Part shown: in pieces, positions 1 through 64,000 of the stretch
Layout: every line of letters starts with the position of its first letter
Numbering within the stretch: position 1 is the first letter of the stretch
Source: Yuukianura sp. NJ FZ-2021
Lineage: Eukaryota
Reading direction: 5' to 3'
DNA length: 64,000 nt
NCBI GenBank assembly: GCA_046563655.1
Contig: CM102289.1
Span: forward strand, 7,316,001-7,380,000
Notes under the pieces: model-generated
The model's input: the letters and a program-made list of their open reading frames with translations, nothing else
Database searches by the model: none
What the model was told of the DNA's origin: nothing
Position numbers and translations under genes: made by a program

Positions 1-85
1 TTCTATGCAGAAATAAATTACAGAAACTGCACGTTAGCAGTTTGGACTAAATGCGAATCCACTTTTTTGTGCATTGATTTAAAAA

Positions 86-2913
86 TTAATGACTTCGACC
101 ACTTTGCCAGCGAGTACGACTTGACATTACGAATTCGGAACTTCGGGGATCTGTCATTGGTTGTCCAAAGCAATTAGCTAGGCAAGGGCACTTGCGCAGA
201 AGTGAAATTAGCTCTAAGCGGAACTTCTTTCCCAAGATGGAGTAGAACAAGAAGTTGACAGAGGAATTGACAATGACTGGAATGGAAGAGAAAACTTCGA
301 TGTCTCTGGGATCATAGCTTCCAAAGGACACGAATACCCAGATGATGGTTCCGTTGATTACGTTACTAATTACGAAAAAAATACTGACGCACAGAAGCAT
401 TACGGTCAGTGAGGTCATGTCACTTTCGCCTGACGCAGCAGACATGGATTGGCGATTCTTCAGTGACTGTTTGACCTATCAGAAAAAGAGAAAACCAAAA
501 ATAAAAACATTGATTAAAAAAAATTGCTAATTTTGTTGGCCGCACCTTAATCCATATTCTTGAATTGAGCACAGTGAGTAGAGGAATTGGAATGACGTAC
601 ATGAGGATAGCCCAGAAGTAGCCATGGTAGAATTGCCTGTAAGCACGTTCTTGTAAAATGTTTGGCTCATTGTACGCCCGTACCAAAATTTTTTGCAATC
701 GTGCTATGTACATCGGATTCCTTCGCATTTGCACTTTAATCGTAGAGCCAATAGTTTCAAACCAACGCGGTAAATTTACAACGATGGCTCCAATGAACAC
801 GATTATGCTCAAAATAACTGCTTTCCGTTTGTTTGTCCAAAACCGAATTTGAAGCGGGTAGCACACTGCTACAAATCGCTCCAACGTCACAATAATTGTT
901 ATGTACACAGATGCAGTGTGTGCTAGAAAGTTATTTAATATATTAAAACACAATTCTATAAAAATAAAACTTTTATAAATGTACTCAATACCTGTTTTGC
1001 TCAGCGGGTAAATATACTTGGACTGGAATTCTTCCAGCATCGTAACGGTCTCAATAGGTTGTTTTCCAAGGAGAGAAATTTCAGTTCCAGAACTGAAATG
1101 GCCCCATGGAAAATCATAAATTCCGAGGAATAGTGACACCAATTTGAATCCGTAGAGCGGTTGAGATAAAAACAACGTCCCCAGAATTGTTATATCAAAC
1201 AGCGCAAGTGCAATCATGAAGCAGCTTGTAGAGCTCATCATAGCCTTCCTCCTAAGGACTACAATGGAAATGACGTTTCCTAAAATTCCAACCAAACAAA
1301 CACCTCCGAGAACGTATATGTAGACGTAGAAGATCGTAACTTCTGTTGTCGCTTTGTCTTCTGGTCGAACTCCCAAAAATACCCATCTTCCATCGTACTT
1401 GCCTAGCCTAACATAATCTCCTTGCTTCGTAGAATTTGCATCTTCCAAAAATTTAAACACCTTGGCATTTTCTGCTCCGACTTGTTGCAGTCCTGTGATT
1501 GTTAATTCAGTCATTGAAGTATTCAAAAGTTGGCGCAAAAGGTCGTCGTTGATCTGATTGGTCAGATATACGTTTTCTAACTGACTGAACATGAATGAAA
1601 TATTTTCGACAACAGTGTCATCCAGGTCACAATTTTCTAGTGATAGAGAACGGATTGATTCGAATTGAAATCGTGAAGTCAATGTTAGTTTTAGGTCGCT
1701 TAGCGACAGCCATCTTATTGACTTCAGAGATTCCTTAAGAACTGAAAAGTCAAAGGTCATCTTTTGCTTCATATTACTTTGCTCAATGGTTATTGTATTA
1801 AGGGAAGTCAAATTCCTTAGGAATTCGAATCCTCCAACTTCAAATTTGACGTTGCGCAGTTCAATTTCTGTCAACACTGTACTGTTCAATGTGATTCCAG
1901 CGCTGTTGAATGCGGAGTTGTAAATTTTAAGCGTGTTCAACTTGGGCAGAATAGTTGGGTGATCGATTGATGCTGATGAATGGACAAGAACTGCATTGTC
2001 AATTGTGAACGACGTTAAAGATTCAGCATTGAGATAACTCAAGTCATACGTTGGGAATGAATACTGGAATGTGACATTTTGCAATTTCAACCTGTGAAAA
2101 ATGTAGAAAAAAGTGGGTTACTCAAAAACTGCCACCGATTAGTTTTGATTTCTTACTGTTCAACTTTGTTTAATCCTTGAAGAAGCGTGCTTGGTAAATT
2201 ATTCAAAAATTTTGAACACAGCACATCAAATTTCTTCACCTCGCTTCCATTGAATTTTGACAAGTCAATAACAGTTTCCACGGCTTCAAGAACTTTGTAT
2301 GGAAAGTACTGCTGCACGTCGTACGGAATTTTCTCCACCTTTAGTTCTTTCATAAAATAAACAAAGCTTCCGCCAAGTTCCGGCCGCAGAATTGTGGTCA
2401 TTGAGGCGATGGAAGCTAAATCTTCGTTTGGTGCATAGAATAACATGTCAAAGAAGTCTGATGGTGTACTTCCAGAAAATCCCCATTTTTTGCGCAAAAT
2501 GTCTACTCTGTATAATCTGGGAAGAGATACTTTTCCCCAAAATTGTCCATTCCACACAACGCCATTGAGCTTGATGTCGGTGAGACTTGTACATTCCTTT
2601 AATTCTTGTAGCAACTTTTTTGGATCAAATTCTACTGCAATTAGTGTAAGGTCTTCGATCGTTGATTTATTCTCGTATTGGATTTTTTCAAATTTTTCAA
2701 GTGGGTAATGCTCCCGCTCTCCCCGAATTATTACTTGATTCATCCACTAAAAACGTATACAACATCAATCATTTTTGTACGAATCGGTTACAGCATTGTA
2801 CATTTCTAATGTTAACCTACCACGCTTTCTTTTAGACTTTCTGCATTTGGGAAAATTGGCGCTGCAATGGCAAGAAAAGTCCAACACTTTAATACGAATA
2901 TGAAAATCGACAT
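86..2913 (-). CDS. Class A GPCR, FMRFamide/sex-peptide-receptor-like 7TM with signal peptide and ~475-aa LRR-like ectodomain (5 exons, 849 aa)
   Basis: Exons 2913-2821, 2746-2157, 2091-992, 922-546 and 475-86 join in frame through GT-AG introns (2550 nt). 7TM motifs: GILGNVISIVVL, LALFD, HTASVYITIIVTLERFVAVCYPL, NLPRWFE, NSSVNFLFY. N-terminal MSIFIFVLKCWTFLAIAAP is signal-like, and LxxLxLxN-like units follow (LPKLNTLKIYNS, IRSLSLENC, LTDIKLNGV). Confidence 0.85.
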
Positions 2914-3375
2914 GACGTTTTCTCCCTCAAAAATTTTGGAATCAATATCCACTTTGGCTTTTTTTAAAAGTCGTTTACTTTTTATCTCACACACGCTACT
3001 GACTTTCACATTAGCAACGCATCATTACTTAACTTGTGGTAACAGGAATGTGCGTTTTTTAAACTGTGCTAATTAACAAGTAACTCTTTCGGCAATTAGT
3101 AATTGTTGCTTTTCCTCAATTAAAATAGTTAAGGTTTAAGGTTTTACCGCTCTTTTCACATGAAGTGATAAAAGCTACGCAGTAAAATGAAAGTTGGGAT
3201 CACAACGCGTTTGCGGTTTCCGCTCAAGAAGTTAAGCCTCTTTTTAATTTGATTTTGATTGATGAGAATGACAACAAATTTTAACGCACGAGACATAACA
3301 AGGTTAGCAATTATCGATTTTGTGAATATCTCAGAATTTTGGATTTTTTTTAAAACTTGTATTGAACAAATTTTC

Positions 3376-4647
3376 TTAGCAAAAACCAATATCCCAGCAT
3401 CTGTCCGGTGCTTCGTTGCAAGTTTGCGTTTCAGAATCGTAGCATTCATCCCCACACCCAATTTGGCCTTGTGGGCAAAGAACGCGGTTGTGGCAAGTTA
3501 ATCCAGAAGTAACGGCGTTGTAACACCGATAGCCACAGAGTGATTCACCTAATTCACATAAGGTGCCACCATGACACGACTTTTCTTTGGGGTCAAAGCA
3601 ATCATAACCGCAAGGTGATTGGTCATTCGGGCACGGAAATTTACTGTACCCGGATTGCGTATGACAGGTTTCATTTTTTGGCCAGTAGCAGTAGTAGCTT
3701 CCGCACGGTTCTCTACCAGCATAGCAAACTTTCTTGTCGTTAAAGCAAGTTTCTTTGGTTGGGTCGTAACATTCGTAGCCACATAAAATGTTGCCTGCGT
3801 CACATTTTTGACCGTTGTGACAAGATTCTCCGTTTGCTTCCGAGTAACAGTTGCTTCCACACGGTTTTTCACCTTAAAAAAAATTTGTGGAGTTACATTT
3901 TTTTTATGTTAGACTTTCTTGATTTATAAATTAGAGAATTTTTGAAACCTTTTTTGCAAAGAACTTTTCCGGTACAATAAACTTCATCCGAAGGCGTGTA
4001 GCATTTGTAAGAGCCGCATGCGCTTTGACCTTTTGGACAAACTGTTTTGTCATTGACACAGTCGGAGGTCACGGGGTCATAACATCGGTGGTTGCAAAAT
4101 TGTTGGCCCTTTTCGCACAGCGTTCGGTGATTAAAGCATTCATGGGTGACTGGACTGTAACAATCGTATCCACAAACTTCTTCGGTTTGTTTGTAACAAA
4201 CAATTTCGTTGTTACGCAAGTAGCCTTGGTCGTTGCATGTTTGTGTCTCGGGCCAGTAGCATATGTGTCGGTTGCCACAAAGGCTTTGACCATTTTCGCA
4301 TACTGTGGTGCCATCTAGACAAGTTTGGTTTCCTGGAACGTAGCACGTATCCCCACAAGATTTCTGACCTTTGACACAGACTTGCTCGTTGTCATGACAT
4401 TCCTCCGTTTCCGGAGTGTAGCAACTATGGCCACAAAGGGACTGTGTCCTGGAGCATACGACGTACTCTACGCACGACACTGTTTCAACAAAAACGAGTC
4501 AATTTTTATGTTAACAAATAAGGAAGTTACTCTACTTTATCAGATTTTGGGAACAAAAAATTATGACTAAAAGTGCTTTTGAATTTTACCTTGTTCAATA
4601 ATTTGGAAGAGGACACAAATGGCTAAAACGCATGTCAGTTTTTCCAT
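3376..4647 (-). CDS. Secreted cysteine-rich repeat protein (12 four-Cys repeats, CBM52/galaxin-like; 361 aa)
   Basis: Exons 4647-4590 (MEKLTCVLAICVLFQIIEQ), 4479-3949 and 3872-3376, joined by phase-1 introns. The repeat C-x2-G-x3-CG-x2-CY-x-P-x4-C occurs 12 times. The correct frame of exon 3 is absent from the ORF track. Confidence 0.8.
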
Positions 4648-5447
4648 TGTAGATGGTGAGTGGCAACTTTTGGGCAACTAGACAAAACTGCGAACTATTA
4701 AATACGCTTAGAATTAAAATTTTGAAGAATTAATTATTAATTGGATTCTTAACTCTTCCTTTTACTTTAATTGACATTAATTAAATCAAATTCCGAATGC
4801 AGCCGAACTATTTCAATAGCTTCGAATTAAGGTTCGTTAACTAATTCTTGAAAACCATAAATGGTTGGAATTTTCTTAAATTTTGGAGGCAGAAATGCAA
4901 CTGTAAACCTGAAATGAGGTTTGATGATGACCAATACTAAATTTGCGAATGTGTCATAAATCATGTGACTAAAAACAAGATGTGTTTGTTCTGGAAATGA
5001 TAATATGAATGACATTCTGACGCTTACTTTTTTCGCAAAACATGCAAACACACACATAGGCTGGGCTGGGCATGCCTTGTAAGTATGTTTTCCGGTGTAA
5101 ATAGAAAAATTTTGAATCATTGGGATGATAGTTCAGTATAATGTGCAAAAATTTTCCTGCAAGTGAACCAAAGTGTCACTGCAGATTAGATATTGTACAG
5201 TCTACGGCAAAGTCCTGATTTAGGTGTTACCTGTATGTCCATGTCCTGGATTGGTCTTTGATGAATCACACCTTCACAGGAAAACGCTATCACGTTCCGG
5301 TAAACTCAAAAGTCAAGCTGATTGCAAAAGCGTCGGAGCACTTATAAATTGTCAAGCAATTTTTCAGTTCAACCACTTGCACCTAACTTTTCGTTTTCAA
5401 AAAAAGCACGTTTGTTTCAAGCCTTGCATTTTTGAACAAAAGACATC

Positions 5448-6515
5448 ATGTCTGCCATTTCCCGAATTCACTTTGTTCTCTCTGCGCGGTAAGTGAAATT
5501 TTATATTTGCTTAACATCTAAACCAAAATGTAAGTTGACCTTTGACATTTTTTTCAAATTTTTGTAGAGATTTGCCCGCCAAGGTCCGTGGTTCAACTGG
5601 ACTCAGCAGCATCCCTGATCCCTATGTCAAAGTGTTTCATAAGGACGACGACCACAAGAACTGGAGACCTTTGGCCAAGACCGACCATGTAGTCAACAGC
5701 TCCAATCCAAATTGGCTTGAGGTTTTTGCTTTTGACTGGAAACCAAAAACGGATCAGGTAAGAACTTAACATTTAAAGGAATTTCTTTTAAAAATTAAAA
5801 CAAAGCTTCAGTTTTTAAGAAACTAAAATTTTAAACTCTTTTTCTGGTAAAGGTTTTGCGTTTCGAAATCCACGATTTCGATCCCTTGAACAAGGACGAC
5901 CTCATCGGAGCTGTTGAAGTTGATGTTGACAACTACGTTGTGCATGAAAAGCGAAACACTTCCAGAAAGCTCGTCAACGGTGCAACGCTTAACATTATTG
6001 AGACCAACGACATTCACTTCAAGCTTCAACTGGAGTAAGTTCAGATTCGTGTCTCAGGTCAAAGGTCATTTTTTTTAACTAATTATAATTCTGGTACAGA
6101 AATCTTCCAAAGTCGGACAGTTTCGGCGACGCTTGTGATCCGTACGTAGAATGCTCCTGGAGTTTTGGACTCCATGGCGACCGTCATCGCTTCCACAAGA
6201 CAAAGACGGTCGATGATGCTACAAATGCTGCTTTTCGGACTATTTGCTTCAACAACTTCCAGAAGGGAGCCAATCAGGTAACTTCAAAATCGGAATTATT
6301 TACCGCCAAATTTAAAATTTTGGACAATTTTGATGTTTTCATGTTTTTTGTTGCAGTATTTCCACTTCAAGGTCTACGATGAAGATACTGGAGTTGATGA
6401 CAAAATTGGTGAAGTATCATTTTCCGTAGACACCTACGTGAACAACCGCACGGCGGCGGTGTTCCGTCTCAACGAGGGCAAAAACAATGCTACTCTCAAA
6501 ATCTCACCAGCCTAA
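5448..6515 (+). CDS. Tandem C2-domain protein (copine-like C2 pair, no vWA domain; 249 aa)
   Basis: Exons 5448-5488, 5568-5757, 5853-6034, 6100-6277 and 6357-6515 total 750 nt. C2 motifs: PDPYVKV, NSSNPNW, FEIHDFDPLNKDDLIG, CDPYVEC, FKVYDEDTGVDDKIG. Confidence 0.85.
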
Positions 6516-6830
6516 CAACAAAATAACAAGATAATTTCCGTTCCAAATTCCACAAATTACTGATTACTTCAGTGCCAATTCCATAAAAAATGTTTCTAAA
6601 GTCAATAAAAAACACTTTAAAAAGTGGACGCCAAAGTACTGTTTTGGCAGACAACAATTCATTTTTTATTTTTTGCAAAAGCAATAAAACCTATTGTTTA
6701 ATTATCAATTGCACTTAACTTTAAAGTGTTTGATAATCCTGCTGTTATAAACAAGCGCAAAACGTAAGCACTTAGCGCTAAAAAGTCCAGAATTTGAAAT
6801 ATATGGGAAATGCTCCAAAATTTCGATTCT

Positions 6831-9773
6831 TCATTGCGAGTGGTTTGTAACTTCTATTTGAATTCCACATGGCTCGGATCCCCGCGGATTTTGCTCGTAT
6901 GATGCAGCATCTAAAACGAATTTAAATGCTTGTTGATTATAAATTTCAATTAAATATAAACTTAAAATAATTTTCCGTGTTGCGAAACAAAAATACATGC
7001 AGAGAGTCTCCTACCAACACGATCTTCCAATTCAGCTTCTGATTGGCAAACGGAGGATTCAGTGCCAACTTTTTGCAAAACGCGGTGCACAGATTCTTTG
7101 ACGTTCCAGAGCAGAATGACTTGCTGTCTTCTTTGAAACTGTTGAATCAAGTCAGTTAATCCCTGAGCAGCAGTGTAGTCTACGAACTGAATATGGTGAC
7201 AGTCAATCAGAATTGACATTTTGCTTTTCCCGGCTTTGACCAGAATGTATCGAATGTACTCCACACTCGGAAAAGTCAAACTTCGGTCAAGCATGATCAT
7301 AACAAATTCGGTTCCAAGGTTAGTCTATAACAACAAAATAGTGCTTCATAGTAAGCCAAAGTTTGCTAATGTGGAGGTCATTAACCTTTGTATGAACTTA
7401 CAAAACCACGTTTGACCTTTACACCAGGTCTGGCGGCATAGTAGAGAAGGTAAGTGACGCTGATCATGAAGCCAGTCATCATTCCTGTGAATTTTGGTAA
7501 CCAAAAATGAATTTTTAAAAAATGGAGAGTTTCCAACAAAAAATTCCACGCAGAATTTTTTGCACTTACCGAATTCCAGTCCAAAAAATAAACCTACGCC
7601 TGTAGTAACAATCCAAGGCAAAAGTTCCATTTCTAACAAACAAAAAATTACAAAAGATGTAGCTTTTTTTTTCTTTTTTTTTTAAATTGAAAATGTGTGA
7701 ACTATGATTTTGAATCTGCTTTTACTTTTGGCGTTCCACATGGACCGAACAATGCACAAATCCACCATGTAAATGACTGCACAGATAATGACAGCAGCAA
7801 GACTTGATTTTGGAATATACGAAAAATATGGCGCCAAAAATTCAATTGCCAAAAGCACAAGGAGTCCAGCCATAAATCCACTTGCTGGTGTTTTGGCTCC
7901 AGACGCAGCATTGACCGTAGTGAGTGAAAATGAACCAGTAATTGGCATCGAGCTGTTTGAAAATGTTTCAAATTCAAAATTTTGAATTCTTGTTTTGTTT
8001 TTGGAAAGTTTTAGAAAAACTTGTGTTCTTTTACCTGAAAAAACTTCCAATGATATTTCCCAGCCCAGTGCTCACCATTTCCTGACTGGCATCTACAATA
8101 TCATCTCCCGCCAAAGCTTTTGCAATTGAAATGTGTTCCATGAGAGCTAAAAGTGGCAGGAAAATGATTGCCGACGCCTGTTTTTCCATTATATCATGGA
8201 TGAATCTGTAGGTTTCGTTTTTGGCTGGATTGTAAATGGTGAATGGTGGTGGTGAGAATGGTGGCAAACCGGCTTTGATTTCATCTACTACAGTAAATGG
8301 CTGATCCGAGGTGATTGAAAGACCGTAAACCATTGCAGCAGTGACGATAACTACTAGAGAGTTACGAGCAATTGAGATGAACTTGATGACCGGATTGTCT
8401 TTGATTCCGCAACAAGCAAAAAATTGTGGCAAGTGCTGTAAAATTTTGAAACAATCCGTTGAAAAAATTGTTTACAATTTTTTCAAAACTGTTTTTGAAG
8501 TGAAAGGTTTTGAACAAACGTTCGAATTTTTTCTTACCCTAAGAAAGACAAGTACTGCGACACAGGCAACACTGAGTAAAAAATCGGGCATCTTGGTTTC
8601 GACGACATGCTCAATAGTTTCAATAAGTACATCGAAAAATCCTTGCGCGGAAAATTTTAAACCGAGCGCTTCCTTGATCTGCGTTGAACAAATTGTCAAC
8701 GCTGCTGCAGTTGTAAAGGCGGAGCTCACTGGCTTTGAAATGAAGTTCACAATGAAGCCAAGTTTGAAAACGCCAAGACAGAAGGAAACAAAGCCAGTCA
8801 AAAATGTCAACATGACGTAGCACGACCTCTGCAATGAAAAGGCAGCAACAAATGAATCACATGCTCATTATTTCTAAGCGGGAATTTTCGTACAATTCAG
8901 ATTTACTTACGTCAAGCTGCTCTGTATATGTGTTTGCCAGAATTGCCAAAATGGCTGTCGGCCCAACAATGACTTGTGGTGCTCCGCCAAAAAAGAAGTG
9001 AACGATGCACCCGACAAAACAAGACCAGAGACCAACCTACAAAAATTTTAAATATCAAAATCAACTTTTTTTTTATTTTCAAAACTTTTTCAAAATTGAA
9101 CATATTTTGAGTTTTCTTTGCAATTTAAAACCTCTGGCTTGAGATCGGCAATGACGGCATAAGCTAGTGCTTGTGGTAACATCGTAATGGTGACAGTAAT
9201 TGCTGCGACTACGTCGGCCATCAACTTTTCCAGAGAATACAAACGTGCCCAGCCAAAAATTGGCAAAATTTTTTCCACCTAAAAGTTGATTGAGTTGTTT
9301 ACTAACATTACTTCAACACCAACGTTTACATATAAATTAACAATTGCCTGCAATTTGTGTACACGCTTAACTCTACTGTTCTAATTTTTCGCATGCAACA
9401 CAATAACGGCCAGGCAAAACGTTTTCGCCTGCCACAAACCGTGAGACATTTGTTACGCAATGAAGGAAAATCTTACTTTAAATATTTAAATACTTAACTT
9501 AAATCAAAATCAAAAAGTCATTACCGTTCTCATAGTGCAACATAGTGCAAAACTGTGCAGAAATGCTGCTGCGACACTTTGACTTTGATGTGGGCCGTCA
9601 TCTTCGACTACGTTCTGTCGCGAGCTTATGTTTTCACCTCCAATACTGAATCCAACACCCAAGGAACCTCCAGACGCTACACTTTCTTTACGGCCATCTT
9701 TGCGCTCGTTTCCGCCAAGGGCCATAGACGCCAAAGAAAACGTACTGTAGTTCTTTACGAGTTCCAGCCTCAT
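6831..9773 (-). CDS. SLC26/SulP sodium-independent sulfate/anion transporter (SLC26A11-like) with C-terminal STAS domain; multi-exon
   Basis: Motifs ADVVAAITVTITMLPQALAYA, LGFIVNFISKPVSSAFTTAAA, DASQEMVSTGLGNIIGSF, MPITGSFSLTTVNAASGAKTP and the STAS-like LIDCHHIQFVDYTAAQGL. The first exon (...CCTMRT|GTAATG) splices in phase 0 to VEKILPIFGW. Start is ATG 9773 or 9725; stop TGA at 6831-6833. Confidence 0.9.
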
Positions 9774-10348
9774 TTTAGAGGAAATTAGTTACGTCGTAAT
9801 CCAAAAAAAATGGAAGTGCGTTAACGCACAAATTTTTAATAAAATTGTAATAATTTCTGTATACTACTAATTCTGTTAAACAGTGCAATAAAATGGCTTG
9901 TCGTACAGTTGCACTTTTAGGGAATGGTTGCCAGAATCCTGGAAAAACCGTCATTTTTAGTTGGAAAAAAATTATTCTTTTATTTTTCATGTCGAATGAT
10001 CTGAACATTTTAAATTTTAAGCAGTCTTCGAACAATCCAATTTTTGAATTCAAAATTAGTTATATTTAATTTAGGTTTATAATTTTAATTTATAAGTGTT
10101 GTAAACAGAGTTTGTCAGAATTTGACGCATGTGAGCCAGAGTCAGCAGACCTTGAAAAATTAGTTTCATCAAAAATTTGACTTCCAAATTTTGGGTTAGC
10201 AAGAGTCAAAACCAGGTTAAGTTTAACTTTATAAATGTCAATTATTGTGAATCTCTTTTGCAGAAGTTGAAGCCTCGTGCAGTGCCAAAAAAAACTTTGC
10301 AGATTCTTCCGCAAATTATATCAAATGAAATACAAATCACGTTCAATG

Positions 10349-11886
10349 TCATCTCTTAAGCCTTGGTATCATTGCGGCAAATGGACTCCACCAGGGTTTG
10401 GAAGTGTTGCTGCTGCTTTCACTAGGCTTGTCAACTGGATACTTGATGGGTTCGTCATGATGTGAACTGTGACTGTGATTTGGTGGGTCTTGGTGGGGCA
10501 CTACAGTGGGATGCTGCTGTTGTTGATGAAAGTGTGATGGAAAATGCTGATGATGCGGATGGTTGTGGAGGTGATGATCATGTGGAGGAAAATGATGTTG
10601 ATGATTTAGTGGAGAAATGGGTCCTGGTTTTGGAATAAATGGAGGACCATTATAAGTAGGTGGACCATGACTGTGATGATGGTGACCATGATGGACTCCT
10701 TTCTTTTTGTCAACTAAGCCAAGTTCAAATAAAACTGGCTTGGAACTCAGAGCATGCGCAACGCCAAACGCAGCCAGTCCTGCTATTGGAGCAGCTATAA
10801 ATCCGGGATGGACTTCAACCTGATAGCGTTTTCTCTTGTGATCTGAAATCAACCCAAAAAAAAATTGAAAGTAAATCAAAATTCAAAATATGTGGAAGCT
10901 TCTATAAATACTCTAAAAATTCATATTTTAATTCAAAAATGTAATTTGAAATTACCGTAAACAGGATGATGGTGATAGTAAGGATGATGATAACTATATT
11001 GCCTTGGAACATCCCATGCATGGTGAATGACTGGAAACGACGTTGCGCTCGACTGCGCATGACTACTGTCATGTCCAATGACGCCGGTCGTCGGCCCTCC
11101 AAATCCAGTGTGGCCTAACACTCCATTGCCAGTAGTTCCGTAGCTGTTTGCAGAATTTGTACTGGATAAAAAGTTGCCAGTGGTTCCATGAGCCGACATG
11201 CGCGGTGGTAACGATACTTCGGTTGGGACAGGAGTATTTAGAATCTTAGGCGGTCTGTAACCCGTACTGGAAAAATGTGTGAAAGGTTGGAGGTCTTGCC
11301 AGTGATGAGTATTGGTGGCAGAAGTGATAGGATTCACATGATTATGAACATGAAGTCGTGTTTGATGATCATTTGCTAAAAAGTGTCTGTTTCTATTTTG
11401 AAAAGCGTAGGGGTCATATACACTGTCATGTGACCATGTTGGTTGTCCAAAGTTGTCATGAACATGGTCGTCAACTACTTTGAACGAAAGTGTTTTCGCG
11501 GCAACTTGGGAAGTATCTGGAACAGTATTGTCTTCGTTCCAAGTCCAATCTGGAATTGAAATGAAATGGGGATGAAACAAAACAAAATCAATTTTTTAAG
11601 CATTCGATCTTGAAAAACTTCAAATTTTACCAGAACTTCGACCAATTCCGGTGACTTTTGCTAGCTCTGTTTCAGTTGAATGAGGCCTGTTCGAATTCCA
11701 AATCCAATTTGCTTTGTTCTGTAGGTTCTGACTTGGAAAATTAGATGGATGCCAGTTTGAATCCGAATCGGTTTGACGATTCCATAAGTGAGATCTTTGT
11801 GGCTCTGAAAACTTGAGAACGTAGGCCAAGTGCTGATGAATTTGCAGAAACGTTAAAACTAAAAATATCGACTTTTTCAAATACAT
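10349..11886 (-). CDS. Histidine/proline-rich secreted low-complexity protein (3 exons, 447 aa)
   Basis: Exons 11886-11631, 11549-10956 and 10842-10349 join in frame (1344 nt). Signal-like MYLKKSIFLVLTFLQI, His-rich tracts (HHPYYHHHP, HHGHHHHSHG, HDHHLHNHPHHQH) and one hydrophobic stretch FIAAPIAGLAAFGVAHAL. Confidence 0.7.
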
Positions 11887-12383
11887 TTTTCTCAAAAACT
11901 GAAAAATTAGAGTGTTATTAAACTTTTGAGCAGTTTTTGTGTCCTAGGTCATGGTGTTTGTCGGAATAGGAAACTGAAAGTGACACTAAACTGACCGTGC
12001 AAATCTTCTGCAATTTCACCTTTCTATTAACCTTCCGACGACGTTCCGCTTTGGACACAGATTTTTTTATACTTTGCAATATTTCTTTGCTTTTGGGGGA
12101 GAATATTTTTGGTAAGTTGTCAACTTTAGCAAGTTCATGCACTAGTAAAAATGAGGAATGGAAGACGACATGCAAGGACAGACTTTATTTTCTCTTTAAC
12201 TTCAATTAACCTGTTGACAAGTACCCACTCTCCTGCTCTAATAATTTTTATGAAATTTTGACAGAAAGTAAAAACTTTCAGAGGCTTAAATTGTTTTTTC
12301 TTGATAAGTCCTTTGTCATTTGAATTAATGAAAAAATGAATTTAATTTTGCGTACGAAGTGAGATGAGCTGAAGATGAGGTGA

Positions 12384-12973
12384 CTAGTTTTGAACACGGC
12401 CAATCACGTAGACGCAAATCACAATTTGGACGACAGTGAAGAGTTGAAGAGTCTGCGCAGAATTTGTAACGCTGGGAGAACATATTCCATCACCATTGGC
12501 ATTCAACAGACATTTTCCACTTTTACAGTTTTTGGCATTGTCGTTAGCATTTTTCTGAAACACCTTTAGGGCTTCCTTGGAAAGCTGAATGTCACTGGAA
12601 GCCGGCGGATCTTCGCAAAACGAGTCCTTACAGAGTTTTCCATCATCACATCCGAATCCGTTAACACGGTCATGGCTGCTGCCGCTGCCCTTTTCGTTGC
12701 CCTTCTTCATGGAAAAATAGACAGCAATGAACACTCCAACAGAAACGGCGAGGACGACTCCCATGACGATGAATCCATACATCATGCGTCGGTTCCGGTC
12801 ACGCTGAACACGTTCCACAACTTCTGGAGCTGGATTGTCGTAGTGAAAAACGACGTCCGGTTGGTGGTAACCATAGCCGTGACGACTGTGATGCTCCTAA
12901 GTAAAAAAAACAGCATAAAAATCATGCTAGCTCAACATGAATTAACTGTTCAAGTGATTAGACTTACATGCAT
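12384..12973 (-). CDS. Tandem-family copy A: TM + 6-Cys domain + hydrophobic C-tail protein
   Basis: Micro-exon ATG CAT|GTAAGT (12973-12968), then exon 12896-12384. Encodes HYDNPAPE, TM YGFIVMGVVLAVSVGVFIAVYFSM, CDDGKLC...CKSGKC-x9-C and tail LQLFTVVQIVICVYVIGR. Confidence 0.75.
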
Positions 12974-13309
12974 TACGGAAAATGTAAAGGATTCGAAAAT
13001 CAAAACCAAGATTTGTCGCTTGGGCAGAGTATTCTGACAGACCATAGACTATAAAATGAGATGCAGATAATGATGACACCGCACCGCGATCGCTCGCGCG
13101 CGAACCGACAACAGCAATCTGTCGAAAAAAAATTCCAAGCAAAGTGTATTTTTACAATCACTTAAAATCACCTTGGTGATCTGATCTTTTATTACAGAAA
13201 GCAGACCTTTTACTAAAAAAAAAAGGTTTAGTAAAAGGTTTAGTAATATCATGTACCAAATTTTTATTATGGTTTTTTACTAACCTTGAATAATGTCAAG
13301 CTATGTAGA

Positions 13310-13560
13310 TGTCAGACGCTATAAAAATCCGAGACAAGAGTCTATGAACCTGCGCAGAATCTTTATCACTGGCAGTGTATAACTTCCTCCATAAAATCAT
13401 TCACAAGCAAGCGGTTAAGCATAAAAACGCATGCAGTAACAAAACAAGAAATAAAAGTAAAATATCCTGAACATTGTTTTTAATGTGACTAAACGTAACA
13501 TGTCACAGATGGAATGTGGATTCGGAAAACCTACAACAAGCACGATATAGATTTCGCTTG
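13310..13560 (-). pseudogene. Tandem-family copy B: internally deleted remnant
   Basis: 13330-13410 matches the 3' coding part of the paralogs (gacaagagt..gaacctgcgcagaatc). 13512-13545 matches their shared upstream motif (gaatgtggattcggaaaacctacaacaagc). No ORF remains, and the ATG|GT donor is altered. Confidence 0.55.
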
Positions 13561-13834
13561 ATAAAATTCAACAAAATCACAATTGCAACTTCTCTTGCAA
13601 AAGAGTTAATAATAGTTCGTACTTCTTTTATTAATTTGACTAGTTTTAACCTCAATGCAAAGTTCAAGTTGGCGAAATTTTAATTGGTTGAAGTTACAAA
13701 GCTTGAATACGGTTTTTTATTAATTCAATTCGAATTAAAGTCAACACGAAGTCGAACTTTAGTCATTTTAATGGAAGCTTTGGCGGATGTAATTTAGTAC
13801 GGAGTATTTCCTTAGGCTGTGGTAGTTGGTGAAG

Positions 13835-14705
13835 TTACAAAGCTTGAATACGTCCACGCACGCAGGCGCAAAGTGCAGTCAGGACACTGGCCACGAACAG
13901 TAGAGGCTGCACAGAGTTTGCGATTACAGCAGATGGGCTGCAAACCGGTTCATTATAACGGCTCTCCAGACATTTTTTACTTTTACAATGGCCGGCATAC
14001 TCCTTGAGCTCTTCCTGCGTAAAATGCAAGGTGCCTTTGACAACCAAAATACAACAAGTTGTATTTGCTACACCAGGTTATTCAGTACCTCCCTACTTCA
14101 AAATTTTTGGAGGAAAACAATTTTTTCCTCCAATTTTCCTCCAATTCCATTAAATTACATACAAATCACTACCATAGCAAGGCACGGCGACGCAAGTTTT
14201 GCAAATTATTTGAGAAAATTAAAAACATCGACTTACTGAATAACCTGGTGTAGAATAAACAGTTTGTTTATTTGTTTACCCACCTTGGTAAAATGTTTGA
14301 CCTTCTCCCACTGCATTTTTTCTGTGGTCCTGGCGGCGTGACAGTCTGGGTAAGTGTCACAGGCTTTCCCATCGTCACATAACTTCGAATCACCACTGTC
14401 GCTTTTCTTGTCCTTGTTGTCCGCTGGTTGTCCTTGTTGTTGCTTCATATAGTACATGATACCAACGATAAGTCCCACAGAAACCAGGAGGGAGATTCCC
14501 GAGACGATGAATCCATAAATCATCCGTCGGTTCCGATCACGCTGAACCTGCTCCACAACTTCTGGAGCTGGATTGTCGTAGTGAAAAACGACGTCGGGTT
14601 GGTGGTGGCGAAAACTGTGATGACTGTCGTGCTACGTAAAAAAACATAAAAATCACGCCAGGCAAACATAGACTAAACTGTACAAGTGAATGGACTTACA
14701 GGCAT
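13835..14705 (-). CDS. Tandem-family copy C (3 exons, extra intron containing a MITE)
   Basis: ATG CCT|GTAAGT at 14705. Exon ~14631-14284, then intron 14283-14015 (AAG|GT...CAG|GAA), then exon 14014-13835. Splicing restores the family C3-C4 spacing of 28 aa and gives CKSKKC-x9-C plus the tail PLLFVASVLTALCACV. Confidence 0.7.
14071..14250. mobile_element. MITE-like element, 180 bp, TA target-site duplication (Tc1/mariner-type signature)
   Basis: Perfect 20-bp inverted repeat ctacaccaggttattcagta (14068-14087) / tactgaataacctggtgtag (14234-14253), which includes the flanking TA on each side. The interior is AT-rich and non-coding. Confidence 0.75.
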
Positions 14706-15011
14706 TACGGAAAATTTGGAGAACTGGAAAATCAAAACCACGATTTGTCGCTTGGACAGAAAATGGCGACAGGCTTGACTGAATTGAGATAGATGAGGAA
14801 ACTGCGGGAAAATACCGAGGTATCGCCAACAGCAATCCGTCGTAAAATTTGAAACAAACTTTAGCGCTACAATACCTAAAATCACTATGGTGATATTTGT
14901 ATTTAAATTTTGATATTTTACCGAAAGCGAAATTTTAATTTCATGTTCCTGTTTGTTTGGCTTTTTAAAGTGAAGTTATTTATAATAATTAAAGTGCAGT
15001 TTTTAGAATAC

Positions 15012-15337
15012 TCAAAATTTTAAAAAGCTCGAAGACGCCATCAACATACCAGACAAGAGTGATTGAACCTGCGCAGAATCCGTACCACTTGCAGCACATA
15101 CATCATCCCCAAAAGCATTCACCAGGCATTTTCCACTTTTACACCGGCCATTTTGCCCATTCGTTGTTTCTTGAAATTCAAGTGCAACAAATTCCTGTGA
15201 GTGCTGGGTCACCGCAACCTTTGCAGAGTTTTCCATCATGGCATTTCGCAAGATCAGCGGAACTTTCATGTTTCTTGTCCCCGACAACCACGAAATTGAC
15301 GAGGGCCCCAAGACCTCCAAGTACTAAGAACAACACT
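15012..15337 (-). pseudogene. Tandem-family copy D2: 5'-truncated, frameshifted duplicate of copy E
   Basis: Starts mid-TM (VLFLVLGGLGALVNFVVVG). CHDGKLCKGC is in one frame, with a stop soon after; CKSGKCLVNAFGDDVCAASGTDSAQ is in another. The frameshift lies near 15190. Confidence 0.7.
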
Positions 15338-15419
15338 TTTTGTTGAACAACACAAAAAATTTTTTGAAACAATTCCAAAAATCAATTTGGTTTCATCGTA
15401 TTTTATTAAAATAGAAGAG

Positions 15420-15782
15420 CAGTCTGGGAAAGTGTTACAGGCCATCCCATCGTCACATAACTTCGAATCACCACTGTCGCTTTTCTTGTCCTTGTTGTCC
15501 GCTGGTTGTCCTTGTTGTTGCTTCATATTGTACATGAAACCAACGGTAAGTCCCACAACAACCAGGAGGACGACTCCCGTGGCGATGAATCCATAAATCA
15601 TCCGTCGGTTCCGATCACGCTGAACCTGCTCCACAACTTCTGGAGCTGGATTGTCGTAGTGAAAAACGACGTCCGGTTGGTGGTGGCGATAATCGTGATG
15701 ACTGTCGTGCTACGTAAAAAACATAAAAATCACGCGAGGTAAACATAAATTAAACTGTACAAGTGAGTGGACTTACAGGCAT
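15420..15782 (-). pseudogene. Tandem-family copy D1: 3'-truncated duplicate of copy C
   Basis: ATG CCT|GTAAGT at 15782. Encodes QRDRNRRM, the TM and CDDGMACNTFPDC, then homology ends at ~15420 in AT-rich filler. C4-C6 and the tail are missing. Confidence 0.65.
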
Positions 15783-16092
15783 TACGGAAAATTTGGAGAA
15801 TTCGAAAATCAAAACCACGATTTGTCGCTTGGACCGAAAATGGCGACAGGCTTGACTGAATTGAGATTGATGAGGAAACTGCGGGAAAATTCAGAGGTAT
15901 CGCCAACAGCAATCCGTCGAAAAAATTTTTGAAACAAACTTTATAGCTACAATACCTAAAATCACCATGGTGATGTATTTGTATCTAAATTTTGATATTT
16001 TACCGAAAGCGAAAATTTTAATTTCAAGTTCCAGTTTAGTTTGGCTTTTTAAAGTGTAGTTAGTTATAATTATTTTTAGAATACTCAAAATT

Positions 16093-16755
16093 TTAAAAAG
16101 CCTGAAAACGTCCAAGTACGCAGACGGTAGACGCCATCAAAATACCACACAAGAGTGGTTGAGTCTGAGCAGAATCCGTACCACTCGCAGCACATACGTT
16201 CTGCCCAAAAGCATTCACCAGGCATTTTCCACTTTTACACCCGCCACTTTTCCCATCCGCATAAAGTTCTTGAAAACGAAGCATGTCTTGTGCAGAAATA
16301 CGCGTTCCTTCGAGTTGTGGAGCACCGCATTTTTTACAGAGTTGTCCATCATGGCATTTCCAACGATCATCGGGACTTCCCTTTTTGCTGCCCCCGACAA
16401 CCACGAAATTGACAAGAGCCCCAAGACCTCCAAGTACTAAGAACAACACTGCCAGGCCAACGAAGACTTTCCAGGTACCTTTACGTCCTTGTGCCTGGGC
16501 TTGTTGGACTTGTTCTGGAGTCGGATTGTTGTAACGCATGGTCACATTTCCACGAGCGTCTTCAACCATAACCGTACTTGGAACTGCATTGGTTTGTTGA
16601 AAACCGGAGCTTTGACCGGGTTGATCCGAAATTAAATCTTGAGTTGTATTTTCGTAAGCAAACGCTGAAGCCTAAACAAGGCAGTGACCAATTAAGATTT
16701 TAAAATAAAAGCAAAACATTCAAACATAAATTTTGAATTGAGTAAACTTTACCAT
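16093..16755 (-). CDS. Tandem-family copy E
   Basis: Met-only first exon ATG|GTAAAG (16755-16753). The acceptor tttag|GCT TCA GCG opens ASAFAYENTTQ...RYNNPTPE, TM, CHDGQLCKKC...CKSGKC-x9-C and tail PLLCGILMASTVCVLGR. Confidence 0.8.
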
Positions 16756-17139
16756 GTCGGTACCAGAATGTGGATTCGGAATTCAAAAACAAGCGGGATA
16801 TCCGTTCTGACAAACAATTTAATGGGGCTGCTGTACGGTAGATTAAAATTTGACTGCGCGAGAACGGCAAATCACATCTTGCCAAATTAAAAATTTGGTT
16901 TTTCACTGGAAAATTTTTTGAGACAAGCAATATTTTCATAATCCTTTAGACAGACCGCACGTTGGTGATACCAAAGTTAATAAATCTGCATTTTACTCTA
17001 TTTTTCAGAATTCTCTTAAAAATTATTTTCTCCCTTATATCGTTTATTAATTCATTTCAAATTTAAATCAACATGAACATACGACGGAATATGTGTAATG
17101 ATTAAATAGTTTTACTGTAGATTGTGGTAATTGTTGAAG

Positions 17140-17813
17140 TTACAAAGCTGGAATACGTCCAAGCACGCATGCGCAAAGTGTAGTCAAGACGCCAGTCATG
17201 AGCAGAAGGGGTTGCACAGCATTCAGCCCAACAGCATTAGTAGGGGTGCATACCGTCTCGCCGAATGTATTCACCAGACATTGTCCACTTTTGCAATTGC
17301 GGGCCGCAAGGGTGGCCACTTGCTGTATGATAGTTCTCTCCCGCTCCGGAATTCCGTTTCCTTCACCGGTAGCAGGGCCGCATCCTGGATACGTGTCACA
17401 GAGTTTCCCCGCGTCACACTTCGGAGCGCCACCACTGCCGTCGTCTTTGTTCTTTTTAGCGTACATGACCCCGAGGCTGATGCCCACACAAACGACCACG
17501 AAGGCTGCCATGCCAATGAAAATGTAGCAACTTTTACCCCGTCGTCGTGCTTGGGCTTGTTGGACTTGTTCTGGGGTCGGATTGTTGTAACGCATGGTCA
17601 CATTTCCACGAGCGTCTTCAACCATAACCGTACTTGGAACCGCATTGTTTTGTTGAAAACCGGAACTTTGACCAGGTTGATTCGAGGCAAAATTTTGACC
17701 TGTATTGTCGAAAGTAAATCCTGAAGCCTAAAAAAAGGCAGTGACCAAATAAAAACTTGACATAAAAGTACAGCATGCTGAACATGGATTTTAGAGTGAG
17801 TAAACTTTACCAT
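17140..17813 (-). CDS. Tandem-family copy F
   Basis: ATG|GTAAAG at 17813. In-frame exon 2 encodes RYNNPTPE, TM CYIFIGMAAFVVVCVGISLGVMYA, CDAGKLCDTYPGC...CKSGQC-x9-C and tail PLLLMTGVLTTLCACVLGR. Confidence 0.8.
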
Positions 17814-18248
17814 GTCGTAGTCAGAATGTGGAATTGACAACCTAAAACAAGCGGGATGTCGTTTGGACAAACAATTTAAAGAGACTGACGTACGGTAGAT
17901 GAAAATTCGACCGCCGAGAACAACAAATCTCAACAGCTTGTTTGAAAATTAACTTTTTTTTATTGAATAATATTTTTAAACAAACTCCATTTTCATAATC
18001 TTATAGTCAGAAATCACCTTGGAGATACAAATACGAATGTCTGCAATAATTTACTTCTTCTTTTTTCAAAATTCAAAAAATCATCAAAAAAAATATCTCT
18101 TACATCGTTTATTTCAATTCAAATTTAAATGAACATGAACTTATAACGTACTATATACTAAGTTTAATTTTTTACCGAAACTTTATAATTTCAGTTTCTA
18201 AACAAATTTTGTGTTAGGGTAGTGTGAATATTGTTGTGTTTAGAATAC

Positions 18249-18918
18249 TCAAAATTTTACAAGGGTTGAATAACGCCCAACGATGTAGATGCTGGATGCT
18301 GTCAAAATAGCAGACAAGAGTGGTTGAGCCTGCGCAGAATCCGTACCACTTGGAGCACATACGTCCCGATGAAAGGCATTCACCATGCAAAATCCACTTT
18401 TACACCAATCATTGTGCTTCTCCGCAAATCGTTGAAAATCAATTATTTGATCTGCAGAGATACGGGTTCCATCGAGTTGTGGGTTTTTGCAGTTATCGCA
18501 AAGTTTTCCATCATCACATTTCGGACGATCCGCGGGACCTCCCTTTTTGCTGCCCCCGACAACCACGAAATTGACGAGGGCCCCAAGACCTCCAAGTACT
18601 AAGAACAACACTGCCAGGCCAACGAAGATTTTCCAGGTACCTTTATTTGCTTCTGCCTGGGCTTGTTGGACTTGTTCTGGGGTCGGATTGTTGTAACGCA
18701 CGGTCACATTTCCACGAGCGTCTTCAACCAGAACCGTACTTGGAACTGCATTGTTTTGTTGAACACCGGAGCTTTGACCAGGTTGATCCGAAATTAAATC
18801 TTGAGTTGTATTTTCGTAAGCAAACGCTGAAGCCTAAACAGAGGCAGTGACCAATTAAAATGTTGAGATAAAAGTAAAACATCCAAACATAAGGTTTAAA
18901 TTTAGTAAATCTTACCAT
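18249..18918 (-). CDS. Tandem-family copy G
   Basis: ATG|GTAAG at 18918. Exon 2 is closely similar to copy E and encodes CDDGKLCDNC...CKSGFC-x9-C and tail PLLSAILTASSIYIVGR. Confidence 0.8.
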
Positions 18919-19368
18919 GTCGGATCTAGAATGTGGGTTCAAAAATCAGAAACAAGCGGGATGTTGTTTGGACGAAGAGTGTGATGAGGCTGTGTAACGG
19001 TAGATTATACTGGATGCGCGAGAAGGAAAAATCACAGTTTTGTTCGAATCCAAAATTTGGTTTTCATTGAAAAATTTTCTGAAACAAACTCCATTTTCAT
19101 AGACAGAATATCACCTTGGTGATACGAAATGACAAAATGAGTATCTGAATTTTGCTCTGCTTCTTTTCTTTAGCAATAATTAATTTTTTTTACTTGGGGC
19201 GTGGCGTAATAGGAGAAGCAAAAAAAGAGAAATGAAATGTTGAGAAAAATTGAACGACGAGTGTCAAGTGTACAATATTTGATTTTGGCAGGACAAGCTG
19301 ACAAACTAAAAATATTTGTTAAGATACTTATCATGTATGCTAACATAAAGTTTAAGAAAAGTAGGAGT

Positions 19369-21179
19369 TCAATTTCGCTTAATTTTTTCGGTTGAGGTTG
19401 GGCCAGTCCGAGAACGAATGGATCGGAAAGTGCATCTTAAGATGATCACGATCAAGTACACGATTAGTAAAAACGAAGTCGCGAGGAGACTAATGACATC
19501 TAGTGAGTGATACTGAAAAGCATTCAGGTTTCTTCCTGCACTGCGCAAGTGCGAAGTGTCATTAGACCTCAGTAAGTACTCCGTCCAGAACACCGCTAAA
19601 CAAAATTTCAAAGTCACCAATGTTAAAAGAATTCACAAGTTGTTCGAAAGTTCCTAGCTTCTCTTAAACGTAATCTGTTTCGTCAAACCTGTATCGAGCG
19701 GTGACTGTGGACGATCGCGGTACATCGCCGACACTTCCTTGGCCTTGGCATGAAACGACGGATTGTCCAAAATTTGTTGTAACTTGGACGATACTAGTTC
19801 TTCCGTAACAGCTTCAAAATCCAATGTAATTGAAAAACCTCTGGAATGAGCCAATTGCAAATTTCCATCTTGGTCTCCAAACAGTGGAAGGCCTAGGAGC
19901 GGTACGCCGTGAAACGCTGATTCTTGGATGCTCAGCAGTCCACCGTGAGTGATGAACAACCTAATTTAAAATATAAATTAAATCGTTAAAAAAATTAACT
20001 TAAGTTTACAATTTTGAATCTTTGCTACTCAAGTTTACCGAATTGATGGATGTGCCAAAACGTCCTGTTGTGGAAACCATTTACCCAATTTGACATTTGG
20101 CGGCAAATCAGCCATCGTTTCAGTTTCAAATTTCCAGAGAACGCGTTGCTTCAATTTCGAAAAAGCTTTTAGAAAACTTTTACGGTAACTTTCTGGCAAT
20201 TGCGATCCCTGCAGAAACGAACCCAGGCTGAAATATATGAATCCATGATCTCCAGCTCCAGAAATGAAGTCCTCCAAATCCTATTTCAAAATTTCCCAAA
20301 CAAAATTTTCAATTCAAAATTCAAATTACTAAAATTTCATTAAAATTTATGTACTTTTGGCAAAGCTTTTCCTTCTTGACATTGCATCCCCGAAGTTTCA
20401 ACCATGTTGGGCAGAAGTGGCCGTGGATAGTTAATAAGCGGATGACTATTGATCAAAATCAGATCAACTTTCTTATGAAACTCTTCTACCGACGGAGCAT
20501 CCGGGAAGTATTGCTGATACACTCCTTGCATAGCTGGAACATGGAAGTAGTGGTACAGGTAGTAATTATAAATAGTTGATACAAAATTTTTCAATCGCTG
20601 GAAATAAGTCATGTGTTCAGTAAAAGGTTGATCAAACACAGGAATATGCGACGGGATCACTGGATTTCCGAATGCCGACGAAACCCATGAAAGTAGTGGC
20701 AAAGTACTGTACTGCATCAGTTTGGCTTTCTTGAATGCCGATGCTAGGCCGTACATGCATTCATTTGCAAAGGAATTGACAATGACAAGGTCAAACTCTT
20801 CGTTCAATAAGTTCTGGATGGCTGGAACTGAATGTGATTTATGACAAAAATGTGTGTAAATTTGGGTCACATCGGAGTCAAAAAGACTTATAGCTTTTCC
20901 GGACAATCGCTGATCAAAGGCGCTTGTTTGGAAAGCACTGCCCATCTCAGCCGAATCTAAATTTTGAATGTATCTTATGTTTGAAATGGACTTGGACGAC
21001 GGAAAATTTGTGATGATTGTGACATGGTGACCGCGAGATGCCAACGCTTTGTACAACGGTTCGAAGCCAATCGTGTGACTCTTTGTACCGAAAGCGGCAA
21101 TTGCAAGTATACGAGCTCCGGATGCTTCTTGGTACGAAAATGCCAAGCACAAAAGCACTACGCCAAATTGCCACCACAT
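19369..21179 (-). CDS. UDP-glycosyltransferase (animal ER-type UGT, GT1; 521 aa)
   Basis: Exons 21179-20355, 20280-20039, 19960-19689 and 19595-19369. Signal peptide, catalytic-region KSH, UGT signature WFPQQDVLAHP...FITHGGLLSIQESAFHGVPLLGLPLFGDQ, C-terminal TM and basic tail EKIKRN. Confidence 0.95.
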
Positions 21180-21521
21180 TCTCCGAAATTTAAATTTTTC
21201 AAACCCAAACTGTTCAAAATTTTAAAATAAACTAATATCCGGCTCTACAGAGGGCCCGAATCGACTAAACTTTTTTTACATAACAAAATGTTATTTGAGT
21301 TTCTCTTGTCACAATATTCCGTTTGACCTTTGAACTTTTTCGAACGAACAATGAAAATTTTGGAAGAGTGAGAAAGATAAGATCCGCTTTTTGTATGAAA
21401 TTGAACGATACAGAAAAAGTTATGGTAAAGTGGCTCTTTGTGTAAAGTTTAATCTATGACTGGAAATATACCTCAAAGTATTGTAAAAATAGGATTGTAC
21501 AAAATTATTTGAGAAATTACG

Positions 21522-23435
21522 TTAGGACGAACTAGATTTGGAATGTTTCTTCCAAAACTTTTTGACATCCTCATGTCCACTGGCATAAACGACTACAGTT
21601 CGTTTTTGGTCACTGGCATGTGCTAGAACACCAATTTTCTGTGCATAGTCTCTTACTACTTCGTAGTCAGTGTGGGTCAGAAACTGATTATAAAGGGCAC
21701 CATGGGTGTACTTGAGTCGATTTCGTTCGGCTTGCCATATCCGAAGTTGGTCCAAGACTGATGGTGGAAGAGGAGATGCAACATTGCCTGACCTTGAAGT
21801 AAAATATACTTGGCAATTCAAACTATAAATAGCTTTTCAAACTTAAATCTTACTCTTTGATCATTTCTTCATGGGCATGAATACTTAGGTAGGTAATAAT
21901 TTGCTCTGCCGTGATACCGTTCCGCATTGCTTCTCCAACTGAATTCCTTGTAAGGACACCCACAACCACGTTTGGCAAACGGTAAGAAAATTCGGCAAAC
22001 ATTCGGACCAGTGCAATTTGCAGTTCTGGAAGTCACAAAATAAACCAATTGATTCTGATTATTTCATTTGATGCAAACTAAGAATGATGAAGTTACCTGA
22101 ATCCGAGTAGGCATAGAGTCTATAGTTAGTTTCAACAACAATGAATCCAGTCTTTTGTTTTTCTGTGTCCAATGCTATACGACGATTCTTTGAGAATAGA
22201 TTTTCGGCCAGTTTTGTCGGGTAAAATCTGCCAGCTTTCCTCTATCAGCCAAATCAAAAGAGAACTTAAAATCAACAACAATGCAGTGCTTGCTTTAAGA
22301 ACTTACCGATCTTTGATGTAACAGTCCAAATTCTCTGAGATTTTGAATAAATTGTTGCATTGGTTCTGAAAAGCCTTCGGAACTGTAGCCTTTTCCAACA
22401 GTGTTCAGTGACAGGGCAAATAGAAAAGCTAAACACTCTGACAGTTTTAGTCCTTTCACCTCCACTGTCTCCAAGTACTTGATGATGAAGTACCAAACTT
22501 GAGATGCTGTATCGAGAAGTAGAAACTGAAATCCTTCTTTCGTAATGGACGGAACCGGGTCATCGTTCTCCCTAAAATGAAGAAAAAGAAGGAGTCACCA
22601 CAATGATTCACTGAATGTCAACAGAGTTGCAAGTAATAAATGGTATACATGAGTCCAGCATGTTGCAAAGTTACGATTGCATCACGTGAAACGCTTTCAG
22701 CCTGTTGTGCTCTTTGAGTATCAGCCAAGTAGTGAAGTAGTGCTTCCCATCTTTGTAAAGCGTAAGCATCCAAATCCGCAACGCTCTTCGGTTTTGGGTC
22801 AGGTCCCATTTTATGGCTATTTGTCCAAGGACTGCCACTGCAATCAAAGAAATACTAAATGAGAAGATCACTAGGTTTTCAAGTTAATGGCAAAGCGATT
22901 TCACGTACCCGCCCAGCAGTCCCACTTTGAGATTATGTCGGAAAGTCGGATTTAGAATCCAACCCGTTAGTCCGCCGGGTAGCGCAGACTCGTTCCATAT
23001 CTTCAATGAACTTAGAATACTTGCACCGGCCTTGTAATCCCTACTCAAAGAAACAAAACAAATTAGTCGTCAGCTGAAACATTTTATCAGCAAAAGGAAG
23101 GCTGAACTTACTCCATGAACGCTGTAGATACCCATGTCTTCAAAACGGAACTAGGCAAAACTTGATCAACGTACAGAATCCTAAGAACTACCATTTGCGA
23201 AATCTTCGGCAACGCTTCTCTGAAATACAAACAATTTGAAAATGTTCATGTTCCCGTTCCCGTTGGTACATAGTTAGTATAGCAAGTAAGTCCGAATCAA
23301 ATGATCACCTTACCTAAATATTCCCAAACAGGCAGCGGGGTATGAAAATAATTCTGTGAGTGCATGACTTGGTAGCCCTCTTAGATAATCAGCTAAACCT
23401 TTGCAAGCTTTAAAATACTCTTGAACGTTACTCAT
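21522..23435 (-). CDS. GTF2H4: General transcription factor IIH subunit 4 (p52/Tfb2); multi-exon
   Basis: N-terminal LADYLRGLP...LFSYPAACLGIFR, LDAYALQRWEALLHYL, GFIVVETNYRLYAY and C-terminal PPSVLDQLRIWQAERNRL...GALYNQF match Tfb2/p52 motifs. Confidence 0.92.
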
Positions 23436-24032
23436 TTTTGAATTTATGCTCCAAATTAACGTATCGATGAAATCAAGTTTCAGATTTTATTTTCGTTGAG
23501 AGCGACGAGCGAAGACCGATAAGATAAGTAATCGGAAGAACCGGAACAGGGAACAGCCGATACGATCAGTAAGAAGCTGAGTGCAGTACTGACAGTCACA
23601 CCTATACTGAATCCCACTTCAACGCTTGGAAAAACGAATAAATGAAACCATTCTAATAATTATGTAATTAATTTTTTAGCAACTGTTAGTTTAGTTTTAG
23701 TTTCAATCTCTGACTGACTGAGCACGTGAAAAATAGCACAGAAGAAAAGGCAACACAGAAACACAAAAAACGACACAAAATTTAACTCAATTTATCAAAA
23801 TCCCGGTGATTTTATTTGAAAAATTTCAAAAGTTCTCAATTCAAACTTCACGTCACAGCATAGCTCAAATTTTGATAAACAATAAACAATACATTTTGAC
23901 ATTCTCTTGCGAAAGGTCGTTGACCTTCTCTTTTTATTTTTTAGAATGTCAAATTATAAGTTGATCAAAACTTTTGAGTAGTTAGTAGTATGATGATTAG
24001 GAATTCTTTTTTCAGAAAGAAGTTTCAGAATT

Positions 24033-24799
24033 TCAGAATTTACGATGTAATTTAGTACTTGCATGCAGCAGCCATGTATACTCAGATGCCATGCGCAATC
24101 CGAACACTTCAGTCGTGTTTCCAAGCAGCCGTGCAGCATCTTCATCAATGGCAAAACATACTTCTTCTCCATCAGCAGCATTTGCAAAGTATCTCCCACT
24201 ACTACATTTGACTAGCGCTTCACGATCAGGAACTTGCCGCTGAAGGAGGTAAGTTTGGAATTCGGGGAAGATCGGAATTCCTCCAGATTGAGGATCGTTG
24301 CAGAACGGATACGGATTCCATAGTTTTCCATCCGGACATTTAGCAAAACCGGCGTAGAGGTCGTGAGCAGGAACAGTATTTGCGTTGGCAGATAGGACTC
24401 CCCATACAACAAGCACGACGATAATAGGTATAAGACACAGACAGCAAATACCGCAAACAGTGCCGACGATGATCCAGATGATGCAATTCCGGTTTTGGCG
24501 CTGTTCCCGCTGCATCGCTGCCGGATCTCCTGCTGGCACGGGATACAACCCCGCCTTCAGGCAGCAAATTAACTTTTAGCATTAAAATTGAAAGTTATAG
24601 ATTGAACTTTTACTAGTACGAGCATTTTTTGAACTAACCTGCATGCCAAATGGAGTTGGATTGTAAACCGGCTGCATCCCAACTGGAGGCGGATTGCTGG
24701 GATAATTACCCTGGTAAAGAAGCCGTAAATTCGTGTAAGCTTTGTATTTGAAATCCAACGTTATTTTTGTTTAAAAAATGCGAAACTTACTTGTTGCAT
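24033..24799 (-). CDS. Tandem-family diverged outlier H (4-Cys variant, Cys-rich TM)
   Basis: Micro-exon ATG CAA CAA|GTAAGT at 24799, exon ~24711-24640 (GNYPSNPPPVGMQPVYNPTPFGMQ), then a last exon ending at 24033. KCPDGKLW...CNDPQ...KCSSGRY...NAADGEEVC aligns with the family domain. It carries the same upstream motif aatgtggattcgaaaatc. Confidence 0.7.
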
Positions 24800-25214
24800 G
24801 GCGCAAAAGGAATGTGGATTCGAAAATCTAAAACAAAAGATGTCTATCGGATGCAAAATTACAGCACTGCTGCTGTGCAAGAAATGTCAAAGCGCCGGCG
24901 CAGAAACGGACAACAATTTTCTCTAACTTATGCTCGAATTATTCCCCGCGATTTAGTGGTCACAAATTCTTCAAGTGTTTTTTTTACTACTCGTTTATTT
25001 ATAACTGCAGTTTTCGTCTCTACTATCAACCGGCTAATATTCGAACAAATTATTTTGTAACGTGGTTTCGTACAGAACATCAGCGTAGCATCGAATAGTT
25101 CTTGGTTTCTATTTCTACTGTACTACTTACCGCAATGTATGAAACTTATAGTAGAACAACAATTTCAAACTAACAATTCGTACGTTTAACCAGGCTTCCA
25201 CTGTTTAAGCGCGT

Positions 25215-27797
<2,583 letters not shown>

Positions 27798-28775
27798 TTA
27801 TACTGGATGCCTTCAAAGGGAAATCTTTGTTCAGCCATTTAGTATAAACCGGTTTTTCGTTTTCATTATTTGCCATTTAGTTTTATTAACTGGAATTAGG
27901 AGGAGCCTAAAATATCGCCTACCTGAAAATTTTCAAATTTTTCACCCAAAATAAATATTTTTAGTTAGATTCAAGCAAAAAGAAAGTTCTCATTCTGTTC
28001 ATGTTCTTGACTTAAAAAAATGAAGCATGACAGCACGAATGCTTAAGTTAGAAATATTATTTACTACTACGTTATTACAAAATGTTGATCAAACTTGTGG
28101 CGTGTAGAATGCACAATGCACATTTGGCAGAAGTAGAATTTCTTAAAGTCAAAGTCAAGCAAGGTCAAGTTCAAAATTTCTTTTTTGACATTTCGACCTT
28201 GATTTTTTTGGAATGTCCAAAATACGAAATTGCTAAAAAAGGAAAGCTTCCAAGCGTGAATCATTTTTGCCGTCACCACCACATTTTAAAACTGCAAAAA
28301 AAAAATTATGGGTGTTCCAACAATTTTGTGACCAAAAACAATGCCACCTAATCTCTGCCTGCAATTTGGAATCTCATATCAAAATCAGCAGGTTTTTTAC
28401 TATACCTTTACTATGTCGGACTCGGACGGCTTCGTCAGCCCCTCCAAAGTTCTGCTATAACCAAAAGTTCTGGAGTGCAAAAAAAGTTTTTTGGGCAAAA
28501 TTGTGCTTTTAGCACACAATCCTGAGTAGAGCCAAAAACAGTGACAATCCGTATCCATCAGCCGGTCAGCCCAAAGTCATTGAATATAATTGACACCACA
28601 CCCTAGCCAGACTTGTTTGAAAATTATTCTTCTCCGTCCAAATTGTGTAAGTTTTGTTCGTATTTTACAAAAATTTCTCCTTTTCTGATACTTTTTTCGC
28701 CGAAGACAACTGGGCTACACTAATTTTTGAAATTCACAAAAGAAATCAACAAACTCATACTGCTTTACTAACTAC

Positions 28776-28965
28776 CAGGGTTGTCAAAAATATGTGCTAA
28801 AAAGTCCCGAAATATTAACAAAAAGATACTTTTTTTTCTTCAAAATCGCCCAAATATTTCCTTAATAGCATATGCAAATAAGTACATATTTAGCAACAAA
28901 TATCCCGCAGATATTTTTTTTATTAACTTCACGGACGCGGGGACTAAATATGTTTGACATCCCTG
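28776..28965. mobile_element. hAT-like MITE, ~190 bp
   Basis: The left end cagggttgtcaaaaatat matches the reverse complement of the right end (cagggatgtcaaacatat) at 16/18 positions. The flanking 8-mers ctaactac and ctaattag match at 6/8, consistent with a decayed 8-bp TSD. Confidence 0.6.
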
Positions 28966-29086
28966 CTAATTAGTGATGACGTGATGCGCTTGATTTTTGC
29001 AATTTGAGTGCAGACTCTACTTTTGAAAATTAAATAAAAATTATTATTATTATTATGTTTTTTTTGTAATTTACAGATTTTTGAAA

Positions 29087-30010
29087 ATGGTTGGCCAATG
29101 GATCAGCGACGGTTCGCCGCAGATTCACATCAGCTCAGATGGAACTGAAGTGGAAAGTGTCATGACCGATGGATCTTCTGGCGGGAACGTTTTCAACGCA
29201 ATGTGGAAAGAAGCTGAAGAGGGCGCCACTAGTGGAACACACTACTGGAAAATCCATGTCACAAATTTGGAATCAAATTCCGTTTTTGTTGGATTCACGG
29301 ATTTAGAAAAATTCAAAAAAGGCTGGGCAATGAAAGGCCTACTCTTCGGTGGACCCGGGAATCTTTCAAACGGCGGAGCTCTCGTTCTCGGTGGCTATGG
29401 ACCGCATATTAAGTCTGGCAATACGGTCGGAATGTTGGCAGCATTTGACAGCGGGAAACTCAAAATCTGGTTTGACCTTGACGGAGAACCTTTGGGTCAA
29501 GCCTTTGACCTTCATGAATCAACTCTCAATGGAATATATCCGTGTGTCCATTTCAGTGGAGCAGGAAAGGCAACTATTGTCAAGAGTGACGAAATTCCAA
29601 CGGATTTGAATCGAAGAGAGCCAGTTTACGAGGGAATTGAAGGGAACTGGAAATGCTTGGAATTCAAAGGAGCTAAGCCCGCCACTGGAGTGAGCGTGGG
29701 AATTTTTAAAAACGAAGATGGCGCTGAAGGTTTCCGTGTCCACTTGCGTGTGTTGAACAGCATTAATTATGGAATTCATCATGACGCAAGTACTGGAAAA
29801 TGGACTGGTTCTGGTGGAATGACGACTTTAATGGGTGGCCCACCGGAACTTATGAAATTGGAACATGACATGAAAGATTTATTTGCAAGTCCGTCCAAGG
29901 TTGAAGTTGAAGATGGAAATCTGGTGGTGACTAGTACTTCCGATGCTACTTCCAAATGGCAGCGATACTCTACTGCTAAAGCCGCAGTTACACAAAACCC
30001 ATTTCACTGA
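29087..30010 (+). CDS. SPRY-domain + META/HslJ-like domain protein, intronless CDS (307 aa)
   Basis: ATG at 29087, just after a tacag acceptor (29076). SPRY-like motifs SGTHYWKIHV, VFVG, IKSGNTVGM, DGEPLGQAF, IYPCV. The C-terminal half has EGNWKC...N...TTLMGGPPELMKLEHDM, resembling the META-domain TxMxxPxxxMxxE motif. Confidence 0.75.
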   Translation: MVGQWISDGSPQIHISSDGTEVESVMTDGSSGGNVFNAMWKEAEEGATSGTHYWKIHVTNLESNSVFVGFTDLEKFKKGWAMKGLLFGGPGNLSNGGALVLGGYGPHIKSGNTVGMLAAFDSGKLKIWFDLDGEPLGQAFDLHESTLNGIYPCVHFSGAGKATIVKSDEIPTDLNRREPVYEGIEGNWKCLEFKGAKPATGVSVGIFKNEDGAEGFRVHLRVLNSINYGIHHDASTGKWTGSGGMTTLMGGPPELMKLEHDMKDLFASPSKVEVEDGNLVVTSTSDATSKWQRYSTAKAAVTQNPFH

Positions 30011-30471
30011 AAAGGAAACAACTACTGGATGGAGGAGTCACTGGATGAACTAGTTAAATATTGGCAGCATATGTCCAAATTAATCCAGTTAATGATTTAG
30101 AGTTACTTCATTAAGTGGTGCTGAAGGAATCACTGGTGATTAGAGAACATGTCCTTACCTTATAAGTATTAACTCTTGGTGCTTTTTAACATTTTGAAAC
30201 AAAATGTAAAAATTATTGGTACAGGTTTCAAAATTTTGGAAGTTTTAATTATAATTTGCAAGAGGGTTTACAATAAATAATTTCTTTATGGCATGCTAGT
30301 ACAATGGATGTTCGAAATCCTAACGGTACTTTATCTATAAAGTATATTTTAAAATCTCATCATCTTCATATTTTTAAGAAATTGAAAGTATTTTTCTCAC
30401 ATGTCAATTGAAACATCGTACATTGCAATGCGTTGGTTAGAATGAGTATGATTTTTGTTCATCATCCTTTC

Positions 30472-30590
30472 GCCAAGGTCCATACCACGTTGAAAGCACC
30501 AGTTCTCGTCCGATCACTGAAGTTAAGCAACGTCGGGCCCGGTTAGTACTTGGATGGGTGACCGCCTGGGAACCCCGGGTGCTCTTGGCT
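30472..30590 (+). rRNA. 5S ribosomal RNA, copy 1
   Basis: 119 nt gccaaggtccataccacgttgaaagcacc...gaagttaagc...ttagtacttggatgggtgaccgcctgggaacccc...ttggct. The 5' and 3' ends pair, the internal Pol III boxes are present, and a T-run terminator follows. Confidence 0.97.
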
Positions 30591-30677
30591 TCTTTTTTTA
30601 CCAGCATTTTCAAATTTTTATATTTTGGAATCTGGGGAACTTGTGCTTTGACTGTGTGTTATTTTCCTTCTCCTTTC

Positions 30678-30796
30678 GCCAAGGTCCATACCACGTTGAA
30701 AGCACCAGTTCTCGTCCGATCACTGAAGTTAAGCAACGTCGGGCCCGGTTAGTACTTGGATGGGTGACCGCCTGGGAACCCCGGGTGCTCTTGGCT
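30678..30796 (+). rRNA. 5S ribosomal RNA, copy 2
   Basis: Identical to copy 1, 206 bp downstream, followed by a T-run. Confidence 0.97.
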
Positions 30797-30886
30797 TCTT
30801 TTTTTTTTAACGCCAACTTCAAATTTGTATATTTTTCAATGTGGGGAACTTGTGCTTTGACTTTGTGTTATTTTCCTTTTCCTTTC

Positions 30887-31005
30887 GCCAAGGTCCATAC
30901 CACGTTGAAAGCACCAGTTCTCGTCCGATCACTGAAGTTAAGCAACGTCGGGCCCGGTTAGTACTTGGATGGGTGACCGCCTGGGAACCCCGGGTGCTCT
31001 TGGCA
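30887..31005 (+). rRNA. 5S ribosomal RNA, copy 3
   Basis: Identical except for the terminal base (ggca), 209 bp after copy 2, followed by a T-run. Confidence 0.96.
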
Positions 31006-31811
31006 TTCTTTTTGTTCATTTTCTTAAATTTTATTTTTATTTTTTTCATTAAAAAAATGTTTTTTATGCAAGCACACTTTCGCTCAATTGAAGTATGAGC
31101 TAAATTAAAAAGATCCAATTTAAAAAGTGATGCCTAATTTTTAACCATAATTATCCCTCAATTACTTAGGTCAGCAGTTACTTTAACTTAGCTTTCTTTG
31201 TGACACAATTTTCATTGTAATAGAGTTCAAAAGCTCTGACTAATTTTCTTTGTAATCGCAGAATTGAGTCATGCTAAATACAAACTCAGCAAAACTCCCA
31301 CAGAATAAATACTGACAGTACGGATAACAGCAGTTTAATTTCGTACCGTAAAGTTTCTCGTCGTGGTCTTTATACTTGCTAGGATTAACAAAAAGGAAAT
31401 GTTACCTTTTATAGCCGAATCTTTTCCTAGATTTTTTTTATACTTACAAATTTTAACTGGTCAAAAAATTGCATTTAACAGTTTTGTTTCTCAAATTGGT
31501 ACCAGCGCCACACAACCAATCATAAACCCTTGGACAAGCAGCGCGAAACTCAATTTGGAAAAATGCTTTTTGCAAGCGTTGCATTTTTTTTACAGATGTT
31601 TTACAGAGGATGAGTGCAAGCAGATGAGTATAAACACGGTTTTTAGTTCAACTTTAGATCTCATTGCGGACGCGGATTGAGTGGAAAGGGCTAAAAACTA
31701 TCTAGAAGGTAATTGTCGTTCTAAACTTTACACTGATATGTTTTTCCAACGACACGGTCACCAAAATTGGTCTTGAATTACAGTTGGAAGGCGTTGCCAT
31801 TGCTTACAAAA

Positions 31812-32915
31812 ATGGAGACGACGGCAGATGTCACCACCGACACCAGTTACCATTGTTCCTATTGCTTGACGGAGGTGTCAGCAGCCGAAGTCAAGAAGTG
31901 TGGTAAGTGTCATCGCCGAGCTTACTGTAGCAAGGACTGTCAAGTCGCTGACTGGAAACCGAAATTCTCTGGGGACAAATCGCTTCAGCGCGGTCAAGGG
32001 CACAAAAATTGGTGCGGATTGGACTATGGGGAGGAGGATTTGGATTGGAAGGTAGTTCCGGTCGAAGGTAAAGGACTTGGAGTGGTTGCTCTTCGGTCAT
32101 TTCCAGCAATGTCAAGGATCATGGTCGATGCTTGTCAACTACGTCCCGAAGCTCATCCACAAACGGCAACATTGGTCCCGATTGATGGAACTTTGGCTCA
32201 GAAATTTAACTTGAACGCTCTCGGAGTCGACGAGAAATCAGCTGTTCGCGACGTCCTCTGCCTACGGCTTGCCCGAGTGAATCATTCGTGCCACCCTAAT
32301 GCGGATCATGTTTACATCGACGAGCTGGGGGTCAAAGTATGCTTTGTAATCATTTAGTATGATTTACTAACGACAAGTTCCAGGATGATGTAATGTTTTC
32401 ATCTGTTTATTTTTCAGGTTTTGTACTCCGAAAGAGAGATCAAGGCTGGGGAAGAGATTACAATCAACTACATCGCTTGGAACGACATTTCGAAGCCGGA
32501 TATGTTCCTCATGCAGCAGATGATGTTGAAAATAAAGTGGGGAATTCGTTGTCCCGAGGATTGCAAATGTCGAGATCCCAAAATTGAGGAGCTGATTCGG
32601 CGCTGTCGTGAACTGGACAACTTAATTCCAACTTCAGCATCATCTGGACATCCCGAACGGGCTATGAGGGCCATCAAACAGTTGTTGGCCAACTATCCCT
32701 TGTTCGATGGAGCCCTTGCCAACAGGAAGCGAACTCTCTACGACGGATTTCAAATTGGAATTCTGCGGAAACACACGATCAAAGATGGGATGAATTACCT
32801 TCGTCAACTTAATGACCTGCTTGGACGTATTTGGCATCCAACGGATAAGTACTTGCTCCAATGTCAAGGGTGGTTGCAAAATCCAGCATCCCACCGCAAC
32901 TACTGCAAGTTCTAA
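31812..32915 (+). CDS. zf-MYND + SET domain putative lysine methyltransferase (2 exons, 340 aa)
   Basis: Exons 31812-32336 and 32418-32915. MYND: CSYC...CGKC...YCSKDCQVADW...HKNWC. SET: GKGLGVVA, RVNHSCHPN, IKAGEEITINY. Post-SET-like WGIRCPEDCKC and a helical C-terminus. Confidence 0.88.
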
Positions 32916-33172
32916 CTTCACAGTGTTAAGAGCATGAGTAACTTTATAAGATGAAGATGGTACAATCTTCCCAGATCTGCTTACATTCCTTTGTATGTTT
33001 AAAATGCTGGACTGTGAAACTCCTGCCAATTTACTTATATCCTCAATTTTCAGAATTATAAATGTACAAAAATTTATTTTAGTTTTACTCTCTTCTTTTA
33101 TCAAAATTGTTAACTTATAGAATGACTACACCTTCACCACTCTTTGTTGCTCCCGTGCTTATGTGCCGGTGA

Positions 33173-36100
33173 CTATAGTTTAGGTTATTCTTGCCGAACA
33201 CTACCGATCGTTGCTGTTGCTGAAGACTTTCTTGACTTCTGTTCCTGACAGAAGATCTTGCTTCTTCCTGGGTCAAACTGTCTTCAAACTGCTGTTCCCT
33301 GATTTAAAAAAACAGCATTTGTGCTAAATTGTTCCGGAATTTGTAGCAAAGGCAAATCTTTACCGGAAAATGATATTTTTCGAGCAATTTTTAGAAATTC
33401 TGCGCTAACCTAACTTTTTTAAACTGAACTTACGAAATTGTTGACGATGAATTTCGGTGATTCCGAAAACAGCTACACTGCTGACCATCGGATCCGTCGA
33501 TACCCGAATCATGGCTGGATTGAAGAGGCATTTCTCTAAAACCACAATGGCGAATTTGTTTCATTGGTCCAACGTCTCTCCACCCCTCGTCACTCCTCCC
33601 ACATTTCTTAACGAAAATTGGTTTCTTCAATTTCCGGCAATCCGGACAAATTGAATATCCCGCTTTTTGTAGCGCATGTGACGATCCACGGTGAACGTGA
33701 GTGTGAGTGTGACCTATGACCTCCACGGCATCTGTGTAAGTGTCACTCGTGTGGTCACTACTATTTGACTCTTCGTGTTGTACAGCTAAGGGCTCAGGGG
33801 GCAGTGCCATGGGAAATAGAATAGGACGGATGGGCCCTTTAGCAATTCTGGCACTTCTAGGAATCTGTTTTTGGAGCCGGACGTCCGGCGGGAGAATTGG
33901 AATGTGCCGGTTGATTCGGCGGGAATGTCTCCGTCGTTTTCGAACACAAGCGACTGCGATCGCTGCGACGAGTCCACCTAGAAAAATTACTGCCGAAAGT
34001 GTAAGAACAGCGACTTCTCCCGCGTAATAATTTGAATTTCGTTGTTGCTGTTCCTCATCTGCATCAAAGGCAGTTATTACAGTAGTAACGTTTGGGTAGT
34101 ACGGTTGTGTCGGCCATCTTTGTGATGCTCCACCTTGCCCCACCGTGGAACCACCATGAGGTAGCCTTGAACGTGGTGGGGCTTTTGTGATTATGGCGGG
34201 TTCGGCTGCTTCTGCAGTAGGTTCATGTGTAGAAGTAGTGATTATCTGAGGCGGGAGTTTTTGAATTGGGGCCGGGCGGGAAGGAACTCGGCGCACGCGT
34301 AGTAGAGCTTCGTTTGGTTCCAGCGAGATGTCACTTTGTATCTGTTTAGTTTCAAAATTGCGACGATTTTTTGCATTTGTAGCACGTACTATAAATTCAT
34401 AGACTCTGTTGTCTTCAATAGCTTCCATGAGCAGAATGGCTCCAGTGGTTGGTTCAATTCGAAATTTTGAAATGGTTGCTTTGTCACCAACAATTTCATA
34501 TGTCGTCGGAGTAGTTCTGAAATGTTCGGTTACGTTCATAATTGTTATTAAAAATGGTAACTGAGGGCGGGAAGGCACTTGGTAGGCATAGACTAACTGG
34601 CTAAATAGTCTTTTTGAAATTGGCGCCAATTCGGAACGATTCCTGGAAGGTGACTTGTGAACAGTCACCATCACTAAGGCACTTGAACTTTGACTTGGTT
34701 TGCCATGGTCAGAGGCTATGACAGTCAGATTGTACTGTTGTGCAGTGTCGTAATCTAGGTTGCTTGCGGTAACAATTGAGCCATTTTTTGAATCCAAGTA
34801 AAATTCGCGGTGATGATTTCGCAGATGAAGTAAAACGAGACCGTAGCCATTGGAAGTCGAATCGGAGTCATTTGCAAACACCGTGGCGACAACAGTTCCT
34901 GGTGAAACAGTTTCGGAAATATTGGCGACATAAAGTGGTAAATCATTTACATTGGTTGAAAAACCATAAAAAATGGGCTTGTTGTCATTCGTATCTAGAA
35001 TTTCCATTTGAACGTCAACTGAACCCTCAAGAGCTGGATTGCCAGCATCAGTTGCAATTGCTGTCAAAAAATACTTGTCACGCATTTCACGGTCAAGGTC
35101 ACCCGAAATCAGAATTTCTCCAGTAGTTGCGTTAATTAAAAATGGAATTTCCTCTTGTTCATATTTTGATTTCAAAGAATAAGAAATTTTGCCGTTTGGT
35201 CCCAAGTCCCGGTCATGCGCAATAACTCTGCCGGCAACTCCGACTGATCCTTCCAAAATTTCGAAAACGTAACCACTCTGTTCAAAAATTGGTTGAAAAT
35301 TGTTGACATCGTAGACATGGACTTTGATTTCATTGTGTGTTCTAAGGCCACCACGATCCGATGCTGAAATGTTCAGGGCATATTCGTAATTTGGACGCAG
35401 TGGTTTTGTAACGCTGATTTCACCAGCAGTTCGGTCAATGTTGAAATGACTTTCTCTGTTTCCAGAAAAAGTGTCTGAAATTTCTGGATTTGAACATTTG
35501 GAACCAATTTCACAGTTTTTCTCTACAGCTATCCTAAAAGTTTCCCAAAATATATCAAAGTGTTAAAGATGCTTTTTCAAAATTTAGAAAATTTAAAAAT
35601 CTCAAAACTCACGTGTAAAAAACAATAGAATTTTCAGCAGCATCTCTATCAAAAGCCACAACTCTTGCAATTTTACTTCCAACATCAATCGTTTCCGGAA
35701 TTCGAATTGCCTGCATTGTAGAAATTTCAATCGAAATTGGTAAAGTTGAACTTGATTCCATAAGATCCCGCGTTTCTTGATTTCTATCTAAATCTGGTGG
35801 GTCGATTAGTAAATTCCGTTCAAAAATTGGCGCGTTGTCGTTGACATCGTCAATTGCAATTCGCAATGGCACTCGTGACGACAAATTGCCACTGTCAATT
35901 GCCAGTAGTTCCAGGGCATAACTGGACTTTTCTTCTCTGTCTAGCGGAATGTTTCCAACGTAAATTTTGCCGCTAGATGGATCTACTCGAAAACGATCAG
36001 CGCCGTCTCCTTTTAATTCAATTTGAAACAGAGCATTGACCCCTTCGTCTTTATCATTGACCTTAACAGGATTCGTCAAGGTCACGGGCGTTCCTGGAGG

Positions 36101-39100
36101 CGAGTTTTCACGGACGTGTCCTTCGTATCCATTTCTGTCAAAGCGTGGCGGGCTATTTAAAAAAAATGAAAGAAAAATCGTTATTTGCAAAAACCATTGT
36201 CTACTTTCAGAAAAAGTTGAAACTTGCTTGTCATTTTCATCCTCGACTTTCACAATGACTTGGTAAATTCCTTGACCTTGAATGACCCCGCGATTCTGCG
36301 CAATCACTGTCAGTACGTAACTGTAAAAAGAAGCCAAATTTAAGTTCGTTGTGCATGTGAAATTGTGCTAAGGCTGCTACTCACTCTGATTTTTCTTCGC
36401 GATCCAATTTTTTTAAAGTGTAGATGGTTCCATCATTTGAAATTGTAAATTTGTCCCGCACTTCGAAATTTGTTAACAAGAATTCCGTGCCTTTAAACTC
36501 GTTTCCGTTCCCGCCAAGTAACTTTTTCAAATTTGCCAAAATCGATCCTGCTTCATTTTCTTTAACGTTTAATTGAATTGGTTCTGTCGTTCCAGCAGCA
36601 GTAACGATTTGAACAGGATCTACTATGTGAATGCTCACATTGGTCGTAAGTGTGTGACGACTATCTGTAACATAAGCTTCGAAATCGTAGTGATGGCGCG
36701 AAAATTTTTGAAGTTCATCTACCACTGCAATTATCCCCGTCCTCTCTTCAATTGCAAACGGAACTAAATGAAATCAGAAAATCAGTTTCAAAATTTTAAA
36801 AATTTGGGATTGTTGACCTTACCTCCTTCGTAGTAAGAATGTAGAAGATCATACACTGTGTGTTTCGGTTCAAGGTCTTTGACCTTGACCTGACCCACAC
36901 TTGTTCCAATTCCTACTGTAGTTCCCACCCAAAATTCATATGGAGATCCAACAAATTCTGGAGCATGTCGATTACTGGCTTTGACAACATCTATTTGAAC
37001 AACAGCTAAAGAATGGCGCCGTTCACTTGGATTTGACGGTTGATCGTAAGCTTCAATCAGAAGTGTGTAGTGGGCTTTAGGTAGAGGGCGCTCCAGCAGA
37101 AAAATGTATCCGTGTTTAGAATCAAGTTCAAACGGAAGTTCTTCAGTTATACTTTTGTTTGATTTTTGAAATTCGTATAAAACTTTTCCATTTCCATTTG
37201 CCTCGACGTCAGCATCTTTTGCAGTGACCTTGTTTTAAAAAAGTGCAACAAAAGTTTAAAAAACGATGAAAACCGTCTAAAATTACTAGAGTAGGTTTAG
37301 ACAATTTTTTGAACCTGTCCAACGACTGATCCAACTTCGGCATCTACTGTAACTTCGAAATGGAACAGGTTTGAAGGTGTGAATGTTGGACTGTTGTCAT
37401 TGGCATCCAGTAGACCAATTGTAACTGTCGCTGGAGCGTTTTGTCTTTTCCCGCCATTTGCAACATTAGGTGTCATTTCGACTGTGGAAATTTTCAATTC
37501 GATTGAATCCAATTCCTCTCGGTCTAATTTTTTCTCATCCAGGACTGTCAGCCAACCAGTTTTGGCGTCAATTGTAAATGCATTCCTTGTGTCTTCCAGT
37601 TTGTACAAAAACGCTGCATTTTCATTCTTTAAAAAACGTTGAGAAATTTGAACCTTAAACGCAGTTTTTCAAAATCGCTTCCAAAAAAACCTTTGCGTAC
37701 CTTGTCTGCATCTTTAGCATAAATTTGTAGAACACTAAATCCATTAGGTAAATTTTCCATGATACTGATGTTGTACGCCATGTGCTCAAATTCCGGTAGG
37801 TTGTCGTTAAGATCCAGAATTTCAACCTGCAACAAGCATTTTCAAAACAAAAGTTAAAAAATTTCAAAAATCAAAATGAAATTCAAAATATAAAATAAAT
37901 GAAGAAATAATTCTTACAATAACTTTTGCTGTTCCAAATTTTGAGTACGAATTGATTTGTCTAGCACGGATTGTCAATTCAATTAAGTCGTCTTGAAGCA
38001 ACTCTCGATCCAATTGTGTCGTCAAATAAATTTTGCCAGTATTTGGATCCATTTCGAAAAATCCAAATTCATTTCCGCTCACAATGTCATAAATTACTGG
38101 TGAGTTGATAGAAACATCTTGATCGTAAGCATGAATCCTCACATCAAAATGTAGTTCTTGTCTAATACTCTTGTTCTAAAGAATAAATTTTAAAAAAATT
38201 CCAAATTTTCATGTTTCAAATTTTCCGAATTCAGAAAAATTGAAAGTTGACAAACCGTTATGGGGTAAAATTCTTCAACTGCTGTGGTGTACATTGGCTC
38301 CTCAAAAGTGACAGGGAGATCGTCATTGTCTTTGACAGTAATGAACACCGTTGCATTGGCGCTTAGCGGTGGCGATCCACGATCCTTGCAACGGCAAATA
38401 TGTTATTAAAAAATTAATTATAAAGAAGAAACATAAATTATTGTCAAAAGCGTGAAAACTAAGATTTATCATTTTTGAGCCCACTCATTTCCTCTGCTGC
38501 AATTGTTTTCGCAACAGGAAACTTTTGCGCAAGAGATTCAAAAATTTGCGTGAAATTTTTTTTAAATTTTTTATTTACCATAGCTTCTATCACAATTCGA
38601 AATTCGCGATCTCCCGTATCGTAGTCCAGGGATGACCGAAGCACAATTCCAGCAACTTGGCCACTCTCTAATCCAAACTTTCCTTTTTCATTTCCAGCAA
38701 CTATGGAGTACTTAATTTCGGAATTTGGTGTATTCGGTTTATCATAATCAACAGCACTAATTCCCCGAAAAATTGTTATTCCTGTTGGTGTGAGTTCATC
38801 AACAACAAAAGCGTATGGAGTATTCACAAATTTCGGATGATGATTGTTCACATCTTCAATGAAAACGCTGATGCTCAAGAAGTTCGGAGCCTTGGGAGAA
38901 CAAATTTGAAAATTTTAAGTTTCAAATTTTGAAAACTTCAAAAAGTTCAGAGTTTCTTACCATGTCAGTGTCTCCTGGAAAACATGACAGGCGAAACTTG
39001 AGTATATTCTTGTCATTACTGACAGCTTGTTCTAAACTTTGAACAAGTTGGATGTCCACCATTCCGTCCTGTCTGTGGACCAACCCAAAGTATTTGGCAT

Positions 39101-42100
39101 CATCTCCCTAAAACAATACAGTTTTCATCATGATCGAAAAGCCAAGTGAATGAATGAATTTGGCCTTGTTTACCAATCCGCTTTTGTATTCGGTAACAAA
39201 AGGGAAGCTTAAGCCTTTATTATTAAAACTTCATCTTCCTAGTTCTACCTTCTGTGCTTTAAGTAACGGATTATTACTTGACAGGAGACACGGAATTTAG
39301 GACAGGCAAAAAGCTTCAAGCCGGGTAGCATACTCATAAGAACGCGTGATGGCACAAGGCTACGTAAACCACACTTTTTTTTAAAGTGCTCCATTTTTTT
39401 ATAAATGCAAATGTTGGGAACTTTGAGAACAGTTCTGAAGTAATTTCAGAGTTCAAAAAAAGTTTGCAAAAAAATTTTTAAGAAAAACTCAAATTTGTGT
39501 TTTTGTTGCTATAAATTACGACGCAATGTGCAACTATAGCACAAGTATACATGAAATTATAGAGAAGACACATGCTAACGCTTTGGATTTTGCAAAAGTG
39601 ATTTGAAAATTTCAAATTTTGAAATGTACCAAAAAATACAACTTACTTTGTCAACTGACTCCAACGTGAGGTTCCTTTTGTTTTGAATCTTGAGGGTAAG
39701 GAGACGTTCACCCACCGGAAAATTTTCAGGAATTCGAACAAACCGTAAATACTCGCCAAGTGGAAAAAATTCACAGCCTACGGACAAAATATAAACAAAG
39801 AAACACATTTTGAATTATGACAACTCACAAAAACGTAACTCAATTTTTTGTGCTATATTAGTGACATAATTCTTCAGTCTAACAGTATTTACCTTCATAT
39901 TGTAACAAATCTCTGTACTTAAATTGCAAATTTCGAAATGAAATATTTCAAAGTTTTACAAACAATCAGCCTCTTTAACACTTTTAATTTCTTTCAAACA
40001 AAAAATTTGACAGGTGATTGTTTTTTGTATCATCAAAGCCAAAATCACCCAAATCATTAAAACGCAAAGCCACTTTCATAATTTCAAAAACTTTTCTTTC
40101 GTTTTAACACTTAAATTTTTTGGATTAGTTATCTTATCATAAGCTTGAACCAAATCGAAAATTCTTTTTAGAAATTATAGTTTTGCAAAAAGCTTTCTTT
40201 CTCTCTTTCTTTTTGGTTTAATGTTTTTGTTGTTTCTCACGACTTGTCAACATCACGGAGTTAAAGCTTTTCCGACGTCAAATTCTGTAATTTGAGCCCA
40301 GTCGTGTGAACTTAACTAAAAATTAAACTTTTATGGCTAACTTTTCTTTTTACATTTTAAGCACACGACATTATAAACAAGAGAAACTTTTTCAAAAAAC
40401 GAAAACGGGAACTAAATTTTAACATAAGTAAATGTAAAATATTAACAACACTTTAATAGTTTTCAGAAGCTGGTATAGCTTACATAAAATCTCAAAAATA
40501 AGGAAATCCAAATACAAGGCATGAATTTTTTGTTGTGATTCTGTCTTTGAAAAGTGCAAAAGCGTGTCGAATTTCGCTTTCATTCTCATTTTATCTCCAA
40601 AAAAGCATGCGCATATGCAATTTCCAGCACCATGGAGCGAAAACCAAAATTCCTTGGCCTCAAAACTTATCAAGAGCCACCAAAATTCAAAATTCCACTA
40701 TAACGGAAGTTTTCGTTCCGTATTGCACTTGTTATTCAAGCGAAGAAAATAATTTTGGTTAAGGTGTTCTTTCACGGAAGGCTAAACAAATCCATCTCCG
40801 AGATGACTTATAGTAGAAACGCATACGGATTCTAACCACCACAAAATTTTTACAGGCACATTGAACTTATGTAACCACTGCGCAGGCTCTCACTTCAAAA
40901 ATTTGAAAATTTGTCATGACCTACCATTTCGTCATGATTTCTAAACAGAGACGCCGCAAACATAAATTTCTCATTCCAAAAAAGTAAAAGATGGAGAAGA
41001 TCCAACCAATTCTTTGCAACTCGTAACGTATTCTTCTATTTTCATTATTGCAACCACGTCTCAACTTGCGCATGCGCAGATCTTTATCCGATTCAAAATC
41101 TATACATCAACAACTTATTGTCAGGAATGTTAAGTACTACTAATGCTGTAACTTTCATGCAATACATAATATACTTTGCATGTATGTACTATGTATTTTG
41201 CATTCGTGTAAAAAGTATGCCTATTTCGAAAGGAAACTCAAAATATTTCAAATTCCTTGAAAAAAACAAAAGAATTATTTCGTTTTTCAAAATCCACATT
41301 TTTTTAATATTTGTATTGTCTTGAATTGAACAATGGAAATTGCTCCTAATGGATACGTTAGGCTGTCCTTCACGGATAAAAACGGAAAGATCAACTGATC
41401 TTTTGTATTAATCTTTGTCACATTGAAATTTTTACAAAAACTGAAATTTTTCGGAAACGTTAGGATTACTACAAGGCTGATACGGAGGAGATACGCTCTG
41501 CAGGTCACTTGCAAAATGTCTATTACATAGGGCATCATCTCAAAAGTAAATGAAGATGTAGTGAAAGGCATGTAATTGTTGCCAATATCGTTCCAAATTA
41601 TAATTTTTCAATTTGTCTTGTGCCCATTGTCTCCACAATTTGTTCTGCAATTACTTGAAAGACAGGAACTCCGATGATCATCATCGTCATGTCCTTTGAC
41701 TTGACACAAATCGTTGTGTAACATTTAAATTCACCTTTTCCCGCCCGCCATTTTTTCAATTGTTTGAGATGACACAATACGTTGAGTGCGTCTAATTAAC
41801 AATTTGAAAACAAAAGTTGGAAGAAAGAGAAAGTCTTTGACTCCGGATGAAATTGAATTTGGTATAACAAACCTCCATGTACAAAGCAATCCATCAAATC
41901 AAATTAGCTTAATTTGCATATTTGAATTTCAAAAAACTGTTCAAAAATTAAAACAAATACAACTTCCTTTGATCTTCAAAATGTAATAATTCAAATTCCT
42001 TTGAACCCCGTGATGCAATTTTCAAATCGATATTTCATTTGCTCCAAATCGCCTCAGGCCTGGAGTTTCAAAATTCTTGCTTCTAAATTTTCAATGATTG

Positions 42101-43520
42101 GATCAAGTTATGTAGATTTGGTATTGTGAAGTTTAAAAATAATTTTATAATTTCAAAAATTTGAATTTAAGTTGGATTAAAAATGAAGAGGTTAAAATTT
42201 TGACCACCTCAAGATGTTCAAAGTGCATTTGAAGTAAAGTTAATCAGAGCGAGTAAAAGGAAAGGGAATCTTTCCATTTTTGCTAGTGGCTGAGTAAACA
42301 GCAGCCAAAATTGAAGAGTGAAGCAGAGCAGAATGACAGTTTCGGCTAACGAAAAAAGTAACTTTTGTGACGTGGATTTAATTTGAACAGCGTGAATCTG
42401 CTGGTAGTAAAAATCAAGGAACTAAGGACAGTCTAAGTGACTTTGGATTATAATTAACATTGAGAGAGTAATTGGACGCACGAAGTACCCACTAACTTTT
42501 ACTTTCTTCTTCACTTAACTAAAGTGGAACACTTTAAACATTTGAGTCTTCGTGAAGTAAAAATTCACAAAACTCTAAAATTGAAATCGATAGACTTGAG
42601 ATAAAGGAAGAAAGATTTCACGTCTTTTTTGTTTTCAGTGAACGCAAAATATGTCAGGATGAGCATTTTTTAGCAAAACAGCACCAAAGTACAGTTAACA
42701 ATAACACTTAAGCTGTAAATTTTTATCGGATTTAGAATTCTACTTAACATACTTAAAGTTTATCCGAATCTACTTAAAAGCTTATTACATTCTGTCTCGA
42801 AAATGAAAAATTTAGGAAATCTTTTTTTTCCTTCTGTCCCTCAAAAAGTATACTAGGTCAAGAGCATTTCAAATTCAGTGTCAAGGATCTAAAATGAAAA
42901 ACTGGGCATTTAGCACATCCTCCGGAGTAAGAATTATCAAATATATAATAAGAATAATAAATATAAGAATTATACAGTCCAAATTATTTGTGTTAAATTA
43001 TACTTATTTATACTTAAACCTTGATTTAGAGAATTTTAAAGTGTTACATAAAAAACAGGAATTCGTCAGTTTTCCTAAATCTAAGTTTTGTTTTCTAGTT
43101 GATCTTTTGCAATTTTCTAAGTTTCAATGAAACTTTTTGAAAAGAGTTCTTACTTTAATTTCTGGTTTTGATTTGAATAGTTTTGGTTTCGATGCTAAAT
43201 TTTACTTTGAATACATTGCGACGAGCACATGCAATGCATGAAGTTCGATCAAACGGAGCATTAAGTTGGCTTAAATATAATTTTAATCAGTTATTTGGAA
43301 CCTGGCGGTAATGAGGCTTAAATTGAAGTTTAATGCAATTAGTTTGTTACATACCATTGCAGAAGTGGAAATGACTGTTCCAAGTGGTGATCCAAATGAA
43401 AATGAGGATCCAGAAAGACTTTCCGGTCCTTTTGATACGACTTTCCATTTTCCTAGTTCCAAATTCCCATTGTGCTGGAACATCCAATTTTGACTTGTAG
43501 TAGTCACATCCTCTGTTCAT
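33173..43520 (-). CDS. Cad89D: Cadherin-89D-like non-classical cadherin (~11-12 cadherin repeats, TM, cytoplasmic tail); multi-exon
   Basis: The signal exon (43520 or 43448 to 43355; FWILIFIWITTW) splices in phase 1 to GCEFFPLGEYLRFVRIPEN. VDELTPTGITIFRGISAVDYDKPNTPNSEI matches Cad89D as I recall it. Repeated LDRE and DxNDNxP motifs, TM VAVLTLSAVIFLGGLVAAIAVACV, stop TAG at 33173. Confidence 0.85.
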
Positions 43521-46500
43521 ACAGGAAGCCTACTTTTAGTTAATTATAAACTGTACGTTTTTCTGTTGATTCCAAACTCATCACTGTAATTTCCTCATTG
43601 AACCACACAGGAAACTTAAAACAAAATCGGAAAAAAATTGTTGTTTTTAGCCCAAATTTAACTTTGCAAAACTTTTTTTAGTGGAAATTGTAATTGTACT
43701 GGTGACTTCCACTGCTGAAGAGAGAATGAAGATGATGTTCTGCTCAAGCACACAAGAGATAGAGATTCACGGATTCACTTTGGCTTCTGTCTTATGATGC
43801 AATGCAACCACCCAAAAGAAGATCTTAATCCATTGTTCCTAATGCTAAGATGAAGAACCACGATTTTGCTAAAAACTTTATTTGGCCATGTGTAACGCTT
43901 CTCTAAATGTGTAACTTACTGACTTACTTAACCTCAACTGTTGAAAATATAGAGTAATCGGTGTCCAAACGTAATATAGTGTTGCGAATTTCAAAATCAA
44001 CTCAACAACAAAGTGAAAAAAAAACAAGCAAATTGTTTAACTAGCTTAACTAGTACAAAAGCTTTGCATAGCCATTCTATTTGTAAGCTTGCTTAAACAA
44101 AAGCTTAAGTTATTTATCTTACTTTGTTTTTAGTTTTTTGTTTAAATTTATTGTGTTATGCCGCTCAAGCGTCATGATGAGTAGATTTCAGCGGCGTGTA
44201 GAATTTCACTGAAAAAGAGAAAGCGTCAGTTTCAGAAAAAGAATTCGGGATAAGAATACAGCACGGTGAAAGTGCTTGGCGGAGTTTAGTTTCAAAGTAT
44301 CCTTGAGCTTGACAGCATAGTCACTGGAGCCTCCGAAACTTATTCTTGGTACAACAACTTCAGGACAGTAACTTTTAAGTTCAAAATTTTTTGGAAAACT
44401 TTTAGTACAATAACTCAAAACGCGATTGATCTTGAAATCTAAACAAAATTGCTAAGAATTACGTAAAAGTCTAGGAGTTGATTCTAAAAAAATTAGAAAG
44501 TTCTTCAAAGGGTAAGTGAAAATACGCTTTACTTTTACTTTACTTTCACCTCGTCTTATTACACATTCACTGACGAACAAAAAACGTTTCAGAGTAAATG
44601 GTTTTAAACAACTCAAAACGAGAAGGAATTCGATTTTAGAACAACTTTTGTACGTTTTGGCGAAATTTCAGAGCTCAATTCTTGAAACCCCGCAGTTTCT
44701 AAGTAAAATTGGTTACTCTACCGCGCATAAGAATCTTATGATTCTGTACTTGACCTTTGTAATATTGATTTTAGAGTTAAGGTTAGTGTATTGTTAAAGT
44801 TCAAAATCCAATTTCACCAGTAAGTTTCCAAGAGTCAATATATCACAGTTTGAAGGATAACTTCCACTTTCTCCTGTAAATTGAAATTTCAAACTTCCAA
44901 CTTTCCAAATGTCAACACTCAAACTTATTTCTGCAAGTTTTACTCAAACCATCATGATATCCAGCTAGTTTCAATCTAAGATTTTGGAGAAACTCTCAAC
45001 TGAAACTTTAATCACTCTTGATATTGATGGATATTCGTCAAGTTCTTTTCACTGTTTGCTTTCTCCTGATATACTTTCTCCAGTTTTGATTTTTTTTAAA
45101 CTTCAAAGTCTTTGGTTTTTCAATCCTGGACATTATAAACTGACATTTAGAAAAATTAAATCCAGCTCTTTCCCAAATTGTTTTTTTCCAAATCCTTGTT
45201 TTTAATAAAATTTCTGTCTGATTACAAATTCATTCCTGTCTTTCTGACTCTCGGAAACTTATGAACCAAAATCCTGCAGTCCCGAAGACTCAATTTACAA
45301 GATTAATACTCAAATGTTTGTGGTTTTGTGCTTGTTTCGGGAAAACAAATCTACATCTCATTTTCTATTCTAAAGTTCCACTTTTGTAGTAAAATAGAAG
45401 CGGTTGGGCTTTGGCTCCAAAATTTAAATTCATTCGGAACTAGATTTAGACGGGAAGGAGGGAGAAATTTTGATTTAATTTGTTAATCAAGCACTTTAAA
45501 CTCAATTCTCTCCTCCCTACAACTATCTTGTTTTGGTTACAAAATGTTCATTGGAAGTTTTAAAGAAGCTGCAACATTCATAATTTCCAAAAAAGTGCAA
45601 ATTTTGATCAAACCGGCGTAATTTCCAGGCTTGAGTGTGACTAAAAACTGTTTGATTATTTTGTTGTGTTTGTGAAAGTGGGCTCAGGGGAGAAGCACAC
45701 TTTGAAAGTGGGTCTTGGCAATTAATTTCCAACTGAAATTACTGATGGTTATCCTCAACACTAGTGTTGTTCTGGAAGTGACGCAGGTCAGACGGTTTAG
45801 ACTTTTCGGCATTAGGGAAATCCACTTCATCGATTTTCGCACAGAAACAGGTAAATTTCGACGCTTTGTTTTTCCCAAAACGTAAAACTGTCTGGCTTAA
45901 CGCAAATCTTTTCAAACGTAATTGATTTTGTTATTGACTTTTTCCAAACGATTTGGTTAAGTAAAGGCCCCAATTCAAATAAGTCAAAATGTCAACTTCA
46001 AATTACGCCTAGCCATAAAAAGGTACAAAATTGGATTCGATTCAACTTCATTTGAATTCATTTGAGCAAAAACTTAATACAAGCAAAAATTGTTTGCAGT
46101 TGTGGAAATCAACTTTTTGAATACGTAACGTTTTTTTTTTAAATCATTCTCAAAAAAGTTTAAAAAGCCCTTTTCGATTTCAGGCTAATTTCACCCCAAA
46201 AAAATTTTTCATGAACTAATTTAAGCTAAATCGCAATTCAAAAATAGGCAAAATTGATTTTCGTATATTACCAAACTTTTTCCCCCGTTTTTCTTGAAAT
46301 TTTGTTTTTGACACCTTGTCGTTGGATTGACAAGTCTGAAATGGCTTGTCAACATCCATCTAAATTTTCGACTTACTTTTTCAAAAAAACATCCGTTAGA
46401 AATAGAAGCTTCCATTTTCCTAGAATGTCACAACCTTTATTGACCCACTATTCCAAAAAAAGTAAAAAAAATGAATAGACCTTCTCTTTTTCTCACAGTT

Positions 46501-49500
46501 TTTTTTTGAATGGTGATGCTTGCAATTGTAAATGGGCCAAAATTGGGTGTAAGTCTCAACAAAACTAAGGCTGGACTGAGATTTTCGTTTGGCTGAGCTT
46601 ACATAGAGTCCTTAGATTTGAGAAGGAAGTGAAAGTGGAGGTACTTGAGGTCGATTAAGGGCCTAGGCGAAAGGAAAGGCTTTTCTCCACTTCATACCTG
46701 AAGTGGCTCTGAAGAGATTTACGAACTGTATTATGTGTCATTGACTGTCGTCACACGCTTTCCCGTTAGTACCACTACTCTAACGTCCCTGTTATTCTAC
46801 ACTGTAGAAAAGCGATGGCAGCGTCCAAAGATAAGGCTCGTGGAGACAGAAGTAGAATAATTCAGCTCAGGAATAGGCCTGGGACAAAGGCAATAAGGGC
46901 GTTGAAGCGCGCCAGTTTCAAATCCTTTCGAAAAACTCTGCTAGAAAGCTACCCTACTCTACCCTATAGCGTTAACTCCCAAAAAAAAACTTTCCCATTT
47001 CTTTCAGCTTTGAAATAAGACAAAAGTGTCCAGGGTAAGAAATGTTTTGAGCGGGAAACAAAGTGAAAGTTCAAAAAATTCTTTGTTCTTCAACAACATC
47101 GTGCATTCAAGTTGAACCGAAAAACATTAAGTTTTGAGAGCGACAAATGTTGCATAATTGAAGAGTCGGAGTGAACAGCAGCAGCAAGCACAAGTTGCGT
47201 TCATTTTTCTCTTGTTTCTTTTTTCGTGGAAAATTATCGTTGTGCCATACTCCGGTTTTCTTGTTTTCCAAAATAGCACGACAGTGATGGATGGACAGCG
47301 AAAGCAAGGCGATTACTCACACAGTTTATAAATATGTACTTCAAATTTATGTAACTTAAGGTGAAGGAAATATACAAGAAAAAAAGTCGGAGAAACTACT
47401 TTCACTTTTTCAAAAAAGGAAGTTAAGAGCGAGTAGGGCTTAAAACTCAAAACGAAACGGAGAGAAAGGAGAAAGCACGTTCGCGTTTTGTAGTTCTCTG
47501 GGCAAGTGTTGGATATGGAGAGAAAGAGAGAGCCCTTAAGTGTCATTATTAAGGATTAGGCTTTGTGAATATAAGGTTCTTATCCATCCTATCCACCTGA
47601 GACTGGATTAAGTCCATGGAGCGCCTTTTTTGTACTTTTTGTATTATATAAAAAAAATAGAGCGCGCTTTTTGAAAAAAAAGAGAAAAGAAAGTGGAAAC
47701 ATAACTTGGATGTGGAAAAAAGAAGGAAGCGGGAGACAGAGAAAGTAAAGAGGAAGTGAAAGCAGGATATATTTGGGTAGATAAAAAATAATTTCAAGTT
47801 CTTTTCCGTTTTTTTGGGCGAGGGCATCATGTTTTTTTCTAACTTTCTCCTCATTGTGCCAACAAAAAAAAACAACAACGGGAAGATTTCTGCTGAAAGA
47901 AGAGGGAAAGTCGTCGAAATAAAAATAAATAAGAATTCTGAGATTCACGGATAAACTATAAGGGCGGAGGGGAGATCATGAAATATTGAAACGGAAGGGC
48001 GGGAAAGAATTGAATCTGAAGGAAATGAAAGAATACATCTACAAGGTCGTAAAGACTAAAACTTATTGGAAAACGTTTGGCTACAAGGTTACTAGTTAGG
48101 TTAAGAAAATGTTAGATTAACTAGGTTAGGCTCTAAGTTTTTTGGAGTTATTTCTAATGATCACAAGGCAACTACTTTAATCCTACTTAATTATTGACTA
48201 TGATCTGAAGGAATTGAAAGGTATTGGAAATTTTGGCGGGAGTAACTAAATAATTCATGCTCTAAAAGATGCTCTAATGTTGACTGCTGTTTCAATTTCT
48301 ATCATTGAATTGTCATCGCTTTTTTGCGGACGTTGGATTTCTGGTGAATAAGTTATAAGACGTTGTTGGCACTACTTTCTTTACCCAAAAAACTTTCAAT
48401 CGATCCGAATTTGGGGCCAATTTAAAACTACCGCCTTACGGTCAACCCCTTTTCTGAATTTTGAAAGTGGTCCAAAAGCCACACCGTGAAAAGTCATTAC
48501 GTTAAGTTGACATACAAAAGGTTATATCTAATTCCAATAGTTTCTGCATTTTTAGAGTTTTCGCTTTGGTGTAACTTTTTTTTTGGTAGGAAAAGAAACT
48601 GAGAACGCCCAAAGATTTTTATGGCTAAACAATTTGAATATTTTTCAGTTTCTAAAGATTTTCATAAATCACTTTTGAGTTTGAATGTTTAAGATGTTCA
48701 AAAAACAAAATTTGAAAATAGATTCTATCTAGTACTATAACAGGATGAATTAAAGAATCGATTTCCGTCGGTAACGATGATGTTGAATTTCCATCGTTTC
48801 TCTAAATCCGGTCATTAACCTCCCAATTCTCCCGGAGTCGTTTCCTTAATTTCCCTTCAGAGTCATCGAAGGGCGGGAAAATTCGAACTTAAATTGTAGT
48901 AGAAGGCAGGATGGAAAGATCATTTGGAATTGTGTAGATAATGTGATAGATTCAGGAAGAGAAGAATGGAAATGCTTTTTTTGGCGGTGAAAGTAGAGGT
49001 GAAAGGTCGCTGAAATGACTCGAGTCGTTCAAATAAAACAAACCGGACCTTAAGTGCGGATCGTAACGGCCTACCAGCAGGTAAGAAGCTCAAAGTTTTC
49101 TCAAACTTTTTTGTTCTGAAGAAAACCGAAAAAGTTTGAGTTACTCAAGAAAAGTGGGCATTTGGGAATTCGTTTTTTTCGGTTGGTGCTTTAGGTTTGT
49201 ACTTTTCAGCGTAGTGGTTCGGAAGTTGTGATGATGATTTTCAATGTCTAGCGGTTATGGGGGTTGAACATGGTGGTCAATTTGGATAGTTAGAAAATTA
49301 CATAAATTTGAAATAGACTATGCTAAACTAATGTTTTTTTGTGAAAATAAGTTATTCTAATGACTGAGATCAAGGAAAAAACTTTGCGGAGGTTCAGTTT
49401 TCAGTTTCTCAAGGGCGTCGTGAAGCTGACCATGCTCTTGGTTGCGTTGGTTCTCAAGTTTTGTTTGGCAAAGAACTTCAACGAGAGTTCTCAGTAGCCT

Positions 49501-49698
49501 CTGAGCTATGAGCCAGCTTGGTTCAAATCTTTCCTTCTTCCAAGACCTGCATTAGTAGTAATACGCAGCTACACATTTTCAGATTTTACGGTTTACGGTT
49601 TTACGTCTTTTTACCTATTGACTTACACTTGTTCACAGAATTTCGGGACTTGACGATACGGCACTGCTGAAATTTCGTCGTTTCCGATTATCTTCATC

Positions 49699-52600
49699 AT
49701 GGAGAAGAACTTCTTCCTCCTTGTCATCCTCTCTATTGTCTCGGCAGTTACTCAAGGTAAGCCTAACTTCTCAAAATCTAGTGCCATATTTCAAAATTTC
49801 CCGCGTTGTCATGTTCATTTGCACCTAAGCAAACACTTTTAAGTCAATTAAAGTGTCTACTTCTGATGTAAATTCGCAGTTTACGTTTACTTTCAAAATT
49901 TAAAACACTTTTGGGTGTAACTCCTGTCGCGTAATTTTAGTTGCGCAGTTAAAATCGAAACAATTTAACAAGTTTGCTCAGCAAACAAAATTTGCATTTT
50001 GGAAAAACAGCGTCACTTGCTACATCTAAGACATTTGAAATTTGAGTATATAGATGTTCAAGAATTGTTTTTTTTGAAATTCAGAAAAACAGTTTTTACC
50101 GAAATAAAATTGGCACTTTTTCTATGAACTGAGAAAGAAGCTTAATCTTACGCAGGATGTTGCAGAGAAATGGCAAAAGGGTGAATACGATGAATCTGAT
50201 TTTCGTGTTTTTTCTTTCGTTTTCTGAAAAAAAAACTAGTTTTTCTTATTCTGCTCTGCACTTCACTTCCTGGTTGTTTTTTCTTCTTCTTGTTTCGGAA
50301 TATAAATCGGCTCAAAAAGGGAGCTTTCTTTTTCAAAAAGAAGCTTTTGTTATTTTCTAAATCCAAAATAGTATACAAAATCAATGGGAAAGAACTGAGC
50401 TTTTGGGAGTTAGAAAACTTAAGTTGATGAAAAAAGGAATGACATTTTCAAAAAAAGAGGAAAATTTTCAAGCAAGGCTTTTGGATTTCCAGAAACTAAA
50501 AGACTTTTTGTTGTTATTCATCCCCAAAGAATCATTCTCCAGTAATTTTTGCACAAACTATACAAACCATACCAGTTTCACCACGTTTTTGCAAACAGGC
50601 TTGCTTTTTTTTGCATTTTACAAAAAAAATTGTAGTTCACTAGTTTATAGTGATGGTTTCTTTTTTTCTTTTGTCATTGTTGACTGATTCTGCCAAAGTT
50701 ACAACTCAAGGTCACAAGACTGGCTAAAGGTAGAAGACGAGTCACCTCCAAACTTGGGAACCTTTTGCATAGAAAACTTACTCAAAAACTAGTTTTTTTG
50801 CACAAGTTGACTTACGATTATGGCAGAAGGTGGGTTAGCCTCTGGTGGTGAATATCCAGGCAGTAGTGACTAAAGTTATTGGATTTGCATGTTTGAAGAA
50901 GTTGGCTTACTTTCTTGTTACGTTATGTTTCTGTTAGGTTTTCGGAAAAGGAAGTGCGAATGTGCATTGAAGCCACGGTCGCTTTCACTCCAGGGGCTTT
51001 AATATACAAACCCATTAACAAGACTCTCCTTTTCCTGAAAGGAGAAAGTAATCTACGTGGATTTTCGTATTAAACAGAGTTTTGGATTAGGAACATAAAG
51101 TATGGAGGCCCACGCCCTAACCTACTAACGTAGTGCTTTCACTCCACCTTACCCAAAACCTACCCTAGGTTAGGTGCTTTCACCTTTAATAAGAACTGGA
51201 GTTCCTTCGACTAATTTCTACTGGCGGGATACTTTGAACCTCTCATGTTGTGTTCTATTATATTTTAGAAAAGGATTTCAGAAGTTCCGCAGAAGCTATG
51301 AGGGGCTTCTACTCCGTTTTTAATGGTTATTTTCCAAGTGTTTTAAACTTGCTTTCTAAGAGAATTAAATGTGGCCACGGATAAGCTAGATGGTGGTAGC
51401 GGTGTGAAACCAAAAAGAGGATATCCTCAATCACTCCAAAACTTTCACTGCAAACCGTTTTCTGCTCGGTTTAGTGAAAATGTCAAATTTAAATGAAATT
51501 GCGCTCTCTCAAAGTGTCAGTTTTCCGAATTTTAAATCCAAGATATCTAGAATAACAAAATTTAATACAATAATTTAATACAATAATGACAAGTCCCAGT
51601 TTACGCTCAAAAATTTACCGAAGGGTTTAGATTCAAATTTTAAATTTAGACTTTTGAGTTGACGTTAGAATAGAAACCTTTGATGGAAAATTCAAAAATG
51701 TTAGAGAAGTTTTTTTCTCAGAATGGAAACTTAGCCCTCTGAAAATGAGGATATCCTCAAACTTCAACATGAACTCTGGTGTTTTATGAGACTTATGTGG
51801 TTGCAGATGAGTTTTTTGGAGAAAGGGTATTAAAGCAGAAGCTTTGTTTGGAGGGGGTGGTTCCATGCTGAGAAATTGCATAATTCAAGTCATCTTAGAA
51901 GAAAGTAGTTTATAGCTCGTAAGGCTCGAAAGTGGGTTGGAAATATCCTTAGATTCTAAATGAAATTACGGATCTCAGTGTCTCTTTTCTTTTGCCAAAA
52001 CTTCATTTTCCTAAAGCTATACCGTGGTTTTAAATTTCATTCTTCTTTCAACCTTTAGTCAAAGTAAGAACAATGGAACAAGGTGGAGCAATAGTCATGG
52101 GGCTGCATTCAGCAGTTGGCTTTTGTTCTGGTCCAATTTTTGTGTCACGGGAAGAAAGGAGTGAAAGTCGAATTCAGTGTTCTGAATGATCCAATTGCAT
52201 GTCTCGGAAGCATTCAACTGAACTCATCATTCCTTTCTGCCCAAATTCCTTTTGTTCCCGCCCAGCACCGTCTGGAGAAAGTCAAATACAAAATCATACG
52301 AAACGCGCTTTTCCAAAAACAGTCCGAAATGTAAAAAAAATCAATCCAACTAAAATAGTTCAAACCCTAACGCCAAAATATTCAAACCAACATTTTACTG
52401 TCATTAATAACGCCGCTTTCTGCGTGTTTCAAATTTGACTTTTAACGTTTAGCTTTTGGCGCTGTGAAGTTCAGCCGTTTATGAAATATGATGGATTTCA
52501 TTCATTACTCGATTAAATTTTTCATTTTTAGCTTGCTTATTTTGGAAATCTAAAACTTTCTTTAACTTTACAAAATCTTAGCTAAAAGTAGAAAACGTGT

Positions 52601-55600
52601 AAACACAGAAGGGAGATGTGCGTCATTGGTGTTGGGCATGCGCATTGCACCATAATAGTCGTAAGGTACCACCAGGCTCTAGCTCTTCCCTAACCTTGTT
52701 ATATTTTTAACAAATCATAAAAAACGTCTGAGTTTCGCATTACGGTTTTGCATGTCTAATTTTTTTTGCCATTCCCTGTTCACAGTCAGTCAGCTTCATG
52801 ATTTTTCTTGGAAGGAAAATAAATGTCAAAAAGCTACGAGTTTTATTGTTAGAATTTCCTTGAAGTCGTTTACTCTTTTTTGTGCTCCGCCAATTTGCAA
52901 CTAACTGCTAGTATTATGTACCTCCTAAGCATTTCGATTCTGCGTAGTTTCACAATAGTTCATAAGGAGGATTAGAATTAATTTGCAATTTTTGTCTGTT
53001 TATTTGTTTGTGCAAAACTGCGAAATTTGCCGTTAACTAAAATTAGCATAAAAGGAAGATGGTGCAGAGTTAGTTATAACAAGGGGGATGCGTTTACCTT
53101 GAACAGAAAAAAATCCTCCGTGTTGACTTGTTTTGTAAACAGCATCATATGTGTGTCAAATACATGGAAGATGAACCAGAATTGAATTGAATTAGTAATG
53201 AAACCTCATGGAGGAAGATTTGTGGCCATGTCCAAATTTTGGTGCTTAAAAATTCAAATTTTCGTGCCCTTCCTTATTAGAATCCAGGCGACCATTACCT
53301 TGTAAAATGCCTTTCAGGTATATAAGCTTTATTTGCAAACTTTAGCACCTTAGAAGATCATTTCGGCCAGGAAATTAGTCACTAACTCAATTCAACCTCC
53401 CAGTCCCTCATCGCCTATAGTTAGAAAGAATATGGTTATTGCATAAGATGAGCCAACCTTAGCCCTAATAGGTTAGTTAGCATTAGTTAACTAATTATGC
53501 TAACTGACTTAAATTACTTCATTTGGAGTGGGAATGAGGGAGTTAAGGGGAGAAATGAAACATTTTATCTCCTTTTCCGGAAGTAGCCTATTCTGGCTTT
53601 CTCAGATGAAAATGATTGAGTCTGCGCAGATTTCATTTCCGTTTTGATCTTCTTGTTTTTTGGTTATGAAGAGCATAAATTTCGGTTTTAATGTTGTCAT
53701 TTGTGCAACTGCGGAAAGTAACGTCCCTCTTGGCAATGGCTAATTAGATACACTGGGGACACTGCTGCATAAGGAAGTTCCTGCTCTTGAATTAATGGAT
53801 CCAATGGGCATCTACACTAACCTAACTAACCTAAAAGCAGAAGAAGAATGGAGGGAATTTTGAAAATTCTCCTGGAGAAAGCAATGGCTGTTCCTAATGG
53901 GTCCCATTTAACTGTCTTGATCTTGGCGTAAAAGCACATGGGACTTTTGGTCCAAGGAGCAGCGTCCTGCTCAAGTGCTTTTTCTTTGAGAGATCTCAGC
54001 CAGATTTTAGCCTTGGAAGAAACGTTGTCGACCATTAAGGCTAGGTAAACCTTGGCCTAACATTTTACCTAAGCTAACATTACCACCTCCCCTGGAAGTC
54101 ACGTACAGATGGAAGATGAAGATGAGCTTTGATTAACTAATCAGGAAGATGAGGGTATCATCTATTCAGGGCCGGCAGGGGCATTGACCTCATCTTCCGC
54201 GCTCTTTTTCAGATCTTTCAAACTTTCAAAGGCGCTTGTTTGTTTTTGAACTGAAGTTAGGAAGTAGACGCAGATTTGTTTGAGGATGAAGCTCTTTCTT
54301 TTCAAAAGATTTTTCAAAAAGGGATTCAGATTTCAAGGAGATTTTGAAAAAAAGAAAACAAGGCGTAGAGTTGGGCCTAATAACAGGATGAAATGGCCCT
54401 GAATGCATACAGAGAGAAGCTTTGATGGTTCCCAAGGAGGAATATCGGGAGGGCATTGATCCGAAATCAATGGAAGACAGGGAAAGGGCTATGCATCAGT
54501 TCCCGTTATGATCTGTCTAGCTTATTATCATGCTGTACGCAATTAACCTTGGACGTTCTCAAGTTCACAACAAACGAATCCCACAAGGTTCAAAGTCATT
54601 TGAAAGGGAAAACATTGTGGTGGTTCATAAATAAGCAATGGGCCAACAATAAAACTCGTAATAAGTTGACAACAAAGTCTCATGAATGAACACAATTACA
54701 ATCATTTTTTAAAGTGACATGTACCGTATGGTCACTTTTTTAAACAAAAACACTTCAACTGTAAAGAAAATTTGTTACCATTGTTAACACAATACGTATA
54801 CTTTAATTCTAGAAATTCAAAATACAAAGGACAAATTCAAATCTGCCAATTTTTTGAACACTTACATTTTTTAAGCAAATTCTTAAATTTTGTACTAAGT
54901 TTTTTCTTCAAAATCGTCAAAATTGAACATTTAGCCAAAACTCCAATTTTTCGGACAACCTTGTGCATAGTTTTCTTCAGCAATGGAATTTAGCCTGAAA
55001 TATGTCAAGGACAGGAGACGTTTGGCGGCACTTTTTAAAACAATTTTGGCAAGGTCGACAGAAGTATTAACGTTTTGGCAAGGTTTTGGTAAAGACAAAG
55101 TTAAGACCTAAGTTCAAACTGCTGACTTTGTACAAGCTTGACCTTCCTATAAATCTATCACCAGACTATCACATTTCACATATCGCATTCCACAAGCCAC
55201 AACATAACCTTACCTTGACCAATTGTCTTTTGTGTGCTGCTAAACGTTTCTTACATGTGTTAAAACTTAAAACTGTGTTAAATTACCATCCCATTAGCAT
55301 TCACTTTTAAAAGTTCCCTCCAAAAATTGAATTCAGTTTAAGTTAATGAGTGTCACCTTTCTTTAGTTTCCAATTTTCAGTTGAGCGTGACCCAGAGGGC
55401 GCTGATTTAATACGAAAGTAACGAAAATGTTGTAGTTCAGAAAATTAGTTTTTTTTTTCTAAAAAAAATTTTTGGGAACCTTTAATAAGGGAAATGGAAA
55501 AAAAAATAGCTTTTTTGAAGAGAGGGAGAGAAAGTGAGGAAAGTTCAAATAATGGGTGGGAGGATTTATGATGATAAGCAGGCCTTGTGCTTTGGCGGTG

Positions 55601-58600
55601 CTTCTCACGAGTTTTTCTAGATGGATTTCTTTTTGCGTGGTAGAAAGCGCCGGAAAAAGTTCCAAAGCTAGAGAAATGATGATGCATGATTTCGATATGT
55701 CTGGCAAAGAGTCAGTTTTAGCCTCAAGGTTTCCAACATAACCACCAAACTACCCCACCCTAGAGATCACATCAACCCAAGTTAAGCAACTTTCACTCCG
55801 CCCCAATCTAAACTTTCACTTCCACAACATATTACTTCTACTATATAAATAAATTGTTATAATAAATAAAACTTCTGGAAACGTACTTGGTTGAGAATTC
55901 TGGAAGGAATCGAATAACTGAAGCATTTAGTTTTGTAAAAGTTCTTGCAGGAGTCTTCTGATATTTGCTTTCACTTTTTTCGAAATTCCTAAAATGGTTA
56001 TGAAAATATTGAAAAATTGAAAAGTTGAAGAGTTATGAAAGTTCAAAGCAACTTATGACTCGAATTCTTTTTTTTGAATAAGTATAAAGCCGGGGTAGCA
56101 TATTAAATTGCGAAAATTGTTTACCATCTCAAGGCTTTTTTGCAATTTTCTTTTGACGTAACGACTCACTCAAGCATCGCATTTTAGTTTTTTGAGACGT
56201 ATGACTAGGACAAACTTCAAAGACGACAGTGATATACAACAAGTTATTAGTAGCTATCGGCCAATTTTGAAACTTGAAAACATAAATTTTTGAATTTTTG
56301 TTGAATTTTAGGAGAGCAGCCACCTCCCTCAACAACGCCGGTCATGCATGACTTACCGCACGCTCCAGTCATTGTTGGTGAAGGTCAAAACGCCGTTTTG
56401 ACTTGCATAGTGCGCAACCTTGGAAATTCGTCAGTCGTCTGGAAAAAATGGGAAAGTGGAAAGCAAGGAGCCAAAATTTTGACGGCCAATGAAGTCCGTG
56501 TTACTTCTGACAAGCGGATGCAAGTCATTCATGACGAAGGTACGTTTTTCAAAATTCAAAATTGTAAATTTCTTTTGGAAATGAGCAATTTTGAAGCTAA
56601 AGTGTCTAGTAAAGTAATTACAAATTGGAAGTTCGTTTCCGTCAGTTCATAAATTGTGCAGTTGATGATTTATTAATTTATGATTTATGACACTGCAGAA
56701 ACGATGCCATGCATGGAGCCTTTTCTACTTTGTAGTATTTTGGAACTTTGTTATGTTATGGTTTATGGCGGGAGCTAAGCGGAAATTGATGACATAAATT
56801 CCCAGTAGAGAGTTTTGGAAATGGGTTCCCCCGTTCTCCATTTCCCGCCTTTATTCAAGCTCACTTCCGCCATATTTGAATGATGCTGGAGAGCACCCGC
56901 GTAGTATTTTGACTCGTGACAGGCGGAAGGGAGTCTCTCCCTGTCTCCTTAACGCTGAATTAAACAAACCGACAAGCTCTCTCCTCTCTTTTACTTCAGG
57001 TGACAATGTCATTGGTTGTAGAAGATGTTTCAAATTTAAATTTACGCGCGTTTTGTGCTAATGGAATGACGTGGAAGTTTGATGTGGTGGAGAGTAGTAC
57101 TTGTTAGGGAAATGACGTATGAAAAAGTTAACGCTTCGTGTGATATTTTGTTTAAAATAGGTGGCGATGTCTGGGTACTTGCGATTGGGTATACACAACC
57201 CTCCGATACTGGATCGTACATTTGTGAAATCAATTCAACACCGCCACTACGATCCTTTCATAACTTGACAGGTAACTAATTTCAAAATTTCAAAAAAAGT
57301 CTTTTTTAAAAATTATTTTTAAATTTTATTTTAGTCATATCAACCAGTATCAGCCTACCGGAGGAGGACGTAGTGCCAAGCTTCACGGATTCCGACTTTT
57401 CATTTGGAGAGTTCAGGCATAGCTACAAGGTTAGTCAAAGTATTTTTTGACAAGTCAAGTTTAGCTAGGTTAATCCAAAAATGCTTGTGCAAATAGATTT
57501 TTTGGAGCTATACGACAAACTGTCAGGAGTCATGAGAAGTTAAACTTTTCAAAAGGTTAAGCGTCAATCAAAAACAAACGCCTACGATAACTCAATAATC
57601 TTTACGATATTATAAAACTAAAAAAAATTGCCAAAATAGATTTGGAAAAAAAAATTCCGTAATTTTATTAAGATCAAAGATGCATATAATATGCATGGCA
57701 CAAATTGAAGTCAAGTTATTCTGGATCACGCTGAACTTTCTTTTCCGCTTTTTGATGACTACATAAGTTCAAGTTTGACGCAAACGAGGGGGACATGTTT
57801 ATGAATAAGGCCAATTTAGAACAATTTTGTTTACATGTGATTTGGCTAATGAGATGCGTTTCTTGTGTGCTTGGAGGGTGCCTTTTTGGAAAATAATAAG
57901 TTTGAACTAAGTCTAGAAAGTAAACTGTTTTTTTTACAAAGAATTTTTGAATTTCTCCTATTTTTTTAAATTTCCATTTTTTTGAATTTTAGGGACTTGG
58001 TTCTGTGATGAGTCACAACTACACAGACTGCTGCTTGCGTAAAAATGTATCAACGGCGTGTCTCGGATTTTGCACTTTGAAAACAATTTTGGATGGAACA
58101 ACAGGAGAACCAAATGTGTGTGAAAATGATTTCCCCAGAATCGTTTCCTGTATGGCAGGTAAGCAAAAAGTTTTTGAAATTCCTTTCTAAATTCTTTTTC
58201 GAAAACGTGTCTACAGCAGCATAAGAATTCTAGAGAAAGTTTTTTTTTGAGAATCAGAATGTCAATTTAACTTTATAACTTGTTCCATTTCATCCAATTT
58301 ATTTTCTCATGACTGGCTTCCAAAACTTTATTTCTATTATGAACACATCAGCATTCCAAAGACTTCCAAAATCTTTGCCTTTTTGAAATTCACTCAGATT
58401 TAGAAAAAAAGTCTCTTAAGAAGTTTATACCGGATGGAAAAAGTCAAATTTTGAATTATGCTCTCTTTTTTTTTGAAAAAATCAATTCTTTCAATTTCCA
58501 TATAAAGTTATTGAAATCAGTTTAATTTCCGAAACTCATATATTTTACTCTCAAAATTTTGGAAAAATGAAAAGAAATGGTTTCTGAGGTGGATAAAGTG

Positions 58601-61600
58601 AAAGTTGTGGGATGTTTTTGAGACTTTCAGGAGCAGAAGCCTTTTACTTTCCTTTTGTGTAATAAATCTTGATGTTGTTTTTTTGTTGTTTTGAAGATGG
58701 GAGAGATCATGTGCCGTGTTGTATCCGAGAGGGGATACCGGACTTATGTCAGGATTTGTGTCGTGGGGAGTACACACTCGTTACGGATAATGTCAAAACA
58801 CATTTCTCCTGCCCCTCGCATATCGAAAACACGTTGAGCTGCATTGCCGACGGAGTGGGTAAGAAATGCTTTCACCAAACTTTCATTTTTCCCTACAAAA
58901 AAAAAACCTGTTACAAATAACACAAACGAAGGTCAGATAGACGAAAACATAAAAACAGAAAGAAAAAAAAACAGACAGACAAAAAGAAAGTAAGAAACTC
59001 GAAGACATTCTTTCATAACTTCGAGTAATTTTTTCAAATGCTTTCTTTTGATTTTGCTCTGACTTTTTTTTAAATTTTATTTCGAAATTATTGCGACTTG
59101 CAGCCTTTGTGAATTTCAGACAAAAGCGAAATGAATTGGGGTTGATCAGTACTAAAAGTAAACATTTCATTTTCAATTTTGGATTTTTTTTTGTTATTGT
59201 GGACCGTATTGTACACAATGGTATTGAATTACCGACAACCTAACCCGGCGTCTTGTTATGTTCATAATTGATAGCCAAGACTGTATTATTTACCAAAAGC
59301 ACCGAGTTAGAAAATCAGAAAGTAATTGAATCCACTCAAAAAAGCTTGTACGGGGGTTGCTAAAAAGAAGAAAACACGAAAAACTAAAAGTAAAAAGTGA
59401 TTTTCCTTTTCAGCAAGTAGTGGCAATATTTGCGGTTTCATATTTTTATTGAAGCAAATATTGGACAAAACTTGAAAAAAATATGAAAAAATGTAATAGC
59501 GTCCTTGTCCTCTAATTTTATCAAACGCTACACGCTTTGGCAGAGAAAAAGTGGGGGAAGATTTGAAAAAAAAAGAAAGTTGTCAAACGGAAACAGTTTT
59601 CTAGCCAGGCATCATCTGTTCCCCTGGACAAGAAAATGGAAAATTGGACAAAAGCAAAGACCCATACACACAACCATGCAATGGGAGGCAGACGGAGAAC
59701 AATTTCAATTTCCTGTACTTTTCAAAGAGAGAAAGTCTCAATTTTCCCCAATGTGGCCAAAAGACTTTTCCCTTGTCCAGAAGTTTCAACTGTCACTTCA
59801 CTTTTTTCTTGTTTTTGTGTTTAGAAATTCTTCCAAGTGAACCACTAGATGTTGATGTCGTAGCCATCTCTCCGACGTCTATTAATGTCACGTGGTCAAC
59901 TCCACTTCAAAATGGTGACACGCTTACAGAATACGTTGTGAATGTCACCAAGCTAAGGTCGTTTGATGCTCCCTACGTGGGACTTGGCTATGGATCTGAA
60001 GACAGTTTGTCTTCATCAGCTTCATCTTCATCCTCACCAGAATCCACTTCAGAAGACCAAAAAAGCCCGGGAAATGAACATGCAAATTTAAACGATTCTT
60101 ACATTCAAGCCCACGCAGCTTCCAGGCTTAGCCGAAACATGACCGGTGGAGCAACAGTGACGCCACCTAGCGACCAAGAAGAAACGGCCGAAGACAAAGT
60201 TGAAGCAAAAATGATGCAGGTCAAAGTTCACCCTGACTTGACCTCTGTCGTTCTCAAGGACTTATTGCCGTTCACAATGTATGAAATCAGCGTCCGGGCA
60301 TTCAATATCCACGGTCGGTCACTTCCATCAGTCCGCGTGAGGTCATTGACCCTTGCCCCGGGCACTACCCGCCCTGACACGACCGGGCCACAACCGAAAC
60401 TTCCAGACACTAAAGGATGCTGTGAAACTAACGGAATCAACTCTCCTATGTAAGTTTTTTTTAAATTAAAGTTTACAGGAAAGCGCTGTTTTGTTTTTGA
60501 ATTTCCCGCTCTTTAAAATGAATTTAGTAAGAGAACGAGGCAGAGAATTTTCAAATTAAAACTTTACGCGCCAGAACATGTTAGAAAACATTTTTGTTGA
60601 TGAGATTTTCTTAGATTCTTTAGGACGTGCCCCTCTCTTATACGAAATCTTAAAAGCGCACGGCTTTTCGTTGTTTTCAAAATGTAAAACTTTCAGCACA
60701 CATTGTTTTCTAATTAGTTTCTTAAAAAACTGTTTAATTAGTTTTTCAAAGTATTCGCAGGCCGTCAATTTTCTTAAACTTCCGGATTGAAATCAATTAC
60801 CATCTATTGTTTTCTTTAGAAGACTGACACATGGGTAGGGCGTGCCGCGAATTTCAAAGTTTTCATTTTGGTCAGTTCAAAACCTCCAGCGCTCCTAAAT
60901 GCCAACGTATCTAAAGGGGAAATTCGCAGTTTGTATTTTTTTGTTCAAAAAACCCGCTTGTCCGGAAAGGCTACCATAAAAAGCTCTTCGGACACAAACG
61001 ATTGGACAAGAGCTGAATTTTAAGTTGGCGGGTTCCAATGTTTTTTGAAAAAAAAAAAAATATATGTTTCTCTTGTGACTTTTCTTCGGTTGGACACGGG
61101 TAGAAAGAGAAAGTGAAAATAAATATAAAATAGATTTTAGCCACCAAAGTCTTCCAACCGCACCGCTGCCTGTTCCACACCGACTTTCTTTAGTTTTAGC
61201 TTTTTCGAGCGCACCTTGGTGGGAGACAAGGTTTACAGACTTTGATTTTCTTTAACAGGTTGGGTAATACCTTATGTTTCTTTTTTGAATTTGCAAAAAA
61301 AAAGTGTCTTTTTATTTCAGGGCATCGTAGTCAAAATAATACAGCCGAATTCTTGAAATTTTTCATCAAATTGGTAGAAATTTTTCGGAATGCTACCAAT
61401 TTTTGTTTTTGTTTTTTTGTTTTTCGTTTTTCTGTCAACAAGCGAGGTAGTACTCAACCTGTTAAAGAAAATTAACTTTTCGTGGTCAAGGAACCTTGCT
61501 AGGGTCGCTGGCGTTTTTCCCGTTTTTCTGTCAAGAGCGGGGTAGCACCCAACCTGTTAAAGAAAATTAACTTTTCGTTGTGAATGAACCTTGGCAGGGT

Positions 61601-63877
61601 CGCAGGAGAAAAGCAGTAAAAAAAATCTATAACGGTAAGGGCACACGGGGTGACAATAATGGGCGGCAGGTAGGCTCAACTAGGCGAAAGAGAAAGCACC
61701 GAAGAGAAATAATGACAAGGTGTATTATGGTTATATTTCTTTTTCACAGTTTTTTTTTCTTTTTTCACGGTTTTTCAAGGTGCGTGACCAAACTATGTGA
61801 TGCGAAGGGGACCGCGGATTTGGAAATACCTGATCTCATGATTTGTGCCGTCCATGCTCCTACGGCATTCACATGCCTTGCAAACGGCATTGACCATACA
61901 CCATGCTGTCGCCAACGTGGCATTCCATCACCATGTACAGACTTGTGCGCCGCAAATTTTACTGCTCGGCTTGACTTTCACTACTTCAAGTAAGTCCTTT
62001 GTAGTCTGGTTTGCCCTCCAGCTCTTTTTTCAAAATTTCGAAAACAACTTTCGTCAATATACACTTCATAACCAAACTAGAGCGCTGCTTGCGTTCTAAA
62101 CGCCTCCAGGCATAAACTTTGTTGTCTAAAATAGAAATCCTTATTTACAAATTTTGAGTTGTAACGAAACACGACACAAGTTGAATGGAGCCCTTCAAAA
62201 ACTTTTGGCGCTCCTATAGTCAAAACCTTGAAATTTTGAAAATCTAAGTCCTGACACTTTGATCTTCCAAAGTCTTTACAAATTAGGTTATTAAGGCTTA
62301 GGCTCTGGAAGGGACTGAACGCAACTAATTTGACGTAGCTCATATGTCACAAGACTCGGAGATTTACACTGTGCGTGTGTTATGCTGAAGGGCCCTTGAC
62401 ACGATGCTCAAGGGACGCACATATGGAGAGATGAGGTAGATGAAAGGAAGAGGAAATAGAATGAAGGTGAATCTGGGATAACGAACCCCCTTCGTAATTG
62501 CATTTCACTTTCATCTTCTTCATTTTGGGCTTTCACTCCCTTAGTTCCCTTAGATCTTGTCCTTATATTCATCTTCCAACGAAAAGCGAGCCGAAGAAAA
62601 GATGGCAAATCTAGGAAAGTTTGCGCTTCACAAAGAATCGGACTTGATTTAAATTATTGACATTTTGTATTAACAATTCAATTTCTTCGGTTCCGTGGTT
62701 CCACGGCGTAGCTTTATATTTTCAAGTTAGGTTTTGCAAGCTTTTACAAGGTTTGAACGAGGCATTCAAGTTATTAGGTTTTCTCCAAATTTCAACCAGA
62801 TTTTGCAATTTAACGCTAGGCTGTGTCTGTCGTTATGTTTCACCAAAATTGTTTCCAAAAAAAATGTCAATCAGCTTTAGTAAATTTCTGTTAAATTTTG
62901 CGATTTTGCTTGAATTATGGATAGCATGAAGTCAAGTCAAGCATAACAAATTTCTGTCAACTTTTTTCAATTTTGGTTGGATTCTGTTTAGTATGAAGTG
63001 ATGCTTATCAAATTTGATGCGATGCTTAGATTATGAATAGCATGAACTCAGGCGTAACAAATTTTTGTAAAATTTCAGAATTTTGCTTATATACAGAATG
63101 TTAGCAAGTTTCAATTTTCCAAATTGCAAGTTAGTTTATGTTGAATTAATATGCATAAACTTATGTTTTTCAGATGTCTAAAACATATGTCAACGTACAG
63201 TAGTTGTGTCATGGAAGGCTATGGAGTTCTACCCTCAGCTCCACGATCTCTCAGAGTGTCGAGTGTACAAGAAGACTTTGCCATTGTTCACTGGACTCCG
63301 CCTGCCAAGTTGGCAAGTTCTGTCAAGGGCTACAACATTCACTACCGCCCTCTGGCGACATACGAAGCCGAGTATCACGTCGTCGGGAATGTCCACTCTC
63401 CCTACATTCTTGAAAAATTGTACGACAATGCTGAGTATGAGGTAACAGAGACAAAAGATCTTAAGAAACTTTCTTCTTTCTTTTATAGAAATTATAAATT
63501 GAAGCCTCTGAGAAGCTTTTAGAAGATACTCCATTATTAAACCACCGAAAAAAAGTTTTTCTGGTGGTTCTTCACAAGTCACTTTCAGTTTTCTACTTTT
63601 GTTTTGGAAAAAAAGTTTTCTCGAAAAAGTTTTTTTCTTGCTTTTTGGTGCCCTGCTCAAACTTGAACAAACTGGAAGTTTAGACCCCAAAAAGCCACTT
63701 GACTTGTCGTTGTTCAAATTTTGTTGTTCTGTGTAGGTCTATGTGGAGGCTCTTAATGAACACGGTGCAAGCCAACCGTCGCAGCGTGTGGTTTTCCGGA
63801 CGGAGTCTATGCATCTTGCAACGGCTGAACTAGAAGCAGAGTCGACGAGCTACAATGAAACAGCCTGTTGTGAGAAA
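49699..63877 (+). CDS. Ig-like, fibronectin type III and DB-module domain protein (igdb/CG17839-like); 3' end beyond window
   Basis: Signal exon MEKNFFLLVILSIVSAVTQG (49699-49756). Further exons at ~56312-56539 and 57161-57271 (Ig: LTCIV, VVWKK, DTGSYICEIN), 57334-57429, 57993-58158 and 58697-58858 (DB modules NYTDCC, DGRDHVPCC), 59825-60449 (FN3), 61780-61989 (DB), 63174-63441 and 63737-63877 (FN3). Confidence 0.88.
61425..61603. repeat. Intronic 96-bp-period tandem duplication, with an inverted partial copy at ~61245-61272
   Basis: cgtttttctgtcaa...caacctgttaaagaaaattaacttttcgt...gaaccttg..agggtcgc occurs at 61425 and 61521. The upstream attttctttaacaggttgggta is the reverse complement of the core. 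Confidence 0.75.
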
Positions 63878-64000
63878 GTATGAAAATAGTACAACTTTAT
63901 TATGATGTACACTAAAAGTTAGGGACTACAAAGTTTCAACAACAAAAGGAACAATTAAGTCCATGCTTTCTCCACTTTCTTTGTTCTTTTTACGACAAAC

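Follow-up and report, generated by a model that had tools for sequence, protein, structure and literature searches.

The 64-kb stretch of DNA analysed here, the window, contains an intact invertebrate gene, which most likely encodes a receptor of 849 aa whose N-terminus faces the cell exterior. The predicted protein consists of a signal peptide, a Cys-poor LRR solenoid, a helix with a hairpin and a class A seven-helix domain (7TM) of FMRFamide/Srw-like character. It would belong to a divergent family that gained its LRRs separately from the classical LGRs. These are the receptors for glycoprotein hormones, R-spondin and relaxin. The LRRs of the window protein, we infer, work by ligand capture. 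An LRR-like ectodomain fused to a neuropeptide-receptor-type 7TM had been proposed in the initial annotation. The intact 849-aa frame, an exon shared by both parts (exon 3) and 12 homologous ORFs that contain both bear out this proposal.

The gene occupies positions 2913..86 of the minus strand, and its neighbours point to no more than an animal whose genome is compact. To build the model, we used three stop-to-stop frames on this strand (2153..2746, 420..2117 and 86..475) and read the sequence alongside. Five exons are predicted, at 2913-2821, 2746-2157, 2091-992, 922-546 and 475-86. Joined by coordinates, these give a coding sequence of 2550 nt and a protein of 849 aa, with a single, terminal stop. 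Introns 1 to 4 (2747..2820, 2092..2156, 923..991 and 476..545) measure 74, 65, 69 and 70 nt. All are canonical; the GT donors read, in order, GTAGGT, GTAAGA, GTATTG and GTGCGG, and AG is present at every acceptor. Putative exon 1 begins with the ATG at 2913-2911, encodes 31 aa and is followed by its donor at 2820. Residues 1-22 are hydrophobic (Kyte-Doolittle score 2.2) and signal-peptide-like, in agreement with the signal peptide noted initially. Exon 2 (translation P0002) encodes the N-terminal half of the ectodomain, aa 32-228, and ends in phase 2. Exon 3 (P0001) encodes the C-terminal half with 8 repeats, a linker, TM1, TM2 and a long ECL1, and its donor is in phase 1. TM3, TM4, a long ECL2 and TM5 are encoded by exon 4 (P0003). 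Exon 5 (P0004) supplies ICL3, TM6, TM7, helix 8, a Cys cluster in the tail and the stop TAA at 88-86. Hydrophobic windows are present at the TM1-TM6 positions of the 849-aa protein. The motifs quoted initially are all in place: TASVY...ERFVAVCYP (TM3) and NLPRWFE in exon 4, and NSSVNFLFY (TM7) in exon 5.

The ectodomain comprises ~450 aa, the first ~200 from exon 2 and the last ~250 from exon 3. It had been claimed that the whole fusion lies in one exon and does not depend on splice calls. This holds for the last ~250 ectodomain residues, which share an open frame with TM1-TM2 in 2091-992. The first ~200 aa require the exon 2/3 splice. The models predict an LRR solenoid of roughly 16-17 repeats, Cys-poor throughout. 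Such a fold had been set as a check on the original proposal, and modelling agreed with it. AlphaFold pLDDT was 82.1 for window exon 3 (AlphaFold2) and 81.5 for a 581-aa homologue; the models were built from shallow alignments of 13-14 sequences, and the LRR call depends on such predictions. In the models, the DSSP strand pattern repeats every ~20-25 residues and the exon-2 part is predicted to form LRR strands. This agrees with the LRR superfamily, in which repeats of ~20-30 residues build a curved solenoid and a parallel β-sheet lines its concave face. All 50 of the 50 rows listed by VIA-align are LRR proteins (Z 11.2-14.0, 153-219 residues aligned). Almost all listed Foldseek matches are likewise LRR proteins (internalins, TLRs, LRRC8, Roco and LRRTM2), the leaders at probability 1.00.

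Sequence profiles detect the repeats weakly. Pfam LRR_4 matches the window ectodomain at E 0.077, and of the 14 family members, 3 give a match to an LRR model (PF24758 LRR_At5g56370, best E 8.3e-7). In an Atlas feature search the ectodomain fell among LRR clusters at 0.83-0.86, below the lead threshold of 0.9. Between the LRRs and TM1, a Pfam search found no LDLa and no other domain. Here, the models place a helix and β-hairpin that end ~4-7 residues before TM1. The mature ectodomain has three cysteines, Cys83, Cys208 and Cys382. Hence, it has no Cys-rich caps or hinge, and the contrast drawn initially with established LGRs stands. The description of the repeats as N-glycosylation-rich is marginal; there are 8 N-X-S/T sequons compared with 4.5 ± 1.9 in 2000 shuffles, of which 5.9% reach 8, and the enrichment is not significant.

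Sequence comparison supports assignment of the 7TM to class A, as an FMRFamide-receptor/Srw type that is not LGR-like in appearance. The Pfam model 7TM_GPCR_Srw (PF10324; cut-off 22.2 bits) matches exon 3 at residues 264-308 with 23.7 bits. It also matches exon 5 with 23.6 bits (E 3.8e-5, profile positions 220-316 of 319). PF10324 is likewise present in named FMRFamide receptors and matches 8 of 14 members of the family. Exon 4 matches Pfam 7tm_1 (E 6.6e-8) and, in the Atlas feature search, generic 7tm_1 clusters. A word-index search with exon 4 gave 4 distant matches. The best, P0005, is an FMRFamide-receptor orthologue with 72% identity to an NCBI 'FMRFamide receptor-like' protein. Against a 175-sequence database, the spliced 7TM gives alignments of ~320-350 aa to named FMRFamide receptors of insects, with 29-32% identity and E from 1e-33 to 1e-37. 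The alignment is colinear end to end and switch motifs are conserved. Searched by sequence against the PDB, the 7TM pieces gave weak matches of a generic kind (best E 1.6e-4). No FSHR, LHCGR, TSHR, LGR4/5 or RXFP chain appears among them (best 60 of 73, all 17, best 60 of 193 and best 60 of 336 matches). Loss of the TM3-ECL2 disulfide was considered as a family-specific trait and dropped; some aligned insect FMRFamide receptors are also without those cysteines.

The three 7TMs with LRRs cluster together in a tree (support 100/99). This group joins 8 named insect FMRFamide receptors and P0049, as opposed to 12 unnamed receptors (support 95/90). The stem of the LRR-bearing clade is long, at 1.82 changes per column, and its attachment may reflect long-branch effects. 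The tree sample is without LGR, sex-peptide-receptor, myosuppressin-receptor or DMSR references. Hence, the placement says no more than that, of the receptors included, those for FMRFamide are the nearest. The initial assignment to the FMRFamide/sex-peptide/myosuppressin group can be kept in this form, given the Srw matches, the 29-32% identity and the tree; position inside the group is no finer. Independent evolution of the LRR-GPCR, also put forward at the outset, is supported by the FMRFamide-type 7TM, by the listed PDB matches, which contain no LGR chain, and by the predicted LRR fold.

An exhaustive HMMER search returned 50 relatives at E<=1e-3. The predicted gene region is thus more than a chance arrangement. 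Twelve of the 50, ORFs from other assemblies, span the LRR part and TM1-2 in one ORF. Six of these also include the exon-2 part in the same frame, and so are without intron 2. Exon 2 matches residues 8-185 of the homologue P0014 (BLASTP E 1e-15), in which the exon-2 counterpart runs continuously into LRRs and TM1-2. The exon 2/3 splice is supported because homologues hold both ectodomain parts in one ORF. A locus search with a 5-sequence family alignment identified 3 loci. In two of these, the metagenome contigs L001 and L002, an exon encoding TM3-5 lies downstream of the LRR-TM1-2 exon. Window exon 4 is 32% and 36% identical to these downstream exons, respectively. The position and phase of intron 3 match the window gene in both loci, as does the end of exon 4, where intron 4 begins. 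A word-index search found no longer relatives of exon 3 (642-2000 aa). Within the 64-kb window, tblastn of four exon translations matched the gene itself and no further copies. No family member was found in the annotated proteomes reached by our searches. We read the gene as a member of a divergent multigene family, so far met only in unannotated assemblies.

The sequencing runs listed, 4 from 2 studies, are all DNA; contigs from such runs were compared with the gene. Of 34 listed differences in exon 3, 20 affect third codon positions (binomial p=0.002). With the exception of one compensating +1/-1 pair, listed indels between contigs lie in predicted introns, in the 3' UTR or upstream of the ATG. 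For instance, indels between contigs lie in intron 1, at 2781-2791, and upstream of the ATG, at 2958, whereas exon 1 is without them; in a contig from another run, those in intron 1 measure 2, 4 and 1 nt. Other contigs have a 2-nt deletion at 515, in intron 4. Run X1 yields 225 contigs that match at 85-100% identity. These may be paralogues, haplotypes or both, and the contigs give no copy number.

The architecture suggests how the receptor could work. The LRR domain would capture a ligand too large for the helical pocket, or one that is presented to it. Such a ligand would most likely be proteinaceous, either a protein or a peptide. Because hardly any spacer separates the ectodomain from the 7TM and the enlarged ECL1 and ECL2 lie beside it, ligand binding would alter its contact with the helical bundle. 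G-protein signalling would follow, by means of switch residues that the bundle shares with working FMRFamide receptors: GN (TM1), D (TM2), ERF after TM3, P (TM5) and NSSVNFxxY (TM7).

The LRRs need not be the primary ligand sensor. The helical pocket of the 7TM could still take a small amidated peptide, as in any ordinary receptor for FMRFamide-like peptides. In that case the LRRs would be accessory, with roles in localisation, dimerisation, adhesion or auto-inhibition. The 7TM does retain the motifs of peptide-binding FMRFamide receptors and groups with them. Furthermore, TM1-2 are far better conserved in the family than the LRR part (mean pairwise identity 45% versus 23%). However, an open and structured ectodomain of ~450 aa is kept across members that are only ~25-30% identical. 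In addition, ECL1 and ECL2 are larger than in FMRFamide receptors, and this would fit a remodelled entrance. We consider an accessory role possible but unlikely. It is also conceivable that the long form is not made. The gene might be decaying or mis-modelled, or the transcript might start just upstream of TM1 and yield an ordinary receptor with a short N-terminus. In favour of this, homologues give exon 1 no confirmation and the sequencing runs listed are all DNA. Against this, the frame is open for 849 aa over five exons, the ectodomain part has an excess of third-position change, listed indels avoid exons, and the LRR part shares one ORF with TM1 in the 12 relatives. Nor is an in-frame arrangement of ATG plus signal required, since the exon runs straight on into TM1. 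This is the least probable of the explanations considered.

A very divergent true LGR would explain the layout by descent. In this case the architecture would come from a common LGR ancestor, as in the non-canonical LGRs of sea anemone and placozoan, and peptide-receptor motifs would have arisen in the 7TM by drift or convergence. By the architectural definition given in PMC9545775, a family-A GPCR counts as an LGR whenever its N-terminus is long and made of LRRs. The same review describes many non-canonical LGRs with hinge regions of their own. LGR4 and TSHR are also among the LRR matches listed by Foldseek, but dozens of LRR proteins with no relation to them rank at least as well. The similarity of the 7TM to FMRFamide receptors and to Pfam Srw is specific and runs end to end, the PDB matches inspected for the TM pieces (best 60, 17, 60 and 60) hold no LGR-type chain, and the ectodomain lacks a Cys-rich N-cap or hinge. 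Descent from an LGR is thus highly improbable.

Our preferred reading remains an LRR ectodomain that captures ligand for an FMRFamide-type 7TM. A protein or microbial ligand, as suggested in the initial annotation, is speculation. In a bolder version, these LRR-FMRFamide-type GPCRs would be specific to one lineage, diversify fast as a family and serve directly in pattern recognition or chemosensation. Their LRR surface would be variable, in the manner of Toll-like or VLR-type recognition, and would read proteins or microbial or environmental macromolecules. The signal would pass straight to G proteins, without the Cys-rich hinge mechanism of LGRs. This version is rather doubtful. If it were true, the family would provide a second and mechanistically distinct way to couple an LRR sensor to a class A 7TM. 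Similarly, should the LRR surfaces turn out to sense ligands and evolve fast, invertebrates could have a new kind of recognition receptor in this family.

To our knowledge, LGRs are regarded as the sole class A lineage with LRR ectodomains. Their activation, by way of a hinge, tethered segments and push-pull, has been studied as an LGR speciality. The window gene is apparently a second, independent invention of the LRR-7TM layout known from the FSH receptor and others, and domain shuffling would have made this layout repeatedly. A second LRR-bearing class A receptor, with a neuropeptide-receptor core and hardly any linker or disulfides, would provide a natural experiment on the ways in which an extracellular solenoid can drive a 7TM bundle. 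Since the family is absent from the annotated proteomes reached, receptor catalogues for this lineage probably miss or split it.

The closest architectural parallels are the LGRs (FSHR/LHCGR/TSHR, LGR4-6 and RXFP1/2; DLGR1-4 in insects). They share the layout of signal peptide, LRR solenoid and class A 7TM, and type B members have a similar number of repeats to the ~16-17 of the window protein. The logic may also be shared; by analogy, LRRs would capture a large ligand and the signal would pass to the helical bundle. Type C LGRs carry an LDLa module. Types A-C have a Cys-rich N-terminal cap and, from the LRRs to TM1, a Cys-rich hinge that differs by subtype, according to PMC9545775. In contrast, the window receptor has an FMRFamide-receptor/Srw-type 7TM and is without Cys-rich N-cap, Cys-rich hinge or LDLa. 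Its linker is a short helix and hairpin, not a long hinge, and Pfam LRR models mostly miss its repeats. A literature search, with supplements and subscription-only papers outside its scope, found no description of an LRR ectodomain on an FMRFamide/Srw-type 7TM. The subject of PMC3971589 is RGS proteins. LRRs do occur in the N-terminal region of other seven-helix receptors, the adhesion GPCRs ADGRA2/3 (GPR124/125) and an octopus adhesion-GPCR expansion (PMC6408891). However, adhesion GPCRs are class B2 receptors with GAIN/GPS, whereas the window 7TM is class A and no other domain was found between its LRRs and TM1.

Toll/TLR, LRRTM and internalin-like proteins are among the best structural neighbours of the modelled ectodomain and bind ligands through extracellular LRRs. 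These proteins are secreted or cross the membrane once, with a TIR or no signalling domain, whereas the output module of the window protein is a GPCR. For that module the closest counterparts are insect FMRFamide receptors, such as Drosophila FR, and the wider Pfam 7TM_GPCR_Srw group. These share GN (TM1), FD (TM2), TASVY..ERF/Y..AVC.PL (TM3), an NLPRFWE-like motif at the end of TM4, P (TM5) and NSSVNFxIY (TM7). Compared with them, the window protein has an ECL1 ~20 aa longer and a longer ECL2, and its 7TM forms a long branch outside the insect FMRFamide-receptor clade, which is its nearest group in the tree. Whereas the N-termini of insect FMRFamide receptors are short and unstructured, at roughly 20-130 aa, the window protein is predicted to present a folded LRR domain of ~450 aa.

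The minus strand of the window contains three long stop-to-stop frames (2153..2746, 420..2117 and 86..475). Combined with sequence reading, these yielded a five-exon receptor gene at 2913-86. Exon 1 (2913-2821) was placed by sequence reading. Exons 2 (2746-2157), 3 (2091-992), 4 (922-546) and 5 (475-86) were placed using the frames and sequence reading together. Consecutive donors are GTAGGT, GTAAGA, GTATTG and GTGCGG, and every acceptor is a T-rich tract followed by AG. The introns are 74, 65, 69 and 70 nt long. Exons joined by coordinates, using a script, total 2550 nt and encode 849 aa; the sole stop is terminal. By hydropathy, residues 1-22 are hydrophobic and no further hydrophobic stretch precedes TM1 (477-509). 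There follow TM2 (512-539), TM3 (~597-618), TM4 (625-652), TM5 (695-717) and TM6 (738-772). We infer exon 1 and the putative signal peptide from sequence logic only.

The surrounding genome is of animal type, its genes closely spaced and its introns short. Neighbouring genes in the window encode a sulfate-permease-family protein, a UDP-glucuronosyltransferase, an alpha-amylase-family glucosidase, a MYND/SET protein and a FAT-like cadherin. Three tandem 5S rRNA genes (30472-31005, plus strand, period ~206-209 nt, 108-109 bits each) are flanked by a 327-aa ORF of unknown family and the MYND/SET gene. Sharing the receptor gene's strand and lying directly upstream of it, two adjacent long frames of 165 and 201 aa (3376-4498) encode a Cys-rich protein. 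This has the short repeat C-G-x-x-C-Y-x-P-x-x-x-x-C, and a Pfam scan of the frames found no match at E<=0.001. Two minus strand frames of 177 and 220 aa (10349-11595) have a high content of His, Pro and Gln, including stretches like HHGHHHHSH; a Pfam scan of the 220-aa frame gave no match. Six tandem paralogous frames occupy 12384-18833 of the minus strand (12384-12896, 14233-14631, 15266-15709, 16093-16671, 17140-17727 and 18249-18833). Each codes for a small protein that spans the membrane once; it has a conserved 'YNNPTPEQV / YDNPAPEVV' stretch N-terminal to the helix, and its tail is Cys-patterned. Pfam scans of two of these frames (12387-12896 and 16096-16671) gave no match.

Exon 3 alone encodes ~250 aa of ectodomain, TM1, TM2 and extracellular loop 1 (ECL1) in one frame. 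Hence, the junction between ectodomain and TM1 needs no splice call. The initial annotation placed the fusion within this exon; the join to TM1 is indeed there, but only half of the ectodomain is. With exon 3 as the query, an exhaustive HMMER search across 1.84 billion representative proteins gave 50 matches at E<=1e-3. Twelve cover the ectodomain and TM1-2; P0009, the best of these homologues, is 52% identical and the remainder ~24-36%. The other matches are 36 to the TM1-2 stretch only, one ectodomain-only fragment and one unrelated LRR protein. In 6 of the 12 two-part homologues the same ORF contains an equivalent of exon 2, and the window's exon 2 aligns with residues 8-185 of one of them (E 1e-15). 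This continuity supports the exon 2/3 join. The homologous ORFs end shortly past a conserved 'YPLxKTG', the exact site of intron 3 in the window. Family members are also encoded on three contigs of one metagenome. In two of these, L001 and L002, an LRR-TM1-2 ORF is followed by a second ORF with TM3-TM5. The donor lies after 'KT-G' in phase 1, the acceptor precedes 'YTGSVY' and the exon ends before a GTAAAC donor. All of these positions coincide with those of the window gene. The intron at 'KT-G / x-YTGSVY' is ~115-165 nt in L001 (2109-2245) and L002 (1464-1647), versus 69 nt in the window, and phase 1 is kept. TM3 of both contains ERYIAVCWPF, versus ERFVAVCYPL in the window protein. Across the family, mean pairwise identity is 23% for the LRR part and 45% for TM1-TM2. 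The exhaustive protein search returned no full-length annotated family member, all ectodomain-bearing matches being single-exon ORFs of at most 610 aa. The LRR-FMRFamide-type receptor family seems to be unannotated.

The 7TM motifs initially quoted (TASVY...ERFVAVCYP, NLPRWFE and NSSVNFLFY) are all present in the translated exons. Pfam 7TM_GPCR_Srw scored above cut-off in exon 3 (TM1) and exon 5 (TM6-7), while exon 4 matched 7tm_1. The best longer word-index match of exon 4, P0005, is an insect FMRFamide-receptor orthologue. It shares 72% identity with a protein that NCBI names 'FMRFamide receptor-like', and its match list is full of named FMRFamide receptors. The spliced 7TM (residues 466-849) is 29-32% identical to such receptors over ~320-350 residues (E 1e-33 to 1e-37 in a 175-sequence database). 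The alignments cross the exon 3/4 and 4/5 joins unbroken, and so provide a check on both splices. Conserved motifs are GN (TM1), FD (TM2), TASVY..ERF..AVC.PL (TM3), P (TM5) and NSSVNFxxY (TM7). In the window protein ECL1 is ~20 aa longer than in the aligned receptors, and ECL2 is also longer. We built a maximum-likelihood tree from TM1-TM5 (25 rows, 403 columns), comprising the window protein, L001, L002, eight receptors named as FMRFamide receptors and 14 without a name that the searches had yielded. The window protein, L001 and L002, which bear LRRs, cluster together (100/99) on a long stem (1.82). Among these rows, which hold no LGR, sex-peptide, myosuppressin or DMSR references, the group falls on the FMRFamide-receptor side (95/90), against 12 unnamed receptors. 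As an indirect test for LGR likeness, PDB sequences were searched with TM1-2, TM3-5 and TM6-7 pieces and a three-sequence TM3-5 profile. The matches listed were vasopressin, TRH, somatostatin, opioid, CCK, neuromedin-U, cannabinoid and aminergic receptors. No FSHR, LHCGR, TSHR, LGR4/5 or RXFP chain was among them (best 60 of 73, all 17, best 60 of 193 and best 60 of 336). With matches this weak (best E 1.6e-4), the searches indicate no more than that helices of LGR type are not particularly close.

The LRR nature of the ectodomain is hardly visible to sequence profiles but clear in structure prediction. Pfam LRR_4 gave E 0.077 on the window protein, only 3 of 14 family members matched any LRR model (PF24758, best E 8.3e-7), and an Atlas search returned LRR clusters with scores of only 0.83-0.86. 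Structures were predicted for exon 3 with 12 homologues (mean pLDDT 82.1, pTM 0.66) and for a 581-aa homologue covering the entire ectodomain (pLDDT 81.5, pTM 0.70). Both models have short strands every ~20-25 residues, forming ~8 and ~17 repeats, respectively. Next come a helix and a beta-hairpin that stop a few residues short of TM1. For both, Foldseek returned LRR proteins from the PDB, including internalins, TLR2/7/8/9, LRRC8, Roco LRR, LRRTM2 and designed LRRs, with probability near 1.00 in leading rows. TM-scores were low (0.2-0.3), as expected given the differing curvature and the two loose TM helices in the models. An independent all-against-representatives aligner gave LRR proteins in 50 of 50 rows listed (Z 11.2-14.0, 153-219 residues, rmsd ~3-6 A). 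The models and both aligners point to the annotated LRR ectodomain. The mature ectodomain has just three cysteines (83, 208 and 382), so LRRNT/LRRCT-type caps and a Cys-rich hinge are absent. The supposed richness in N-glycosylation sites is not significant, with 8 N-X-S/T sequons versus 4.5 +/- 1.9 in shuffles.

DNA contigs from two studies were aligned to the gene region. Among the differences listed, indels are limited to introns 1 and 4, the 3' UTR and sequence upstream of the ATG, except for one compensating +1/-1 pair. In exon 3, 20 of 34 listed differences are at third codon positions (binomial p=0.002). We conclude that the receptor gene is real and intact, and that coding constraint extends over the ectodomain too. 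In sequencing run X1, 225 contigs cover window positions 1-3100 (3.1 kb) at 85-100% identity, piled over the TM-coding parts. Of these, 50 are at least 99% identical, 86 are at 95-99%, 55 at 90-95% and 34 below 90%. In one variant, 81 nt (27 codons, 666->748) are skipped within the stretch of exon 4 that encodes ECL2. The pattern is suggestive of several close paralogues or of divergent haplotypes, with ECL2 shortened in some. In run X4, from the second study, one contig has a depth of ~64, versus ~5 for contigs resembling the orthologous locus. It skips 65 nt (924-990), almost exactly intron 3 (69 nt); in the same record, position 1831 is joined back to 869. Possible explanations are a paralogue that is processed or poor in introns, material derived from RNA (the run type being only a guess) and an assembly chimera.

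Our data show the architecture, its conservation in the family and an FMRFamide-receptor-like helical core with switch residues intact; the ectodomain has a predicted LRR fold. The N-terminus would be cleaved as a signal peptide, leaving the LRR domain outside the cell. Like almost every extracellular LRR domain, it would bind a ligand, with a protein or peptide the likeliest kind. The domain would be tethered to TM1 by the hairpin and a few residues only, beside the enlarged ECL1 and ECL2. Because the tether is short and these loops adjacent, binding would change ectodomain-loop contacts. The helical bundle would then shift to its active state and couple to G proteins. If LRR surfaces are diversifying ligand sensors, the family would gain in interest.

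A serious alternative, to which we give a minority chance, keeps the binding of an FMRFamide-like peptide in the helical pocket. The LRR domain would then be an accessory for localisation, pairing or auto-inhibition. Descent from true LGRs (the GPCRs with leucine-rich repeats) is improbable, and less likely than either sensing by the LRR domain or an accessory role; there is no Cys-rich cap or hinge and the 7TM resembles FMRFamide receptors. That the long form is not expressed is about as improbable, and again ranks below those two readings.

Independent evolution of this LRR-GPCR, as initially suggested, is supported as far as tested. No description of an LRR ectodomain on an FMRFamide-type 7TM was found in open-access full text, supplements aside. 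LGRs have the same layout. However, LGR types A-C are marked by a Cys-rich cap and a subtype-specific Cys-rich hinge, both absent here, and the 7TM looks more like that of FMRFamide receptors. LRR-bearing adhesion GPCRs differ in class, being class B2 with GAIN/GPS. Hence, the window receptor is best described as a convergent LRR-GPCR on a neuropeptide-receptor scaffold.

Follow-up and report, generated by a model that had tools for sequence, protein, structure and literature searches.

The window, a 64-kb stretch of eukaryotic DNA with a GC content of about 38%, contains a tandem array of small paralogous genes flanked by His/Pro-rich ORFs on one side and a UDP-glucuronosyltransferase gene on the other. 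The closest named relative of a single-exon neighbour gene, among 16 hits, is a Folsomia candida protein with 40% identity, and the host therefore appears to be a springtail-like animal. Five open minus-strand genes (A, C, E, F and G) are arranged head to tail at a spacing of roughly 1 kb, each beginning with a coding first exon of 3-6 nt followed by a phase-0 GT-AG intron; introns of the array genes are mostly 68-84 nt long. The gene models agree with the preliminary description in giving five intact and three broken copies, with C intact only if its 269-nt intron is spliced. The features are as follows.

12384..12973, minus strand: copy A, intact, 172 aa; exon 1 12968-12973, intron 12897-12967, exon 2 12384-12896; Cys domain 12480-12650
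13167..13180, unstranded: 14-bp palindrome, 194 bp before the ATG of A
About 13275..13530, minus strand: remnant psiB; E/G-type 5′ leader motif, ATG without GT donor, central coding part absent, tail remnant with stops
13835..14705, minus strand: copy C, 177 aa if spliced; exons 14700-14705, 14284-14631 and 13835-14014
14015..14283, minus strand: second intron of C, 269 nt, derived from a 261-bp insertion
14027-14287: inserted element in the C domain, 261 bp, flanked by an exact target-site duplication of 8 bp and bearing 7-bp terminal inverted repeats
14071-14250: nested TA-flanked hairpin element, 180 bp, inside the 261-bp insertion
14881..14894, unstranded: palindrome upstream of C (1 mismatch)
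15012..15337, minus strand: psiD2, E-like copy of which the 3′ part remains, starting mid-TM; the insert has a frameshifting deletion and the tail another deletion
About 15415..15782, minus strand: psiD1, C-like 5′ part up to Cys III, then about 80 nt of AT-rich unrelated DNA
15961..15974, unstranded: palindrome upstream of psiD1
16093..16755, minus strand: copy E, intact, 193 aa; intron 16672-16752; Cys domain 16192-16356
17140..17813, minus strand: copy F, intact, 196 aa, mosaic of an E/G-type 5′ part and a C-type 3′ part; intron 17728-17810; Cys domain 17248-17418
18013..18026, unstranded: palindrome upstream of F (1 mismatch)
18249..18918, minus strand: copy G, intact, 195 aa; intron 18834-18915; Cys domain 18357-18518
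19110..19123, unstranded: palindrome upstream of G
24033..24799, minus strand: copy H, divergent ninth copy, 200 aa in the best exon model; exons 24791-24799, 24639-24710 and 24033-24554

Copy H lies outside the array as originally delimited (12384..18918) and was recovered with a profile built without it (E 1.3e-7). Its first-exon layout and leader motif are common to the array copies, while its N-terminal tail is Pro/Gln/Tyr-rich, its transmembrane (TM) segment is Cys-rich, and its domain retains only four cysteines, with Cys II replaced by Trp and Cys V by Tyr. The hydrophobic C-terminal tail is absent in H (19-residue Kyte-Doolittle mean 0.39).

The second intron of copy C has its donor GT inside the end of the inserted element and an acceptor AG co-opted from host DNA, and both frame and protein length are kept; the unspliced frame stops after 134 aa. 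Once the nested hairpin is subtracted, the outer element is about 80 bp, the usual local intron size. Introners, as portrayed in part of a published account (10.1101/2022.06.06.494994), likewise bring the 5′ splice site with them and recruit the 3′ one, and the C intron, its splicing predicted from the DNA, matches this type, also in the target-site duplication, the terminal inverted repeats and the unchanged protein length. Introners, however, are repeated genomic families spliced in RNA, whereas the C intron is known at the DNA level as a single copy within the window.

The 14-bp palindrome is found five times in the window against 0.53 expected, each time 176-200 bp upstream of an array ATG. 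It is retained at 11-14 of 14 positions between promoter types, while the ungapped flanks match at only 6-20 of 40. It has a putative likeness to loose RFX X-box or T-box cores; kB-like sites are not enriched.

The encoded proteins contain a small domain with six cysteines in all five intact array copies. The spacing proposed earlier, C-x5-C-x(2-5)-C-x(28-29)-C-K-S-x2-C-x9-C, holds in each of them (A 5/4/29/4/9; C and F 5/5/28/4/9; E 5/2/29/4/9; G 5/2/28/4/9), and the pattern occurs four times in the unspliced six-frame translation, copy C requiring splicing, and not once in 100 shuffles. Cys I-VI span 54-57 residues, a length set by the 28-29-residue insert between Cys III and IV. The insert, of net charge -1 to +1, is as variable as first described, and the structure model places a predicted 17-residue helix within this loop. 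The predicted model (pLDDT 73) contains a C-terminal hairpin (52-54/60-62) and otherwise single bridges; its whole-length structural alignment to knottins is weak, with low Z, and most structural neighbours of the domain are channel-targeting venom knottins, likewise at weak Z. The paired loss of Cys II and Cys V in copy H implies a II-V pairing. The domain had been called unrecognised, which is true at the sequence level, where neither Pfam nor comparison with a knottin profile and solved chains gives a match, although short divergent knottins are easily missed in such searches. By its weak structural likeness, the domain is nevertheless probably a knottin-like core with a large insert and not a new fold.

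The membrane anchors appear on both sides of this domain. First, TM1 (19-residue Kyte-Doolittle mean 2.5-2.7) is the first hydrophobic segment and begins at residue 41-70, after 40-68 polar residues, and is therefore not a classical signal peptide, which bears out the hydrophilic, signal-less N-tail followed by one TM of the preliminary description. The charge bias favours an N-in orientation for A, C, E, F and H, the N-flank of TM1 is Arg-rich in A, C and F, and G is even; hydropathy and charge bias together support a type II TM following a cytosolic tail, with G ambiguous. The N-tails are of two poorly alignable types (A/C and E/F/G), both of which retain a Y-x-N-P motif about 20 residues before TM1. 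N-glycosylation sequons are confined to the N-tails of E, F and G and absent from the ectodomains of A, C, E, F and G, a distribution that counts against the assumed cytosolic location of the N-tail.

Next, the stalk after TM1 (13-24 aa) contains a Lys-Lys pair in all five array copies, absent in H. In the lumen this pair could mark a membrane-bound precursor, in which cutting of the stalk or removal of TM1 would yield a GPI-only or shed soluble knottin with antifungal or protease-inhibiting activity. Lys-Lys is, however, a weak convertase site, the nearly neutral insert is unlike cationic antimicrobials, and the conserved and homogenised N-tail suggests a role for the tail itself. We regard the precursor as rather unlikely, even though knottins are normally secreted inhibitors or antimicrobials, as outlined in part of PMC6268209.

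Finally, the 31-35 residues after Cys VI begin with small residues and continue with the conserved motif [N/D][S/A][A/V]Q, 19-22 residues without charge, an Arg and a few more residues, in line with the small-residue spacer and terminal hydrophobic run noted before; the hydropathy of this C-tail is 1.2-2.0 (about 2.0 in A, C and F, 1.6 in E and 1.2 in G). Checked by written rules against the layout of GPI signals given in a portion of PMC2571997, the predicted signal fits in the omega residue, total length and hydrophobic tail, while the linker falls short, as does the spacer unless the omega site is the Ser/Asn 3-4 residues after Cys VI. The conserved Arg behind the uncharged run and the hydropathy of A, C and F suit a second TM helix as well. 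The C-tail is somewhat more probably a GPI signal by its sequence, a second TM helix being a less likely but substantial alternative. Of the dual-anchored topology proposed at the outset, the type II TM is supported, as is another hydrophobic stretch at the C-terminus, while the GPI identity agrees with most, not all, of the rules.

A tail ending as TM2 would also suit endogenous tethered modulators ("prototoxins"), in which the knot, kept in place by TM and GPI or by two TM helices in the manner of a two-TM auxiliary subunit, would act in cis on channels or chemoreceptors of the animal itself. The venom knottins among the structural neighbours and the putatively RFX- or T-box-like upstream palindrome are in keeping with such a role. 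Toxin-fold GPI proteins that modulate receptors are indeed known from the lynx family, as part of PMC6502960 relates, but a common fold proves no function, no partner gene has been identified, and fast turnover (three of nine copies broken) together with a hypervariable insert is less expected for the partner of a conserved channel, which makes this role unlikely. The two anchors might alternatively belong to a tetherin analogue that holds budding virions with one anchor in each membrane, and an artificial protein of TM, coiled coil and GPI does restrict virus release without sequence homology, as a section of PMC3989765 reports. However, the ectodomain is compact (73-89 aa), its longest predicted helix has 17 residues, unpaired Cys and ectodomain sequons are absent, and tethering needs no hypervariable insert; such an analogue is highly improbable.

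Omega was fitted for 6 of the 10 possible copy pairs; in four of the six, the whole-gene value lies at 0.44-0.56 and is less than 1 (p<0.02), while A-F is saturated and E-G gives 1.03. This purifying selection, together with the paired loss of two Cys in H, the Arg-rich N-flanks and the absence of CxxC pair spacing in A, C and F, argues against copies that mostly drift, and against other topologies or folds, in which the N-tail would be luminal, the Cys domain would be a metal-binding loop on the cytosolic side between two TMs, or the disulfide fold would be other than a knot. The sequons of the E, F and G N-tails, the even charge of G, the low structural Z and the E-G omega would speak for these options, which appear improbable.

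The insert is the most variable segment, with 8-43% amino acid identity over all 10 pairs, and its omega exceeds 1 without significance in E-G (1.72) and C-F (3.35). The cleanest contrast is suggestive and comes from E and psiD2, the latter a broken copy; their inserts share 66% identity, while the sequence on either side reaches 83-95% (p 5e-7 versus 3′ noncoding). In E and G, nucleotide identity is 95% over N-tail and TM but drops to 72% across the 5′ flank and to 65-79% from Cys I onward, which points to gene conversion of the N-tail. The 5′ trees place F with E and G (98/99), a C+F grouping being rejected (p-AU 0.0009), whereas the 3′ trees place F with C (92/94, a node not starred); much of the reported divergence of the loop beside similar UTRs and introns is therefore mosaicism, and that report applies to the 5′ halves and not to the 3′ halves of A-C and E-F, which have diverged throughout. 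Searches found no relatives in databases that include Folsomia proteins. The lineage-restricted birth-and-death family envisaged from the start is supported, its members being type II membrane proteins that carry another hydrophobic stretch at the C-terminus.

The best explanation of the gene structure, TM1, the even number of six cysteines, the GPI-like tail, the variable insert and the mosaic copies would be lineage-restricted cell-surface recognition proteins whose knottin-like scaffold, anchored at both ends, displays a variable helical insert, a reading that we put forward as tentative. TM1 would serve as an uncleaved type II signal-anchor with the N-tail in the cytosol, and the six cysteines would form an inhibitor cystine knot (I-IV, II-V, III-VI) in the ER, the 28-29 residues with their single helix being looped out between III and IV. 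The hydrophobic tail would then be exchanged for GPI at a small residue 3-9 positions past Cys VI. Because the termini of a knot are close together, both anchors would be in the same membrane, which would fix the orientation of the domain and lay it flat on the cell surface. The insert may bind an outside ligand, most likely non-self (microbe, fungus or parasite), the Y-x-N-P tail may act in sorting or signalling, and unequal crossing-over and conversion would reshuffle tails and ectodomains and keep making and killing copies. Non-self recognition would be the likeliest driver; the defence role suggested earlier found no direct support, the insert omega being not significant and kB-like sites not enriched. 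Gamete or self-recognition under reproductive pressure would entail the same tandem array, variable ectodomain and lack of database relatives as immune genes, but no feature specifically points to gonads and we consider it improbable as well.

A further, more doubtful elaboration of surface recognition is that of doubly anchored knottins, in which TM and GPI would close the backbone as cyclisation does in cyclotides, a hypervariable helix grafted into loop III-IV would be the binding surface, and a few Tyr-bearing tails would be recombined with many ectodomains into a diversifying repertoire of receptors or tethered modulators in a soil hexapod. Searches of the literature found no membrane-tethered or type II, GPI-anchored knottins, with none among the matches listed in a looser search either; supplements of springtail genome papers may still list the family. 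TM-plus-GPI proteins are rare, and if fold and anchors hold true, the family would unite this double anchoring with a knottin in one natural protein, show that the knot tolerates a 28-residue helical graft, and offer a candidate for a recognition family that diversifies in a basal hexapod. Should the tail be a second TM or the fold not a knot, it would be an orphan surface family of modest interest. The family is real, orphan and structurally intriguing, its function being proposed from sequence.

Among known systems, tetherin has as its defining features a type II TM, a coiled-coil region, unpaired Cys, glycans and GPI. Besides it, the corresponding passages of the same review (PMC3989765) name just four proteins with TM+GPI: a prion protein form, ponticulin, Sm23 and NcSRS2. 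The array family shares with tetherin/BST2 a short cytosolic tail with Tyr, a type II TM, a C-terminal GPI-like signal and a length of about 170-200 aa, but is a multi-copy array with a compact disulfide domain in place of the long coiled coil, the Cys of interchain bonds and the ectodomain N-glycan sites. Membership is rejected on these grounds; no homology was detected and, as the preliminary description had held, none is claimed, the likeness ending at the two anchors. Ly6/uPAR prototoxins are encoded in multigene clusters and have a three-finger LU fold, 8-10 Cys and a cleaved signal peptide. Lynx1 and its relatives resemble the family in keeping a toxin-like disulfide fold at the cell surface by a GPI anchor, in so far as part of PMC6502960 describes them, but are without an N-terminal TM or cytosolic tail; with six Cys, a first hydrophobic segment from residue 41-70 and no Pfam LU match, the LU domain is rejected too. 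Closest are the inhibitor cystine knot peptides (SOTI-III, PDB 4aoq; ICK peptides of spiders and anemones), which are familiar in secreted or cyclic form and share six Cys of compatible spacing except III-IV, a predicted C-terminal hairpin, the weak whole-length alignment and the II-V pairing implied by copy H. Knottins have antiparallel strands and the disulfides I-IV, II-V and III-VI, the last of them threaded through the ring. They are about 30-40 residues long with short loops, whereas the array domain is longer from Cys I to VI, has the helical insert and no cleavable N-terminal signal or sequence-level match, and is flanked by a type II TM on one side and a GPI-like tail on the other; the family probably represents a new variant architecture of the knottin scaffold.

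Copy H, a divergent member of the array family of six-Cys type II membrane proteins that lies beyond the tandem array, has an N-tail rich in Pro, Gln and Tyr and a Cys-rich transmembrane segment, for which palmitoylation is possible. The protein is devoid of the GPI-like tail and may represent a single-anchored form of the family, either ancestral or derived. A candidate relative, P0002 (391 aa), is a type II membrane protein that contains Cys repeats, and its alignment to the array family covers the transmembrane segment and Cys I–V; this match could reflect either chance or a distant link.

Family-related features:
24033-24799 (-), copy H
14015-14295, introner-like intron of copy C, an array gene, with a nested hairpin element inside
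13167, 14881, 15961, 18013 and 19110, conserved 14-bp palindrome; variant near 16956

Neighbouring genes:
420-2117 (-), 565-aa GPCR-containing open frame (7tm_1, E 2e-9)
3376-4498 (-), Cys-rich repeat protein with weak PF10645 matches
10349-11595 (-), two His/Pro-rich ORFs
29087-30010 (+), single-exon gene, weakly matching SPRY and META
30472-31005 (+), three tandem 5S rRNA genes

In the GPCR-containing frame, a leucine-rich-repeat-like region is continuous with the rhodopsin-family receptor that follows, and the predicted product is possibly a peptide-receptor-like GPCR with an LRR ectodomain. The matches of the Cys-rich repeat protein to PF10645, a fungal-type carbohydrate-binding module, are below the cut-off (E 0.001-0.004). 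The His/Pro-rich ORFs, which gave no match in a Pfam search, probably encode cuticular-type proteins. The single-exon gene has relatives in Folsomia and among unnamed metagenome proteins.

Regarding the intron of copy C, a burst of transposon-made introns across the whole genome is possible. Within the window, the 14-bp palindrome occurs only upstream of array genes; its core is similar to the ends of the copy C element and bears a loose likeness to T-box or X-box sites.
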